Assembly: GCA_937893125.1 (NCBI GenBank)
Contig: CALBHW010000038.1
Location: 1,247 to 65,246, forward strand
Length of the DNA stretch: 64,000 bases
Direction of reading: 5' to 3'
From: an uncultured Clostridia bacterium
GTDB taxonomy: Bacteria > Bacillota > Clostridia > Christensenellales > UBA1242
The notes below the pieces were generated by a model. It saw nothing but the letters and a program-made list of their open reading frames with translations. It was not told the DNA's origin and made no database searches. The position numbers were made by a program, and so were the translations under genes. This document shows positions 1 to 64,000 of this stretch, piece by piece; position 1 is the first letter of the stretch; every line of letters starts with the position of its first letter.

Positions 1-1110
<1,110 letters not shown>

Positions 1111-1199
1111 TTATAAAAAAACAACAAAACAAGTCAATTTTTGAAAAAAAAAATTAAAAAAACGCTAAAATAAAACAATTCTTAACAAAAAGTAGTAAA

Positions 1200-1415
1200 A
1201 AACAACAAATTTTGACACAAAACAATATTTAAAATTTGATGTAAAAAACAAAAATTGACATAAAATAATATCTTTTATCATTTATAAACAATCTTTGACA
1301 TAAAAGGACAAATTGCGACATAAAAACAACAATTTGTAACAAAATTTGACAAAAACTAACAAGTTTTGACAAAAAAATATAAAAAATGACAAATAACAAC
1401 AAAATTTGATATAAA
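1200..1415. repeat. Phased array of about 10 TTGACA-like hexamers embedded in A-tracts (gyrB-gyrA intergenic region)
   Basis: Hexamers start at 1212, 1236, 1255, 1295, 1313, 1334, 1346, 1366, 1386 and 1406. Most spacings are 19-20 bp. The top strand is extremely A-rich. Confidence 0.6.
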
Positions 1416-1457
1416 ACAACAAAAAATTAACCAAAAAGGCATAAAAAAGGAAAAAAA

Positions 1458-3968
1458 ATGAGCATAGACGAAAAAGAAAAAAGAGAAGATTTTGTCGACA
1501 ACACAAAGTACATTATGGTGCACCTAAACGAAGAAATGAAAAAGTCTTTCATTTCGTACGCAATGGCGGTTAATGTTTCGCGTGCAATTCCAGATGTTAG
1601 GGATGGTTTAAAGCCTGTTCACCGTCGTATTTTGTATGATATGGGCGAAATCGGGCTTACAAATGATAAACCTTTCAAGAAATGCGCGCGTATTGTTGGT
1701 GATGTTTTGGGTAAATTTCACCCACACGGAGACTCGTCTGTTTATGACGCACTCGTAAGACTTGCGCAAGACTTTTCTATCAATGAACCACTTGTCGACG
1801 GACAAGGTAACTTCGGTAGTATTGACGGCGACCCACCAGCGGCGTACAGGTACACCGAAGCGAGACTTTCGAAAATCGCGAACGAGATGCTCCGCGACAT
1901 CGATAAGGAAACAGTCGATTTTTATCCAAACTTCGACGGCACGACGCAACAGCCTGTTGTTTTGCCTGCTCGTTTTCCTAACCTTCTTGTCAACGGTTCT
2001 GACGGTATTGCGGTTGGTATGGCAACAAATATTCCACCACACAACCTAGGCGAAGTTATTGACGGCGTCATTGCTCTTATCGAAAACCCAGCTATTGACA
2101 TTGACGACCTTATAAAATACATTCCAGCGCCAGACTTCCCAACGCGTGGGCTTTTGCTCGGGCGTGCGGGGGCGAGAACAGCGTACAAAACGGGGCGTGG
2201 CTCGATTATTATTCGCGCGAGATGTGAAATTGAAGAAGGCGAAAAGCACAGTAGAATTGTTATCACAGAACTTCCTTACCAAGTCAACAAAGCAAAACTA
2301 ATAGAGCAAATTGCCGACCTTGTTAAAGACAAGAGAATCGAAGGCATTAGCGACATTAAAGAAGAGTCGGACAGACACGGAATGCGTATTGTTGTTGACG
2401 TCAAACGCGACGCAAACGCACAAGTTGTGCTTAATCTTCTATATAAACACACCCCACTTCAAACAACTTTTGGTATTATTTTCTTGGCTCTAGTAAACGG
2501 CGAACCAAAGATTTTGAACCTAAAAGAAATGCTTTACTACTACTTAGAGCACCAAAAAGAAGTTGTTGTTAGAAGAACAAAATACGACTTAGAGAAGGCG
2601 CTTGAAAAAGAGCACATTTTGGAAGGGCTTGTTATTGCGCTTAACAATGTAGACGAAGTTATCAAAATTATTAAGGCAAGCCAAGACAAAAACGACGCAA
2701 ATGTCAAACTTTGCGAGAGATTTGGACTTAGCGAACGCCAAGCGAACGCTATTCTTGAAATGAGACTTCAAAGACTTACAAGTCTTGAAGTTTACAAAAT
2801 CGAAGAAGATTTGCGCGAGGTTAAGGCGCTTATTGAAGATTTGCGCGCGATTTTGGGCTCAGACCAACGCGTTCTTGACATTATAAAAACCGAACTTCTC
2901 GAAATTAAGGAAAAATATGCGACTGAGAGAAGGACGGAAATCACAATCGACTATAACGACCTTGACATCGAAGATTTTATCGAAAAAGAGGACATTGTTG
3001 TCTCATTAACTCACACAGGCTACATCAAACGCCAACCAGTTAGCGAGTACAAGTCGCAAAGGCGTGGCGGGGTCGGTGTTTCGGGGCACAAGACAAAAGA
3101 GGACGACTTTGTTGAAAAAATGTTTGTGTGCAACACGCACGACAATTTGCTTTTCTTCACAAATCTAGGGCGTGTGTACGCGAAAAAGGCATATATGTTG
3201 CCAGAAGCACAAAAGAACACGAAAGGCAGGGCGATGATAAATCTCCTTCAAATCGCGTCGGGCGAACTTGTGACTGAGATTATCAAACTTGACGACAACG
3301 AGTCGGGTAACCTTGTTATGGCGACGAAGAACGGGCTTATTAAGAAAACGACAATTGACGAGTTTAGACATATTAACAAAAACGGCAAAATTGCCATTAA
3401 ACTTCTTGATAACGACAAACTTATTTCCGTCCAAGTCACAAACGGCAAAGACGAAATTTTGATAGGAACGCACGATGGGAAATGTATCCGTTTTAGCGAG
3501 CAAAATATTAGGCGTCTTGGTAGAAATTCGCAAGGTGTCAAGAGCATAACCCTTAACAAAGAGGACTATGTTGTCGATATGTCGATAATTAAACCTGATT
3601 GCGAAATTTTGACAATTTCCGAAAACGGTTACGGCAAACGAAGTGCAACGGACGAATTTAGGCTTCAATCTCGTGGCGGAAAAGGCATAAAAGCGGGTGT
3701 TTTCAACGAAAAAACGGGCAAACTCGTTAACTTAAAACAAGTTAAACCTGACGAGGACCTTATTTTGATTTCGGACAACGGAACGATTATTAGACTTGAA
3801 GTCGAGCAAATTAGTTCTCTTAGTCGTAACACGCAAGGCGTCAAAATTATGAGACTGAAAGATAAAAATTATAAAGTTGTTTGTGCTTCTGTGACCGAAC
3901 ATCAAGATGACGACGACGACGCTGAAACTGAAACTGAATTAGAAGTCGAAACCCCAGCGGAAGAATAG
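1458..3968 (+). CDS. gyrA: DNA gyrase subunit A
   Basis: 836 aa. N-terminal [45 protein letters not shown], catalytic-Tyr region [11 protein letters not shown]-terminal repeat domain and acidic tail. Follows gyrB. Confidence 0.97.
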
Positions 3969-4038
3969 TTTTCTTTAAGCAAAATCAAAAAAATATGCTA
4001 TGTTTTTGAAAAAAAATGCTTACATTAAAATTTTAAAA

Positions 4039-4066
4039 ACACTCTACATTTGTAGGGTGTTTTGCT
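4039..4066 (+). terminator. Rho-independent terminator after gyrA (hairpin usable on both strands)
   Basis: acactctaca/tgtagggtgt stem followed by tttgctttt. Confidence 0.7.
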
Positions 4067-4117
4067 TTTATGGCATTAAAAGAACCTTTATATGTCTACT
4101 TCACTTAGTCTTTTGTT

Positions 4118-4325
4118 TATCCCCTATGTTAAAGGGCGCACTGAGTTTCGCTGGTTGCCCCTTGTAAGGGGGAGTACCCCGAAGGGGGGTAGGGGTAGTT
4201 GGGTCCCCAAAAGTAGCAACGAATGTGAAACTTTTGGGGATAAGGAGAGACAGCCCGCTAGTCGAGTGATTGTGGAAACAATCCGAGTTGAAGGGCTTGG
4301 CTCGACGCGGGGTAGTAAGATTGAA
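4118..4325. ncRNA. Unclassified GC-rich structured element (candidate ncRNA)
   Basis: GC content is far above the flanking DNA. Stacked helices: 4204-4214/4230-4240 (11 bp); 4255-4266/4301-4310; gattgt-GGAA-acaatc at 4268-4283; cccc-gaag-gggg at 4177-4188; cccc/gggg at 4158-4172; possible long-range ccccta (4121-4126)/tagggg (4190-4195). Strand is unresolved: a GNRA loop favours +, a UUCG loop favours -. Confidence 0.5.
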
Positions 4326-4425
4326 ACGTTTTATTGATTTTATGTAGGTTGTTTTATAAAAAACATATTTTAAGAAAAATTTTCATATTTATTATAATAA
4401 CTTTTTAAAGAAAAGGGGAATAGAT

Positions 4426-4707
4426 ATGGAAAATAATCAACCACAAAAAAGTTTTTCGGACAGTTTAATAACATTGCAAAATAGGAAAAATTTGAGCCTA
4501 ACTGGCGTAGAAAAGGTTTACGAAGCAAGCGAGACAAAGGTTCAAGTGAAAGTCGCGGGAAGTAACCTTTTGATTGCGGGAGAGGGACTAACAATTACAA
4601 AAATTGATGTTGACGCGGGGCTTCTTGACCTTGTGGGAACAGTAAACGAACTAAAATATATCGGGACGGAAAACAAGCAAAATTTCTTTAAGAGATTGTT
4701 TAAATGA
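4426..4707 (+). CDS. yabP: Sporulation protein YabP
   Basis: 93 aa. ITLQNRKNLSLTGVEKVYEASETKVQVKV.GSNLLIAGEGLTITKIDVDAGLLDLVGTVNELKY fits the YabP family pattern. RBS aaaagggga. Overlaps the next gene by 4 nt. Confidence 0.8.
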   Translation: MENNQPQKSFSDSLITLQNRKNLSLTGVEKVYEASETKVQVKVAGSNLLIAGEGLTITKIDVDAGLLDLVGTVNELKYIGTENKQNFFKRLFK

Positions 4708-5327
4708 CCCTATTTTCGACATTAAGTGAACCTTATGTTTTGTTACTTTTTCTCTATTTAGGTGCAGTTTGTGGGCTAATTTTTTATTTTGCGCGCTTTA
4801 TTTTTTCTTTTCTTGATAGGCGAAAACTTTTATCAACCGACCTTTTAGAAAATGAAAAATCAAAAAAAATAGTCTCAAAAAAAGACAAACAAGAAAAACC
4901 GCGGGCAAAAAATACTTTAAAACAAAAAAATAAGCAACTAAAAGTTGAAAAGAAGAAAAGTGATAAAATTTTACTAAGAGAAAAACGGTTTGAAAAGCGA
5001 AAAAAAGAGCAAGAAAAAAGAAAAGTTAAGCAAAAAGAGTTCTTTATAAAAACGGGGCATATTTTAGCTATGTGTCTATTGAAAATAGGGCAACTTATTG
5101 CCCAAACGGGTAAATTTGTAATATTTGTGGCATTAGTTTTTGCAACTTACCTTTGTAACCTTAGGCTTAATTATGGCGAAATCAATTTTGTGTGCATTAT
5201 TGCCTACATTTTTGCTTTTTTCTTGTCTGGATATTTTCTCAAATTGCTTGCCAAATTTTTTGTGACGTTTTATACTAAAAAAAGGAAAACAAAAGAAAAC
5301 AAAAGCGTGACAAAACAGCCTACCTAA
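4704..5327 (+). CDS. yabQ: YabQ-like spore cortex biosynthesis membrane protein
   Basis: Translationally coupled to yabP (ATGA overlap). N-terminal TM with LYLGAVCGLIFYFARF, Lys-rich central loop, C-terminal TM segments. Gene order matches yabP-yabQ-divIC of Bacillus. Confidence 0.55.
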   Translation: MTLFSTLSEPYVLLLFLYLGAVCGLIFYFARFIFSFLDRRKLLSTDLLENEKSKKIVSKKDKQEKPRAKNTLKQKNKQLKVEKKKSDKILLREKRFEKRKKEQEKRKVKQKEFFIKTGHILAMCLLKIGQLIAQTGKFVIFVALVFATYLCNLRLNYGEINFVCIIAYIFAFFLSGYFLKLLAKFFVTFYTKKRKTKENKSVTKQPT

Positions 5328-5361
5328 TTTGAGAAGTACAAAAGTTAAAAAGGGGGAAAAT

Positions 5362-5535
5362 ATGGACAAAAACGATAAAAAATCTAAGTTACTTCTTGGA
5401 ATGATTATTGCAATTATCGCGATTTTACTTGTTGGGATAGTTTATCAATTTGTTTGCATAAAACGCCTTCAAAAGAAAATCGACCAATACGAAAACTCAA
5501 GTGCAACCATTAGCGCAAGTTATAAGATGTCCTAA
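5362..5535 (+). CDS. Small single-pass membrane protein at the divIC/ftsB position
   Basis: ATG at 5362 preceded by aaagggggaaaat. 57 aa: basic N-terminus, one TM, short helical tail (IKRLQKKIDQYE). Only the synteny suggests a DivIC-like role. Confidence 0.4.
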   Translation: MDKNDKKSKLLLGMIIAIIAILLVGIVYQFVCIKRLQKKIDQYENSSATISASYKMS

Positions 5536-5658
5536 TTTTTCCGCTAGTTTGAGATCGCAAAAACATTACTAATTGTATAGCATTTTTATAAAATTGCAGT
5601 TTAGAATGAATTTTAAATAAAAATTTTTTCAAGTTGTTTTTTAAAATATGCAAATAAT

Positions 5659-5687
5659 TTGACAAATTCTTGTCATAATATTATAAT
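5659..5687 (+). promoter_or_regulatory. Consensus sigma-A type promoter
   Basis: TTGACA (5659-5664), 17-nt spacer, TATAAT (5682-5687), about 35 nt upstream of the ATG at 5722. Confidence 0.75.
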
Positions 5688-5721
5688 ATCAGCGTATATT
5701 TATATAAAAGGGGAAACAAAT

Positions 5722-5949
5722 ATGGCAAAATCAAAAAAGAGTGATTATTTCGGACTAGGTTATGTTGTTAGTTTGATTCTCGCAATCATTCCTGTCACAT
5801 CTTGGATTTTGGGCGCAGTTACCAGAATTATGGAAGGCAAATGGGTCGCGGGCATTCTAAGAATTATCCTTGGATGGAACATCATTTGGATTCTTGACAT
5901 CATCTTTATGGCTTTACAAAAACACATTTTGAGACTTCTCAATGTGTAG
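5722..5949 (+). CDS. Small integral membrane protein (2 TM), function unknown
   Basis: ATG at 5722 with RBS aaaagggga. 75 aa, two hydrophobic helices. A weak hairpin plus T-run follows at 5967-5992. Confidence 0.6.
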   Translation: MAKSKKSDYFGLGYVVSLILAIIPVTSWILGAVTRIMEGKWVAGILRIILGWNIIWILDIIFMALQKHILRLLNV

Positions 5950-6409
5950 TCTATAAGAAAAAGTCAAAAGGGGCCTTTAAAGCCCTTTTTTTGTTGCCAA
6001 AAAGACACTAAAACCTTTTAATACAATACTTTTTTTGAAAATTTTTTTAAAAGTGACTTAATATTTTTTGTTGAAAATCTTTTTAGCGATGATATAATAA
6101 TATGGGAGAAAAATCGATACAAAAAAATTTAAAGCAACTTCAAAATTTATTTCAAACACGCTTGCATAGAACTCTCACAGTAAGCCAAACACTCCATTTC
6201 CTAGCATACAAGAAGATACTATATATGTAGGTGGTGATAAGCGTTTTAATAAATTTTTGTTATTATAAACAACACATTAACAAAATACAACAAGTAGGTA
6301 GACAGGTGTTTTGATAAATTTTGATGTTTTATGTTGATTGGTGTGTTTTAAAAATACATCTAAAATGTCACCAATAAAACCTTTTGTGTTGATTTCTAAA
6401 AGTAGGTTT

Positions 6410-6958
6410 ATGAAAAAGAAAATGTTGTTACATAGTTGTTGTGGACCTTGTTCCACGGCGTGCATAGATAGATTAAAGGACGAGTACGACTTGACCGTAT
6501 TTTATTATAACCCAAATATCTATCCCGTAGGAGAATATTTGCATAGGTTGTCTGAACAAATGCGTTACATAAAAGAAGCTCACATTGACGCCGTGGTTAT
6601 TGACGGGAAATACGACGACAGCCCACTTTTTTATAAGGCGTTCGCGGGACTTGAAAAGGAAAAAGAAGGCGGGGCAAGGTGTAAAATATGTTTTGCTTTG
6701 CGCCTTGATAAAACAGCTAAATACGCAAAAGAAAACGGCTTTGACATTTTTGCAACAACTCTTAGCGTCTCCCCACACAAAGACGCAAAACTCATTAACG
6801 AAATCGGACAAAATTTGGCACAAAAATACGACATAGAATATTTGGTGAGTGACTTTAAGAAAAAGGACGGCTATCTTATATCAATAAAAAAATCTAAAGA
6901 ATATAACCTTTATAGGCAAAACTATTGCGGTTGCAAATATTCGATTTATGATAAGTAA
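6410..6958 (+). CDS. queH: Epoxyqueuosine reductase QueH (DUF208)
   Basis: From the MKKKM start: LLHSCCGPCS, CKICFALRLDKTAKYAKENGFD.FATTLSVSPHKDA and NYCGC are the conserved Cys clusters of QueH. Confidence 0.85.
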   Translation: MKKKMLLHSCCGPCSTACIDRLKDEYDLTVFYYNPNIYPVGEYLHRLSEQMRYIKEAHIDAVVIDGKYDDSPLFYKAFAGLEKEKEGGARCKICFALRLDKTAKYAKENGFDIFATTLSVSPHKDAKLINEIGQNLAQKYDIEYLVSDFKKKDGYLISIKKSKEYNLYRQNYCGCKYSIYDK

Positions 6959-7106
6959 ACTAAAAATTTAGTTTTAGAATATATTTCAAATTTTAGACCT
7001 CAAAAGATGTAAATAAATTAGTTTTTTTTCCAAAAAGTTAGACTAGTTTTTTTAAAAAAATGTTGAAATAATTTTTTAAAAAAACAAGTAAATATTATTA
7101 ACAAAA

Positions 7107-7138
7107 TTATCCACAAAATTAACGCAAAATGTGGATAA
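7107..7138. promoter_or_regulatory. Inverted pair of perfect DnaA boxes (also a hairpin followed by a T-run)
   Basis: TTATCCACA at 7107-7115 and TGTGGATAA at 7130-7138, followed by ttttttt. Lies in a 440-bp AT-rich convergent intergenic region. Confidence 0.5.
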
Positions 7139-7400
7139 TTTTTTTATATATTTTTCTTATATTTTTTTTTGATACATTTCGCTTATGAAGCAAGATGTAT
7201 GAAAAATGATTGTAAAAAAATCTTTAAAAAAATCACATAAAAAATTATATGAAAAATCAATTAAAAATTATATAAAAAATAAATTTTAAAATAGTAATAT
7301 TAAAGCAAAAAAATCCTAAAAAAATTAGGATTTTTTTTGGTTTAAATTACTAAATATCATTTATATTTTTTGTAATTTTTATTATTAGATTTTGTCGTTG

Positions 7401-9758
7401 CTATTTCGCTTTTTGTGACTTTTTTTTGATTGAAAATAGAAAAATCTTTTCAAATAACCATTTTAAAGCCGAGTAGAGAAGGGAAATTGCACATAAACTT
7501 ATTGCAATAAATATTAGTTCTGGCTTCCCAAGTTCGACATAATTAAAGAACGAATTTGGAAGAATTGCGAATGTCGCGATTGCAAGTAGTAGCATTGAAA
7601 AAACGATTAGCGCGCGATATTTGTCGAGTGGCAAGCAAAGTGTGAGAAGAATGAAGAACGCGCCAAAAGTTACGCAATAGGAAATGAGTGTGCTTATAAG
7701 TTCGATTTGGTTTGTCATTGAGCAATAGATGTAGCACGCGACACTACTAAGGAAAAGTACGAGAGCACCAGGAAGTGCCTTTGACGACAAACTCGCAATA
7801 AATGACCCATCGACCCGTTCTTTGCTTGGTTGAAGCGCCAAGAAGAAGGCAGGGATTCCGATAAAGAATGTTTCCCAAATTAAAATTTGGTTTGGTTGCA
7901 AAGGGTAGTCGTAGGTTGGCGAAATAAGGACAAAAATGGTCAAGAATATTGCAAAAAATGTTTTTGTTAAAAAGAGACTTGACGCTTTTGAAATATTGTT
8001 TATAACTCGCCTACCTTCCGCGACGATACTTGGCATTGCGGAAAAATTGTTATCGAGCATAATAAGGTTGCTAGCACTCCTTGTTGCTTCGCTTCCGCTC
8101 GCCATAGCAATTGAACAGTCCGATTCTTTGAGCGCCAAAATATCGTTTACGCCGTCACCCGTCATTGCAACTTTTTTACCTTGTGCTTTCAGGGCTCTAA
8201 CAAGCGTGCATTTTTGTTCTGGCGTCACGCGCCCAAAAACATTGTAGTCGCCCGCAATTTTTGCAACTTCGTCAAGCGACATATTTTCCAAACTTATGCA
8301 TTTGTCATAGCCCGCGACCCCCACTTTTCTTGAAATGTTGCTCACTGTGTCAACATTGTCGCCCGAAATAATTTTGATTTCGACGCCGTTATTATTAAAC
8401 CACGCGATAGTGTCTTTTGCGTCTGGGCGAATGTTGTCCTCAATTGTAATAATCGCGATTGGGGTGTTATCTTTTGAGATGTTTTCGTCAATATTTTTTT
8501 CTTTTGACTCGCACAAAACAATGACGCGGTAGCCTTCGCTTGTCAAATGTTTTATGGTGTCCTTTGTGTCTTTCGCGAGTTTATTTGTCACAAATTCGGG
8601 CGCGCCGAGCATAAAAGTCCCAAGCGTCTCAAATTCGACCGCGGAAAACTTCCTTTCACTACTAAACTCGACTATATTTTTGGGTGTTTCAAGTGTTGTT
8701 TCGTCCGCCCAAAAATATTTTGAAAGAGCAAGGTTGGTGTTGTTTTGAGTCTTGGTCGCGTGCAAATAATTTTGCATAATTTTAGTGACATCGTCGCTAC
8801 TTTTGTCAATGCCTAAAACACTTTTAACTGACATTGTGCCGTCAGTTAGTGTGCCCGTTTTATCTAAACACAAAACATTTGTGCGCGCTAGCATTTCAAT
8901 TGAATATAGTTCTTGAACAAGCGTTCTCTTTTTTGCAAGGTTTATGACCCCAACAACAAGCGAAACACTCGTGAGTAGAAACATTCCAACAGGCATCATT
9001 CCAATAATTGAACCCGATGTGCGCTCGATTGTGGCTTTAAGGTCGTAACTTCCGCGCAAATCAAGAAAAGTTAAAACGCCAAGCGGAATAAGAATAAAGC
9101 CGATTGAGCGAATAATTATGTTAAGCGTCTTTAAAATGTCGCTTTGATTTTCCTTAAATTCGCGCGCTTTTTTAATCAAAGTCGAACTATATGTTTCAAG
9201 CCCGACCTTAGTAATTAAGGTTTTCGCCGTGCCACTTACGACGAAACTCCCGCCCAAAAGTTTGTCACCTTTTTGTTTTTTAATAGGCTTGCTTTCGCCA
9301 GTTAAAAGACTTTCGTTGACTTCGACTGTGCCGTCCACGACTTCGCTATCAGCGCAAATTTGGTCGCCATTTTTAATAAAAACGATGTCATCTTTTACAA
9401 CGCAGTTTTGGGGAATTAAAACGCGTTCTCCGTCGCGCAAGGCGTCGACTTTGCAGTCGTTAATGACGCTAATTTTGTCGACCATTTTTTTTGCTCTAAT
9501 TTCTTGCACGAGCCCGATAATTAGGTTACACAAGAAGATAACCGCAAAGGAAACATTTTTTGTGCTTCCGATAGCGACGAGCATGCCTGCAATCAAAAAA
9601 CAAATTATGTTAAAAAGAGTAAAAACATTTTCAAAAATAATTCTAGCATATGATTTTGTTGTTTTAGTTAAAAGCGTATTGACTTGCTTATTTTTCACCC
9701 TTTCGTCGACCTGCGCTTTTGTCAGACCGTTTTCGTAATCAATTTCGATTTGTTCCAT
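7401..9758 (-). CDS. Cation-translocating P-type ATPase (HAD-IC family)
   Basis: 785 aa. Motifs TGES, phosphorylation site CLDKTGTLT, and hinge MTGDGVNDILALKESD. About 8-10 TM segments. Confidence 0.9.
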   Translation of the reverse strand: MEQIEIDYENGLTKAQVDERVKNKQVNTLLTKTTKSYARIIFENVFTLFNIICFLIAGMLVAIGSTKNVSFAVIFLCNLIIGLVQEIRAKKMVDKISVINDCKVDALRDGERVLIPQNCVVKDDIVFIKNGDQICADSEVVDGTVEVNESLLTGESKPIKKQKGDKLLGGSFVVSGTAKTLITKVGLETYSSTLIKKAREFKENQSDILKTLNIIIRSIGFILIPLGVLTFLDLRGSYDLKATIERTSGSIIGMMPVGMFLLTSVSLVVGVINLAKKRTLVQELYSIEMLARTNVLCLDKTGTLTDGTMSVKSVLGIDKSSDDVTKIMQNYLHATKTQNNTNLALSKYFWADETTLETPKNIVEFSSERKFSAVEFETLGTFMLGAPEFVTNKLAKDTKDTIKHLTSEGYRVIVLCESKEKNIDENISKDNTPIAIITIEDNIRPDAKDTIAWFNNNGVEIKIISGDNVDTVSNISRKVGVAGYDKCISLENMSLDEVAKIAGDYNVFGRVTPEQKCTLVRALKAQGKKVAMTGDGVNDILALKESDCSIAMASGSEATRSASNLIMLDNNFSAMPSIVAEGRRVINNISKASSLFLTKTFFAIFLTIFVLISPTYDYPLQPNQILIWETFFIGIPAFFLALQPSKERVDGSFIASLSSKALPGALVLFLSSVACYIYCSMTNQIELISTLISYCVTFGAFFILLTLCLPLDKYRALIVFSMLLLAIATFAILPNSFFNYVELGKPELIFIAISLCAISLLYSALKWLFEKIFLFSIKKKSQKAK

Positions 9759-9828
9759 ATTTGTCCTTAATAGTAATACATATAGTTATATATATATTTA
9801 CATATATATTGTGCAAAAGTTGCGAAAA

Positions 9829-10416
9829 TTAGTTAAGTTGTTTTACGACGCACGAGCAAAGGTCGTCAATGAGATATTTTGCGTCGTCGCTGTCAAAGTC
9901 GAAATCCTTGTCAATCTCTTCGGTGAGCGCGCCGATAATTCCGCAAAAAGCAAAGTTCAAATAAACATCATCAATCTTGTAAAGAGTGCCTTCATCTTCG
10001 CCCTTTTCGCAAATTTGTGTGAAAAGCGAATAAATGACTTCGCGACATTTATACAACATTTCAGTAATTGTGTCTGCGTTGTCCTCACTTAGGAAAGGCG
10101 CGTAGTTGTCAAGGAAAGTCCAAGGCATAACCATCCAGTAATTTGCTTTCATAGTGATGATAATTGCCTTTAAAAATGTCTTTAAACTCGACCTAAAAGT
10201 GGTTACTTTAAAACTCGACGAAAAGAACTTTATCATCTTGTTGAGATAATAAATAATGCTGTTATAAATCATTTCGTCTTTGCTTGAAAAATACTCGTAA
10301 ATTGTGCTTTTTCCCATTTCGCAACGCTTTGCAACATCGGACAAGGTAATTGACTTATAGTCCACGCGGTCGTTAAGCATTGACAAGACTTCTTCATATA
10401 TTATTTCTTTTTTCAT
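9829..10416 (-). CDS. TetR/AcrR family transcriptional regulator
   Basis: 195 aa. N-terminal HTH ITLSDVAKRCEMGKSTIYEYFSSKDEMI. Confidence 0.8.
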   Translation of the reverse strand: MKKEIIYEEVLSMLNDRVDYKSITLSDVAKRCEMGKSTIYEYFSSKDEMIYNSIIYYLNKMIKFFSSSFKVTTFRSSLKTFLKAIIITMKANYWMVMPWTFLDNYAPFLSEDNADTITEMLYKCREVIYSLFTQICEKGEDEGTLYKIDDVYLNFAFCGIIGALTEEIDKDFDFDSDDAKYLIDDLCSCVVKQLN

Positions 10417-10723
10417 AGTGTAAAGCTCCTAATATTTTTTTAACTTTTTCATTATAAAGATTTTAAGCCTATTTGTAAACTTTTTTTGATTAGATTTTAT
10501 GAAATTTTCATATTTTCTTAGTTTTTCGACCGCTTGGACTATGGATAAAAAGCGAAAAGTAGCGTGGTACGGTCTGTCTTACGACGAGAAAGTCCGAAAA
10601 ATGGGACTCGCGGGTCAGTGTTGGCGCGTTAAAAAAGTTTTTTAAAAAAAATAAAAAATGTTTTAAAAAAAAGTAGATAAGAGGGCACAAAAGTTGTATA
10701 ATAATTTTGTAAGGAAGTAAAAA

Positions 10724-12136
10724 ATGAGAAAAACAAAAATTGTATGCACAATTGGTCCTTCGACCAATAGTTTTGAAAAAATTGTCGAACTTTTAAGGGC
10801 GGGAATGAACGTCGCGCGCCTTAATATGAGCCACGGCGATTTGACGAGTCACCAAGAGACTTTAAACCTTGTCAAACGTGCAAGAGAATATATGAAGTTG
10901 CCTTGCGCAATTATGGTCGATACTTGCGGACCTGAACTTCGTATAGGGACGTTTAAAGATCACCGTGTCGAACTTAAAAAAGGAGACAAATTTATTTTTA
11001 CAGTCGAAGATGTTGTGGGGGATAGCGGGGTTGTGTCTTGTCCATATCCAGCACTTTTAAAAGTTTTGAAGGTTAACCAAAAAATTTACGCAAACAACGG
11101 GCTACTCGAATTTGTGGTAAAGGAAATCACAAAAAGAGAGTTTATTTGTCGCGTGAGTGTGGGCGGGGTTTTAAGCGACCACAAGAGTATTTCCATTCCG
11201 CACATCCGCTTGCCACTTCCTTATGTGAGCGAAAAGGATGATAAGAATATTGAGTTTGCGGTGAGAAACGATGTCGAATACATTTCCGCGTCTTTTGTAA
11301 GTAACAAATCTGACCTTGACGCGCTTAAACGAACCATTAAAAAGTACGGCGGGCGCCAAGAAATTATTGCAAAAATTGAAAGTTTGGAAGGGATAAATAA
11401 CCTTGACACTATAATTGACGCGTGCGACGGAATTATGGTCGCGCGTGGGGATATGGGGACGGAAATAGCGATTGAGCAAATTCCAGCCGTTCAAAAAAAT
11501 ATGATTGCGCACTGCATAGCGCACGCAAAAAAGGTTATTGTCGCGACCGAAATGCTAGAAAGTATGACAACTCAAAGGCGTCCAACTAGAGCGGAAACGA
11601 CTGATGTCGCGCAAGCAATTTACGACAAATCGGGCGCAACTATGTTGTCGGGCGAAACGGCAAGCGGGTGCTATCCAATTGAAAGTTGCGACACTATGGC
11701 TAAAATTGCCTTAGCAACCGAAAAAATGGTCAGTTACGACGACGAGTTTTTGTGTAACTACACAAGCGTAAACAAGAGTTTATCCGCAATTGCATATTCT
11801 GCGTGCGCGTCATCTCGTGCGGTTGGTGCAAAGGCTATTTTGTGCTTTTCGGACAAAGGGAAAACTGCGGACGCTATCTCGCGTTTTAGACCAAAAGCGG
11901 ATATTGTGGCTGTGACGCACGATAGTTATACTTTTAATAGACTCGCGCTTACATGGGGCGTGACACCAGTTTTGGCAAACGAGCAAAAGACACAAGAGGA
12001 AATGCTCGCTCTCGCGTCGACTGTCGCAAAAAATCTTAAACTTGCAAAGACGGGCGACAAAATCATTGTGACGCTTGGACTTCCAATAGCGCTAAAAGGC
12101 ACAACAAACGCTATTCACATTTTGGAAGTGGAGTAG
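10724..12136 (+). CDS. pyk: Pyruvate kinase
   Basis: 470 aa. MRKTKIVCTIGPS, NVARLNMSHG, MVARGDMG.EI, ATEMLESM....RPTRAE..DVA.A. Confidence 0.95.
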   Translation: MRKTKIVCTIGPSTNSFEKIVELLRAGMNVARLNMSHGDLTSHQETLNLVKRAREYMKLPCAIMVDTCGPELRIGTFKDHRVELKKGDKFIFTVEDVVGDSGVVSCPYPALLKVLKVNQKIYANNGLLEFVVKEITKREFICRVSVGGVLSDHKSISIPHIRLPLPYVSEKDDKNIEFAVRNDVEYISASFVSNKSDLDALKRTIKKYGGRQEIIAKIESLEGINNLDTIIDACDGIMVARGDMGTEIAIEQIPAVQKNMIAHCIAHAKKVIVATEMLESMTTQRRPTRAETTDVAQAIYDKSGATMLSGETASGCYPIESCDTMAKIALATEKMVSYDDEFLCNYTSVNKSLSAIAYSACASSRAVGAKAILCFSDKGKTADAISRFRPKADIVAVTHDSYTFNRLALTWGVTPVLANEQKTQEEMLALASTVAKNLKLAKTGDKIIVTLGLPIALKGTTNAIHILEVE

Positions 12137-12397
12137 TTTAAAGGATAAAAAGTTTTTGTTGGAGTGGTGTAAAAAAGTCAAAAAGTTTAGTTTTAAAAAA
12201 TATAAAGCGTGTGGTTATAGTAAATTTCGGCGTCCGAAAACTTTATAGAGTTTGATGTTTGGTTATAAGAAATTTTTAGAATATGTTTTTGTTTGTTTCG
12301 TGAAAGTAACAGGCAGAGTGCGATTGTTGTTTTAGTTAAACTATTATATATGTCTCTCAACTTTTTAAAATCAAATTTTTTCTATGTCACATAATTG

Positions 12398-12426
12398 TTG
12401 ACTTTTTTATGATGCTGTAATATACT
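12398..12426 (+). promoter_or_regulatory. Sigma-A type promoter
   Basis: TTGACT (12398-12403), 17-nt spacer, TATACT (12421-12426). Confidence 0.6.
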
Positions 12427-12473
12427 AGATATAGATGTGCGTGCGGGGAAACACGGACGCAAAAGGAGTTAAA

Positions 12474-13271
12474 ATGATTCATTGGAGTGCTATTTTTATT
12501 TTTTTAGTTTTGGGACTACTTGGGCTTTGGGTCGCTTTTAGTTTTCTTAACAAAAACGGGCTTATTTTGTTCTCAGTCATAGCCGTTGCCCTTACATATA
12601 TATTGTCGGGAGTGCTTTTCTTCGGCAATTATGTTGTTATGATGTCGGCGGTCCTTATGCCACTTGTCTATTTTTCGCTCATTGTTATGTACGAAAAATA
12701 TAGCAAAGATGACGCAAAGAAAATGTTTTTCTGCCTACTTGCAACCTTTGGGGTGTTTTTCCTAAGCAAGTTCTTGCTATGCGCCTATGCTGATTCTGCA
12801 TATGGTAGCGGTGTTTTCCTTACTTGGGGTGAACTTGGAATGAATATTTGTCAAATCATTTCGTTTGCGCTTATCGGATTTCTTGGCAACCTTTTCGTCG
12901 ACAAATTCCCAATCAATAAGGAATACAAATATTTAAGACGTGCCGTCGTCGTTACAATCGCTGGCACAATGGACGCATTTCTAATTTGTTTCTTAGGCTA
13001 CATTGGAAATTTAAGTTTTGTTGCAATGCTTGTTTCGTTCTTGTTGAGTCTAGTCTTTGTTGCAGGTTCAGCGTTCTCGGTCTCCTTCCTTAGAAAATAT
13101 CTAAATCGTGAACCAGTCGCGCAAAAAAAAGAAAACGACAAAAAAGAAGAATACGCCGAGGTTGTCGAAGTAAATGTGGAAGAAGAGACAAGTGAACCTT
13201 TAAACGAAGAGGTTGACGAACAAATTGAAGAGCCACAAGACGACGAAAAGAGCAAGAAGAAAAGAAAGTAA
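12474..13271 (+). CDS. Polytopic membrane protein, possibly VUT/YhhQ-like (queuosine-precursor transporter family), with acidic C-terminal tail
   Basis: ATG at 12474 after AAGGAG. About 6 TM segments. PLVYFSLIVMYEKYSKDDAKKM and LRRAVVVTIAGTMDAFLICFLGYIG loosely resemble conserved VUT blocks. The family assignment is tentative. Confidence 0.4.
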   Translation: MIHWSAIFIFLVLGLLGLWVAFSFLNKNGLILFSVIAVALTYILSGVLFFGNYVVMMSAVLMPLVYFSLIVMYEKYSKDDAKKMFFCLLATFGVFFLSKFLLCAYADSAYGSGVFLTWGELGMNICQIISFALIGFLGNLFVDKFPINKEYKYLRRAVVVTIAGTMDAFLICFLGYIGNLSFVAMLVSFLLSLVFVAGSAFSVSFLRKYLNREPVAQKKENDKKEEYAEVVEVNVEEETSEPLNEEVDEQIEEPQDDEKSKKKRK

Positions 13272-13486
13272 TCGCGCTATAAATTTGAATAAGTTGTGAT
13301 TAGTTTGAACTGTCAAAAATCGCGAAAAGTTTGATTGTTTAAAAATTGGCTTTTTGGCAGAATTTGAGAAAAAAAAGTCAAAAATTGTCGAAAAAAGTCA
13401 AGAATCAATAAAATTGTCGAAATAAGACAAAAAATGTCGAAAAATTAAAAAGTTGCGCAAAAAAATAAAAATTTTGTAAAAACTAC

Positions 13487-13515
13487 TTGATTATTTTACT
13501 TTTGGAGTGTATAAT
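13487..13515 (+). promoter_or_regulatory. Sigma-A type promoter for tRNA-Val
   Basis: TTGATT (13487-13492), 17-nt spacer, TATAAT (13510-13515), 21 nt before the tRNA 5' end. Confidence 0.7.
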
Positions 13516-13536
13516 GGAAACATTCCAAAAGTTAAT

Positions 13537-13612
13537 GGGCAATTAACTCAGTTGGTAGAGTGTCACTTTGACGTAGTGGAAGTCAGGAGTTCGAGTCTCT
13601 TATTGCCCACCA
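13537..13612 (+). tRNA. tRNA-Val (anticodon GAC), CCA encoded
   Basis: Manual cloverleaf: acceptor GGGCAAT/ATTGCCC; D arm ACTC-AGTTGGTA-GAGT; anticodon arm TCACT-TTGACGT-AGTGG; T arm AGGAG-TTCGAGT-CTCTT; discriminator A plus CCA. Confidence 0.9.
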
Positions 13613-13616
13613 TATT

Positions 13617-13648
13617 AAAAGGTCTTTCTATTTTGAAAGACTTTTTTT
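13617..13648 (+). terminator. Rho-independent terminator after tRNA-Val
   Basis: gtctttc/gaaagac stem followed by ttttttt. Confidence 0.8.
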
Positions 13649-14029
13649 GTTTATAATGATATTTTCTTAAACGAATGATATTACTAGCGTAGTGATATTT
13701 TTGCTATTGGAAAAGCGAAGGTTTTACTTCCTAGAATAAAAACGAAAAACAGTAAAATTTGAGTGCGAAAAATTGAAAAAAAATTAGAAAGGCTTTTTTT
13801 GTTTTATAAATAATTTTAGTGTGACTTTTTATAGTAATGTTTTCAACATACAACGCTTTTAGTGCTTGATAAGTGTGAAATTGTCAAGAAAAAAGCGGAA
13901 AGCGGTTTCTAATATGCAACACTTTTAGTGCTTGTTAAGTGTCATATTGTGATATTTCTTTGTTTCGGTTTTTAATTATATAACGAAAAATCCTTTACAT
14001 TTTAATGCAAAATAGATTAAAATATTTAT

Positions 14030-14530
14030 ATGAAAGAAAAAAGATTGATTGATAGGGTAATTACAAAATCATTTGTGACCGCACTTATTTTAAGTGTCGG
14101 GTTTGTGGCGGGGATTCCAGCCATAATTTTTGGTGCGTCAAATGGAATGACTTGGCTTTTGATTTTAGGGATAATAGCTTGTGTTTTTGGCTTTTATGGC
14201 TCTCCTATGGCGTGGGTTATGTTTGGTGAAAAGAAGAAAGCATTACGCGTTGTTGATTGTGTTACAAAAGAACATATTTTGACGGTCAAAGAAATCGCAA
14301 TGCAATTACAGTGGAACGAAAAGGAAGTTAAAGAAATTGTCCAAAAATCAATTGTTAATAATTACATCGACGGCTACATATTTGACGGCGAAAATTTGAC
14401 GCTAAACCAAAAGAAAGCCCCAAAGCGCGAGCGTATTCAAAACAAATGTTCCGCTTGTGGCGCAACACTCACCAAAACGGACACTGGATACTATTGCCCA
14501 TATTGTGGCACTACTTTTGAAGAAAAGTAG
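14030..14530 (+). CDS. Membrane protein with C-terminal zinc-ribbon
   Basis: 166 aa. Two TM helices, then a soluble domain ending in CSACG...(12)...CPYCG. Confidence 0.6.
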   Translation: MKEKRLIDRVITKSFVTALILSVGFVAGIPAIIFGASNGMTWLLILGIIACVFGFYGSPMAWVMFGEKKKALRVVDCVTKEHILTVKEIAMQLQWNEKEVKEIVQKSIVNNYIDGYIFDGENLTLNQKKAPKRERIQNKCSACGATLTKTDTGYYCPYCGTTFEEK

Positions 14531-14540
14531 AAAAATAAAA

Positions 14541-14590
14541 AAGAGTGATACTTACATAAATTAGTAAAAAAAGTATGACTCTTTTTTTTG
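14541..14590 (+). terminator. Rho-independent terminator
   Basis: aagagtgatactt ... aagtatgactctt long stem (one mismatch) followed by a T-run. Confidence 0.7.
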
Positions 14591-14810
14591 TTAACAAAAC
14601 CTTTTAATGGCAAGGCAGTAGATGTTAGGTTTTTGTGAGCGGGCGTTATGTTAGTAAACAAGTAGAAAAGATTATTGAAAAGCTAGTTTAATTTGGTTTT
14701 TACATATTTATATAGGATATTTTTCCATATAGGCTTAAAACGAAATCCTTTATGTGCGATTTTATTTTGATATTATTTTATTATATGATATATTTTTAAT
14801 CGGAGGAAGT

Positions 14811-15923
14811 ATGCTAAAAGGCAAAAAAATTGTTGTTGTTGCGACAACCGATAATATGATTTGGCAGTTTTTAATTCCGCATATAAAACACTTGAAAGAA
14901 ATGGGGAATGATGTCGAAATTGTTTGTGCCAAAACGGGTTTTTGGTTTGACGAACTAAGAGATAAATATAACTTTGTTGTGCATAACATAGAGTTTACGA
15001 GAAACCCTATTTCGCTAAAAAATTTGAAAGGTTTTAAAAAACTTGTCAAACTCCAAAAAGAAAAACATTATGACCTTGTCTATTGCCAACAACCAGTCGG
15101 CGGGGTTATGGGGCGTAAACTTGCAAAAAAATTCAAACTTCCTTGCATTTACACTGCGCACGGCTTTCACTTTTTCCGTGGATGCCCACTTGTTAACAAA
15201 TTGGTGTATAAGCCGATAGAAAAGCATTATTCGCGCTATACCACGGCTCTAATTACAATCAACGAAGAAGATTATCTTTCCGCCCAAAAATTTCACGCAA
15301 AAAAGGCTTACAAAATTAACGGAATTGGCTTTGACAATAGTAAGTATACTAACCCTATTGTAGGGAAGTCTCAAATGAGAAAAAATTTAGGGCTTAAAGA
15401 TTCCGATTTTGTTATTTGCACGGTGGCTGAGTTTATTAAAAGAAAAAACTATGAGACAGTCATTGAGACATTGTCAAAGTTGGATGACAAGTTTAAACTT
15501 GTTTGCTGTGGTCGTGGTGTTTTATTGAACAAAATAAAAATCAAAGCCGAAAAATTGGGATTGAATGATAGAATTTTGTTTTTAGGTTTTAGAAACGATG
15601 TCAATAATATAATGATGATGTCCGATGCCTTTTTCTTGCCGTCTTATCAAGAAGGTTTAACACTTTCTATTATAGAAGCTCTTAATTTTGGTTTACCTAT
15701 CGTAACAAGCAATGTTCGTGGTAATAGAGATTTGGTAAAAGATGGTGTAGGTGGCTTTATTTGCGAACCAGACGATTCGTCATCTTTTGCTGAACGAATT
15801 AGTCGTTTGTCTAATTCAAAAGAATTAAGCGAATCTTTTGGCGCTCACAACAAAGCTGAAAGTGTAAAATATTCTATTGAGAATGTGATTAAAGAGTTAG
15901 ATGAAATTTATGGGGGGATATAA
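14811..15923 (+). CDS. Glycosyltransferase family 4 (GT-B, Glycos_transf_1 type)
   Basis: ATG at 14811 after ggaggaagt. C-terminal EGLTLSIIEALNFGLPIVTSNVRGNRDLVKDGVGGF is the E-x7-E GT4 signature. Confidence 0.85.
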   Translation: MLKGKKIVVVATTDNMIWQFLIPHIKHLKEMGNDVEIVCAKTGFWFDELRDKYNFVVHNIEFTRNPISLKNLKGFKKLVKLQKEKHYDLVYCQQPVGGVMGRKLAKKFKLPCIYTAHGFHFFRGCPLVNKLVYKPIEKHYSRYTTALITINEEDYLSAQKFHAKKAYKINGIGFDNSKYTNPIVGKSQMRKNLGLKDSDFVICTVAEFIKRKNYETVIETLSKLDDKFKLVCCGRGVLLNKIKIKAEKLGLNDRILFLGFRNDVNNIMMMSDAFFLPSYQEGLTLSIIEALNFGLPIVTSNVRGNRDLVKDGVGGFICEPDDSSSFAERISRLSNSKELSESFGAHNKAESVKYSIENVIKELDEIYGGI

Positions 15924-15953
15924 ATTTAAGGGGATATAGGATAAGGAAGAGCA

Positions 15954-16988
15954 ATGAAAGGAAGAGAAAAATTAAAAGATATTTTAAGCAAACAAAATAT
16001 TTTATATATTATCTTTTTTGTTGCTCTTTTTATTTTTATGGCTTTTAGGGCTGTAAATGTTGGAACCGACAATGCAACATATCAAAAAATCTATTATAAA
16101 ATTGCTTCTGGTGAAATTACATTGTTTAGTGAAATAGAGTTCCTTTTTTCCCTTTTATGTCTTATATTTAGTAAACTTGGTTTTAGTTATTTGGCTTTTC
16201 AAATAGTTGTTTCAATTTTTATATTGACTATTTTTTTTGTTGTGATAAGCAAGTTGTCTTTAAATAAAAACTATTCCATTTTTTTGTTTGTAGTTACAGG
16301 AGTTTATTTCTTTTCTTTTAACGCCATCAGACAGTCAATGTCTATTTGTTTTGTCTTGCTTGGAATTTTACTTTATTTAAAGAAAAATAAAATGACATAC
16401 TACTTTTTATTTGTTTTTATTGCTTGTTTGTTCCATAAGAGTGCAATTTTAATGATTCCATGTATACTGTTATTTAAAAGGGAAATGAAATTAGAAACTA
16501 TACTTTTTACATTTAGCATAACCTTTTTAATTATGTTAAACGCAAAATCAATTTGTATTTTTCTATCAAATAACTTTAGCATATCCTATATAGACAAATA
16601 TATAAGCACAAATTTTTTTGAACAAGAACTAGAAACTCGTTCGATGTGTTTGACTCTTTTTTACTATGTTTTTTTTATATTTATAACATATTTAAAAGAA
16701 AAGAAACTGATAAAAATTGAAAATTGGACATATAATTTTTTTATTTTATTTGTTTTGGCTAGGTCTTGTTCGTTGTTTGGAGTTTTCCCATATTTATTCT
16801 TGCGGGTCGCAGATTTGTTTAATTGGGCTCTTATTTTTTTAATTCCGCAAATTTTATATTCCATAGAAAAGCCTTTATACAAAAAACTCTTTTTTGTCGT
16901 TATAACACTTGGTTTCATAGTTTTATTTGTCTTGCAATATATAGTTGCGCAAAATTCGAATATTTTTCCTTATTCATTCGCTTTTTAG
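15954..16988 (+). CDS. EpsG-family polysaccharide polymerase-like membrane protein
   Basis: 344 aa, about 10 TM segments. The NAIRQSMSICF block resembles the EpsG family. Sits between two glycosyltransferase genes. Confidence 0.65.
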   Translation: MKGREKLKDILSKQNILYIIFFVALFIFMAFRAVNVGTDNATYQKIYYKIASGEITLFSEIEFLFSLLCLIFSKLGFSYLAFQIVVSIFILTIFFVVISKLSLNKNYSIFLFVVTGVYFFSFNAIRQSMSICFVLLGILLYLKKNKMTYYFLFVFIACLFHKSAILMIPCILLFKREMKLETILFTFSITFLIMLNAKSICIFLSNNFSISYIDKYISTNFFEQELETRSMCLTLFYYVFFIFITYLKEKKLIKIENWTYNFFILFVLARSCSLFGVFPYLFLRVADLFNWALIFLIPQILYSIEKPLYKKLFFVVITLGFIVLFVLQYIVAQNSNIFPYSFAF

Positions 16989-17005
16989 TTAGGGGGGGGT
17001 AAAAA

Positions 17006-17932
17006 ATGAAATTATCAATAATTGTTCCTATATATAATGTAGAAAAATATATATCCAAAAGTCTTGAAAGTATTAAAAAGTATACCCCAAAGGATTGTGA
17101 AATTCTTTTGATAGATGATGGCACTACTGATGAAAGTGGAAAAATTGCAAAAGAATTTGAATCGCTAGATAACAGATTTAAATATTATCACAAAGAAAAC
17201 GGCGGTTTATCAGATGCAAGAAATTTTGGAATAAAAAAAGCCACAGGGGATTTTGTTTGTTTTTTTGATTCGGACGATTTAATAGATGAAAATTTTTTGC
17301 TTGCGATAGAAAATATGGATACCGACGCCGATGTGAACTGGTATGGATATACGGCTTTTTATTTGAAAAATACAAAAAAAATAGAATTAGAAGACGACTG
17401 TTTTTCTGGCGGAGAAATTTTTAAGGCTCTTGAAATCTCTACAAGAAAAAATAGTGCGTGCACTAAAATTTTTAAAAAGAGTTTTATAACAAATAATAAC
17501 CTTTATTTTAATTCTGGTTTTGCGGAAGATTTTAATATGACTGGAAGAATGATGTTGTATGCAAAAAAAATACACACACATAATTTATCCTATTATTTAT
17601 ATGTTGCTGAGCGCGAAGGGTCAATAATGAATGTGTATAAAAAACGAAGATTTTTTGAAATTATCGACCAAGCAAGAAATCTCTATTTAGAAATGCAACA
17701 AGTTAAAACGAACAGAAAACTAAAAAAACGCATATGTCAATATATTGGATTTAATATTTTATCTAATTATAGGTTTGTAAAATTTTTAAACAAGGATGAG
17801 CGGGAAGAATGCTTTAAATATTTGGAAAAAAACAAATATTTAGTGAAAACGCAAAAAAGATTTGTGTTAAAAATGGTCGTATTGTTTGGACGCATTTTTG
17901 GTTTTAAAAATACTTTCAAGTTTGTGAAATAA
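17006..17932 (+). CDS. Glycosyltransferase family 2
   Basis: MKLSIIVPIYNVEKYI...LIDDGTTDESG...NGGLSDARNFG...FFDSDD. Confidence 0.9.
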   Translation: MKLSIIVPIYNVEKYISKSLESIKKYTPKDCEILLIDDGTTDESGKIAKEFESLDNRFKYYHKENGGLSDARNFGIKKATGDFVCFFDSDDLIDENFLLAIENMDTDADVNWYGYTAFYLKNTKKIELEDDCFSGGEIFKALEISTRKNSACTKIFKKSFITNNNLYFNSGFAEDFNMTGRMMLYAKKIHTHNLSYYLYVAEREGSIMNVYKKRRFFEIIDQARNLYLEMQQVKTNRKLKKRICQYIGFNILSNYRFVKFLNKDEREECFKYLEKNKYLVKTQKRFVLKMVVLFGRIFGFKNTFKFVK

Positions 17933-18075
17933 CTTCTAATTTCATAATATTTTTGTAAAATTCATTTTTTTGCAAATTAAAATGGCTTTTTTTTGTTTAA
18001 ATGTCCAAAAATTTAGTGGGGGTTGAAAAGTTAGGGAAGGTGTGTTAGAATAGAGACATAAAGGGAAGAATTTTT

Positions 18076-19245
18076 ATGTTATTAAAAGTTAAAGTTGACA
18101 AAAACGCGCCTATTGAAGAACAAAATCGCGTTAAAGATTTGATTGAAGCAATGGAAAATGATAAGGGGCACAAACTGGAAACTCTTATGCTCACTTATTA
18201 CACAATTATTGATTGCGACTATAAAATGGACGATGTAAAGGAAACAAAGTATCATAAAATGACATTTAGAGATGTTATTAAGAGATTTGACGACCCAAAT
18301 TTTTACAAGTTGCCAAAAAATGAAATTGTATCACTTTGCAGTGAAGTTAATCAAAAAATTGCTCAAAAGTTGAAGATTGCGCCAAGTGTAATCACTTATA
18401 AAAGACCACTAATCAATAGAGACAGAACTCAAATGCTATGTTTTTCAAGAAAAAATGAGATAGCGATTTTGCCTACCCCACGAAAAGACGCTTTGCACGG
18501 ATACGGCTATTTGTTTAATATTTTGCACGAGACCTACCATTCCTATCAATTTCAGCAACTTGATAAAATGCGCAAGGGCTTGCCTTTTGACTGTGCGTGC
18601 CTAATTGGAAGAGTGCAAAATCGTGTAAACGAAATTAAATTGTATAATAGCAAAAAGAATTTGACACGAAACGAAATCAAAAGTTTAGACCAAGAGATAT
18701 ATTGTGTTGACCTTTTAGAAACAGAAGCAAATCTTTTTGCGCATAAAATGCTAAATAAGTTGTACGAAAAGAAGTACATTACAAACGAAATGGCATACAA
18801 TTATAACAACTCAACCAGCGAGTCGTTTTTGAAATTTCAAGTCTATTTTAGAGATGACGATTTTGAAAGGCTGAAACACGATGTCAAAAAGAATTTTAGA
18901 GAGTTATCCTACTCGGCAAAAGCATATGGGAAGTATTTTGATGTAAATTCAAATTTCAATATGTGTAGTATATTAAACCTTGCGTCTCAAGAAAATATTG
19001 ATTATTATTTAGACTCACTATATTCTGATATTTCAAAAATTAGGATAAACAATAGAGAAAAAACAAAAATATTGGAAAATTTAAGCGAGCGCAGTTTTTA
19101 TGACTTTAACAAACGCGCAGGCGAAAACAAATTAAGGGTGGAGAACCTACCTTTTGAAGAAATTAAAGGGAAATATTATCTTTATAGCGAGAAAAATATG
19201 AATTTGCCTAGCGGAAAAGTGTTTGAAGAAGAAGTGGAAAAATAA
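18076..19245 (+). CDS. Hypothetical protein with HExxH motif (possible zinc metallopeptidase-like)
   Basis: 389 aa, no signal peptide or TM. LFNILHETYHSYQF contains HETYH. No other family motif recognised. Confidence 0.4.
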   Translation: MLLKVKVDKNAPIEEQNRVKDLIEAMENDKGHKLETLMLTYYTIIDCDYKMDDVKETKYHKMTFRDVIKRFDDPNFYKLPKNEIVSLCSEVNQKIAQKLKIAPSVITYKRPLINRDRTQMLCFSRKNEIAILPTPRKDALHGYGYLFNILHETYHSYQFQQLDKMRKGLPFDCACLIGRVQNRVNEIKLYNSKKNLTRNEIKSLDQEIYCVDLLETEANLFAHKMLNKLYEKKYITNEMAYNYNNSTSESFLKFQVYFRDDDFERLKHDVKKNFRELSYSAKAYGKYFDVNSNFNMCSILNLASQENIDYYLDSLYSDISKIRINNREKTKILENLSERSFYDFNKRAGENKLRVENLPFEEIKGKYYLYSEKNMNLPSGKVFEEEVEK

Positions 19246-19538
19246 CGAAAAAGCGATACAATTTGTAACTTGTAGAGTTATTAAATGTATCGTTTTTTTA
19301 TTTTTGTAAAAACATTTTGTGTTGTTTTAGAAATTATTTATATTTTTAGTAAGATTGGATAGCACTAAATAGTGCTTTTTTAAAAAAGCTTTTAAATTTT
19401 TTATAAACCTTGATATTCAAATTAAAAACAAAAAAACACATAAATTGATTTTAATTTTAAGTTGTGCAAGGTTAATTGTTTTTTCGCTATCTTTTTGTAG
19501 TTATTTTACAATATTTATATGACAAATTTATTAAGACT

Positions 19539-20078
19539 TTACTTATCGCTAAATTTACTTTTTTTGATTGCGGGGATGTATTTTTGGACGGCGAGATTTT
19601 CAAAAATGGAAAGGTGCGACTGTTCGCCGTCATATAATAGAGGCTCTCCGCCAAGAAGAAGTTTAAAATCGGCACTGTTTAGTAGGTCGGGGAAAGCGGT
19701 TGTTCCGTTTGATAGATTGAGTCTAACGAGATAAACTTTCTTTGCGTAGGGCAAAAGAAAGAGTGAAAACCTGTCGCCAAAAAGAAATATGTTATTCTCG
19801 TTTAGCCCGTTTATTTTGTCAAAAAGTTGTTTAAAACTGCAAGTGTAATCGTTTTCGAGCGGACTAAAAATTTCGGGCAACTTGCTTTCTTTTGATTTGT
19901 CAAAGAAAATCTTTTTTGTGTGCAAAAAAAATGGTGCTAAGTCGCTCGATTTTTCGTCAAAAACGACCATTGCATTGTTTGTTCTTTCATTTAGTAATTC
20001 TTGTGCGGAAGGGAAATCCGTGAGAGACCTAGCGTTTAACAAATTTTGATTTTTATCAACTAAAACAATCAAATTCAT
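19539..20078 (-). CDS. Dihydrofolate-reductase-fold protein, divergent (catalytic motifs not conserved)
   Basis: ATG at 20078 after aaaaggagaaaaaaa. MNLIVLVDKNQ.. and NIFLFGDRFSLFLLPYAKKVYLVRLNLSNGTTAFPDL align in layout to DHFR (IGG..vy..fL..a..lylT.i......D..FP). Confidence 0.45.
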   Translation of the reverse strand: MNLIVLVDKNQNLLNARSLTDFPSAQELLNERTNNAMVVFDEKSSDLAPFFLHTKKIFFDKSKESKLPEIFSPLENDYTCSFKQLFDKINGLNENNIFLFGDRFSLFLLPYAKKVYLVRLNLSNGTTAFPDLLNSADFKLLLGGEPLLYDGEQSHLSIFENLAVQKYIPAIKKSKFSDK

Positions 20079-20189
20079 TTTTTTTCTCCTTTTGTTGTTT
20101 GCAAATTTTAAAAATCCAAGTATTTGTATTAAAACCCAACCATTAAGCATTCAAAAAAGAATAAGGAATAAAGGTATTTGGCAAAAAAT

Positions 20190-20981
20190 TTATTTTAATT
20201 TTTCTCTTTCATTTTTTATCATTTTTTCCAGTTCGCATGCTTGACCAAAAACTATTTTTAAAGCGTTTTCTTCGTCTATGTTGTCCTTTGGCAAAACGCG
20301 CACTTCGTAGTCAAGGTTTATGTCGCGATTTAAACTGGCGAGTTGTTTTGCGACCTTTTTCCAGTTTATTGTGCCGAATTGATTTAATGTGTGCAAATCG
20401 TGAATGCCGTCGTTATCGTGAATGTGAAGCGCGACCAATTTGTCACCATATTCTTTTATAAAGTCAAAGCCGTGCGAGAAACAGTTGTTGTGTCCAATGT
20501 CCCAGCAAAATTTGAGATATGGGTCGTCGATTCTCTTGAAAATGTCGAAAAATGTGTCGTTATAGTCCAAATTTTCGATTGCGATAGGCGTGTCTTGTTC
20601 GTGACAGACTTTCAAAACGCGTTTTAGCCTTTCAACCCCAACATCGCTTGGCAACCCGCCAAGGTGAACAATGACGCACGAAAATCCGTATTTTTTGGCG
20701 AGCCTAACTTCTTTTTTGAGCCTGCGTTCTAATTTGTACCCGTGCAAGCCCTTTAAAAAGAAATATGGAAGGTCTTTGTTTTCGTATGCCATATGTAGTG
20801 TCGATGGCTTTATTCCATATTTTTTAAAAAGTTCGATTTGTGTTTTTAAATTTCCGCTTTGGTGGTTAAATTTTTTGTCGTTTGAAGTTATGACGCAGTT
20901 AAACCCCGCGTCTTTCATCATCTTAACTCTTTCTTCGGGGTCGTTAGAAAACCCGAAATAAAAACATATTCCTTTGTTCAT
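20190..20981 (-). CDS. Sugar-phosphate isomerase/epimerase (xylose-isomerase-like TIM barrel)
   Basis: 263 aa. Pattern VIVHLGG...IAIENL...FCWDIGHNN...ALHIHDNDG..D.H is typical of the AP_endonuc_2 TIM-barrel family. Confidence 0.7.
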   Translation of the reverse strand: MNKGICFYFGFSNDPEERVKMMKDAGFNCVITSNDKKFNHQSGNLKTQIELFKKYGIKPSTLHMAYENKDLPYFFLKGLHGYKLERRLKKEVRLAKKYGFSCVIVHLGGLPSDVGVERLKRVLKVCHEQDTPIAIENLDYNDTFFDIFKRIDDPYLKFCWDIGHNNCFSHGFDFIKEYGDKLVALHIHDNDGIHDLHTLNQFGTINWKKVAKQLASLNRDINLDYEVRVLPKDNIDEENALKIVFGQACELEKMIKNEREKLK

Positions 20982-21257
20982 TTTTTGTCCTTTGATATTT
21001 TACATAAAAGCATTTCTTATTTTAAAAAGTTGCTTTTGTTTTAAAATTACAACTTTCATTCTATCATAATTTGTTTTTTTATCAAAACCATTTTGACTTT
21101 TTTTGGTTGAGATAGCAAAAAAAATGTATTTTAAAAACTTTTTACTATTTAGGTGGAAACTGGGAAAAAATAAGTCCTTTTTATTGATTTGACTTTTTTG
21201 AAATAAAAATTTATACTAAACCTAAGCAAAAAGCATTTTGCTGTTTTAAATTAAAAT

Positions 21258-21278
21258 AAATAATGTATGCCATTATTT
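21258..21278. promoter_or_regulatory. Perfect 8-5-8 palindrome upstream of rubrerythrin (candidate Fur/PerR-type operator)
   Basis: AAATAATG-tatgc-CATTATTT, about 90 nt upstream of the rubrerythrin (rbr) ATG. Confidence 0.35.
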
Positions 21279-21367
21279 TTCTAAATAGGGATAAAAAAAA
21301 GGTATTTTAGGTTTAATTTAGGACAATTTTTTTAAGCAAATATGCTTTTTATAAAAAAGGAGAAAAA

Positions 21368-21904
21368 ATGAATAAATATTCGGGAACACAAACAGAAAAA
21401 AATTTACAAACTGCGTTTGCTGGCGAGTCGCAAGCAAGAAATAAATATACATATTTTGCCTCAACTGCAAAAAAAGAAGGGTTTGAGCAAATAGCGAGCA
21501 TTTTTGAAAAAACTGCAAACAACGAAAAAGAGCACGCAAAAATGTGGCTTAAAGAGTTGTCGGGAATAGGCAACACAAGAGAAAATCTTTTGTCCGCGTC
21601 AGAAGGCGAAAATTATGAGTGGACGGATATGTACGAAGGGTTTGCAAAAACTGCGGAAGAAGAAGGTTTCCCTGAACTTGCCCGCAAATTTAGAATGGTT
21701 GGTATTATTGAAAAATATCACGAAGAACGCTATCGCAAACTTCTTCAAAACTTAGAAAATGACGAAGTCTTTGCAAAATCAACCGTCAAAATTTGGGAAT
21801 GCCGAAATTGCGGGCATATCGTAATTGGTGAAAAAGCGCCAGCGGTTTGCCCAGTTTGTAACCACCCACAATCATATTTTGAAATCCGCGAAGAAAATTA
21901 CTAA
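21368..21904 (+). CDS. rbr: Rubrerythrin
   Basis: 178 aa. [26 protein letters not shown]-terminal rubredoxin-like CRNCG...CPVC. Confidence 0.92.
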
Positions 21905-22306
21905 TTTTTGATTAAAAAAATTCAAATTTTGATTAGAAAGACTTAATTTCCGTGCATTTTTTAATAAATAATCAAATAAAGCATTAAATATAAAAATTAA
22001 ACAAAACAGTTTAATAAAACAATTAAATAAAAAAAATTAATAAAAAATTTTAAGAAAGTAGTTAAGAAAAATATAATAAAAAAAACAAGAACTTGTATTC
22101 CTTTGATTTTAAGGGAAATGTTCTTGTTTTTTAGTATCGGGGAGTTTATTTTAAGTATAGAATGATAGTTATTTTGACTAGCAATTCAAAGTCATTTTAT
22201 AAATTTGCGTTAAATAAATTGATTAGTGAAAATATAGCATCACATAGTTTTAATTGGGTGTTTAAGATTAGTTTTTTTTGTTCTTTTTTGTCGACTTTTA
22301 GGTTTT

Positions 22307-22759
22307 TTATAGATAGCCCAGTTGAGTGTATCCGACTTCTTTTGCTTTTTCCACTTTAATTTTTGGGTTTGACAAACCATTTCTAAGTGCTTGGATTTTC
22401 TTTCTGACAAGTTTTGCTTGCTCTTTTAATTCGTCTAAACTTGCATAGTCTTTTTCAAAATATTCGTCGTGAGAAGGGGCAAAATTATCTTGCCATAAAG
22501 ACTGATTTAGTTGTTTATCGAAATAGTTGTCAAACCAATTTGTGAGTTTGAATAGGTCGTCACGAAAACTATACTCTTGTTTTCTTTTGTTGTATTTTTC
22601 GACACTGAAATTAAAATTATCGTCAAAATCTTCATAAACGCAATCCTTGTAGTTTTGCGGAATTTCGACTATTGCGTATCCTTTTTCGATTGCCTTTTCT
22701 TCGCCATATAGGGCGATGAAACTAGGGTTAAATTCATTTTTTTTAATACATATTTTCAT
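22307..22759 (-). CDS. Hypothetical protein downstream of the tail-fibre-like gene (possible fibre assembly/chaperone partner)
   Basis: 150 aa, acidic and aromatic-rich, coiled C-terminus. Starts 1 nt after the stop of the upstream gene. Confidence 0.35.
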   Translation of the reverse strand: MKICIKKNEFNPSFIALYGEEKAIEKGYAIVEIPQNYKDCVYEDFDDNFNFSVEKYNKRKQEYSFRDDLFKLTNWFDNYFDKQLNQSLWQDNFAPSHDEYFEKDYASLDELKEQAKLVRKKIQALRNGLSNPKIKVEKAKEVGYTQLGYL

Positions 22760-22760
22760 A

Positions 22761-23567
22761 TTACACCACCTTTACTCCTATAACTTTTAGCGGAATCAAT
22801 CTATAATATAATACTTGTCCCGCACTGCCTTTATTTGAATAAAGACAGTCTCCGACTTGTAGGGAAGTTTTAGAATTTGCAATGATTCTTCTAGAAAAAA
22901 ATTCATTAGCGTAAGCCGAGTCGGTGCTGATAGAACAAAGATTTACACTTGTCGAGCCGTTGTAGGTGATTGTTCCAAATTGTTCTGGCTCACCGCCCAT
23001 AAAAGAACTGCAAACGATAATAAGAAAATCCCAATCGCTTGAACTTAAAGTAATTGTTTGTGGATAAAAATTGGCGGTTGGTGACGGATTTTCCCATAAC
23101 ACTTTCATACAATCGGTGCTGACTTTTTTACCTAGCAAATCGGTCGTCGCTTTTTGAGTCATTGCGCCGTCTGTGTTTTGCCCCGAAGTCGAATAAAGCG
23201 TGTTTTGAAGGCTAGGCTTATTTTTTATGTAGTCGTCAGAAGTGGAGTCAGTTTGCGCCCAGTCACTTTGAACATTCTTTTTTGCCTCGCTTTCAATAGT
23301 GCCAAGTTTCGCCTTTTCTTCGGTCGTAAAACTAGCGGTCGTGCTATCTAAAACTGTTTTGTTGTCGTGCGTGTGTCGTGCAAGGGTGTTATTTGCCACA
23401 TTATTTTTTTCTGTTGTGTCGTAGTCATTTGTGGACAGTCCCTTGCCGTCAACTTTGTCCACTTTTGTTTTAAACTTTTGTTCCGTGTCCAAATTAAGTT
23501 GTGCTTGTAGTTGCATTTCGCCTTCAAGTCGCAACACTTTGTCTAATAAATAATTTGTTTTGTCCAT
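22761..23567 (-). CDS. Phage tail-fibre-like protein
   Basis: ATG at 23567 after gggtaggagaaaaatt. GKGLSTNDYDTTEKNNV, FTTEEKAKLGTIESEAKKNVQSDWAQTDSTSDDYIKNKPS and DGAMTQKATTDLL are motifs I recognise from phage tail-fibre/receptor-binding proteins. Confidence 0.6.
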   Translation of the reverse strand: MDKTNYLLDKVLRLEGEMQLQAQLNLDTEQKFKTKVDKVDGKGLSTNDYDTTEKNNVANNTLARHTHDNKTVLDSTTASFTTEEKAKLGTIESEAKKNVQSDWAQTDSTSDDYIKNKPSLQNTLYSTSGQNTDGAMTQKATTDLLGKKVSTDCMKVLWENPSPTANFYPQTITLSSSDWDFLIIVCSSFMGGEPEQFGTITYNGSTSVNLCSISTDSAYANEFFSRRIIANSKTSLQVGDCLYSNKGSAGQVLYYRLIPLKVIGVKVV

Positions 23568-23901
23568 AATTTTTCTCCTACCCATATTTTATATGGCGAG
23601 AAAATCAATTTCAAAAAAAAGTGTCATTTTTTTTATTAAAATAAGGAAAAACTTTTCAAACTCCCGCTTTTTTGTTTTGAGTTAGTGGTTTTAACTTTGC
23701 TTTATTAAAAAGCAATTGTTTGGTATTAACATTTTTTCTAGATAGTTTTAAAAAAAAACAAGTCTATACTTTTAGTGGTTTTAAAGTATAAAAATCAAAA
23801 TTTTTAATTGTCAAAATATGTTTTTGATATATGGAAATTTGTGCTATAATATACAAATATAAGTATAGTATATATGTATACTTTTTATTAAGGGAGAAAA
23901 A

Positions 23902-24906
23902 ATGGACAATTGTTTAATATCTATTATTGTTCCAGTGTACAATGTGGAAAAATATTTAGACAAGTGTTTGGAGTCTATTGTAAATCAAACATATAAAAAC
24001 ATTGAAATAATTTTGGTCGACGACGGGTCAAAAGATAATTGTCCTGCGATGTGTGACGAGTGGGCGAAAAAAGATAACAGAATAAAGGTTATACACAAAG
24101 AAAATGGTGGATTGTCAGACGCAAGAAATTTTGGACTTCAAAGTGCTAAGGGCGAATATGTTGGCTTTATTGATAGTGACGACTATATCGACACAACAAT
24201 GTTTGAAAAACTTTTAAACAAGACAAAGGAAGAGGACGCCACTATGACTCTTTGTGGTTTAACGCTTTCGTATGAAGATGGAACGGTTAGAAAATATATT
24301 GAAACAAATTTGAAGAATTGCAACGCCCAAAATATAGCAACCTTTTACACCTATTCGCAATTTTGGACGGAAAATAAGGACATTTACACAGATGGCATTA
24401 TGGCAAGCGTGTGTCGAGTTTTATACAAAAAAGATTTTATAGGTTTACATAGGTTTGATAAAGGAATGTATTATGAAGATATACTTTTTAATCTTCCGTT
24501 ACTAAAAAAGAAATCTAAAATTGCGATTGTCAATGAAAATTTGTATTTTTATTGTCAGCGTGCGGGAAGTATAGTGCACTCATACGACGAAGTTAAATAT
24601 AATAAAAGGCTAGATTTTACAAAGACGGTTGTAGAAAGGATAGCGCCTTTAATTGATGAAAGTACATTAAAAGCGTATAAATTTCAGTTATATTATGAAA
24701 TTGTTCTTGAACTAGCCAAAAATGGCAAAAAAGATTTACTTAAAAAGTTTAAAAAAGAAAAATGGTTACAAGAGTACAACTGTAAAGAAAACTACAAGTG
24801 TAAGAAAAAGATTACGACAATTTTTAAATACAAAGTTTTAAACTTTTTGGTTTATAAAAAGGCTTTTAAACTTCTTAAACTTGCTTACAAGATAAAAGGA
24901 AATTAA
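23902..24906 (+). CDS. Glycosyltransferase family 2
   Basis: ISIIVPVYNVEKYLDKCLESI..QTY.NIEIILVDDGSKD...NGGLSDARNFG...FIDSDD. Confidence 0.9.
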   Translation: MDNCLISIIVPVYNVEKYLDKCLESIVNQTYKNIEIILVDDGSKDNCPAMCDEWAKKDNRIKVIHKENGGLSDARNFGLQSAKGEYVGFIDSDDYIDTTMFEKLLNKTKEEDATMTLCGLTLSYEDGTVRKYIETNLKNCNAQNIATFYTYSQFWTENKDIYTDGIMASVCRVLYKKDFIGLHRFDKGMYYEDILFNLPLLKKKSKIAIVNENLYFYCQRAGSIVHSYDEVKYNKRLDFTKTVVERIAPLIDESTLKAYKFQLYYEIVLELAKNGKKDLLKKFKKEKWLQEYNCKENYKCKKKITTIFKYKVLNFLVYKKAFKLLKLAYKIKGN

Positions 24907-24910
24907 AAAA

Positions 24911-26020
24911 ATGAAAAAAATAATGCTTGTTTTTGGCACAAGACCAGAAGCAATCAAAATGTGCCCTTTAGTTAAAGAGTTAAAGGAAAGAAAAAGTTTT
25001 CAAACGCTTGTTTGTGTGACTGGGCAACATAGAGAAATGTTGCACCAAGTCTTGGACGCGTTTAGTGTTGTGCCAGATTTTGATTTGGATATTATGAAAG
25101 ACAAGCAAAATCTTTTTGACATAACAACAAATATTTTAGAAAAAATTAAAGCGGTTTTAGAAGATGTCAAACCTGACATTGTTCTAGTCCACGGCGACAC
25201 ATCGACGACCTTCGTGACGGCGCTTGCGTGTTTTTATCTTCACATTCCAGTTGGGCACGTCGAAGCGGGGCTACGCACATACAACTTAGACTCGCCTTGG
25301 CCAGAAGAGTTTAATAGGCAAGCGGTGAGTATTATTTCAAAATACAACTTTTGCCCAACCGTACTTTCAAAACAAAATTTGCTAAATGAAGGGAAAAACC
25401 CGACAACTTTGTATGTCACGGGAAACACCGCAATCGACGCTTTAAAAACGACGGTTAGGGAAAATTATCAAAACGAAAACCTTGATTGGGCAAGGGGAAG
25501 CAGACTTATTATGTTGACGGCGCATAGAAGAGAAAATATAGGAAAGCCTATGGAACATATGTTTAAGGCAATAAAGCGAATTGTTGACGAGTACGAAGAT
25601 GTTAAGGTTATTTATCCAATACATATGAACCCTGTTGTTCGCGAGATTGCAAATAGAATTTTAGGGAACGAAAGTAGGGTTAGGATAATTGAACCGCTCG
25701 AAGTTGTCGATTTTCACAATTTTCTTGCAAGAAGTTATATGATTTTGACTGATAGTGGTGGCATTCAAGAAGAAGCGCCATCACTTGGGAAACCTGTTTT
25801 AGTTATGAGAGACACAACGGAAAGACCAGAAGGCATTAAGGCGGGGACATTAAAACTTGTCGGGACGGAAGAAGAAAATATTTACAAAAATTTCAAACTT
25901 TTGCTTGACGATGAAAAGGAATACGCAAAAATGAGCAAGGCGCAAAATCCTTACGGAGACGGAACTGCCTGCAAACAAATTGCCGACATTTTAGAAAAAA
26001 ATATTGGAGAGAAAAAATGA
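24911..26020 (+). CDS. wecB: UDP-N-acetylglucosamine 2-epimerase (non-hydrolysing)
   Basis: 369 aa. LVFGTRPEAIKMCPLV, VTGQHREML, VHGDTSTT, HVEAGLRT, LTDSGGIQEEAPSLGKPVLVMR. Confidence 0.92.
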   Translation: MKKIMLVFGTRPEAIKMCPLVKELKERKSFQTLVCVTGQHREMLHQVLDAFSVVPDFDLDIMKDKQNLFDITTNILEKIKAVLEDVKPDIVLVHGDTSTTFVTALACFYLHIPVGHVEAGLRTYNLDSPWPEEFNRQAVSIISKYNFCPTVLSKQNLLNEGKNPTTLYVTGNTAIDALKTTVRENYQNENLDWARGSRLIMLTAHRRENIGKPMEHMFKAIKRIVDEYEDVKVIYPIHMNPVVREIANRILGNESRVRIIEPLEVVDFHNFLARSYMILTDSGGIQEEAPSLGKPVLVMRDTTERPEGIKAGTLKLVGTEEENIYKNFKLLLDDEKEYAKMSKAQNPYGDGTACKQIADILEKNIGEKK

Positions 26021-26775
26021 TACCAAAAATAATACACTATGTTTGGGTCGGCGGAAAGCCACTAACACCACTAGCAGAAAAATGTATAGAGAGTTGGAAA
26101 AAGTTTTGTCCTGACTACGAAATAAAAAGGTGGGACGAGACCACTTTTGATATAAATGAAAATGTCTATTGCAAGGAAGCGTACGAGTCCAAAAAATGGG
26201 CGTTTGTGTCCGACTACATTCGTTTAAAAGTTCTTTATGATTATGGCGGAATTTATATGGACACCGATGTCGAAGTGACGAAGCCTTTGGATAAATATTT
26301 AGAGTATCACGCTTTTTCGGGGTTCGAAAGAGACGAGCTTATTCCGACTGGCATAATCGGGGCGGAAAAAGGAAATCACTGGATTGAAGAAAACTTAAAA
26401 GTGTATGACAATAGACATTTTATTATAGGTAAGGACAAACTAGATTTAACCACAAATGTTTACTTTATTACAAATAAAACAAAAGAAATGTATCCAAATA
26501 TTGAACTAAAAAATGACTTTTTAGACTTGGGCGATGTTGTTTTTTATCCGTCCGACTATTTTTGCCCAATTGACTACGAAACAAAAATTTGCAATCTAAC
26601 GAAAAATACTTGCACGATACATCATTTTTGTGGGTCGTGGATTGAACCGCCAAAAGGGTTTGCAAAATTTAAGTTTAAGATAAAATCACTTATCAAAAAG
26701 ATTATTGGGAAGAAAAATGTTGAAAAAATAAAAAATCGTAGGAAGAAAAGAAGAGAGAAAAAGAAAAAAAATTAA
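26017..26775 (+). CDS. Glycosyltransferase with DXD sugar-binding motif (Gly_transf_sug type)
   Basis: IPKIIHYVWVGGKP, SDYIRLKVLYDYGGIYMDTDVEV. 4-nt overlap with wecB. Confidence 0.8.
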   Translation: MIPKIIHYVWVGGKPLTPLAEKCIESWKKFCPDYEIKRWDETTFDINENVYCKEAYESKKWAFVSDYIRLKVLYDYGGIYMDTDVEVTKPLDKYLEYHAFSGFERDELIPTGIIGAEKGNHWIEENLKVYDNRHFIIGKDKLDLTTNVYFITNKTKEMYPNIELKNDFLDLGDVVFYPSDYFCPIDYETKICNLTKNTCTIHHFCGSWIEPPKGFAKFKFKIKSLIKKIIGKKNVEKIKNRRKKRREKKKKN

Positions 26776-26894
26776 GTAGCCTATTGAAAAAATCTTTTAT
26801 TTATAAAATGGCTTTAAAAAAAGGCAAGTCTAAAATCTTTAGACAAGCATAAAAAACAATTTTTATGACTTTAAAACAAAAAAAGAAGAAAACT

Positions 26895-28613
26895 ATGACA
26901 AGAACGCAAAATATAAAGAAAAATTTAATATTTAATGTTATAAGATATGCAACAAATATTTTGTTGCAATTTGTTTTGCGTACCGTTCTCATCTATTATA
27001 TGGGGGCGGAATATTTGGGCTTAAACGGTCTTTTTACTAACATTTTTTCGTTTTTGAACCTTGCCGAACTTGGCATTGGGGGCGCTATTGTATTTAGTAT
27101 GTACAAGCCAATCGCGGAAAATGACATTGAAAAAGTTAAAGCCTTGCAAAATCTATACAAAAAGTTTTACATTATAATTGCTATTGTTGTAGGCGTCTTA
27201 GGTGCCGTGCTTACGCCTTTTATAAAATATTTTATGAATGGTGGCGTCGAAGCAGATATAAACATTTATATTCTTTATGTTATGTATCTTGCCTACACGC
27301 TTGTAGGGTATTTTTCGGCACACAAAAGGTCGCTTTTATTTGCCTACCAAAGAAACGACATCGAAAACAAAATAAAAACAGTTTGTTCATTTTTAATGGT
27401 TGGAATACAAATTGCAATTTTGATTTTAACTAGAAATTACTATTTCTATTTTTCGGTAAGTATATTGTTTGCGCTCGTGGAAGGAATTTCCGTGCAAATT
27501 GTTGCAAATAAATTGTATCCCGAAATAAACGGTAAAGCGGAAAAGCTCGACGACCTTACAAAAAAGGAAATTACAAAAAATGTTACGGCGCTAAGCCTAC
27601 ATAAAGTCGGCAAAGCGGTCGTGTTTTCAACGGACAACATTCTTGTTTCGACTTTTTTAGGGCTTGCAATTCTCGGCGTGTACACAAATTATAGTTTGAT
27701 TATAACTACTCTAACGATGATTTCGCAAATGATTTATAATGCGATAACGGCAAGTGCGGGAGATTTGATTGCGAGTTCTAGCACGGAATATGTGTATGAA
27801 AGATACAAAAAAACAAATTTTATTTTTTCATATTATAGCGGAATGACAACGATTTGCCTGGTGACTCTTTTTCAGCCTTTCATTGCAAAATGGACGGGAG
27901 ACGCTAGTTACTTGCTCGACTTTTCAACCGTGTTACTTCTTTGCGTTAGTTATTATTTGACGGGAATGAGAACGGGCGTGTGGGTATACAAAGACGCCGC
28001 AGGATTATTTGATCAAGATAAATGGAAGCCTATCGCGGAAGCACTAGTTAACCTTGTAGTGTCAGTTGGTCTAGCGTATGTTATGGGAATAAACGGCATT
28101 GTTATCGGCACAATCGTGAGTACGCTCGTCGCGCCTTTTTGGGTCGAACCATATGTATTGTACAAGTACTATTTCAAAAAAAGCACGAAACCATTTTTCC
28201 TTCGATACGCGCTCGATGTTGTGATTACTTTAGTTTGCGGAGTCGCAACCTACTTTATTTGTTCCTTTATCCCAACGCCAAACATTTTACTACTTGCGGT
28301 TAAATTTGTAGTTTGCTTTGTGCTTGCAAATGTCCTGCTTATTTTAGCCTATTTGCCAACGGGCGATATGAAAAATACTTTTCAAATTGTAAAATCTTTG
28401 TTTAATAGAAAAACAAAAGTAAAAAGAAATAACAACGACATTTCGCAAAACGACGACTTGCCAAATCAGATAGCGGACAACCAAGAAAAGGATAGTTCGA
28501 AAAATGAAGAGACGGACAACATTGACATTTCAAATAAAGTGAAAACGGTCGACCAACAAATAGACGACTTGCAAAATGAAAAGACTGACGAGCAACGAAC
28601 TGATGAATCATAA
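26895..28613 (+). CDS. Wzx-like oligosaccharide flippase (MOP superfamily) with acidic low-complexity C-terminal tail
   Basis: About 12-14 TM segments. N-terminal KKNLIFNVIRY..NILLQFVLR is typical of polysaccharide-biosynthesis flippases. The start could also be 26865. Confidence 0.75.
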   Translation: MTRTQNIKKNLIFNVIRYATNILLQFVLRTVLIYYMGAEYLGLNGLFTNIFSFLNLAELGIGGAIVFSMYKPIAENDIEKVKALQNLYKKFYIIIAIVVGVLGAVLTPFIKYFMNGGVEADINIYILYVMYLAYTLVGYFSAHKRSLLFAYQRNDIENKIKTVCSFLMVGIQIAILILTRNYYFYFSVSILFALVEGISVQIVANKLYPEINGKAEKLDDLTKKEITKNVTALSLHKVGKAVVFSTDNILVSTFLGLAILGVYTNYSLIITTLTMISQMIYNAITASAGDLIASSSTEYVYERYKKTNFIFSYYSGMTTICLVTLFQPFIAKWTGDASYLLDFSTVLLLCVSYYLTGMRTGVWVYKDAAGLFDQDKWKPIAEALVNLVVSVGLAYVMGINGIVIGTIVSTLVAPFWVEPYVLYKYYFKKSTKPFFLRYALDVVITLVCGVATYFICSFIPTPNILLLAVKFVVCFVLANVLLILAYLPTGDMKNTFQIVKSLFNRKTKVKRNNNDISQNDDLPNQIADNQEKDSSKNEETDNIDISNKVKTVDQQIDDLQNEKTDEQRTDES

Positions 28614-28696
28614 AATCAAAAAATAGACATTTCGCGAAACTAATAAAAGTTTATGTACGAAAAAATATAACTAAGTTTAAAAAAGATAGTTAAATA

Positions 28697-28722
28697 AGCC
28701 ACGGATATTCCGTGGCTTTTTA
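28697..28722 (+). terminator. Rho-independent terminator after the flippase gene
   Basis: agccacgga-tat-tccgtggct followed by ttttt. Confidence 0.8.
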
Positions 28723-28779
28723 TCTAATGATGTTTATAGTTTTCCCTATTCTAACAATAAAGTATTGTCTTATGATATT

Positions 28780-30549
28780 TTAAAAATGACTTTTGTTTTT
28801 TAGCTTTTTAGTAACATTTACTTTTTTTGTCGAAAAAAAGTCTTTTATGTCGAAAGGCTGAGACATAATTTCTTTAAAGTTTGCGAGTTTTTCGTCGTCA
28901 ATTCTTTCAAAAATTGGTGTAATTGTGCCTATTTTGTGACCTTTTTTGATGTTATATTCGCTTGCCTTTTCCCACATATTAGGAGAAGTAACATCGCCAC
29001 CGAGTCCTAATTGCTCCGCCCACAATTTTTGCGTTTTATTTGGAATAATTGGGCTTGCGCAAATGCACAAACTTGCGCAAAGGTTAAGTGCAAGACATAG
29101 AACTTTTTTTGCTTCTTCTTGTTTTTCCGCTTTCATAAGCGCCCAAGGAGCCGATTTTTCGACATAGCCATTCCCGATGACGGCGTAGTTCATAATAAGT
29201 TTATATGCGTCCCTTAGTTCCGCCTTGTCAAACGCGTCCGCAATTTTTTGTGGCATAGTTTTTATAGCGTCAATAATTTCAAGGTCGAGTGCGTTTTTCT
29301 CGTATTCACTTTCAGGGTCAAAATCGTTCACGCTATTAAAGTAACTTTTAAGCATATTCAAACTTCTATTAAATAGGTTACCAAATTTGCCAACGAGTTC
29401 ACTATTAGTGTTGTTTTTGTAATCTTCCCACTTGTAGTCCGTGTCGCGATTTTCTGGAATAATGGTCGTAAGATATGCTCTAAGCGTGTCGATGTCTATC
29501 TTGTCGTCGTCATTTAGGAGCGCGTTACAAAACACGCCGATTTTCTTTGATTTACTAAATTTTTGACCTTCATAGTTTAAGAAATTAAGTCCAACAACAT
29601 TATATGGAAGGTTGTATTTGCCGTTTTCAAGTAACATTGTAGGGAAGAAAACTGTGTGGAATTGGATGTTGTCTTTCCCAACAAAATTGTAAATTTTGGC
29701 TGTTTTGTCGCACCACAAATCTTTGTATTTTTGTTCGCTAAGTTCTTTTGTGATAGAAATGTAGCCGATTGGCGCGTCAAACCAAACATAGAAAACTTTG
29801 TCTTTGTACCCTTCAAGAGGAACAGGGAAGCCCCACTTGATGTCGCGCGAAATACACCTATCTTTCAAGCCTTCTTGAATCCATTTTTTTGCTTCTGCGT
29901 AAACGTGAGGTCTAAAAATATCTTTCTTTTCTTCAACCCATTTTGATAATTTGTCTGTGCCTTTTGACAAGATTAAAAAGATGTGCTTTGATTTTTTAAG
30001 TTTAGCCTTTTCTCCACAAATTTTGCATCTTGCGTCAACTAGGTCGGTAGGGGAAAGCAGGCTGTCGCACTTTTCGCATTGGTCGCCACTTGCCCCCGTA
30101 AACCCACAGTGTGGGCAAGTCCCGACAACGTATCTATCAGGCAAAAACATTTTGTCTTTTTCGCAATAGTACATTTCGGTCTCGCCTTCATTTATGTAGC
30201 CGTTTTCGTAAAGAGTTTTGAAAAAATTGTCGGTGATTTCTTCGTGCGTTTTTGTGTGGGTGTTAGAATAAATATCGTAACTAATGCCTAGTTTTTCGTA
30301 AATTTTTTTGTGAATTTTGTGTAGTTCTTCCGTCAAAACTTCGACAGGAAGTCCAAGCTCTTGCGCGGTCATAAGGCTTGGCGTGCCGTGCATATCGCTC
30401 CCGCCGACATATGTTGTGTCGTATCCATAACTTCTACAAAATCTCGCAAAAATATCGGCTGGCAAATGGCATCCGACAATGTGCCCAACGTGTGGAATGT
30501 TGTTGACATATGTTAGTGCCGATGTAATAAGTCTTTTTTCTTTTTTCAT
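28780..30549 (-). CDS. metG: Methionyl-tRNA synthetase
   Basis: 589 aa. HVGH (HIGH motif), zinc knuckles CPHCG...CEKC, KFSKS (KMSKS motif). Confidence 0.93.
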   Translation of the reverse strand: MKKEKRLITSALTYVNNIPHVGHIVGCHLPADIFARFCRSYGYDTTYVGGSDMHGTPSLMTAQELGLPVEVLTEELHKIHKKIYEKLGISYDIYSNTHTKTHEEITDNFFKTLYENGYINEGETEMYYCEKDKMFLPDRYVVGTCPHCGFTGASGDQCEKCDSLLSPTDLVDARCKICGEKAKLKKSKHIFLILSKGTDKLSKWVEEKKDIFRPHVYAEAKKWIQEGLKDRCISRDIKWGFPVPLEGYKDKVFYVWFDAPIGYISITKELSEQKYKDLWCDKTAKIYNFVGKDNIQFHTVFFPTMLLENGKYNLPYNVVGLNFLNYEGQKFSKSKKIGVFCNALLNDDDKIDIDTLRAYLTTIIPENRDTDYKWEDYKNNTNSELVGKFGNLFNRSLNMLKSYFNSVNDFDPESEYEKNALDLEIIDAIKTMPQKIADAFDKAELRDAYKLIMNYAVIGNGYVEKSAPWALMKAEKQEEAKKVLCLALNLCASLCICASPIIPNKTQKLWAEQLGLGGDVTSPNMWEKASEYNIKKGHKIGTITPIFERIDDEKLANFKEIMSQPFDIKDFFSTKKVNVTKKLKNKSHF

Positions 30550-31001
30550 TTTAAATTCTCCGTATCAATAATTAAAGTTACAGGTCCGTCGTTAGTGACA
30601 GTGACCTTCATATCTGCTCTAAATTTGCCGTGCTGAATTATTGAAAAAGTGTTTTCAGCCCCGCAAAAATCAATAAATTTTTCATACAATTTTTCCGCCC
30701 CTTGCGGAGGCATACTCTCTAAAAAGTCAGGTCTAAAACCGTGTGATGCGTTGCCATAAAGAGTGAAATTGCTAATGACAAGAAGCCCCGCACCAACCGC
30801 TTTTGGCGAAAGGTTCATTTTCTCATTCTTGTCCTCAAAAATGCGTAGCCCGCAAATTTTTTTGGCAAGTTTCATAGCGTCTGTTTCGGTGTCTGTTTTT
30901 CTAACGCCCAAAAACACGACAAAACCGCGTTCAATTTTGCCGATAGTTTCCTTTGCTACTTCAACTCTTGCATCAAGCACTCTTTGAATAACCGCTCGCA
31001 C
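30546..31001 (-). CDS. dtd: D-aminoacyl-tRNA deacylase
   Basis: 151 aa, GTG start after aaaaaaggagaaaagg. (M)RAVIQRV...VSNFTLYG, ..RP.F. 4-nt overlap with metG. Confidence 0.9.
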   Translation of the reverse strand: MRAVIQRVLDARVEVAKETIGKIERGFVVFLGVRKTDTETDAMKLAKKICGLRIFEDKNEKMNLSPKAVGAGLLVISNFTLYGNASHGFRPDFLESMPPQGAEKLYEKFIDFCGAENTFSIIQHGKFRADMKVTVTNDGPVTLIIDTENLK

Positions 31002-31322
31002 GCCTTTTCTCCTTTTTTCAAGCCCTATTATATACTACTGTTACAAAAAAAACAAATAGAAATTGGTCTTTTAAAATAAAAGAAAAAGTTATCCACAAAA
31101 AGCCACTATTTTGTGAATAGTTTTAAATGAGTTTTTGCAAAAAGTTCAAAACAAAGTGCATTTTTTTATTTTGAAAGAAGGATAATATATTATATAATAT
31201 ATTTGTACTAAAATAACATTATTATATGGAAATGTTTGCTTTTTTATCATTTTGTAATTAGCGTTTACAAATTAGTGAACAAAATGTGTGTTATAAAAAA
31301 GTCTAAGGAAAGATTAGAAAAA

Positions 31323-34300
31323 ATGAAAAAAATATTTAAAAGTTTTTGCATTATATCCTTTATTTTAGTTGCGTCACTTGTGGGCGTCGCTTGCTCGTGC
31401 AGTGAGCCAAAATTAAACGATATTGAACTTTCAATTTCGGATAGTTACGCCATTTTTGTGGGCGGAAATAAGGGCTATGTCGTTGAAAAAAAGGAAAATG
31501 AAACACCAATTATTCCAATTGAAGTTACTATGAACCCCGACTCATTTTCAAAAGAAGATTTGACTTGGTCGAGTGCTTATACGGATGTTGCGACCGTTAA
31601 CAATCGCGGGGTTGTGACTTGTAGGTGGCCTAGCGCAGAAGATAAAACGACCACAATAACCGCAACATATAACAAAGGTGACAACCAAAAATCTACATCT
31701 ATTTTGCTTACAGTCACATCAAAACAACTCCCTAAGTTTGAAAACAAAACCGCTACAATAACCTACGCGGGACGCGACCTAAAAGATAATTTTAAAGTTT
31801 TAAATGGTGAAGAATATGTAAACGGTTTTTCCTATCATTATTTTGACCTTGAAAGCGGGCTTGAAGTGAATGAAATCCTTTCTTGTGGACGCTACCGCAT
31901 TATTTTTTCTAGTGACGCGGACAACCTTGAATATGCAAGAATGACCGTCGAAGTGACGCCTTTTGTCTTAAATCTCACCGCAAAATCTGGAACAAGTACA
32001 TATGGAAAGACGCTTGAAAATGGTTTTTATAATACTTATAACGACGAAATTATTTCAACCTACGGCGAAAATATTTTAGGTGGGGTTGGTGTAGACTCTA
32101 ATGCGAGCCTAGGCAAAATGGTTTATGTAACAAACGCAACGCGATCCTCTCGTGTTGGGGGAGATTATTATACTGACATTGCCTACCACCTTGACAACGA
32201 AAATTACACGATTTTAGCTACGCGTTCAACATATGTTATTACAAAAAGAGCGGTCGTGATGCTTATTGAAAGCCAAACGAACTTGACATACGGCGACAAG
32301 GCGGTCGAAAAAATGTTTGTTTTGTACGACTATGACGAGTACAAGGCAAATAACGACAGTTTGACGGGGCTTCAACCACTTGACAACTCAATTATAAATT
32401 ACAAAAACGATGTCACAGCGCCAGCGTCCTACGAGTACACTCAAAACGGGCAACCAAAAGCACTTAATGAATATGGATTTTTGGATGCGGGAAGTTACGA
32501 AATAGGATACACTAGTGTCGGCGTCGGGGTGAACCTTGCCGAAATCACGGTTATTCTTCCTGGTCGACTTGTCATAAATAAAAAGCAAGCAACCATTGCG
32601 CCACACAATCTTAAAAAAGCGTACGGCACGGACGATATAGAAATTACATATGACACAAATGACATTTTAAAAAAGGAAGAAATTATCGATTTCCTTTATG
32701 TCGACTATAAAAGCAGTGTTTATGTGGGGAGCGAATTTGACCTTGGCATAAACAACAGAAAAGCGCCAGCGGGCGTCTACAACTACGCGATTGACAACTT
32801 AAAAAACAAAAACTATACATTTGAACTCGACGAACGCGCGCAACCAACATACGCTGACGCTTCAACCCGTCTTGCGTTTACTGTCGAAAAATGTGACGTT
32901 GTTTTGAATTTCGCCGACCAAGAATTTGACTACGCAAAACCACAAAACGAGTCCGACCACACCGTGAGTTATTTCCCCGACCCATCGGCAGATTTTATTG
33001 TAAACCTTTCTTCAGTCTCAGTCGCGGGGACGGAAGTCGCGAACTTCAAGGGCGAAAATTTCGAAAGTTATGGCGCGGTTTTGCTCCCATCTGGTGACGA
33101 ATTTTCATTCGGAATTAAACTTACTGACAATCCACATTCAACCCACTTTGTAGGGTATTTTGCGACGCTTGACAAGACAAAAATTTCCTTTACAAATGGA
33201 AGCGTGGACAATTACAACATCACCCTTCCTGATTTTGAAGTAAATTTAAACAAGGTCGTTATCACAATCACACCAAACGCGACCGAGCGCGAATCTTTTA
33301 AAATTTACGACGCGATTGCGGGGACGGACGCCACAATTTCAAACTTTTTGTCGAAATTTGTCTTATCAAATGGTGACGACATTTCAGAATATTTAAACTC
33401 TGACAGCGAAGTCTTGTCCCTTAAAACTATTGACGACAAATATTATTTTACGGGTGACGACAACACCGAAAAAAGGGTCGACAAAATAAAAGACGCGGGA
33501 AAATATAGGGTTTTACTTTCGTCAAATATGAGTTTTCTTCAAGGAAAAGAATTCGTTGATTTTATACTCGACGACTCAAAATTGTACTATTTTACAATTG
33601 AAAAAATGGACATAATCATTAGACCTGACGCGGGGCAAGCAAAGGTCTATTGTGACACTGAGCCAGCCCTACTTTACACGGAAGATTCGTCTACAATTGT
33701 TCCTGCTAGCGAAGACAGTTTGATAAAAACGGGCGCTCTTGAAAGAGAAAAAGGCGAAGATGTGGGTAGGTACCAAATTTCGCTTGGAACTCTTAGTTAC
33801 GGCTCAAATTATCTTTTGAAACTAAACGAAACAAAAGAATATTTTGAAATCACGACAAGAAAAGTTACCGTCAAACCATATTCTTATACTGTTACTTACG
33901 GCGATAGAAAACAACAAAACATTGCCTATAACTCATATGTCGAAGGCTCTTATGATGAAAATCTTTTTGTTAGACCTACCTTTACGGGCGAGTTTAAGTT
34001 GCAATTTAATGGGACAGACATCGCAAAAATTAACGGACTTTATCCAGTTACGGTCGACACAAAAGGGAATGCTCTTCCATACACGATTGCACAAGGCACT
34101 TTTGGACTTTCAAACACCAACTATGAACTCGTTTTTGATAAAACAGCGACTTATATGGTCGAGCAAAGAGAACTCAACATTGACTTAGTTGCCAGTTTGT
34201 ATGATGACAAAACAAAAGAGCCTGAAACGGGCATTTTACTAAATTATGCGCTTTCAACACCGCTTGCGGATAGTGCCGAGAAACTAGAAATTAAAGCAAA

Positions 34301-37300
34301 AGAGTACGCAAAAGGAACTGACACATATTATATTGAGGACCTGTCAAAACTTGACATTTTGCTCACCGTTAGTGGCGTTGACATCAAAAGTTGCTATAAA
34401 ATTACCTTAGGGCAAAATGTTGTTTATACAATAGACAAAGAAATTATTGATTTTAGGATTATTTTGAAGGAAAATCCGCTCAATCAATCAATTGAAACAA
34501 CTTTCGACGGCACGAGCAAGGAAAGCCTTTTTGAACTCACGATTGCGACGAAAGATTACGAATTTGCAAGTGACGACGACGGAAATTCGTCAAAATATAG
34601 CCTTGTTTTCACCAATTCTTCCGTGAAAACATCAACTCCAACAAATGTAGGTAGTTTTACTGTTGGTGTCGAACTTTTAACTGGCGACCAAATCGTTGTT
34701 AAAAGAAAAGGCTCGGAAACGCCAATTGTTTTTACTTCTTTTAATAAGGTCGAAAATAACTATGTTGCTACCCTTTCTCAAAAAGGATTTTTGACGATAA
34801 ACAAAGCGCAAATTACGGTTGACGAAAGTTTGCTTGCCTTTGAAAGAGACATAATGTTTTCTGACACATTAGGCAAATTACCAAATATTTTGACAAAAAA
34901 TGACGGAAAAAGTGTTTTTTCGGGCGTAAATGGCACGGAAATAACCCTTAAAAAGTTTGACGGCGGGCGAAATTATGAATTTAGGCACGCGCCAACATCT
35001 ATTGAAATGTTATCTGCTAACACCACTCACCTTATAACCGTAACAGTCACTGTTGCGGGAACGGACGGGAACGCAGACCTAAATTACGAACCATTAACTG
35101 TCGATGTGCCTTTAAATGTTCTTCCAAAAGAAGTTACGCTTTCAAATAGTGATGTCACATTAAATTGTGACCAAGGCGAAGATTTGACTTACGACGGCTT
35201 ATCAAAATCTTTCTCACTTTACATTGATTCCGATTTAAAAAATTATCATTTTGAGTACAGTTATGTAAAACTTCTTGTTACATACGACAAGTCTGTCGCG
35301 GGAAAAATTCAAAAGTTTGTTTATGACGGCGCGACCGTCAAGCCTGTTATGAATGGTGACGAAATTGTCTTTTCTACAATTGAAGATTTGGGACGAACAA
35401 AACAACTTTCAATTGAGCGAGTAAACTATAACGCCCGCGAATATATTGTTTTAAATACGGGTGCGTCAACTCTCGACGCTTATTTAACAAGTGATACATC
35501 GACCACTCAAAACGCGGGATTTTATATTTGTGTTGCAAGCGTCGTCGCGGACAAGAATTACACGCTTAAATTCGAAGGCGGGCTTGAAACATTCCAACAA
35601 GTGAAATTTTCTAGATTTTTTGAGATAAAAAGGTCGGAAAATGTCGAAATAAGTAGTTGGAAACAAGATTTTTACTACGAAACGGTCTTTAATGTTACAT
35701 TGCCTGAGAATTTGCCTTTTGAATTTGTAATGGACCCAGACTACAAATCAAGTGCCGTTTTTTCGACCAGTGCCGAGGACGCTTGGGCGGAGAAAAACTA
35801 TATGCTCGATGTCGGGAATTACACAATAACTCTAACAATTGACGAAGAAAATTGCTATTTTACGACCGAACTTGGCTTTAATGTTATTGCGCGCGAAGCA
35901 AAGGTGTATTTTCCAGAAGGCGACAATAGTTACGAATATCAAGTTGTTGACGGAAAAGAAGTTGCTATTGATTCTTTCCTTCGCGGGGTGTACGCAACTT
36001 TTGTAAAGGGCGGGGTCGAAAACAAAGTTATGTATATTGACGATTCCGAAAAACGCTTTACATTTACCTTTTATAGCGTCGCTGACGAAGACAATGCTCT
36101 ACCTAGCGCACCTTCCGCAATTGGCGAATATTTTGTTATTGGAACATATGATTCGGACAACTTCTATGGCGAGACAAAATACAATTATAAGATAACGAAA
36201 AAGCGTTTTACGGGCGTCATAAATGCGACCGATAGGCTCGTCGATTACAACCCAGACTACACCGCAAAAGAGTTAAAATCTATCATTCAAAGTATGCTTA
36301 TTTGTGATATGTCGCTTGTTCAAGAAGTCAAAATTAGAGATGTTTTGGGAGATAGAATACTTGATTTTGACACAGAAGATTGGGTTAGCGAATTCGTCGA
36401 CTGCGCGTCTCCAAAGAAAATAAAATTTATCATAATTTTTAAAGACCCAACAATTGCAAATAGAGAAGATGTGGGTGCTGAACTAACATTCAAAAAAATA
36501 AGCATAACAAGCGACCTTTTGTCCCCAGCGGACGACGATGCGTCTTACACTTATTCGGGGAATGCGGTGTATAAGGAACTTAATTTCCGCGGGGCGTCCC
36601 TTGCGCCAAACAAAAAAGGCGGGACGGAAGAGAGTATCCTTGACGGACAATACACTATTATTTACGGCAAGAAAAAGGGAACAGAGTATGATACAAGTTA
36701 TGTCACTGTAAACGACCGCTTAGGCAACTTGATTTTTGTTTTAAAATACAATTATTATGTCGAAAACGCGTTGGGCGAGTTCGAAAAAATGGATGGCATT
36801 TTCCCAATTTCGCCAAATGTCGTGCAAGTGGACGGCGAAAGAGTGATAAAGAGTTATAAGGTCGAATATTTTATCGAAAGTTCGGGCTCAAATTATTTGA
36901 CGAGCGTTTCTTTAAAAGAAAGGACATTTATAATTGCAAAAACGACCGACCTTGGCATTTTTGTCAAAAATTATTCGACAACTTACACGGGGTCAGACCT
37001 TTCAAATCTCTTTAATGAGTCGCTCATTGAAGTGACAAATTCGCTTGGAAAACCAGTCAATTTTAGGTTGTTTAAAAAGACAAATGACTTATCAACGGGC
37101 GTTTACAACGAAAACAACGGAATTTGCCTTGTTTATTCAATCAAAAAAGACGGCTATGAAATGGCGCGAATTGTGGACGCGGGCGAGTATAGAATAAGGG
37201 TTGCGCTGATGTATTTCTCGACCTTTAAACCACAAAACTATTTTGGGTCACTAAATCTAAACGGAACAAAATATACTGCTGAACAAATCGTCGAGCGCGG

Positions 37301-37682
37301 AGCGGACAGTGATGTAACTTATGCTGTTGGTGTTGAAATAAAGTTTACTGTCGAAAAAGCGTCCTTTCCTTATTTGCTTGAAAATATTGACGAGTTTGTG
37401 ACGGGGTCAAACTATCGCGTCATTCAAAGAGAAGTCGACGGCGCATTAAAAACAATTGTCGAAATCGCAAGTTACGGCGCGTTTTCTTTAAACGAAACAG
37501 CGTCAAAGAATTTTGACCTTACCTTCTCAAAAGGAAACAAAAGTTATTCAAATTTTGACGACCTAGTTGTTGACGGCGACTACACAGATTTCTACTTTGA
37601 CTTAATTTGCGCGTCGGGTAACTTCCAATCAAGCGAAAGATTTGTTATCCGTAAATATGCTGGTGCATTACCAGAAAATTAA
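31323..37682 (+). CDS. Giant (about 2119 aa) secreted/surface protein with Big_2-like domain and many MBG-like (YGx-type) repeats
   Basis: ATG at 31323. Signal peptide with marginal lipobox (LVGVAC). Big_2-like segment (LTWSS..DVATVNNRGVVT). Recurrent repeat signatures: xYG(D/K/T), GE.VG.Y.I, NY.L. Confidence 0.8.
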   Translation: MKKIFKSFCIISFILVASLVGVACSCSEPKLNDIELSISDSYAIFVGGNKGYVVEKKENETPIIPIEVTMNPDSFSKEDLTWSSAYTDVATVNNRGVVTCRWPSAEDKTTTITATYNKGDNQKSTSILLTVTSKQLPKFENKTATITYAGRDLKDNFKVLNGEEYVNGFSYHYFDLESGLEVNEILSCGRYRIIFSSDADNLEYARMTVEVTPFVLNLTAKSGTSTYGKTLENGFYNTYNDEIISTYGENILGGVGVDSNASLGKMVYVTNATRSSRVGGDYYTDIAYHLDNENYTILATRSTYVITKRAVVMLIESQTNLTYGDKAVEKMFVLYDYDEYKANNDSLTGLQPLDNSIINYKNDVTAPASYEYTQNGQPKALNEYGFLDAGSYEIGYTSVGVGVNLAEITVILPGRLVINKKQATIAPHNLKKAYGTDDIEITYDTNDILKKEEIIDFLYVDYKSSVYVGSEFDLGINNRKAPAGVYNYAIDNLKNKNYTFELDERAQPTYADASTRLAFTVEKCDVVLNFADQEFDYAKPQNESDHTVSYFPDPSADFIVNLSSVSVAGTEVANFKGENFESYGAVLLPSGDEFSFGIKLTDNPHSTHFVGYFATLDKTKISFTNGSVDNYNITLPDFEVNLNKVVITITPNATERESFKIYDAIAGTDATISNFLSKFVLSNGDDISEYLNSDSEVLSLKTIDDKYYFTGDDNTEKRVDKIKDAGKYRVLLSSNMSFLQGKEFVDFILDDSKLYYFTIEKMDIIIRPDAGQAKVYCDTEPALLYTEDSSTIVPASEDSLIKTGALEREKGEDVGRYQISLGTLSYGSNYLLKLNETKEYFEITTRKVTVKPYSYTVTYGDRKQQNIAYNSYVEGSYDENLFVRPTFTGEFKLQFNGTDIAKINGLYPVTVDTKGNALPYTIAQGTFGLSNTNYELVFDKTATYMVEQRELNIDLVASLYDDKTKEPETGILLNYALSTPLADSAEKLEIKAKEYAKGTDTYYIEDLSKLDILLTVSGVDIKSCYKITLGQNVVYTIDKEIIDFRIILKENPLNQSIETTFDGTSKESLFELTIATKDYEFASDDDGNSSKYSLVFTNSSVKTSTPTNVGSFTVGVELLTGDQIVVKRKGSETPIVFTSFNKVENNYVATLSQKGFLTINKAQITVDESLLAFERDIMFSDTLGKLPNILTKNDGKSVFSGVNGTEITLKKFDGGRNYEFRHAPTSIEMLSANTTHLITVTVTVAGTDGNADLNYEPLTVDVPLNVLPKEVTLSNSDVTLNCDQGEDLTYDGLSKSFSLYIDSDLKNYHFEYSYVKLLVTYDKSVAGKIQKFVYDGATVKPVMNGDEIVFSTIEDLGRTKQLSIERVNYNAREYIVLNTGASTLDAYLTSDTSTTQNAGFYICVASVVADKNYTLKFEGGLETFQQVKFSRFFEIKRSENVEISSWKQDFYYETVFNVTLPENLPFEFVMDPDYKSSAVFSTSAEDAWAEKNYMLDVGNYTITLTIDEENCYFTTELGFNVIAREAKVYFPEGDNSYEYQVVDGKEVAIDSFLRGVYATFVKGGVENKVMYIDDSEKRFTFTFYSVADEDNALPSAPSAIGEYFVIGTYDSDNFYGETKYNYKITKKRFTGVINATDRLVDYNPDYTAKELKSIIQSMLICDMSLVQEVKIRDVLGDRILDFDTEDWVSEFVDCASPKKIKFIIIFKDPTIANREDVGAELTFKKISITSDLLSPADDDASYTYSGNAVYKELNFRGASLAPNKKGGTEESILDGQYTIIYGKKKGTEYDTSYVTVNDRLGNLIFVLKYNYYVENALGEFEKMDGIFPISPNVVQVDGERVIKSYKVEYFIESSGSNYLTSVSLKERTFIIAKTTDLGIFVKNYSTTYTGSDLSNLFNESLIEVTNSLGKPVNFRLFKKTNDLSTGVYNENNGICLVYSIKKDGYEMARIVDAGEYRIRVALMYFSTFKPQNYFGSLNLNGTKYTAEQIVERGADSDVTYAVGVEIKFTVEKASFPYLLENIDEFVTGSNYRVIQREVDGALKTIVEIASYGAFSLNETASKNFDLTFSKGNKSYSNFDDLVVDGDYTDFYFDLICASGNFQSSERFVIRKYAGALPEN

Positions 37683-37698
37683 GAGTTTAAAAATACTA

Positions 37699-37736
37699 AA
37701 ACAAGGCAAAATTACATATATTTTGCCTTGTTTTTA
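37699..37736 (+). terminator. Rho-independent terminator after the giant gene
   Basis: acaaggcaaaa ... ttttgccttgt (11 bp) followed by ttttt. Confidence 0.85.
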
Positions 37737-37800
37737 TTTTGCAAAAAAAAGAGCGGATTTTGAGTCCGTTCTTTTGTTTGTGCTTTTGAGTAGCAAAAGA

Positions 37801-38004
37801 TTACAAATTGTGTCTTTTTTGGAATTTTTCAACCTTTCCGCTAGCGTCAACAATCTTTTGTTTGCCAGTGAAGAATGGGTGACATTTGCTACAAATATCA
37901 ATTTTAAGTGTTTCGCCTGGTTTTGTCGACTTTGTGACAAATTTTTCTCCGCAAGCGCAAACAACTTCAACATCATGATAATTTGGTTGGATTTCTTTGT
38001 TCAT
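37801..38004 (-). CDS. rpmE: 50S ribosomal protein L31 (Zn-ribbon type)
   Basis: 67 aa. [22 protein letters not shown]...[20 protein letters not shown]. Confidence 0.95.
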
Positions 38005-38045
38005 TTTTTTGCCTCCTGTAACCTTTAAGTTCTATTCTAACGCCT

Positions 38046-38074
38046 AGTATAACTTATTGTGCAATTTTAGTCAA
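38046..38074 (-). promoter_or_regulatory. Sigma-A type promoter for rpmE
   Basis: On the minus strand: TTGACT, 17-nt spacer, TATACT. Confidence 0.6.
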
Positions 38075-38565
38075 TGTTTTTTTAGCGTTCGCGCAAAAAT
38101 ATTTTTTAGATACCTTTTATTATGTGTGAAAGCTATTTTGTTTGGAAATAATTATCGTGAGAGAGTGAAAACTCCTTAATTAGCCAAATAGTCATTCTTT
38201 TAGAAAGTAGTTAATAAATTTGCGTTAATTTTAAAAATAATTGTTTATTATCTCTTTTTTACTAAAATAAAGGTAAAATAGCGTGTAATGAAAAATTTTT
38301 TTGACCTTTTTGAAACGCCCCAAAAAAGGTTTTAAAATTTGCTATACTTTGTTTGACAAAAAAAAATAAAAAATATATCATTAAAATGTAGAAAAGTAGG
38401 GTGGGGCTGGGCTTTTTTAAAAGGCAAAAAATGTTTAATTTTTATTATCATAAATAACAAATTTTTTGCAAAAAATTTCACATTTTTTTAAAAAAATATC
38501 AATTATTTTTTTAGAAAAAACACAAAATTTATTTGTTATTTATTGACAAATTTTTAGGAGTTTTT

Positions 38566-39498
38566 ATGAAAAAAGGCACTCTTATTTTTAGCGGGATTTT
38601 AACCCTAATTTTTTCGGTTTTTTTGCTCGCAATTTCGGTTTTAATGCTCGGCGTTAAACTTAACTTAGACTTTATAACAAATTTACTTAATGTGGATTTT
38701 TTAGCAAAAACAGTGGCTGTTTGTTCGCTGATTTTCATTACGCCAGTGGCTTCTTTTTTGCCTGATAACGCGGATTTAATAGGGACAATCTTAGTTGGAC
38801 TTCTTGTTGCGTACAGCGTGTTTTCTTTGGTGTCTAGCATTGTTCAACTTGCAAACACTAAAAAAGAGGAAGAAAAACTTGTTAAAGCAAAAAAACTTAG
38901 TAAAGTTGCCGACATTTTTAGAATAATTTTTTGCGTATTTATTTTGCTTTTTATAATTTTAAGTTTTGTAAAAGAAGATGTTAAAAACGCAAGTAGCACC
39001 GTCGCGTCAGAACTTAATTTTGAATATATAAACCTTATTGTTTCTGTTGCGCTTTTGATTTTGGGCGTCTTGTCTTTTGTTTTGCCTATGGTGGCGTACA
39101 AGAATGTGGGCAAAAATGCGGGCGAACAAAATATGCAAGGGCAGAACGCACAAGGTCAATATGTAGGAAACGCGCAAGACGGAAATTATGCTGGACAATA
39201 TGTCGGCTCTGAATATCAAGGCGGGCAATATAATTATGACGCGCCAATGGGGAGACAAGACCAATATTACGCATATAATGACACTCAACCTATCAATCCA
39301 AACGACCTTATAAACGATCAAACGCAACAAGGCGGAATGTTTAATCTTGTCCCAGGTCAAGACGGGATTCCGCAAAACATCACACAAAAGGGACTTGAAG
39401 ACTTGGCGAGATTAGAGAGATTGCGAGCTAGTGGCGCAATTGACGATAGAAATTACTACGCTTTAAAACAAAAAATTTGTTCAACCAACCTTGGCTAA
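38566..39498 (+). CDS. Membrane protein with Q/N/G/Y-rich linker and C-terminal SHOCT-like domain
   Basis: ATG at 38566 after ttaggag. About 6 TM segments. C-terminal LEDLARLERLRASGAIDDRNYYALKQKI resembles SHOCT. Confidence 0.65.
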   Translation: MKKGTLIFSGILTLIFSVFLLAISVLMLGVKLNLDFITNLLNVDFLAKTVAVCSLIFITPVASFLPDNADLIGTILVGLLVAYSVFSLVSSIVQLANTKKEEEKLVKAKKLSKVADIFRIIFCVFILLFIILSFVKEDVKNASSTVASELNFEYINLIVSVALLILGVLSFVLPMVAYKNVGKNAGEQNMQGQNAQGQYVGNAQDGNYAGQYVGSEYQGGQYNYDAPMGRQDQYYAYNDTQPINPNDLINDQTQQGGMFNLVPGQDGIPQNITQKGLEDLARLERLRASGAIDDRNYYALKQKICSTNLG

Positions 39499-39737
39499 TT
39501 TTTAAAGTTTAAAACTAAAAATTTGTTTTAACCATTTTTGTAGGGTTTTGTATAGTTTAGTGAAAAACAAAAAAGTAGTAAAAAATATTATTTTAAGTGG
39601 TTTTAATGTTAAAAATACTTAAAAACATATAAGAATAAGGCTAAAACCTTTAAAGACAAGGCTAAAACATATAAAAATTAGAAGAAACATTTAAAAATTG
39701 ACAAAAAAATTTAAGATAAGAAGAAAAAGGAGCAGTT

Positions 39738-42143
39738 ATGCTGACAAAAGAAAAGAAATTTAGAAATGTACTTTTGTACGCATTTTGTGCGCTTGTTGTG
39801 GGTGTTATTGCCATTTTTACTGGAAACAACTTGGCGCTTGCAAGTAGTGTCACGGGAAATAATAGTGTTGTAACTTTCAGCTTTTCTTCTCTTGATTTGA
39901 CGGAAGAAGCGGGGAGTTTCAGTGGCGAATATGACGGAACATTTCACAACCTTGTAGCGACTTTAACTTACGACGAAACAGCGACAAATTATCAATGGAT
40001 ATTAAAAACAAATGACGGTGAAAGTGTTGTTGACGCGGGATTTATTTCAAATGATTTGAGTGCAAAAACGACCACTCTCAAAATTAAAAATGTCGCGGAG
40101 TCGGGCGCTTATTATATAAAGGTTTTAAATGGTGACACTGTCGTTGACTTTTCGTCCGCTGTAAACATTTCCATTTTGCCAAAAACAATAAATTTAAGAA
40201 TTACATCTGTCGTGTCGCGCGTCTTTAACGGCACAAACAAAGTTGAAATGACAAATGATTTTCGTGCGGATATGTTAGCAACTAATGATAGTTCTACAAT
40301 ATCATCGACGGGGCTTTTGCCTTCAATCGACGCGGGCGAAAATATTTACATAAAAGACGTTACACACACTTTTTCTGACGCGACTTTGGCGGACAACTAT
40401 AACATTGTGACGACTTTTGATTGCAGTAGGCTTGTAAATATTTCGAAAAAGCCAGTTATTGTGGAATTTGAAGACCTTAAAGAGTTACCAGTTGAAAAAG
40501 GCGCTTTTGTCGCGGATTACAACGGCAAAATTAGAAATGATTTTCTTAGCGCATATTATAAGGATATAAATAACAATGTTGTCGAAGTCAAAACGGAAAG
40601 CGTTTTTTTAAAAGGCGCTGTTTATTTAAAAAGTGAAATTTTAAACGCGGGAAGTTATGAAATAAGGGTAATTAAGCAAGACTCGGACAAAAACTATGTT
40701 TTTATGTACAGTGAAACGCAAGAACTCGGTGCTTTGAGTTTAAATATTAAGAAAATCGCACCTACTTTTAGGTTTTTAAAACAAGAATTTGTTTATACAG
40801 GTTACGAGCAAGATTTGGCTGATTTTGTCGAAATCGTAGCGCCAAAAAATACTAAAAAAACCGACGAAAACGGGAATGTTTATTACACGACCGAACAAGA
40901 AATTGTTTTTACAAATAGTGGCTCGTCAATCGTTGGCAGTAAGTTTACGACATATAATGAAGGTCTGGCTTTGAGTCAAAGCAATCGTTTTGCAGTGCTA
41001 GAAAGTGATAATTATCTTGCGTCTGAGCAACGATTTGTTTTTACACTCGCGAAAGCCGAACCTATTTTTGATTTGAGCGGGCTTGTCACTGAGTATACTT
41101 TCACGGGCGAAAAAATAAATATTTCGGGCGTTACAGTGTCGTCAAATCAAACAATCTCGCAAGACCAAAACATTGTAAATGTTGGAACTTACGAAAATGT
41201 GAGATTGTCGGTTGCTGAAAACGATAATTTTGCGTCAAAGAGTTGTAATGTTACTATTCGCGTCGTGCCAGCGGTAATTGATGTGAGCGGGTATATTTGG
41301 AACACACCACTTGAAATGACTTATAGGGGAGATAGGGAACAAGATTATTACACGTTGTCACTAATAAATGTTAATGATAGTATTGTTGATATTTCCTATC
41401 AAAACAACCGCCAAAAGAACGCAGGCAAATATCTTGCGACTGCAACGGCGACTTTAAAAAATGGTGTGACAAATTATTCCTTAAAGGGAACAATTGCGCC
41501 ACTTTTCTTTGAAATTCACAAAAGGGCGATAGAAAAGCCAACGCTTAGCGTTTCGTCAATTTTCACATACGACGGCGAAGAAAAGGAACTTGCTCTTTCG
41601 TCATCAATGAACGAAATTTTCTACCATTTCACACAAAATAACGGCAAAAATGCGGGCAATTATGTCTCAATTGTTGCTTTGAATGATAAAAACAACCTTT
41701 CGTGGGCGGACGGCTCATCGGACGACTTAAAATTTAATTGGACGATAAAAAAGAGAATTGTCACGGTTGATAGTTATAAGACTGTGCTTATCTATAACGG
41801 GCTAGAACAAAGTTTGAAAGTGAGAGAAAACAACCTATATTATGCCGTAAGCGAAAGCGCGATTGATGTTGGAAATTATAAGACCATTCTTATCTTGAAA
41901 GACAAGGAAAATTACGCGTTTGACGAAATGGGCGCAAGTGAATATGTCGTCAACTGGAAAATTACGGGCGACAAACAAACTGCGGGTGTTCCAATCGTCG
42001 CGATTATTCTTGTAACTCTTGTCGTTGGCGGGCTGGGCGTATATTTGACTCTTCACTATACGGCTGTTGCAAAAGAAAAGAAAGAAAGAAGAAAACGCCT
42101 TGAACAAAAAATGGCAAAAGAAAGAAAAAATAAAGTAACATAG
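39738..42143 (+). CDS. Surface protein (801 aa) with MBG-like repeats and C-terminal TM anchor
   Basis: Signal peptide (..NNLALA). Repeats ending NY.(V/F/L)...(F/I).I.K. C-terminal TM plus basic tail (KEKKERRKRLEQK). Confidence 0.75.
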   Translation: MLTKEKKFRNVLLYAFCALVVGVIAIFTGNNLALASSVTGNNSVVTFSFSSLDLTEEAGSFSGEYDGTFHNLVATLTYDETATNYQWILKTNDGESVVDAGFISNDLSAKTTTLKIKNVAESGAYYIKVLNGDTVVDFSSAVNISILPKTINLRITSVVSRVFNGTNKVEMTNDFRADMLATNDSSTISSTGLLPSIDAGENIYIKDVTHTFSDATLADNYNIVTTFDCSRLVNISKKPVIVEFEDLKELPVEKGAFVADYNGKIRNDFLSAYYKDINNNVVEVKTESVFLKGAVYLKSEILNAGSYEIRVIKQDSDKNYVFMYSETQELGALSLNIKKIAPTFRFLKQEFVYTGYEQDLADFVEIVAPKNTKKTDENGNVYYTTEQEIVFTNSGSSIVGSKFTTYNEGLALSQSNRFAVLESDNYLASEQRFVFTLAKAEPIFDLSGLVTEYTFTGEKINISGVTVSSNQTISQDQNIVNVGTYENVRLSVAENDNFASKSCNVTIRVVPAVIDVSGYIWNTPLEMTYRGDREQDYYTLSLINVNDSIVDISYQNNRQKNAGKYLATATATLKNGVTNYSLKGTIAPLFFEIHKRAIEKPTLSVSSIFTYDGEEKELALSSSMNEIFYHFTQNNGKNAGNYVSIVALNDKNNLSWADGSSDDLKFNWTIKKRIVTVDSYKTVLIYNGLEQSLKVRENNLYYAVSESAIDVGNYKTILILKDKENYAFDEMGASEYVVNWKITGDKQTAGVPIVAIILVTLVVGGLGVYLTLHYTAVAKEKKERRKRLEQKMAKERKNKVT

Positions 42144-42498
42144 TAGAATTTTTAAAGAGAGATTTAGGTCTCTCTTTTTTCTATATCAAATTATTTATTT
42201 TGCATTGTTTGTGTATATATTTGTATTTTTTTACTCTTTTGTTACCTATATATTTTATTTATATTTTTTATTTCACTTACCACATATATTGATTTGTTTT
42301 TTGTATCTTTTTTACTTTTTTTCCACTTTTCATAAAAATTTGTTTTTTCTTTTAACCAACGACTTGTCGAATTTGTTTGGGTTAAAGTTGAATGGTTCTT
42401 CAAATGATTTGACAAGGGACGGTGGTTGTGATAAAATAAACGCACAGCGTTTAACTTTTGGATTTTAGCATATAAATGTTACAAAAAGGAATATAGAT

Positions 42499-43701
42499 AT
42501 GAAAAGAAAAGTCGACGAAGTAAAGGACTTTAAAAAAGAAGTAAACCCCGTAGTGGTTACTCAAAAAGACCAATCTTTATTAGAAGATGAAGAAAAACCT
42601 GCAAAGAAAAGTGCTTCAAAAAAGAAAGATGATTTAATAAAGAAAGATGAAACTTTAAAGGTGGATGACTCTTTGAATGTGGAGCAAAATATTTCAAGTA
42701 ATCTTACAGATGATGGCGTAGCGGACGATAAGTTTGCGGGTGACTCTAAAATAGATGAAAGCACAACTAAAAAGAAGTCAAAAAAAGATAAAAAGGGCGA
42801 AAAAAAGAAAAAATCGCACAAAATGAAGAAATCCACGCGTTTTACTCTTCTTATCGTCATTTTGGTTGGAATGTTTTGCGGGGTTGCGGTCGGGCTATAT
42901 TTTGGTCCAAAGAGCGTTGACCCAAATAGATACAATTTTGAAGTGTCTGCCTTGCTTGATGATGTGGACGAAATAAGAAACGAAGCATCGGGTAAGACTC
43001 CAGTCGAACTTGGCGCGACAAAAAGTTGTGTTTTGGCGTTTGATACGACCTTTAATGAAGGGCGAGTTAAGGTTGTTGGACGCGGAAGTGTTCTTGCAAT
43101 GGGTGTTACGCAGTCAATCAGCGCACTAACCATTAGAATGAACGACAAACTTTATTACGAAAATGTCAGTGTCAGCAACTTTGTTAAGGCGCTTAATAGA
43201 TATTATGTCGAAGGGGAAAACATCTCTCATTACGGCGGAAGTTTGTCGGGGAACATTGTGACTTGGAACACGACGCCAGACAACACGGGCGCGGACGATA
43301 TTAAAACAATGACCCAACACAAAGCGAAATTTGGTAGCACGATGAACGAATATATGACCTACATAGTCTCTTCAAAAACAGTCAATACTGCAAGCGCTGT
43401 CACAGTAAATGACGACGGAAATTATGTTTTTACGCTTACTCTTGACAAATCAAAATCGGTCGTCAATTATGTCAAGACGATGAAAGCGACGGGCGGGCTC
43501 AGCAGTTATCCAGACTTTACAAGTGACCCAAGAGTTGATATAATAATAGATGCGAATTATAGAATTCTCCGTTTTGAGAGCCACGAAGAGTACACGGTCT
43601 CAATGGGAATCAGCGCAAAATCCGTCGGAACGCTTGTAAATACATTTTATTATGACGAAGATTTCGCTATGCCAAAGATAACTGACAAATCGGTCGTGTA
43701 A
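42499..43701 (+). CDS. Single-pass membrane protein with Lys-rich disordered N-terminus and about 260-aa extracytoplasmic domain
   Basis: 400 aa. K/D/E-rich first 110 aa, TM FTLLIVILVGMFCGVAVGLYF. No recognised domain. Confidence 0.6.
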   Translation: MKRKVDEVKDFKKEVNPVVVTQKDQSLLEDEEKPAKKSASKKKDDLIKKDETLKVDDSLNVEQNISSNLTDDGVADDKFAGDSKIDESTTKKKSKKDKKGEKKKKSHKMKKSTRFTLLIVILVGMFCGVAVGLYFGPKSVDPNRYNFEVSALLDDVDEIRNEASGKTPVELGATKSCVLAFDTTFNEGRVKVVGRGSVLAMGVTQSISALTIRMNDKLYYENVSVSNFVKALNRYYVEGENISHYGGSLSGNIVTWNTTPDNTGADDIKTMTQHKAKFGSTMNEYMTYIVSSKTVNTASAVTVNDDGNYVFTLTLDKSKSVVNYVKTMKATGGLSSYPDFTSDPRVDIIIDANYRILRFESHEEYTVSMGISAKSVGTLVNTFYYDEDFAMPKITDKSVV

Positions 43702-43902
43702 GTTTTTTAAATTTAGCCCCTCACAAATGGTTTTTAAAAATTAAACTTATTAAAAAAGCAATTTGATTTTACTAAATAAAGACCATATATAACAGAAAAT
43801 ACATTACAAAAAAGAGTAAAAAAAATCGGCAACAACATAATTAAACAAACTTTGCTAAAAAAGGACTTAAAAGTTGAATTAACTTTCTAAAAAGGAGCGC
43901 AA

Positions 43903-46900
43903 ATGAAAAAGTTTTTTCTATATGTTTTAACATTCATAGTGGTCGCAGTGGCGACGGCGTTTGGGACTGTTACGACTAGCAGTTTACTTATAATGCGCTC
44001 AAATGGCGGAAACGATACCAGCATTTCGACCCCAGACGCGGGCACTCACGAGGAGACCGATTGCGAAAAGTTACTAAACGGGCTTTTGTCAATGGGTGGG
44101 GCAAATATAAATGTTGAGTTTAGTTTAGAAAACGCAAAAGAAGAAGAGATTAGTGAAGAAAATAAAGAAACTGCGGACGAAGAAGATACTGAAGCGGAGA
44201 TAATTTCAAACACCCTTTCAAACGAAGAAAATGACAAAATTAGCGTAACTTTTTCGGGAAAACTTAGTTTAAAAAGCATTGATAATATTTCAGTCGCGGG
44301 GACATTAAATGTAAAAATGTCGGGCAAGGACATTACGATTGACATCGCATATTTAGGCGGAATGATTTATGTTAAAAACGAGTCAATGAGCATTAAAATC
44401 GCGACCGACAGTCTTATGAAAATTACCGAACTTTTGCCTATTTTTGGTGTCGAAATTGACCTTGGTGGCGGAATGGAAAACCTTAATCTTGACGCGTTAC
44501 TTTCTATGTTTCAAGATTTAAAGGCGGAAGAGCTTGAGTCGGGCGACCTACTTTTTCCTATTAAAATAGCAGACGATATTGCGCTAAGCCTTATAACAGA
44601 CGCCGATTACATATTAAAAAGCGTGAGCGCAAACAATCTTAAAATTGAAAATAAAGTTGCAAATGTCTTAGTTACAGCCAAAAAAGATGAAGAACTTGAA
44701 ATTGAAAACCCAGAAACGACGACAACCTATGTCGACGTGACAAGAACTTTAGGACTTATTGATAATGTAAAAGAAATTTTGACTGAAAAGAAAATCCGAC
44801 TTGACATTGCGTGTGACCTTACGGGAAAACTTAGCGGAAAAGTTGCGGGGACTGTCAATCTTGATTTTTCAAATGGGCTTGTTTTGTATGTGGACGCGGA
44901 TGTCACAACCTTTGGAAAAACTTATCCAATATCAGTTTTTTACGCACAAAATGACGCCTATGTTACATTTAACGGCAAGAAAATTGCCTTTACAAAAGAC
45001 AAAATAGACGAACTTGTTGCCTTTGTGAAAGATTTAACAAATGGAAATGACGAAAGCAGTGTTATTTCACAAATGTTTACTAAAATCGACCTTTCGAAAT
45101 ATGAAAATATTGATTTTTCAAAGATAAATATCAACAATTTTCTTAAATTCGCGGACGGCGAAAATGGCGAAATAATCATCACAATTTTGGGAAAAGACCT
45201 TGGAATTGACGACATTACACTCGCTGTTTTGCTTGATGAGACGGGCGGGCTAAAAAGTGTGACGCTTGACGAAATTAAGATTTTTGACAACTCGCTAAAT
45301 ATAAAAATTGATTATAGTAACGCCTATTATTTCCCAGAAATCAATAAGAATGAATATGTTGTTTTGGAAGATTTGCCAGCATTCTTAAACGCAAGTATTT
45401 CGACAATTTCCGACATTTTAGGACAAAAATATGTGTCGGGCGAAATCGCTCTCAATGTCAAATCGTCCGATCTTGACTTGTCTATCAATGGACTTGCGAC
45501 AGTTGATTTTAGTGACGGATTTAAGGTTTATTTAAAAGCGGAAACATTTTTTAAAAATAAACTTTTCACGATAAATGCTAGCCTAATTGGCGACGAAATT
45601 TTTGTTTTAATAGAAAACTTGAAATTCCGTGCAAAAATAGGCGATATTGTGGATATTTTATCAGCAGTCAAGCCATTTATTGGAGATTATGATACATATC
45701 TAACGATTAGTAATTTGGAAAGAACTTTAAGGAATTTTAACGTCCAAAAAGACATAAAGCAAGTTTTGAATGATTTGCCACAAGTCATTTTGGCGGGACT
45801 TTATTGCAAAACAGGTGAAGTCGGACTTACCATAAATGGCGCACTTTTAAAAATAGCAAATGATGTCGATGTTAAGATAAGTTACGACGAAAAATTGTCA
45901 AAAATTATTGTTCCTGAAATTGATTTTAACGGGCTTAAACTTGACGCGACCTTAACTTTGACGGACGAAAAATTTACTTTTGACACAACAAGTAACGACT
46001 TTGTTTCTTTAAAGGGCGCGGATAAACTTGCGCGAGCGGTCATTTTAACTGTAAAAAACTTTAAAGAAAATTTGTATTTGGCGCTAGGCGTTAACGGGTC
46101 TTTTAAAATGGAAGGGGTTGACCTCTCCTTTGACGGCGAGGTTTCCTACAACAACAAAAAAATCGAAGCAAAATTGTCGGGCGTTTTAAATGAAAAACTA
46201 CCTTTCGAAGCCTACTATTTAAACGATGAAATTTACGCAAATGTCCAAGGCTTAAAAGTAAAAGTTACGACGGCACTATTAAAAGAACTTATTTCAAAAT
46301 ACGCGGGAAATGTCGATGTTAAATCGACCTTAAAAGACCTTCTTCCAAACTACAATTTTGAGCAAATTCTCGCGGGTGACTTGTCGACTTTGACCTTTAA
46401 TATTTTGAAAAATATCGCGATTTCAGACAATAATTTGACAATTGTACTAAGCGGAGAAGAAATTTCAAGCGCAAGTGATGTCTCTTTGTCGGTTGATTTT
46501 GGGGAGAGAATTTCTGGAATTAGCGTTAGTGGCGTCAACATAAAGGGTTACGAAATTGACCTAAACGCAAGCGTTTTAAAGAAAGTTGTAATGCCAGAAA
46601 TGACGGACGATTATCTTGATTTGTCAAGCGTTCCAACTCTCATTGAAGCGGTCAAAAAGACGGTCAATGAAATCGAGGAAAATAAAAACATTGCCTTTGA
46701 TTTAAAGACCGACCTTGTTTATACGACGATTACCTATGACTCGCTAAACAAGCCAACAAAAACAACGGAAACAATTGTAACATTATCAAAAGGAAGTAGA
46801 GCAAGATTTGATTGGACTGACGCTATTTTAGAGATTGACGGTGTAAAACAATTTGACGCGAAGAAACTTAAAGCATATGTCAATTTTGAAGCGGTCACTG

Positions 46901-49491
46901 TAACTAATAAATACGCGGGCGGTGGCGTTTCAAGGGGAACGAGCGCTACAAGTTCCGTCACAAATAACCACTCTATTGAAATTACATATTTAGACAATGT
47001 TGTTTACATAAGATACAACAAAATGTTCGTCAAAATTGGTGGCGACAACATAAAACAAATTGTTGGCACGATTATGGAACTTTTGGGTTTTGAAAGCGAC
47101 GAAAATGTTGATATTGATATTTCAAAACTTCTTAATTCTTCGCTTGATTTGTCACAATTTAGCCTTGATATGCTAAAAGAACTTGAACTAAGCAATTCGC
47201 ACTTTGGTGCAACTGCTGATTTGTCAAAACTAAACATAAAAGATTGTGATTTAGGCAACATTAAAATCGGCGTAGATTATAGCGAAAACGGACTTAGCAA
47301 TTTGGTTCTTCAAAACTTTAAACTAAAAGACATTGATGTTTCAAAAGTTGATATTTCACTCGATGATTTCGAAGAAATTTCGGGCGCTCCACAAGGTGAC
47401 TATATCGACTTGTCAAGCGTTGACGCACTTCTAAATGCAGTCAAAAATATGAAAGATTTTAAAGATTTTGAAGTTAACGGAAGCGTCAAATTAAAGATAA
47501 ATCTCTTTAAACTTAACTGGGATGTTCCAGTTAATGTTAAAGTTAAACTTCTAGGGAATGGCGAGTTTGAAGCCAGTGCAAAAATCGGTGCAATTCCAGT
47601 TGTTGCGGGCGTAAATGACGATGTTCCATACAAGTTTGGAAACACTGTCAGCGGTGCGTCACCTGGCAAAAATAGGATTTTGGACATTTACATCAAAAAC
47701 GATATGGCTTATATTTATAGGTCGGAAAAAGTGCCTGTTTTCTTGTCAAGTGACAAGACTTACGAAAAGAAAATGAAGGTTCACCTAGACACCTTGCTTG
47801 ACGACCCATTGTACTATTTGTTGCAATATGGCTTTGGCTTTAATGACACCATTATGGACGCGATTTACGAGTCGCTAAATAAAGAAAAAGACCCAATAGA
47901 TTATAGTAATGTCTTGAAAGGTTTTTCAAGTAGTAGCAACTACTATGCATTGACCTTAAACCTAAAAGAACTCGCTCAAAACGACAAACTTGACACAATG
48001 ACCTTGGGGCTTAGAGTGTCGACTTTCAACGGGTTTGATATTGTAAGTGGGGTGACGGTCGACCTATTTATGCCAGTTGCAAACAATGTTGAAATTACTC
48101 TACAATCGGATAATTTGAACCTAATAAACATAGGTCAAGAAACGGATATGTCAAGTTTACGCAACTTTATTTCGAACAACGAGTCGCTAAAAGAAGGGGC
48201 AAGTTGGGACGCATATAACGGCGACTGGAAGTTGTCAGCGCAAAGACAATTCACTCTCTATTTTGAAACAAATTGCGACCAAAAAATAAGCGAAATCACG
48301 GGTGTTGCGGGGACGGAAATCACTCTTCCAACTTTGAGCAACTTCTACAAAGATAGCGAAACAGAGCGCACATATTACTCGTTTGCGGGCTGGTTTACAA
48401 GCGAATCTTGCGACGCGGATACAGCGTACACGGAAAGCATTATGCCACGAAAAGACACCGTTTTGTATGCAAAGTGGAATATTGTAACGAGAAAATATGT
48501 CACACTTTCCTTTGTGTCAAAGTATGGGGAAGAAAAGGCAAGCATTAAGACTCTTGAAGGTGAAGAAATCACTCTTCCAACTTACGAAGAAGATGTCTAC
48601 GGAGAAGTCGGCTTTAACTCGTTCACAAGACGCTTCGAAGGTTGGTTTGTTGACGAAGAATTTACGACTAAATTTGAGACAACAACAATGCCTAGCGAAA
48701 ACGCAACTTTGTACGCTTATTGGAAAGTTATTGACTGCACAAGAAGATATGCTTTGCAAGTTTACGATAACGGGGAAGTGATTTTGTCGTTGCGTGTTGC
48801 AGAAGGCGTTGCGCCACTTCTGACGGGCGAAAAATTTAATGACACGACGCTCTATTATCTCGACGAAAATTGGACGGAAAGAGTGGACATTGCGACTTTT
48901 AAAATGCCAAGCGCGGACGAAAATCTCTATATTAGAAACAAGTATACGGCGACAATTTTGTCGAGTTATGGCACAACAATAAATAAAACTATTGAACTTT
49001 ATCAAGGCGACCCAATTACGCTTGAAGGGCAATCAAATTACGAATTTGACACTTACGCAAACGGTCAAAAGAGCAAGAGATATTATTACACTTTTAATGG
49101 CTACAAAAACGAAACATCGGGCGTTATGGTGGACGGCTTGACATTTGTTATGCCAAATTGCGACGCACAAATTGTTGCACAATGGACGGAAGTTGTTAAA
49201 AACTATTACACCTTGACTTTCAGTAAGGAAAATAGCGCGAGCAACCCAGCGTACAACAAATTTATTTCTTTCCCAATTGAAAGTTTGATTGTTCTTGAAG
49301 GGGAAACTGTAAATCTTAGCCAATATGTCCCAGTTTGGGAGTATACTACTGGAAGTGGGTGGTTTAAAGTAACTTGGCATTATAAGTTTAACGGCTGGTC
49401 AACTGCAAAAGACGGCTCCACAATTAGCCAAATCACAGTCACAGGCAACACGACTATTTATGCTAGATGGACTTACGCTGGGAAAAAGTAA
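43903..49491 (+). CDS. Giant (1862 aa) membrane-anchored surface protein: novel internal modules plus C-terminal Listeria-Bacteroides (Flg_new) repeats
   Basis: N-terminal TM. At least 4 C-terminal repeats of the form F.GW.......MP....LYA.W (YSFAGWF..MPRKDTVLYAKW, RFEGWF..MPSENATLYAYW, FNGY..MPNCDAQIVAQW, FNGWS..GNTTIYARW). Confidence 0.8.
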   Translation: MKKFFLYVLTFIVVAVATAFGTVTTSSLLIMRSNGGNDTSISTPDAGTHEETDCEKLLNGLLSMGGANINVEFSLENAKEEEISEENKETADEEDTEAEIISNTLSNEENDKISVTFSGKLSLKSIDNISVAGTLNVKMSGKDITIDIAYLGGMIYVKNESMSIKIATDSLMKITELLPIFGVEIDLGGGMENLNLDALLSMFQDLKAEELESGDLLFPIKIADDIALSLITDADYILKSVSANNLKIENKVANVLVTAKKDEELEIENPETTTTYVDVTRTLGLIDNVKEILTEKKIRLDIACDLTGKLSGKVAGTVNLDFSNGLVLYVDADVTTFGKTYPISVFYAQNDAYVTFNGKKIAFTKDKIDELVAFVKDLTNGNDESSVISQMFTKIDLSKYENIDFSKININNFLKFADGENGEIIITILGKDLGIDDITLAVLLDETGGLKSVTLDEIKIFDNSLNIKIDYSNAYYFPEINKNEYVVLEDLPAFLNASISTISDILGQKYVSGEIALNVKSSDLDLSINGLATVDFSDGFKVYLKAETFFKNKLFTINASLIGDEIFVLIENLKFRAKIGDIVDILSAVKPFIGDYDTYLTISNLERTLRNFNVQKDIKQVLNDLPQVILAGLYCKTGEVGLTINGALLKIANDVDVKISYDEKLSKIIVPEIDFNGLKLDATLTLTDEKFTFDTTSNDFVSLKGADKLARAVILTVKNFKENLYLALGVNGSFKMEGVDLSFDGEVSYNNKKIEAKLSGVLNEKLPFEAYYLNDEIYANVQGLKVKVTTALLKELISKYAGNVDVKSTLKDLLPNYNFEQILAGDLSTLTFNILKNIAISDNNLTIVLSGEEISSASDVSLSVDFGERISGISVSGVNIKGYEIDLNASVLKKVVMPEMTDDYLDLSSVPTLIEAVKKTVNEIEENKNIAFDLKTDLVYTTITYDSLNKPTKTTETIVTLSKGSRARFDWTDAILEIDGVKQFDAKKLKAYVNFEAVTVTNKYAGGGVSRGTSATSSVTNNHSIEITYLDNVVYIRYNKMFVKIGGDNIKQIVGTIMELLGFESDENVDIDISKLLNSSLDLSQFSLDMLKELELSNSHFGATADLSKLNIKDCDLGNIKIGVDYSENGLSNLVLQNFKLKDIDVSKVDISLDDFEEISGAPQGDYIDLSSVDALLNAVKNMKDFKDFEVNGSVKLKINLFKLNWDVPVNVKVKLLGNGEFEASAKIGAIPVVAGVNDDVPYKFGNTVSGASPGKNRILDIYIKNDMAYIYRSEKVPVFLSSDKTYEKKMKVHLDTLLDDPLYYLLQYGFGFNDTIMDAIYESLNKEKDPIDYSNVLKGFSSSSNYYALTLNLKELAQNDKLDTMTLGLRVSTFNGFDIVSGVTVDLFMPVANNVEITLQSDNLNLINIGQETDMSSLRNFISNNESLKEGASWDAYNGDWKLSAQRQFTLYFETNCDQKISEITGVAGTEITLPTLSNFYKDSETERTYYSFAGWFTSESCDADTAYTESIMPRKDTVLYAKWNIVTRKYVTLSFVSKYGEEKASIKTLEGEEITLPTYEEDVYGEVGFNSFTRRFEGWFVDEEFTTKFETTTMPSENATLYAYWKVIDCTRRYALQVYDNGEVILSLRVAEGVAPLLTGEKFNDTTLYYLDENWTERVDIATFKMPSADENLYIRNKYTATILSSYGTTINKTIELYQGDPITLEGQSNYEFDTYANGQKSKRYYYTFNGYKNETSGVMVDGLTFVMPNCDAQIVAQWTEVVKNYYTLTFSKENSASNPAYNKFISFPIESLIVLEGETVNLSQYVPVWEYTTGSGWFKVTWHYKFNGWSTAKDGSTISQITVTGNTTIYARWTYAGKK

Positions 49492-49620
49492 TTATTTGAC
49501 CAAATAAAAATGTTTTTAATGTGGCTATAGTAATTTCAAGATAACTACTATAAAAAGCTTATTTATAATAGTATAACATTATTGACTATTTGACTTCATT
49601 TTGCAATTAAAATTAAATAA

Positions 49621-49647
49621 AGGGCTAGAATTTCTAGTCCTTTTTTA
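49621..49647 (+). terminator. Rho-independent terminator
   Basis: agggctag/ctagtcct stem followed by tttttt. Confidence 0.8.
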
Positions 49648-49846
49648 TGTATAAAAACAAAATAAATTTTAAAATCTTAATAAATTAAGAATTAAAAGTA
49701 CTTTAAAAAGAAAAAAAATATTTAAATATCATTAAAAAATGAAGCCAGTTAAGGCGTTGTGTTTGGCGTTGTTTGAAATGCTTTTAAAGGCGTTTAAAAA
49801 CATTTTTTATAGGTCTTTTCATATAAAAAGTGAAAGGAGAAAAATT

Positions 49847-50419
49847 ATGGGAAATGTTTATAAATTGTCCAACAACACAAAAGATTATCTTGATATATAT
49901 CTTAACATTTTAGGAAGAATGGAAGAAAATATGAGCGAGGCGGAAGTTACAAATAGTATTTCAACAACCTTTATTTCTCAAATGATTCCGCACCACGAAG
50001 GCGCAATTGAAATGAGTAAAAATATTTTGCGTTTTACGACAAATTCTGACATTGAAACGCTTGCAAACGAGATTATAAATGAGCAAACTGCGGGGATTGA
50101 AAAAATGAGAGAAATGGTTGATAATTGCTCTCAAACGACAAATTCCGACCGAGACTTAAAGTTATATTTAACGGGTTTCCAAAAAGTTTTTGAAAATATG
50201 ATAAAACAAATGAAAAATGCACGAACAAGCAACAATCTCGATGTAAATTTCTTGTCTGAGATGATTCCGCACCATATGGGAGCGGTGAATATGTGCAAAA
50301 ATTTGCTATTATTTGACATTTGCTTGCCACTTAGAGAACTCGCGGAAAAAATGGTTTACGAACAAATGGAACAACTAAAAACTATGCAAAAATTGCTTTT
50401 TTCGCTTGAAAATAAGTAA
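49847..50419 (+). CDS. DUF305 family protein (two MIPHH repeats)
   Basis: ATG at 49847 after aaaggagaaaaatt. QMIPHHEGAIEMSKN and EMIPHHMGAVNMCKN. Confidence 0.75.
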   Translation: MGNVYKLSNNTKDYLDIYLNILGRMEENMSEAEVTNSISTTFISQMIPHHEGAIEMSKNILRFTTNSDIETLANEIINEQTAGIEKMREMVDNCSQTTNSDRDLKLYLTGFQKVFENMIKQMKNARTSNNLDVNFLSEMIPHHMGAVNMCKNLLLFDICLPLRELAEKMVYEQMEQLKTMQKLLFSLENK

Positions 50420-50633
50420 TACTTTGAATGCTTTTTGTCATTGTACAATAATATTTTTTTCTAAAATTACTTTTCTTAGATGTCTTTAAATTTTTTATAC
50501 ATTTTTTCGTTCTTTAAGCATAAAAAATTTTTTCATACCACTTTTAATTATTTGATTTTAAAAGATATTTTATGATAGAATATATGTAGTATAGAGTTTT
50601 CTAGGAAAATTTGTTTTCCAAAAAGGAGAGAGT

Positions 50634-51356
50634 ATGGAAAAAGAAAAGGTGGAAAAAATTAGAAAAAGCCTACTTGGCATTTCTCTATCGTCACTTGTTA
50701 TTGTGTGCTTGATGTGCGTGTTGGCGGTTTTTAGAGTGCCAATATTTAGTGGAATTCCGCTAAGAATATTGCTTTGCCTAAGTGCAATTTGCGTCGCGAG
50801 CGGGCTTACACTCAGTGAAATGATTGTTATTCACAAGAACAAAATTTTAGGTTTCATAGGGCTTGGACTTCTTGGACTTTCGACAATTTTAGCCATCATT
50901 TGCTTTTGTTCAAATTTGCTTGTTACCTACACGGTTTACAATAGAATCACTGGCATTGTCGCGATTTTAAGTGTCGCTTACACGGGCGCGCTTGTCGTTT
51001 ATAGTAGGCTCGGGCGACATCTTCTTTGGTTACAAATTGTAACATATTTCGCGATAGGTTTATGGACTGGATTTATCGTCCTAATAATTGCGGGACGCCC
51101 AATTTTGGAAGCGCCTATGATGCTTCAAACATTTATTGTTGTTTGCATTGTGTGCCTTGGCTCGTTTGTCGCGTGCAACATTATTGGCGTGAGATTAAAA
51201 GGCGGGGACGAAGAACTTTCAAAAGTGGGCATTCAAATGGTGAAAATTGAAAAGACCGAACTTGATAACCTTAAAATGCAAATTTCTTCACTTCAAGACG
51301 AAAACGTTTTTTTAAAGAAAGAAATTGAAACACTAAAAAACAAAAATGGAGACTAA
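50634..51356 (+). CDS. Polytopic membrane protein with C-terminal coiled coil
   Basis: 240 aa, about 6 TM segments. The tail ELDNLKMQISSLQDENVFLKKEIETLKNK is a heptad-like coiled coil. Its stop abuts the next ATG. Confidence 0.6.
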   Translation: MEKEKVEKIRKSLLGISLSSLVIVCLMCVLAVFRVPIFSGIPLRILLCLSAICVASGLTLSEMIVIHKNKILGFIGLGLLGLSTILAIICFCSNLLVTYTVYNRITGIVAILSVAYTGALVVYSRLGRHLLWLQIVTYFAIGLWTGFIVLIIAGRPILEAPMMLQTFIVVCIVCLGSFVACNIIGVRLKGGDEELSKVGIQMVKIEKTELDNLKMQISSLQDENVFLKKEIETLKNKNGD

Positions 51357-54092
51357 ATGAAAAAACTTTTTACAAAAATAACGCTAGTTTTGCTACTTTT
51401 ATGCGGTTTTGTGACCGTTTTTGGCGGACAAAAAGCGTTCGCGAGCGCTAAGAGTAGTAGCAAAGAAGTTACGACTTATTATGACCAACTTGGCTACAAA
51501 AGTATGGTGATTTATGACGCAATTTCTGAAATGCATAGTGGCGGACTGCTAAAAGAAAATGGCGAAAAAGAAGTAAGCGACGCCGTATCGCGCGGTTCAA
51601 TTAAAGATTATCAAAGTGGGGACAATTCCTTGCTTAAATATTTCGCGTACGCACGAGACGCTTATTATCTTGACCACCCAGAACTCTTTTATATTGATTT
51701 TGACAACCTTTCTATTGGGATGTATTTAAAGGACGGCGAATATCTTGCTTATATAAACAGCGGAAGAACGGGAAGTTACTACATCGACGGCGGATTTACG
51801 ACCAAGTCGTCCATTGAGACCGCTGAGAATGCTTTAAATAATGTTGTGACAAATTATGTTTCTCAAATTAACGCGTCAGTAGACGCTGGCGAAAAAGACG
51901 AAAAAGTAATTTTTGAAAGCAAGGTCAGAAAAGCAAACGAACTTCTTTCAACCAAAGTTTCATATAGTTTTGAGGCTTCCAACCAAGTCACTGCGCCACA
52001 CATTAGGACAGCATACGGCGCTCTTGTAAACGAAAGAGCCGTGTGCGAAGGTTTTGCTCGCGCGTTTAAACTCCTTATGGATAAAGTTGGTATTGACTGT
52101 CAAGTAGTCATCGGCTACTACAAAAATGGAGATAATTACGAGCCGCACGCTTGGAATTTGGTGCGCTTTAAAAAACAATGGTACCTTGTCGACTCGACTT
52201 TTAATTCAAACGCGTCAGACAAAAATACTTATACACTTTTAGGTGCGGAGTCGACGGACAATTATGTCGAAGATGTTGTTGTGTCAAGTACAGATATTAA
52301 GTTTAGCGCGCCAACACTTGCGACATTTAATTTTGGAATGGACGAAGTTATTACGAGTGTTGAAACAAAGAAAAATAACGGCGTTCCTTATCAAATTGTT
52401 AATTATTCATATGACGATAAAAACGCGGAAGAACTTGAAAAAGACGGGTTGTATGTTGTCATACGACATCATCACGTGAATGGAAGCGAGTATAAGTGGA
52501 CGGATATTTACGCAGTTTATAAGCTATATCCAAAGTTTTTTACCTTTACTGACAAAATTTACGATGTGCAATTTTTTGTAGTGACGGAAGCACCAACTAC
52601 AGATCAAGATTACGGAAAGTACGACAAAACCCTTGACCAGTTGTCAAAAGAAGGGAAAGTTGTCGCACAAAGTGCGGTTGTAGTAAATGATTTCTATAAC
52701 GAGAATTCAATTATTCCACTAGCAAGAAAAATCACGCCTAATAACTCGGGAAGGTACAACGCTGAAGAACCACTTGAAATTTCCGTCGTTTATGATATGG
52801 ATTTATCAAAAGTTGACGAGACAAAAGATGTCAAAATCAATGTAACAACCATAAAATATGGCGATATGTCAGCATGTACAAAAGTTGAGAATGTTGTTTT
52901 TAATAAAAGAGAAAACGAAATTTCTTTCAAGTTTACGCCAAGTTTATATTATGCGCACGACGCTTTAACCTACTATTTTAAAATTGAAAATGTGGGCGCA
53001 ACACTAAACAGCACAGCGCCACATCCAGTTTCTTTTAATTTTCAAAGGAAATGGTCGGTTTGCTCCAAAGTTTACGACGGCGGAAGGCTTTATATGAATG
53101 TTTTTGGCGAGCCAGTTTTGATTGACAATAAAGATTTATCTGTAGTAAATTTCCAAGACGAAAAAGGCAACTTTTATGCGGAAAGCCAAAGAAGTCAATT
53201 GGTGCTTGTTGCATCCAAAGCAACCGAACAAATTTCAGGCGCTATGGAGGATGCAGTTAAAGACATCTTGAATGTTGAAAAACTTGTGACAAGTGCCACT
53301 TACGAACTCGACCTTCACATTTGTGGAACAGTTGCAAAAATTCCTAGCGGGTCGTATTTGCGTCTTGCTTTTGGTTTCCCAGAAGGTTTTTCAAAGGACA
53401 ACGCGGGCGTAACTTTTAAGGTCTATCACTACAAAAAGGACGCGGACGGGGACATTATTCCAAGTGAGACGGAAGAAATCCCTTGCGTTGTAACTGAATA
53501 CGGAATTGTGGCAATTGTAAATAGTTTTAGTCCTTTTGCAATTGTCGGCGTCAAAACGGAAGATTTGCCAGCGACTGAAAACGCGCCAAAGAGTATTTAT
53601 TCCTATGTAACCGCGGGAAATGGAAGTATTTTTTCAACAATTGATGGTGTCGGGACGGACGCAATTGCAAGTGTTGAAAGTGGCAAAAAAATAACATACA
53701 CATTCCTTCCAGGAGCAAACGAAAAGATTGATTATGTTTTGCTTAACCAAACAATAGTTGAAGTCACTGACGACACTGTTGAAATTGATTACGAAGATTT
53801 GAGTGATAACTCCGTTTTGCAAGTTGCGTTTGTAGATAAAGATGTTGCAAAAAGAGAAACGGAAAGTGGACTCGTAAACCTAAATGTGACATTTGCGCAA
53901 AACGAAAAAGTTAATTATAGTTTGCATGTGTCAAATGTTTTTACAATTAGGCTTATTATTGCGATGATTGTTGTTTTGATTGCGATTGGGGTTGTTGGAC
54001 TTATTACAATTAAGTTGCAAAACAAGAAAAAGAAAGCATATCTCGACGCACAAAATGGTGATAAAAACAAAAACGAAAAGGAGAAAAAATGA
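51357..54092 (+). CDS. Transglutaminase-like (Cys-His-Asp core) surface protein, 911 aa, C-terminal TM anchor
   Basis: Signal peptide ..GGQKAFA. Core ERAVCEGFARAFKLLMDKVGID...EPHAWNLV...WYLVDSTF. C-terminal TM plus KKKK tail. Confidence 0.8.
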   Translation: MKKLFTKITLVLLLLCGFVTVFGGQKAFASAKSSSKEVTTYYDQLGYKSMVIYDAISEMHSGGLLKENGEKEVSDAVSRGSIKDYQSGDNSLLKYFAYARDAYYLDHPELFYIDFDNLSIGMYLKDGEYLAYINSGRTGSYYIDGGFTTKSSIETAENALNNVVTNYVSQINASVDAGEKDEKVIFESKVRKANELLSTKVSYSFEASNQVTAPHIRTAYGALVNERAVCEGFARAFKLLMDKVGIDCQVVIGYYKNGDNYEPHAWNLVRFKKQWYLVDSTFNSNASDKNTYTLLGAESTDNYVEDVVVSSTDIKFSAPTLATFNFGMDEVITSVETKKNNGVPYQIVNYSYDDKNAEELEKDGLYVVIRHHHVNGSEYKWTDIYAVYKLYPKFFTFTDKIYDVQFFVVTEAPTTDQDYGKYDKTLDQLSKEGKVVAQSAVVVNDFYNENSIIPLARKITPNNSGRYNAEEPLEISVVYDMDLSKVDETKDVKINVTTIKYGDMSACTKVENVVFNKRENEISFKFTPSLYYAHDALTYYFKIENVGATLNSTAPHPVSFNFQRKWSVCSKVYDGGRLYMNVFGEPVLIDNKDLSVVNFQDEKGNFYAESQRSQLVLVASKATEQISGAMEDAVKDILNVEKLVTSATYELDLHICGTVAKIPSGSYLRLAFGFPEGFSKDNAGVTFKVYHYKKDADGDIIPSETEEIPCVVTEYGIVAIVNSFSPFAIVGVKTEDLPATENAPKSIYSYVTAGNGSIFSTIDGVGTDAIASVESGKKITYTFLPGANEKIDYVLLNQTIVEVTDDTVEIDYEDLSDNSVLQVAFVDKDVAKRETESGLVNLNVTFAQNEKVNYSLHVSNVFTIRLIIAMIVVLIAIGVVGLITIKLQNKKKKAYLDAQNGDKNKNEKEKK

Positions 54093-55363
54093 AATTAACG
54101 GCAGAAGAAAAAGCAATTTTAGCGGGGAAGGAAGGCGAGACAAAGGCTAAAATTTTAAAGACTCTTGTTGAGTTTGGCGATGTTTTTGGCGCGGAAAAAT
54201 TTGTGCCTGTTACAACTTGCGGACACCTTGTCACATCATTCGGAATTGGACTACTTAAACCAGTTTATAGGATTATGGACGAGATTATTGACGCGGGACT
54301 TAAAACACCTTATCCATTTACGGTCGACCCTAGACCTATTGACTATCAAAATGTCAAATGCGGACCACTTAACAAATTGATTTTCAGCAAAATAATGTAC
54401 AGCGAGCAAAAACATTATGAAGAGCAACTAAGAAAAATTGGTTTAAAGGACGGCAAATCGTTTACTTGTACTTGCTATCTAAAAGAAGTGGGGAACACAC
54501 CAAAATATGGAGACGTCTTGTCATGGGCGGAAAGTAGCGCAGTTGTTTTTGCAAACTCCGTTTTGGGCGCAAGGTGCAACAGAAATAGTGGAATGCTCGA
54601 TATATTTGGGTCACTTCTCGGGCGCGTCCCTAAATTTGGGCTTTTGACGGACGAGGGAAGACGCGCAACGTGGATTATCGAAGTTAAAACGAAGAAACTC
54701 CCAGAAGCGCAAATTTTAGGTAGTGCAATCGGGATGAAAGTTATGGAAGCAGTGCCTTATGTTAAAGGGCTAGATAAATTTTTGGGCACGGAACTTACGG
54801 ACGATGTTGTGTCTTACTTAAAAGATTTTGGTGCGGCAACGGCTTCAAATGGCGCGGTTGGACTTTATCACATTGAAAATTTGACCCCTGAAGCAAAGAA
54901 ACTTGGGGACAAAATTATCGCTGAAAAAACAAAAAAATATGTCATTGACGATAAAGAACTTGAAAGAATTTACAACAGTTATCCAGTTATGTGGAAAAAC
55001 AAAAACGCAAAGCCAAGGATTTGCTTTATTGGTTGCCCACATTTGACTTACTCACAACTTTTATCTTGGACGAAAAAACTTGAAGAAGGTTTTAATGCGT
55101 CGGGAAGAAAAAAAGTTGCTCTTAGAACCATTATGACAACATCGCCAAATGTTTTGGACGAGTTTAAAAAGACGGAAGAATATAAAAAACTATTGTCTTA
55201 TGGCGTTAAATTTTCGTCTATTTGTCCACTTATGTACACAAACAATCCAATAGCGGGCGGAAAACCTATTATAACAAACAGTAACAAACTTAGGACATAT
55301 TCAAAGTCGCGTTATTATAAAGACGACGACATCGTCAAAATTATTTGCGGGGGTGAAAAGTAA
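54089..55363 (+). CDS. Aconitase X catalytic (large) subunit, DUF521
   Basis: 424 aa. MKLTAEEKAILAGKEGE...AEKFVPVTTCGHLV.. is typical of the DUF521/AcnX N-terminus. ATGA overlap with the upstream gene. Confidence 0.75.
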   Translation: MKLTAEEKAILAGKEGETKAKILKTLVEFGDVFGAEKFVPVTTCGHLVTSFGIGLLKPVYRIMDEIIDAGLKTPYPFTVDPRPIDYQNVKCGPLNKLIFSKIMYSEQKHYEEQLRKIGLKDGKSFTCTCYLKEVGNTPKYGDVLSWAESSAVVFANSVLGARCNRNSGMLDIFGSLLGRVPKFGLLTDEGRRATWIIEVKTKKLPEAQILGSAIGMKVMEAVPYVKGLDKFLGTELTDDVVSYLKDFGAATASNGAVGLYHIENLTPEAKKLGDKIIAEKTKKYVIDDKELERIYNSYPVMWKNKNAKPRICFIGCPHLTYSQLLSWTKKLEEGFNASGRKKVALRTIMTTSPNVLDEFKKTEEYKKLLSYGVKFSSICPLMYTNNPIAGGKPIITNSNKLRTYSKSRYYKDDDIVKIICGGEK

Positions 55364-55806
55364 TGAAAACTTTTAAAGGAAGAGTTATTTGTAAAGGAAC
55401 ATATGAAGGGGAAGCGATTGTTTCCCGCCAAGGACTAAACACACTCGCTACATTTCAAAAATCAGCGCTTAAAAATGCAAAAAAGGTGATTGGCTCTGAC
55501 CAAAACAATCCTGATGTTTACGGCAAAAATTTGACAGGCGTTGCGCTCATTTTGCCACAAACAATAGGCTCAACAACGGGCGGTCTTGTTATTCAAACAA
55601 TTTGCCAAATGGGAATCAACCCATCGGCAATGCTTTTTAGTGAAGAGATAGATTCGCTCGCCGCAAGTGGTGTTATTCTCGCCAAAAACTGGGAAAACTC
55701 CAAAATTATCGCAATTGATAAGTTGGGAAGCAAAATCCTAAGCGAAATAAAGTCGGGCGACAAAATTCGCGTTGACGAGGACGGAACAGTCACGCTTCTT
55801 GACTAA
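55363..55806 (+). CDS. Aconitase X swivel (small) subunit, DUF126
   Basis: 147 aa. F.GRVICKG..EGEAIVS...L..... and ILPQTIGSTTGG resemble DUF126. TAATG overlap with the large subunit. Confidence 0.7.
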   Translation: MKTFKGRVICKGTYEGEAIVSRQGLNTLATFQKSALKNAKKVIGSDQNNPDVYGKNLTGVALILPQTIGSTTGGLVIQTICQMGINPSAMLFSEEIDSLAASGVILAKNWENSKIIAIDKLGSKILSEIKSGDKIRVDEDGTVTLLD

Positions 55807-56125
55807 AATATTTTATTTTTGTTTAATAAATAAAATTGTAATTTTGTTTTTAACACTTTATTTGAAAATATTTTGAAAAATGTATGTAAAAAATAGATTT
55901 AATTTATTTCTATTTTAAAACACTAAACAATAAAGGCACTTACATTTTGTAGATGCCTTTTATTTTATCGAATTAAAAATATATAGTATAATTTTTATGT
56001 AGAAATATCATCTAGTTAATTTGCTAAAAGATAGGTTTATTTTGTTCCTATTTTAAACATTAAAAAAGACACTTGCTAAAAACAAGTGCCTTTTGCTTTT
56101 AAAATATCAATTATTTTTTATTTTA

Positions 56126-58177
56126 TTACAATCTTGTTGCAACATCCCAAGCACGCCAAATGACCGTTCTAAGATTGCCCACGCGTTTTGCGTCGCCGAC
56201 GATATGGATATTGCCCGATTCTTCACAAAGTGGGGCGGAGTTGTAGCCAATGCAAGTAATAACGTCGTCAGCCTTAATTTTGTGTGTTTCGCCATCTTTT
56301 GTTTCGACTTCGACTGCTTTATCACTTATTTTTGTGAGTTTACTTTCAAGATAAACTGGTGTTTTCTTGTGTCTAAAGTAGTCTCTTAAGAAAGACGAAT
56401 TTGCAAGGCAAAGTCCCGACACTGCCATAAGGTCATCTTTTGCTTCAACTATTGTAGGTTTTTTGCCTTTTAAAATAAGGTCATATGCGATTTCGCAACC
56501 TGTAAGTCCACCGCCAATGATAACGACATTGTCGCCCACTTCTTTTCCTTTCAAATAGTCGATTGCATCAAGACATCTTTCCGCACCTTCCAACCTAAGT
56601 TTTCTAGGAGTTGAGCCAGTTGCGATGACATATTCGTCCGCTGGAATTTCGCACAAATCAGTCACTTTTGTGTTGAATTTGATTTCAATGCCGAGTTCTT
56701 TCATTTGCCTATCGTACCATTTAAGAAGTTGTCTATCTTTTTCCTTAAAACTAGGTGCTGCCGCTGGCACAAAAACTCCGCCAAGAGAGTTGCTTTTTTC
56801 ATAAATTGTGACTTTATGTCCGCGAAGAGTCGCAACACGCGCAACTTCCATTCCACCGATACCACCGCCGATAACCGCGATAGTCTTTTTCTTTTTAGCC
56901 ATTTCGTAGTCGTATTTCCCGCCGTCCATTGTTTGTGGATTTAAGGCACATCTTGCCATATGCGAAGAATCTTCCATTGTCGCGTCGCACGCAACGCCTT
57001 TATAGTGCGCCATAGGGAAGCACGCGTTGTGGCAACAAATACAAGGCATAATATCTTCCAAGCGATCTTCTTTAAGTTTACTTACCCAGTGTGGGTCTGT
57101 CAAAAATTGTCTTGCAACGCCCATAGCGTCGATTTGACCATCCTTTATTGCTTTTGATGCAGTACCCGCTTCCATTCTTCCCGCGCAAACGACTGGAATG
57201 TCGCAAAATTGTTTAATGTGCGCGACATCTTCAAGGTTGCAGTTTTGTGGCATATACGCTGGTGGGTGAGCCCAGTACCAAGCATCGTATGTGCCGTTGT
57301 CGGTGTTAAGCATATCGTATCCCGCGTCTTGAAGATATTTAACTGCTTTTTCGCTTTCCTTCATGTCTCTTCCGACTTCTTTGTACTTTTCGCCAGGAAC
57401 AGCCCCTTCGCAGAACCCTTTTGTCTTGCTGACCGCGGAATATCTAAGAGAAACAGGGTAGTCCTCTCCGCATTCCTTTTTGATAGCCTTTACGATTTCG
57501 ACAGCAAATCTATACCTATTTTCAAAACTTCCGCCGTACTCGTCGTCACGATTGTTTGTATAAGGAAGGGTAAATTGGTCAAGCAAATATCCTTCGTGAA
57601 CAGCGTGGATTTCCACCCCGTCAACACCCGCTTCTTTGCATTTTTTTGCGGTCTTAGCAAATCCGTCAATCATATCCAAAATCTCTTGTTTTGTAAGCGC
57701 TCTACACTTGTAACCCGCGAGCCACCTTGAAGGAAGTTCGCTTGGCGAAGCGGTGAGCCTGTCGATGTCGATAATTGGTTTTAGCATTCCACGCAAAAAT
57801 TTCTTTTTTGCAATCCCAGCAAGCGATTGTGGAATGGAAAACGACCTACCAAATCCTGCCGTAAGTTGCACAAAAAGTTTTGCGCCTGTTTTATGGATTT
57901 CTTCCATATATGGTTTAAGTTTTTTAAAAGCACCATTTGCTTTATATAGCCACCTATTTCCAATCATATTGCGGATAGGTGCAATTCCAGGAATAATAAG
58001 CCCCGCGTCGTGGCGAGCAAGGTCAAGGAAAAAATCTCCCGCGTCCTTGTCAAAGTGGTGAGGCTCCATCCACCCAAAAAGAGAAGTTCCGCCCATAGGA
58101 CAAACGACAATTCTATTTTTGATTTCGACATTGCCGATTTTCCAAGGCGTGAACAATGGTTCATAAACTTTATTCAT
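56126..58177 (-). CDS. OYE-type NADH:flavin oxidoreductase fused to FAD/NAD(P) domain (2-enoate / 2,4-dienoyl-CoA reductase family)
   Basis: 683 aa. N-terminal LFTPWKIGNVEIKNRIVVCPMG, HAVHEGYLLDQF, Fe-S Cys cluster CICCHNAC...C, then dinucleotide folds VIGGGIGG and IIGGGLTGCE. Confidence 0.88.
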   Translation of the reverse strand: MNKVYEPLFTPWKIGNVEIKNRIVVCPMGGTSLFGWMEPHHFDKDAGDFFLDLARHDAGLIIPGIAPIRNMIGNRWLYKANGAFKKLKPYMEEIHKTGAKLFVQLTAGFGRSFSIPQSLAGIAKKKFLRGMLKPIIDIDRLTASPSELPSRWLAGYKCRALTKQEILDMIDGFAKTAKKCKEAGVDGVEIHAVHEGYLLDQFTLPYTNNRDDEYGGSFENRYRFAVEIVKAIKKECGEDYPVSLRYSAVSKTKGFCEGAVPGEKYKEVGRDMKESEKAVKYLQDAGYDMLNTDNGTYDAWYWAHPPAYMPQNCNLEDVAHIKQFCDIPVVCAGRMEAGTASKAIKDGQIDAMGVARQFLTDPHWVSKLKEDRLEDIMPCICCHNACFPMAHYKGVACDATMEDSSHMARCALNPQTMDGGKYDYEMAKKKKTIAVIGGGIGGMEVARVATLRGHKVTIYEKSNSLGGVFVPAAAPSFKEKDRQLLKWYDRQMKELGIEIKFNTKVTDLCEIPADEYVIATGSTPRKLRLEGAERCLDAIDYLKGKEVGDNVVIIGGGLTGCEIAYDLILKGKKPTIVEAKDDLMAVSGLCLANSSFLRDYFRHKKTPVYLESKLTKISDKAVEVETKDGETHKIKADDVITCIGYNSAPLCEESGNIHIVGDAKRVGNLRTVIWRAWDVATRL

Positions 58178-58479
58178 ATTTACCCCCTAGTTATTAAATA
58201 TATTGTGTAAAATTTCTCAAAAAAAGTCAAATAATATAAAGAAATATTTATTTTTGTGTTAAAAACATAGGTTTTGTCGTTTTTTTTGTGTTAAAAGAAA
58301 AACACAGTGGCACATTTTGCATAAAAAGAGTGGACTTAAAGCGTATTTTTATAGTAAAGCTTTTAAGAATATCACCACTTAAAAAATTCTCGACATTATC
58401 CACATTTTGACAAAAAATGTTAATAAAAAGGCTTATACTTTGGGCTAGAAAATGATTTTTTATAAGATTAAACGACCTT

Positions 58480-58515
58480 TTAAAAAAAACAAAAAAAGGA
58501 GAAAATAATCTCCTT
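58480..58515 (-). terminator. Rho-independent terminator after the GT2 gene (minus strand)
   Basis: Minus strand: aaggaga-ttattt-tctcctt followed by ttttttgtttttttt. Confidence 0.8.
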
Positions 58516-58623
58516 TTACTTACGATATGTCAAAAATTTATAACTTTAAAAATATAAAACTTTTTTTACTTCAAGTGGTTTTATAGATGTAAAAATTTCT
58601 TACTTTTTTATTTAATGCGTTTA

Positions 58624-59574
58624 TCAATGTAAAAATAGTAGTATTAGTCCAAAAAGTAGAGAGCCACATCTTCTAAACGAAGAATAAAATTTTTGTTGTT
58701 TTTTGTATTCGGGATGAAGAGATTTCGCGAGCCTTTTTAGTTTTTTAACTTCATCTTTTAATTTTAGTGAGTGAGCGTAGTAAATAAATTGCAATAAAAC
58801 AAGGAATGTCCAACTATCAATTCGTGAGTTTAATAAATCGTTATATTCGCCTATTTCTTCTAATTTTAGACCTTTCAATTTGTCAAATATACAAACATTG
58901 TTGTAGTATTTGTCGAGTGAGCAAGACATTGAAGAGAGTGAGCCTTTTGTTTTTATGTAGTGATAAAGCCTTTTTGTCGTATGAACGACCGATTTTCCGT
59001 CGCAAAGAGCAAGGTAGTTATAAAGGAATAAAAAGTCTTCGCCCGTTCGTTGACTTTCGTCAAATTGTATTTGTTTTACAAGGTCAAGCAAAAATAGTTT
59101 ATTAGCGCACAAAACGAAGCAACTTTTGTCCGAAAAAATGTTGCATAGTCCCATTTTGTTATCAAATTTGGTGACTTTGAACTTTTTATCGTTAATGTAC
59201 CTATGATTTCTATATTCGTACTTGTGCCCGCATGAAGTCAAGCAGACATCGTCATCATACATCGATAGAAGTGTTGACAAATAGTCTTTTTCAACCCAGT
59301 CGTCGCAGTCGATAAAACAAATGTATTTTCCTTGCGCCAGCCTAATGCCCGCATTTCGAGCCTTCGAAACCCCGCCATTTTCTTCTTTATCGATAAACTT
59401 TATGCGCGTGTCGCGAGCCATATATTCTTGAATGACCTTTTTTGAGTTGTCTTTTGACGCGTCGTTAACTACAATTATTTCAAAATCTTGATAGTCTTGC
59501 TCTAAAAGCGAATCCAGACATTGCGAAAGATATTTTTCGCCGTTATAGACTGGAATGACAATCGAAATATTCAT
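58624..59574 (-). CDS. Glycosyltransferase family 2
   Basis: ATG at 59574. MNISIVIPVYNGEKYLSQCLDSLL.Q.Y.DFEIIVVNDASKD...NGGVSKARNAG...FIDCDD. Confidence 0.9.
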   Translation of the reverse strand: MNISIVIPVYNGEKYLSQCLDSLLEQDYQDFEIIVVNDASKDNSKKVIQEYMARDTRIKFIDKEENGGVSKARNAGIRLAQGKYICFIDCDDWVEKDYLSTLLSMYDDDVCLTSCGHKYEYRNHRYINDKKFKVTKFDNKMGLCNIFSDKSCFVLCANKLFLLDLVKQIQFDESQRTGEDFLFLYNYLALCDGKSVVHTTKRLYHYIKTKGSLSSMSCSLDKYYNNVCIFDKLKGLKLEEIGEYNDLLNSRIDSWTFLVLLQFIYYAHSLKLKDEVKKLKRLAKSLHPEYKKQQKFYSSFRRCGSLLFGLILLFLH

Positions 59575-59752
59575 TTTTTCCCCCAAATGAAAGGTTAATA
59601 CATATATATTAACATTTCTCTATAAAAAAAACAAGGAAAAAACGCCATTATACAAATTTTGTGTTTCTTCTTGTTTAACTAAAATCAAGGATAAATCGTT
59701 TGTAGAAAAATTTTTTGTATGCTACAATAAAAGAAAAAGAAGGGGAAGAAAT

Positions 59753-60775
59753 ATGAAATTACTTTCAGTCGCAGTGCCTTGTTACAACTCGGCAGAGTAT
59801 ATGGATAAGTGCATTAAGACTCTTCTTAGTGGTGGCGAAGATATGGAAATTATCATCGTCGACGACGGCTCCACTAAGGATAACACCGCTGAAATCGCGG
59901 ATAATTATGCTAAGGAATATCCTTCAATAGTGAAGGTTATTCACCAAGAAAATGGCGGACACGGTGAAGGCGTTAATCAAGGGATGAGAAATGCAACGGG
60001 GCTTTACTACAAAGTTGTTGACTCTGACGACTGGGTAAACGAAGAGGCTCTTAAAAAGGTTTTGAACAAAATCAGGGAGTTTAAGGAAAACGACGCCCTT
60101 GTTGATATGATTTTATGCAACTATGTTTACGAGTACGCGGACGGCAAAAAGCCAAGGGTTGTAAATTATAAAAATGTTTTTCCAATCGACAAAGTTTTTG
60201 CCTTTGACGACGCGAAAAAGTTTAAAAAGTCGCAATTTATTGCAATGCACACGGTAATTTATAGGACTCAAATTTTAAAAGACATAAAGTTGGAACTTCC
60301 AAAACACACTTTTTATGTCGATAATATTTTTGTCTACACGCCACTTCCACATATTAACTCGATGTATTATATGAACGAAGATTTGTATAGATATTTTATC
60401 GGGCGCGCCGACCAAAGTGTAAACGAGAGCGTGATTATGAAGCGTATCGACCAACATTTAAGGGTGGCGGAAATTATTTTTAAGGCATATGATATAAGAG
60501 AAATTGAGAAAAAAAGCAAAAAACTTGCTCGTTATATGACCGACTATGTGTCGATTATGATGGGGATTACTTCCATTTTCCTTATTAAAATCGGAACAAA
60601 AGAAGCGCTTGAAAAGAAAAAAAATCTTTGGAACGAACTCAAAGAAAAAGACGCAAAATTATACAAAGATTGTAGACATAGAATTGAAGGTCTGACGGGA
60701 AGTAACTCAAAAATTTCAATGGGTTTTTGTAAATTTATTTATAATATCGCTAGAAAAATTTTAAAGTTTAACTAA
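59753..60775 (+). CDS. Glycosyltransferase family 2
   Basis: LSVAVPCYNSAEYMDKCI..LL.....MEIIIVDDGSTKD...ENGGHGEGVNQG...VVDSDDW. Confidence 0.88.
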   Translation: MKLLSVAVPCYNSAEYMDKCIKTLLSGGEDMEIIIVDDGSTKDNTAEIADNYAKEYPSIVKVIHQENGGHGEGVNQGMRNATGLYYKVVDSDDWVNEEALKKVLNKIREFKENDALVDMILCNYVYEYADGKKPRVVNYKNVFPIDKVFAFDDAKKFKKSQFIAMHTVIYRTQILKDIKLELPKHTFYVDNIFVYTPLPHINSMYYMNEDLYRYFIGRADQSVNESVIMKRIDQHLRVAEIIFKAYDIREIEKKSKKLARYMTDYVSIMMGITSIFLIKIGTKEALEKKKNLWNELKEKDAKLYKDCRHRIEGLTGSNSKISMGFCKFIYNIARKILKFN

Positions 60776-60896
60776 TTAAAAACCACTTTGTAACGCTCAA
60801 AAGTATAAACCCCGTGGCTTGAAATTTATTACAACATTTTGTTGCTTGGAAAAACGGGGGAAGTTAGTAGGGCGCTAAAAACAAAAAGGAGAAAAA

Positions 60897-61778
60897 ATGA
60901 AAATTATAAAAAACATTTTAGTAACGGTTGTTGCGATTGCATTTTTCTTAGGGCTTGTCGTTTTGGGTACACAAATATTTTTTAAGAAAAAGTACGATAT
61001 TGACTTGTTTGCAACAATAAATAATTTTAAAACTTTGTCTCAACCTGTCGACGAAGCAACGCATTTTCCTGATATTTTTGGGACGCAAGACGAAAAGGAC
61101 GCGCAAGCGCAAGTCAACGCTTCAATTGCAGACCTTATTACTTTTGACGAAGAAACAGGGAAATATACCATTCATTTAACTGAAATTTCGTCCAATATGG
61201 GTGCCGAAATCGACCTTAGCGACAAACAACTTGGTGCGTTTGCACAAATGATGGTCGCTCAACAAATGGACGGAAAAATCAAAATCAGCGAAAGTACAAC
61301 GCTTGATTTTTGGATTAAACAAATCAAAATTAGCGATGTGAAAGAGGACGGAAGTGCAACTTTTAACACGGTTGTCAAATTTGACTTGACTTCTATCAAA
61401 AATGGAATGGATAAGTTCCCAATGAGCATTGTAAAAAAATATGTGCCAGACTTTCTTTATGTGTCGTCCACTGTTGACATTCAAAAGGATGCAACCGACA
61501 ACTTTAAGTATACGGTCTCATCAAATACTTTGACTTTTAACAATTTAACGAGCGAAGAAACGGCAAATATGTTTAAAACTCTCGACCACTTTTTGAAAAT
61601 CGGGTCGGCTGAAAATTTGAATAAGCAAATCGGCGAAACGGTTATGAATGTTCTTGTGGGCGTCGAAGGTGACGAAGAAAAACAAGGGCTTGCAGTGGGC
61701 TTAAAACCGGTTGGTGCTACGGGATACAAATTTACGAGCGTTTCTGAACAAGGGCATTTTGTCATAACAATCGGCTAA
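60897..61778 (+). CDS. N-terminally anchored extracytoplasmic protein, function unknown
   Basis: 293 aa, one N-terminal TM, good RBS (aaaaaggagaaaaa). No recognised motif. Confidence 0.55.
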   Translation: MKIIKNILVTVVAIAFFLGLVVLGTQIFFKKKYDIDLFATINNFKTLSQPVDEATHFPDIFGTQDEKDAQAQVNASIADLITFDEETGKYTIHLTEISSNMGAEIDLSDKQLGAFAQMMVAQQMDGKIKISESTTLDFWIKQIKISDVKEDGSATFNTVVKFDLTSIKNGMDKFPMSIVKKYVPDFLYVSSTVDIQKDATDNFKYTVSSNTLTFNNLTSEETANMFKTLDHFLKIGSAENLNKQIGETVMNVLVGVEGDEEKQGLAVGLKPVGATGYKFTSVSEQGHFVITIG

Positions 61779-61853
61779 ATTTGTCTCAGCGTATATATGA
61801 AATTTTAAAGATTAACAATTTTTGATTTTTACTTTTTGGATATTTTAAAAAAT

Positions 61854-61881
61854 TAGTCCCATAGTTTTCTATGGGACTTTT
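61854..61881 (+). terminator. Rho-independent terminator
   Basis: agtcccatag-tttt-ctatgggact followed by ttttg. Confidence 0.85.
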
Positions 61882-62004
61882 GCTTGAAAATTTTATAGTG
61901 TTTTTTTATTTGTTTTTAGTTTAAAGTGATTTTTTTATTTGTTTTTAATTGAAATGATTATAGTGTTTTTTGCATTGTCTATTTTTGATTAAAATTATTG
62001 AAAT

Positions 62005-62346
62005 CTATTCAAAATCTTTTTCGCTTAGAAGTGGAAAAATTGTAATGACAGGCTCTTCATAAGGATGAACACGCCTAATTTCTTTTAAAACATTTTTGAT
62101 ATTTCCCGCGTCGCAAATAAAGTCGAGTTTTATTTCATCGACCTTTTCAAGTTCGCCTTTGTTACCTATAAAAGGTTGAGCGCTTTTATTTGGGATAAAT
62201 GTTCCAACACACTCTACTTCGGACGAACAAAACGAATAATCGCCGATTTTTCCAGCACCTACCTTGCACACGGCATTTCTAACCTTGTCAACAAAATCTT
62301 TTGGCACCGCCACACAAATATTAACCTTTTTCACATCAATATTCAT
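62005..62346 (-). CDS. Small PII/CutA-like fold protein resembling the NIF3/YbgI insert domain (COG3323-like)
   Basis: 113 aa. Pattern VPKDFVDKVRNAV...GAGKIG.Y..CS......G.F.P......P.IG..GE.E.V.E.K....C.......V...I...HPYEEP. Confidence 0.45.
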   Translation of the reverse strand: MNIDVKKVNICVAVPKDFVDKVRNAVCKVGAGKIGDYSFCSSEVECVGTFIPNKSAQPFIGNKGELEKVDEIKLDFICDAGNIKNVLKEIRRVHPYEEPVITIFPLLSEKDFE

Positions 62347-62417
62347 TCCTTAATCTCCTTTCATTTCCACTTTATTACAACTTATTTGCCAAACTAAAGC
62401 GCCCCCACGATTTTCCC

Positions 62418-62620
62418 TTATAAATCTACCAAAACCTAATAGGCAATTAAAACTCATACTTATCGTTGGTTATAGCAAGAATTATTATAAATTATAGGAA
62501 GTAAATTTTGAAACAAGTTCAAAATTTGTGCTGACGCACCCGCAAAGCAACGCTTTGCACTTCCAATTTGAATAACCATCAGTCTCGCTGGAGAGTAAAC
62601 TCTCCGACTCAACTTCCGAT
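62418..62620 (+). ncRNA. tracrRNA-like element: anti-repeat (62418-62453) plus about 165-nt hairpin-rich tail
   Basis: 62428-62453, accaaaacctaataggcaattaaaac, matches the array repeat at 22/26 positions on the same DNA strand, so an RNA from the opposite strand to the crRNA could pair with it. It is followed by ..CTTATCG.., then helices aaattttgaa/ttcaaaattt, gtgc/gcac, gcaaagc/gctttgc (all enclosed by ggaagt/acttcc) and ggagag-taaa-ctctcc. No canonical terminator is present. Confidence 0.35.
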
Positions 62621-62787
62621 AATATACCATATCAAAACTTAATAGGGAACTAAAACTTATCCATAAGCACTTTACCTTCTTCGTTTATTATACCATACCA
62701 AAACCTAGTAGGGAACTAAAATATTGGAACAATCTATTGTATCATACTTGGAATTGTATTATACCAAAATCTAATGGGGGCTAAATC
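62621..62787 (-). CRISPR. Degenerate mini-CRISPR array: 3 repeats (36, 36, 35 nt) and 2 spacers (30 nt each), type-II-like repeat
   Basis: Repeats at 62621-62656, 62687-62722 and 62753-62787, exact 66-nt period. The minus-strand repeat reads GTTTTAGTTCCCTATTAAGTTTTGATATGGTATATT. Repeats differ from each other at 5-10 positions. No cas ORF occurs anywhere in the window. Confidence 0.55.
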
Positions 62788-63110
62788 AAATCTATTTTAA
62801 ATCGATGAAGTTTAATGCCCAAAAAATAAATTATAATATAAAAACGCCTTGATTTTAGCATTACATTTACACTTAAAACCTATTTTATATTTTTTTGATT
62901 TTGCGACTAGGTTTAAATTTTTCTTAATTTTCTAAACAATGTCTTTGATATAAACTTTGATATCTCACTAAAAATATTATGCAAACTTTTCCTTATTCCC
63001 AAAAATTTCGTTTTACTGCTATTTTTGGGAGCCCTTTTTCTTTACGCTCCGTTCGAGCCCCTTTTGTCTCCACTAACAAAAAAAACACGCTTACGTGTGT
63101 TCTTTTTGTT

Positions 63111-63155
63111 TGGTGGACGACCAGGGACTCGAACCCTGGACCCACTGATTAAGAG
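63111..63155 (-). pseudogene. 3' half of tRNA-Lys(CUU): anticodon loop to CCA (att-type remnant)
   Basis: Minus strand reads CTCTTAA-TCAGT-GGGTC-CAGGG-TTCGAGT-CCCTG-GTCGTCC-A-CCA. The 5 nt before the loop (CACAC) cannot pair with TCAGT, and there is no D arm or 5' acceptor strand. A hairpin plus T-run follows the CCA end at about 63078-63104. Confidence 0.8.
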
Positions 63156-63489
63156 GTGTGATTAAAACTTATTAAAATAGTTTATTTTATATCCTAAAAA
63201 TCCCTTTATTCCCTTATTTTATCTAGCAAATTCGTGTTATATAATTTTATTTTGTTTTATAGCAATTCTCCTAATTTTATTTAAGTTTTTAGTGTCTAAA
63301 TTTAGACAGATGTGAAACAAAGTATTTTTTAGGTGAAAGATATAGATAAAAAAATATCAAAATCAATATAAATAAGTTTTTCAATTTTTATGATAAATAA
63401 ACCATAGAAGAGAATATCAATTAATTCCTTATTTAGCACTTAAATCCTTGTAAATATGTTAAGATCCAAAAAAAATATAATAATTAAAG

Positions 63490-63519
63490 CAAAAAATACT
63501 GGGTTATCCCCAGTATTTT
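63490..63519 (-). terminator. Rho-independent terminator (minus strand)
   Basis: Minus strand: aatactgggg-ataa-cccagtatt followed by ttttttgc. Confidence 0.75.
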
Positions 63520-63675
63520 TTACTTCTTAAAAATTAAAATAGCCTTTGCACCAAGTGTAATTGTTGTGGAAATTAAAGTATATCCTTCCTTTTCCATTTC
63601 GTTACACTTGTCTTCAATTTTCTTTGCCATTTTCTTCGCTACGGGCGTGTAGCCTATTAGTTCTGTTTTATACAT
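63520..63675 (-). CDS. Small protein (51 aa), DUF4177-like pattern
   Basis: Not in the ORF track (under 60 aa). My translation is MYKTELIGYTPVAKKMAKKIEDKCNEMEKEGYTLISTTITLGAKAILIFKK. Its ATG overlaps the upstream stop (TAATG). A terminator follows. Confidence 0.45.
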   Translation of the reverse strand: MYKTELIGYTPVAKKMAKKIEDKCNEMEKEGYTLISTTITLGAKAILIFKK

Positions 63676-63899
63676 TATTTTTCTCCTTTTTTAATATTTT
63701 TTTTACGATTATATATATTTATAAGTCCTATTATAACTAATATAATCCCGACCAGTAAAATGCCAATAGCAAGCCCGAGTAGAACTCCATCGCTAAACGT
63801 TCCAAAATGGGAAGAACCATCTCCAGCAAAATAATTATAGCACAAATATAACGTTATGCCTAAAACAAACAAAATACTTCCAGTAATAAGATTTTTCAT
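63675..63899 (-). CDS. Small membrane protein (2 TM)
   Basis: 74 aa with two hydrophobic helices. Translationally coupled to the downstream 51-aa ORF. Confidence 0.5.
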   Translation of the reverse strand: MKNLITGSILFVLGITLYLCYNYFAGDGSSHFGTFSDGVLLGLAIGILLVGIILVIIGLINIYNRKKNIKKGEK

Positions 63900-64000
63900 A
63901 TTTTCTATTTCCTTATAAAAGTTGTATTGGTAATCAATTAAGGTATCATTAGCAATAATTATATCGCTTTAATTATTATTAGTCAATTACACTGTAAAGC

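Follow-up and report, generated by a model that had tools for sequence, protein, structure and literature searches.

A probable relic type II-C CRISPR array split by a hairpin-rich module with dif-like ends in an uncultured gut Clostridia genome

Close to the right end of the window, the 64,000-nt stretch of DNA from an uncultured gut Clostridia genome that was analysed here, three CRISPR repeats are accompanied by a fourth, more distant copy and by an intervening segment rich in potential hairpins. The original prediction took this fourth copy for a tracrRNA anti-repeat. The question raised by the locus is whether it encodes such an unusual RNA, or whether the arrangement arose in another way. 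On the basis of the repeat register, of relatives with and without cas genes and of copies of the intervening segment elsewhere, we consider it probable that the locus is a relic type II-C array, split by an Xer-type hairpin module that inserted into its second repeat.

A decayed array and its cas9-linked relatives

Repeats of one family (D1) start at positions 62418, 62621, 62687 and 62753, that is, at spacings of 203, 66 and 66 nt. The three 36-nt repeats at 62621, 62687 and 62753 (R1–R3) are present with the 66-nt period originally described, each array unit consisting of a 36-nt repeat and a 30-nt spacer, and the same period spans all four repeats after a 137-nt insertion is taken out. The copy at 62418–62453 (R0) has the orientation first attributed to it and 85–88% identity across 26 nt (family D2). 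The parts of the array are as follows.

62418–62453, minus strand: R0, the fourth, degenerate, cas-proximal repeat, 25/36 identical to R2, in families D1 and D2
62454–62483, minus strand: spacer 0, exactly 30 nt without the insertion, crRNA sense AATTCTTGCTATAACCAACGATAAGTATGA
62484–62489, minus strand: detached first 6 nt of R1 (ATTATA), left of the insertion, equal to the TATAAT −10 box of the repeat
62621–62656, minus strand: R1 as it stands, its first bases replaced by module sequence
62657–62686, minus strand: spacer 1, 30 nt
62687–62722, minus strand: R2, the best-preserved repeat, reading ATTTTAGTTCCCTACTAGGTTTTGGTATGGTATAAT on this strand
62723–62752, minus strand: spacer 2, 30 nt
62753–62788, minus strand: R3, the degenerate, cas-distal terminal repeat, with 13/36 differences from R2

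Compared with R2, mismatches number 5/36 in R1, 13/36 in R3 and 11/36 in R0; of the two divergence values given earlier, 5/36 is borne out and "about 10/36" has to be raised to 13/36. Similarly, the GTTTTAG start ascribed to the minus-strand repeat holds for R1 but not for R2, which begins ATTTTAG, or for the degenerate R3. A degenerate repeat is likewise found at the upstream end, in crRNA sense, of three related arrays (L023, L018 and L007).

R2 fits the scan pattern that pulled out cas9-linked arrays, and the repeat family is of type II-C, with arrays beside cas9–cas1 in 20 genome loci of uncultured gut Clostridia. These arrays, which contain up to 21 repeats among those listed, adjoin open reading frames of 1065–1156 codons, and Pfam identifies Cas9 HNH, RuvC and alpha-lobe domains as well as Cas1 in L024, L017 and L026. 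Complete loci run from the anti-repeat through a short terminated tracrRNA, cas9, cas1 and cas2 to the array, which is read in the direction opposite to the cas operon.

None of 38 open reading frames scanned has a Cas domain in Pfam, solely housekeeping or envelope genes being recognized, and tblastn with Cas9, Cas1 and Cas2 of the related loci returned nothing below E = 0.2 across 68.6 kb (the window, extended to the right by 4.6 kb taken from an identical metagenome contig). The reported lack of cas genes is thus confirmed and extended to 68.6 kb. The description of an orphan, decaying Cas9-type (II-C-like) array also stands, its repeat family adjoining Cas9 and Cas1 elsewhere, and on local evidence the CRISPR locus is a non-functional relic.

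Promoters are embedded in the repeats of II-C arrays. As in the arrays of Neisseria meningitidis and Campylobacter jejuni, the locus combines 36-nt repeats with 30-nt spacers, has a repeat with GTTTTAG at its start and, at its end, TGGTATAAT, which forms an extended −10 box, and belongs to a repeat family that adjoins cas9–cas1, with the array of relatives read opposite the cas operon. In contrast to them, it lacks both a cas operon and a tracrRNA over 68.6 kb and comprises only four diverged repeats, one split by a foreign 137-nt element. A consensus scan also places a minus-strand promoter-like site, TTCAAA-17-TATAAT, at 62512..62484.

Spacer 0 has an exact 22-nt core match in two IMG/VR viral contigs (23/30 over its full length); this match is only weakly significant and no more than suggestive. 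Spacer 1 has no significant match among phages and plasmids, and the sole match of spacer 2 among phages, 24/26 nt to a human-faecal phage record, is not significant (E = 0.2). The database searches originally proposed for spacers 1 and 2 thus gave nothing significant, the weak viral core falling in spacer 0. A 40-nt match to Clostridium botulinum plasmids was rejected as a chance match bridging an artificial concatenation of the spacers.

A 137-nt module restores the register when removed

Excision of 137 nt (62490–62626) leaves a repeat at 62484 that differs from R2 at 4/36 positions and lies 66 nt after R0, with a 30-nt spacer (spacer 0) between them, and joining ATTATA (62484–62489) to position 62627 onward restores ATTATACCATATCAAAACTTAATAGGGAACTAAAAC. 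R0 is accordingly not an anti-repeat of a tracrRNA but an array repeat, at a distance from the restored R1 of exactly 36 + 30 nt, one period. The original prediction had itself named this outcome, a fourth array repeat set apart by an insertion, as the one that would undo its reading. The tail of about 165 nt that it described is one spacer plus the 137-nt inserted module, whose insertion, by shifting R0 and its spacer 137 nt away, would have given the locus the false appearance of an anti-repeat followed by a structured tail. The module and its junctions comprise the following elements.

62490–62626, plus strand: module, 137 nt, hairpin-rich, its edges ambiguous within a shared ATA/TATA
62475–62502, plus strand: left junction, GCAAGAATTAT-TATAAA-TTATAGGAAGT, with spacer and repeat DNA as left half and the module start as right half
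62492–62502, plus strand: right-arm-like start of the module, TTATAGGAAGT
62503–62527, 62528–62539 and 62542–62558, plus strand: module hairpins
62559–62564, plus strand: closing strand ACTTCC, followed by the linker GAATAACCATCAG
62581–62614, plus strand: stem with the GGAGAG hairpin
62612–62622, plus strand: left arm of the module, ACTTCCGATAA
62612–62639, plus strand: right junction, a dif-like 28-mer, ACTTCCGATAA-TATACC-ATATCAAAACT, with its left arm from the module and its right arm from R1

We infer the insertion from the register and from copies of the module elsewhere. A search for an empty site, that is, a strain with an uninterrupted R1, found none among the strains searched, and a lookup of a 35-aa open reading frame over R0 returned the same contig alone.

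The module belongs to a mosaic family with dif-like cores

A covariance model of the module matches the window once, at 62486–62628 (127 bits, E = 2e-21), and has 34 matches at E ≤ 0.01 in related contigs, a number that includes overlapping matches and weak ones on the reverse strand. Tandem copies of the 137-nt element occupy the equivalent site in another strain, and the element is present in about 22 further metagenome contigs. In the strain contig L027, an identical left junction leads into a tandem of at least four and a half units, and successive cores of the same unit type likewise lie 137 nt apart in L027 and L077. Around the neighbouring 113-aa YqfO-family gene, the close strains L027 and L028 share the left junction, and L031, with a 78%-identical homologue of this neighbour, has one inverted unit and no CRISPR. 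The idea that relatives might keep cas genes beside the 113-aa gene found no counterpart in this comparison, in which no relative has them there, and the "tRNA-Lys" named as the other neighbour is a mere 45-nt 3′ fragment (63111–63155, minus strand), called by neither ARAGORN nor Rfam.

Members of the family are 75–160 nt long and hairpin-dense, starting with TATAAA-yTAT(A/C)GGAAGT or TATAAA-CTATGTGATGT and ending with ACTTCCGATAA-TATAAA. Near-identical units (L051/L086/L114; L130; L135) part into different sequences right after ACTTCCGATAATATAAA and, on the other side, diverge just left of GATAATATAAA. Gene-carrying modules are also found between cores or units, with a WYL-like gene in L086 and with monooxygenase and glyoxalase genes in L072. 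All 14 matches from a scan of viral sequences for the unit pattern lay inside coding regions and were dismissed as chance.

When module ends abut, in a tandem or a circle, they form a 28-bp 11-6-11 core that, by its sequence, closely resembles dif, the XerC/XerD site of Firmicutes, at which bacterial chromosomes are resolved. The right junction at 62612–62639 agrees with the experimentally confirmed Bacillus subtilis dif (sequence from PMC3025954) at 21/28 positions and is the best 28-mer of the window on either strand, the next reaching 19/28; by manual count, the L027 junction ACTTCCTAGAATATAAACTATGTGATGT agrees at 22/28. The left arm at the outer end of each array is not conserved, and the right arm at the other outer end resembles dif only weakly. 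The targets are thus something other than canonical dif sites, an unusual situation for an element that depends on Xer. Pfam detected no xerC, xerD or other integrase gene of the window among the 38 open reading frames scanned. As the contigs diverge exactly at the cores, the element is therefore best read as a miniature Xer-type recombination module.

We propose that the original array, with its crRNA sense on the minus strand, would have had three 30-nt spacers between four 36-nt repeats, and that a cas9–cas1–cas2 operon and a tracrRNA would once have stood left of R0 and been deleted later. The 137-nt non-coding module would subsequently have integrated into the second repeat at a TATA. Modules of this kind would move and shuffle by tyrosine-recombinase crossover in the 6-bp centre of the cores, the host Xer system being the most likely recombinase, with AT-rich, TATAAA-like sites as putative targets, in this case the TATA in the promoter-bearing end of the CRISPR repeat. 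A regenerated core could be integrated into again and again, producing tandem arrays, and the hairpins would be selected as DNA, single-stranded or cruciform, rather than as RNA.

The hairpins covary without a strand bias

The 167-nt interval between R0 and R1 folds into the multi-helix junction and GGAGAG hairpin that were first described, with z-scores of −4.25 (plus strand) and −3.75 (minus strand). Across the module alignment, 90.1% of cells are paired, compared with 64.7% in shuffles and 33–51% in slid controls, and double changes occur at 26/30 pairs, a result matched by 0/500 shuffles. In structured RNAs, G-U pairs normally make up several per cent of the pairs and are restricted to one strand. 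Here, among 695 pairs common to the folds of both strands, internal G-U pairs number 2 on the plus strand and 0 on the minus strand; covarying hairpins with no G-U strand bias point to structures that may act as DNA rather than RNA. A strand assignment by folding energy, on average 3.7 kcal/mol better for the minus strand, was left unused, the wobble count being unbiased.

Alternative explanations

That R0 is nevertheless a plus-strand anti-repeat, with a 165-nt structured tail that serves a Cas9 encoded elsewhere or has become a domesticated regulatory RNA, is in our view barely credible. R0 does share the DNA orientation of the array, as anti-repeats do in the real loci of this repeat family, and a plus-strand RNA from it would thus be antisense to the crRNA repeat; the interval also folds more stably than shuffled sequences, and the pairing that had been anticipated is recovered as a stable predicted duplex of −28.7 kcal/mol. 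This stability does not discriminate, however, because it is true of any array repeat read antisense, and real anti-repeats pair with the crRNA repeat at a predicted −31 to −35 kcal/mol. R0 agrees better with the array repeats (25/36) than with seven real anti-repeats (21–24/36), and its 66-nt register is exact once an independently recurring element is subtracted. The real tracrRNAs of the family are about 90 nt long and have tails of about 55–80 nt that end in a terminator, a hairpin with a T-run, just upstream of cas9, whereas R0 is not upstream of a cas9 and shows no homology to a nexus, tail or terminator: a profile of real tails (nhmmer) has no match in the window and none near 62454. 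A scan by consensus only found no plus-strand promoter-like site in 62124–62865; no plus-strand terminator-like site lies in 62454–62620, as had been noted, and Rfam scans of 62350–62800, at gathering thresholds and at E ≤ 10, returned no tracrRNA, riboswitch or sRNA family. Furthermore, the supposed tail occurs in about 22 contigs without CRISPR repeats and in none of the cas9-bearing loci (0 covariance-model matches), and its helices lack the G-U strand bias of an RNA. The segment 62466–62486 (GTTGGTTATAGCAAGAATTAT), considered as a decayed counterpart of the L026 tracrRNA hairpin region, was dropped, as the tail profile has no match there. It is also very unlikely that the units are genes for small structured RNAs, with the −10-like TATATT/TATAAT boxes of the junctions as possible promoter elements. 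Strong covariation, conserved single-stranded linkers (GAATAAACATCAG) and loop motifs (CUUCG, UAAC) would suit such genes, as would the minus-strand −10-like box at each junction, a feature shared with type II-C repeats; yet the scarcity of internal G-U pairs on both strands, the absence of terminators and of any Rfam match, and mosaic breakpoints at the cores, of the kind that DNA recombination gives, all speak against them.

The junctions can also be accommodated by a model of terminal inverted repeats and target-site duplications, in which the units would be MITE- or PATE-like transposons mobilized by a DDE or single-strand HUH transposase encoded elsewhere, their likeness to dif being coincidental. 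The ends would then be inverted repeats of about 11 nt (TTATAGGAAGT ... ACTTCCGATAA), which indeed match at 10/11 positions, and TATA(AA) the duplicated target. TATAAA is present on both sides of every unit, the reconstructed targets are AT-rich rather than dif-like, the same units occur in different flanks, and hairpins without strand bias would suit transposition through single-stranded DNA. What such transposons leave unexplained is that abutted ends together with TATAAA make a full 11-6-11 core with 21–22/28 identity to dif; moreover, the left arm and centre are kept even in an unrelated lineage of high GC content, whose core is a perfect palindrome, strict head-to-tail tandems with one common TATAAA typify site-specific integration, and a transposase-bearing parent element is seen in none of the loci. 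We regard the transposon model as unlikely, although not negligible.

Relation to known systems

The Xer-type modules might, more tentatively, constitute an undescribed class of miniature, non-coding, Xer-dependent mobile elements, a form of mini-IMEX or a clostridial counterpart of NIME, a proposal about which we have more doubt than confidence. Recombination would require their hairpins, which might, for instance, serve as folded single-stranded substrates or provide accessory architecture. They could colonize II-C repeats by virtue of TATACC-ATATCAAAACT, the promoter end of the repeat, which would mimic the dif centre and XerD arm. Acinetobacter pdif sites alternate in orientation, whereas the cores here are directly oriented and the outer target arms are not dif-like; the modules are also mostly 75–160 nt long and non-coding with covarying hairpins, their host is an uncultured gut Clostridia lineage, and their Xer dependence is putative. 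Features in common with IMEX (CTXphi, TLCphi) and Acinetobacter pdif modules are the 28-bp XerC-6-XerD-like cores that bound modules, tandem or serial arrays with no recombinase of their own, mosaic exchange exactly at the cores and accessory genes in some modules (PMC5357621, PMC6449649).

NIME consist of dRS3 repeats separating RS elements of 50–150 bp, the dRS3 site being a proposed recombinase target and a phage attachment site, and their arrays are stated as not observed outside Neisseria (PMC1797815). Here as there, many unrelated short families (50–150 bp in NIME) are parted by one conserved short inverted-repeat site, and unit number varies between strains (PMC1797815). By contrast, the junction described here is a 28-bp dif-like core in place of the 20-bp dRS3, and the units have a conserved, covarying multi-hairpin architecture.

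In Firmicutes, gyrB–gyrA usually lies near the origin. GC skew in the window flips at about 62.6 kb, from +0.083 on the left to −0.143 on the right, and gene orientation converges there, which makes it an attractive possibility that the dif-like core is the terminus dif of the chromosome itself. This idea is weakened because gyrB–gyrA is only 60 kb left of the core and because the flanks of related arrays have no consistent GC-skew switch; the cores are also multi-copy in several contigs.

Our analysis removes a false lead, since only a decayed array is found in place of an exotic long-tailed tracrRNA, and it illustrates how a mobile insertion inside a repeat can mimic an anti-repeat with a tail, a situation that register arithmetic reveals. 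If the Xer-type reading is true, modules with dif-like cores would not be confined to Acinetobacter plasmids or Vibrio phages, and would occur in uncultured gut Clostridia, as well as in other lineages, as tiny hairpin-only units and as gene cassettes. The element described here, with 137 nt and two cores, would then offer a tractable case for the part that DNA structure plays in Xer-type recombination, and would bear on the origin of NIME-like arrays. A related core-plus-hairpin design flanks gene cassettes in the GC-rich lineage L072.

An array split by an insertion

A repeat search recovered four copies of the repeat, starting at 62418, 62621, 62687 and 62753 (spacings of 203, 66 and 66 nt), as the original prediction had placed them. 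The minus-strand repeat has the consensus GTTTTAGTTCCCTAYTARGTTTTGRTATGGTATAAT, and with R2 as reference the other copies differ at 5/36 (R1), 11/36 (R0) and 13/36 (R3) positions.

Array repeats and spacers (crRNA sense on the minus strand)
62418-62453: repeat R0, the fourth copy
62621-62656: repeat R1
62657-62686: spacer between R1 and R2
62687-62722: repeat R2
62723-62752: spacer between R2 and R3
62753-62788: repeat R3

R0 had been taken for a tracrRNA anti-repeat followed by a structured tail, a reading that our analysis does not support. One period on from R0, at 62484, lies ATTATA, the six bases with which the plus-strand repeat begins. When segments of every length from 125 to 149 nt and every start from 62484 to 62499 were deleted in silico, removal of exactly 137 nt was the only case that restored a full repeat at 62484 (ATTATACCATATCAAAACTTAATAGGGAACTAAAAC, 4/36 from R2), giving four repeats at an exact 66-nt period with 62454-62483 as a 30-nt spacer (spacer 0). 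This figure was not fitted to the window locus: units of this type are also spaced 137 nt core to core in L027, a contig from a second strain, and in contig L077. R0 is thus an array repeat split off by an insertion, and not an anti-repeat: it is identical to the array repeats at 25/36 positions, versus 21-24/36 to seven real anti-repeats, and its middle, CCAAAACCTA, matches R2, where anti-repeats have CCAAAGTTTA.

Upstream of cas9, six complete loci have an isolated repeat-like sequence, oriented on the DNA like the array repeats. In these real tracrRNAs the anti-repeat leads into a short tail (about 55-80 nt) of one or two hairpins and then a GC hairpin with a T-run, after which comes the cas9 start codon. 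A GGGAAC to GGTTAC change, which would give an internal duplex mismatch, is common to the real anti-repeats. An nhmmer profile of seven tracrRNA tails had no match near 62454, and a consensus scan of the plus strand revealed no promoter-like site before R0 and no terminator in the R0-R1 interval. The proposed pairing of R0 with the crRNA repeat was borne out as a stable predicted duplex (-28.7 kcal/mol), but any repeat read antisense would pair in this way, and the tracrRNA reading gains nothing from it. Folding also reproduced the junction and hairpin described for the 167 nt between R0 and R1, both strands of which fold better than shuffles (z = -4.25 and -3.75); Rfam had no match in this interval.

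A relaxed repeat pattern scanned over one genome per species gave 20 loci, all but two titled Clostridia, Clostridiales, Eubacteriales or Christensenellaceae/Christensenella MAGs, and the remaining two Bacteroidaceae and Actinomycetes. Many of them hold arrays of 8 to 21 listed repeats with a 66-nt period, adjoining ORFs of 1065-1156 codons and about 300 codons that are, by Pfam, Cas9 (HNH, RuvC and Cas9 alpha-helical lobe) and Cas1; this makes the repeat family a genuine type II array. We call it II-C-like, judged by the look of the repeat and the layout, the subtype being assigned by analogy with the repeats of Neisseria and Campylobacter. A Pfam scan of 38 window ORFs gave only housekeeping or envelope functions (among them gyrB/gyrA, pyruvate kinase, MetRS and glycosyltransferases) and no cas genes. 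Similarly, tblastn with the Cas9, Cas1 and Cas2 of relatives gave nothing below E = 0.2 in the window and 4.6 kb of right flank, the latter taken from metagenome contig ERZ27300227 (identical over the checked 62350-63520) and carrying genes for a Fur-type regulator and for an ABC transporter of the Zn type. With the family adjoining Cas9 and Cas1 elsewhere and no cas gene here, the array is, as originally proposed, an orphan: an ordinary decayed one of a type II-C-like system. Further stages of decay are found in the same MAG lineage; in one MAG, ERR911987_bin.81, contig L026 has an anti-repeat, an 835-aa Cas9 ORF, Cas1 and a single repeat, and contig L023 a 4-repeat orphan array without cas genes, with two structured units 4.2 kb away.

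R3 is a degenerate terminal repeat at the crRNA-sense upstream end, as in relatives. By that layout the missing cas operon would have stood left of R0; the start of a 113-aa YqfO-family gene is now only 70 nt from R0. Two IMG/VR viral contigs contain an exact match to the central 22 nt of spacer 0 (L153 3127-3148 and L154 6170-6191), within a coding region (...ELAVLAITNDKLIVARE...); the match is suggestive only, because the full 30-mer matches at just 23/30, its flanking 8 nt being mostly mismatched.

A family of structured units

What deserves follow-up is the miniature element, with its dif-like ends, by which the array was split. L027, a contig of another strain, encodes a 113-aa protein with 99% identity and has R0, spacer 0 and the left junction as in the window. 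Where the window has one unit after that junction, L027 has no fewer than four and a half in tandem (137, 137, 75 and 142 nt, with a fifth truncated). A metagenome scan for the unit junction gave 101 loci, about 22 of which hold, by our own reading, the same kind of unit, single or tandem. A covariance model built from 22 units found one copy only in the window (62486-62628, 127 bits; next match E = 0.57) and no match in cas9-bearing loci. In related contigs it had 34 matches (E <= 0.01), including weak ones that lie on the reverse strand or overlap others. The 137-nt piece belongs to a family of repeated, modular elements, in which the hairpins are wholly different in sequence between subfamilies and their pairing is preserved.

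Architecture of the unit
Part 1: TATAAA, then yTAT(A/C)GGAAGT or CTATGTGATGT
Part 2: closing stem enclosing three hairpins
Part 3: conserved linker TTTGAATAA(A/C)CATCAG
Part 4: stem around one further hairpin
Part 5: end ACTTCCGATAA-TATAAA

Covariation in the unit
RNAalifold pairs with compensatory changes: 21/23
Paired cells in our 30-pair structure: 90.1%, versus 64.7% in shuffles
Pairs changed on both sides: 26/30, reached by 0/500 shuffles
Paired cells with partners slid: 33-51%

A sister species (113-aa homologue 78% identical) carries one unit in the opposite orientation (L031 132-265), in the same intergenic region by the YqfO-family gene, beside tRNA-Met and without CRISPR repeats.

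Minimum-energy folds were compared for both strands of each unit and have 695 base pairs in common. Within the shared helices the plus strand has only two wobble pairs and the minus strand has none; the counts of terminal wobble candidates are similar (21 and 28). Structured RNAs usually have several per cent G-U pairs, on one strand. In the units, a consensus scan found no terminators and Rfam no match. Near-pure Watson-Crick helices without strand preference are the expectation for DNA hairpins or cruciforms, and on these predicted folds one would expect the unit hairpins to act as DNA rather than RNA.

dif-like cores and a proposed integration

The window's right junction (ACTTCCGATAATATACCATATCAAAACT, 62612-62639), a core of 11-6-11 layout, is 21/28 identical to the experimentally confirmed dif of B. 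subtilis, ACTTCCTAGAATATATATTATGTAAACT (PMC3025954), and is the best dif-like 28-mer on either window strand (next best 19/28); a tandem junction of L027, ACTTCCTAGAATATAAACTATGTGATGT, reaches 22/28 by our count. The dif-like left arm and centre recur in numerous unrelated contigs whose G+C is higher (0.58 where measured), and there the core is a perfect palindrome, ACTTCCGATAATATAAnnTATCGGAAGT, after a covarying hairpin. In L072, from a GC-rich lineage, two palindromic cores (ACTTCCGATAATATAAnnTATCCGAAGT, at 9389-9409 and 12627-12647) lie 3.2 kb apart, each with about 100 nt of homologous, hairpin-containing sequence ahead of it, and between them are an FAD_binding_3 flavin monooxygenase gene and a glyoxalase/bleomycin-resistance gene. 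In L086, units at 148-298 and 1889-2042, 1.6 kb apart, flank a gene fragment and a 329-aa gene that by eye looks like a WYL-domain regulator; this pair is a gene-carrying module of the window's unit family. Sites of the L072 type were seen in many Ga01573xx-sample contigs, often at contig ends.

Contigs L051, L086, L114, L130 and L135 have units 95-100% identical in common. Downstream, three enter the same next unit and L130 and L135 each a different sequence, the divergence starting right after ACTTCCGATAATATAAA; upstream, L086 splits from the others just left of GATAATATAAA. The window junctions are reciprocal hybrids, GCAAGAATTAT-TATAAA-TTATAGGAAGT and ACTTCCGATAA-TATACC-ATATCAAAACT, matching the cross expected between a module site ACTTCCGATAA-TATAAA-TTATAGGAAGT and a target GCAAGAATTAT-TATACC-ATATCAAAACT, and the reconstructed target is the sequence where spacer 0 ends and R1 begins. 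Such hybrids are the signature of a crossover within the short central region, hence our preference for integration by a tyrosine recombinase. The main rival, a model in which a TIR-plus-TSD transposon moved the units, fits the same junctions. No strain with an uninterrupted R1 was found among the strains and contigs searched. From the junction sequences we infer that small circular modules would integrate by a tyrosine recombinase, most simply host Xer, and that repeated integration would build the tandem arrays; the window holds no recombinase gene. The outermost arms of every array are unconserved on the left and weakly dif-like on the right, and the targets would therefore be AT-rich TATAAA-like sites, not canonical dif.

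Xer-exploiting integrative elements (IMEX) and dif modules are, like the window insert, bounded by Xer-like cores and without a recombinase of their own. Neisserial intergenic mosaic element (NIME) arrays resemble the units in comprising many unrelated 50-150-bp families split by one short inverted-repeat site (PMC1797815). The window element differs from all of these by its small size, covarying multi-hairpin architecture, direct-repeat cores and host.

The core at 62612-62639 may double as the chromosome's own dif. GC skew changes sign at about 62.6 kb (+0.083 versus -0.143), where gene orientation is convergent; however, gyrB-gyrA lies 60 kb to the left, and no uniform pattern is seen in the sequence beside related arrays. 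The window opens with the C-terminal part of gyrB and with gyrA (163-3968; NCBIfam equivalog, 1204 bits), a pair that in Firmicutes is usually next to oriC, at odds with a terminus-like skew switch 60 kb off.

Two further partial matches to dif lie in the window. At 13726-13753, 114 nt downstream of tRNA-Val, ACTTCCTAGAA agrees perfectly with the 11-nt left arm of B. subtilis dif, with a poor remainder (19/28 over the full 28-mer; about 0.03 such matches expected), and may be a half-site or chance. At 62977-62987, TTATGCAAACT agrees at 10/11 positions with the XerD arm of the same dif; it is 340 nt to the right of the window's core and lacks a good left arm; L051 has a similar TTATGCAAAAG directly right of its array.

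Other features of the window

The minus-strand sequence at 63111-63155 (45 nt) corresponds to the 3' half of a gene like tRNA-Lys(CUU), from anticodon loop to CCA, with a junction at 63155/63156 and a bidirectional terminator after it at 63084-63101; neither ARAGORN nor Rfam called it. Another strain (L004) has the same junction, between GATTAAGAG and GTGTGATTAAAAC, with a different tRNA sequence to its left, and the junction looks like the attachment-site scar of an integrated element.

The convergent intergenic region of the 293-aa and 113-aa genes contains a 29-nt AT-rich tandem repeat (61892-61959, 2.4 copies), just downstream of a bidirectional terminator hairpin at 61855-61878. Three ORFs, at 39738-42143 (801 aa), 26865-28613 (582 aa) and 42499-43701 (400 aa), have no Pfam match, the first no NCBIfam match either, and lie among very large surface-protein genes (2148 and 1862 aa).
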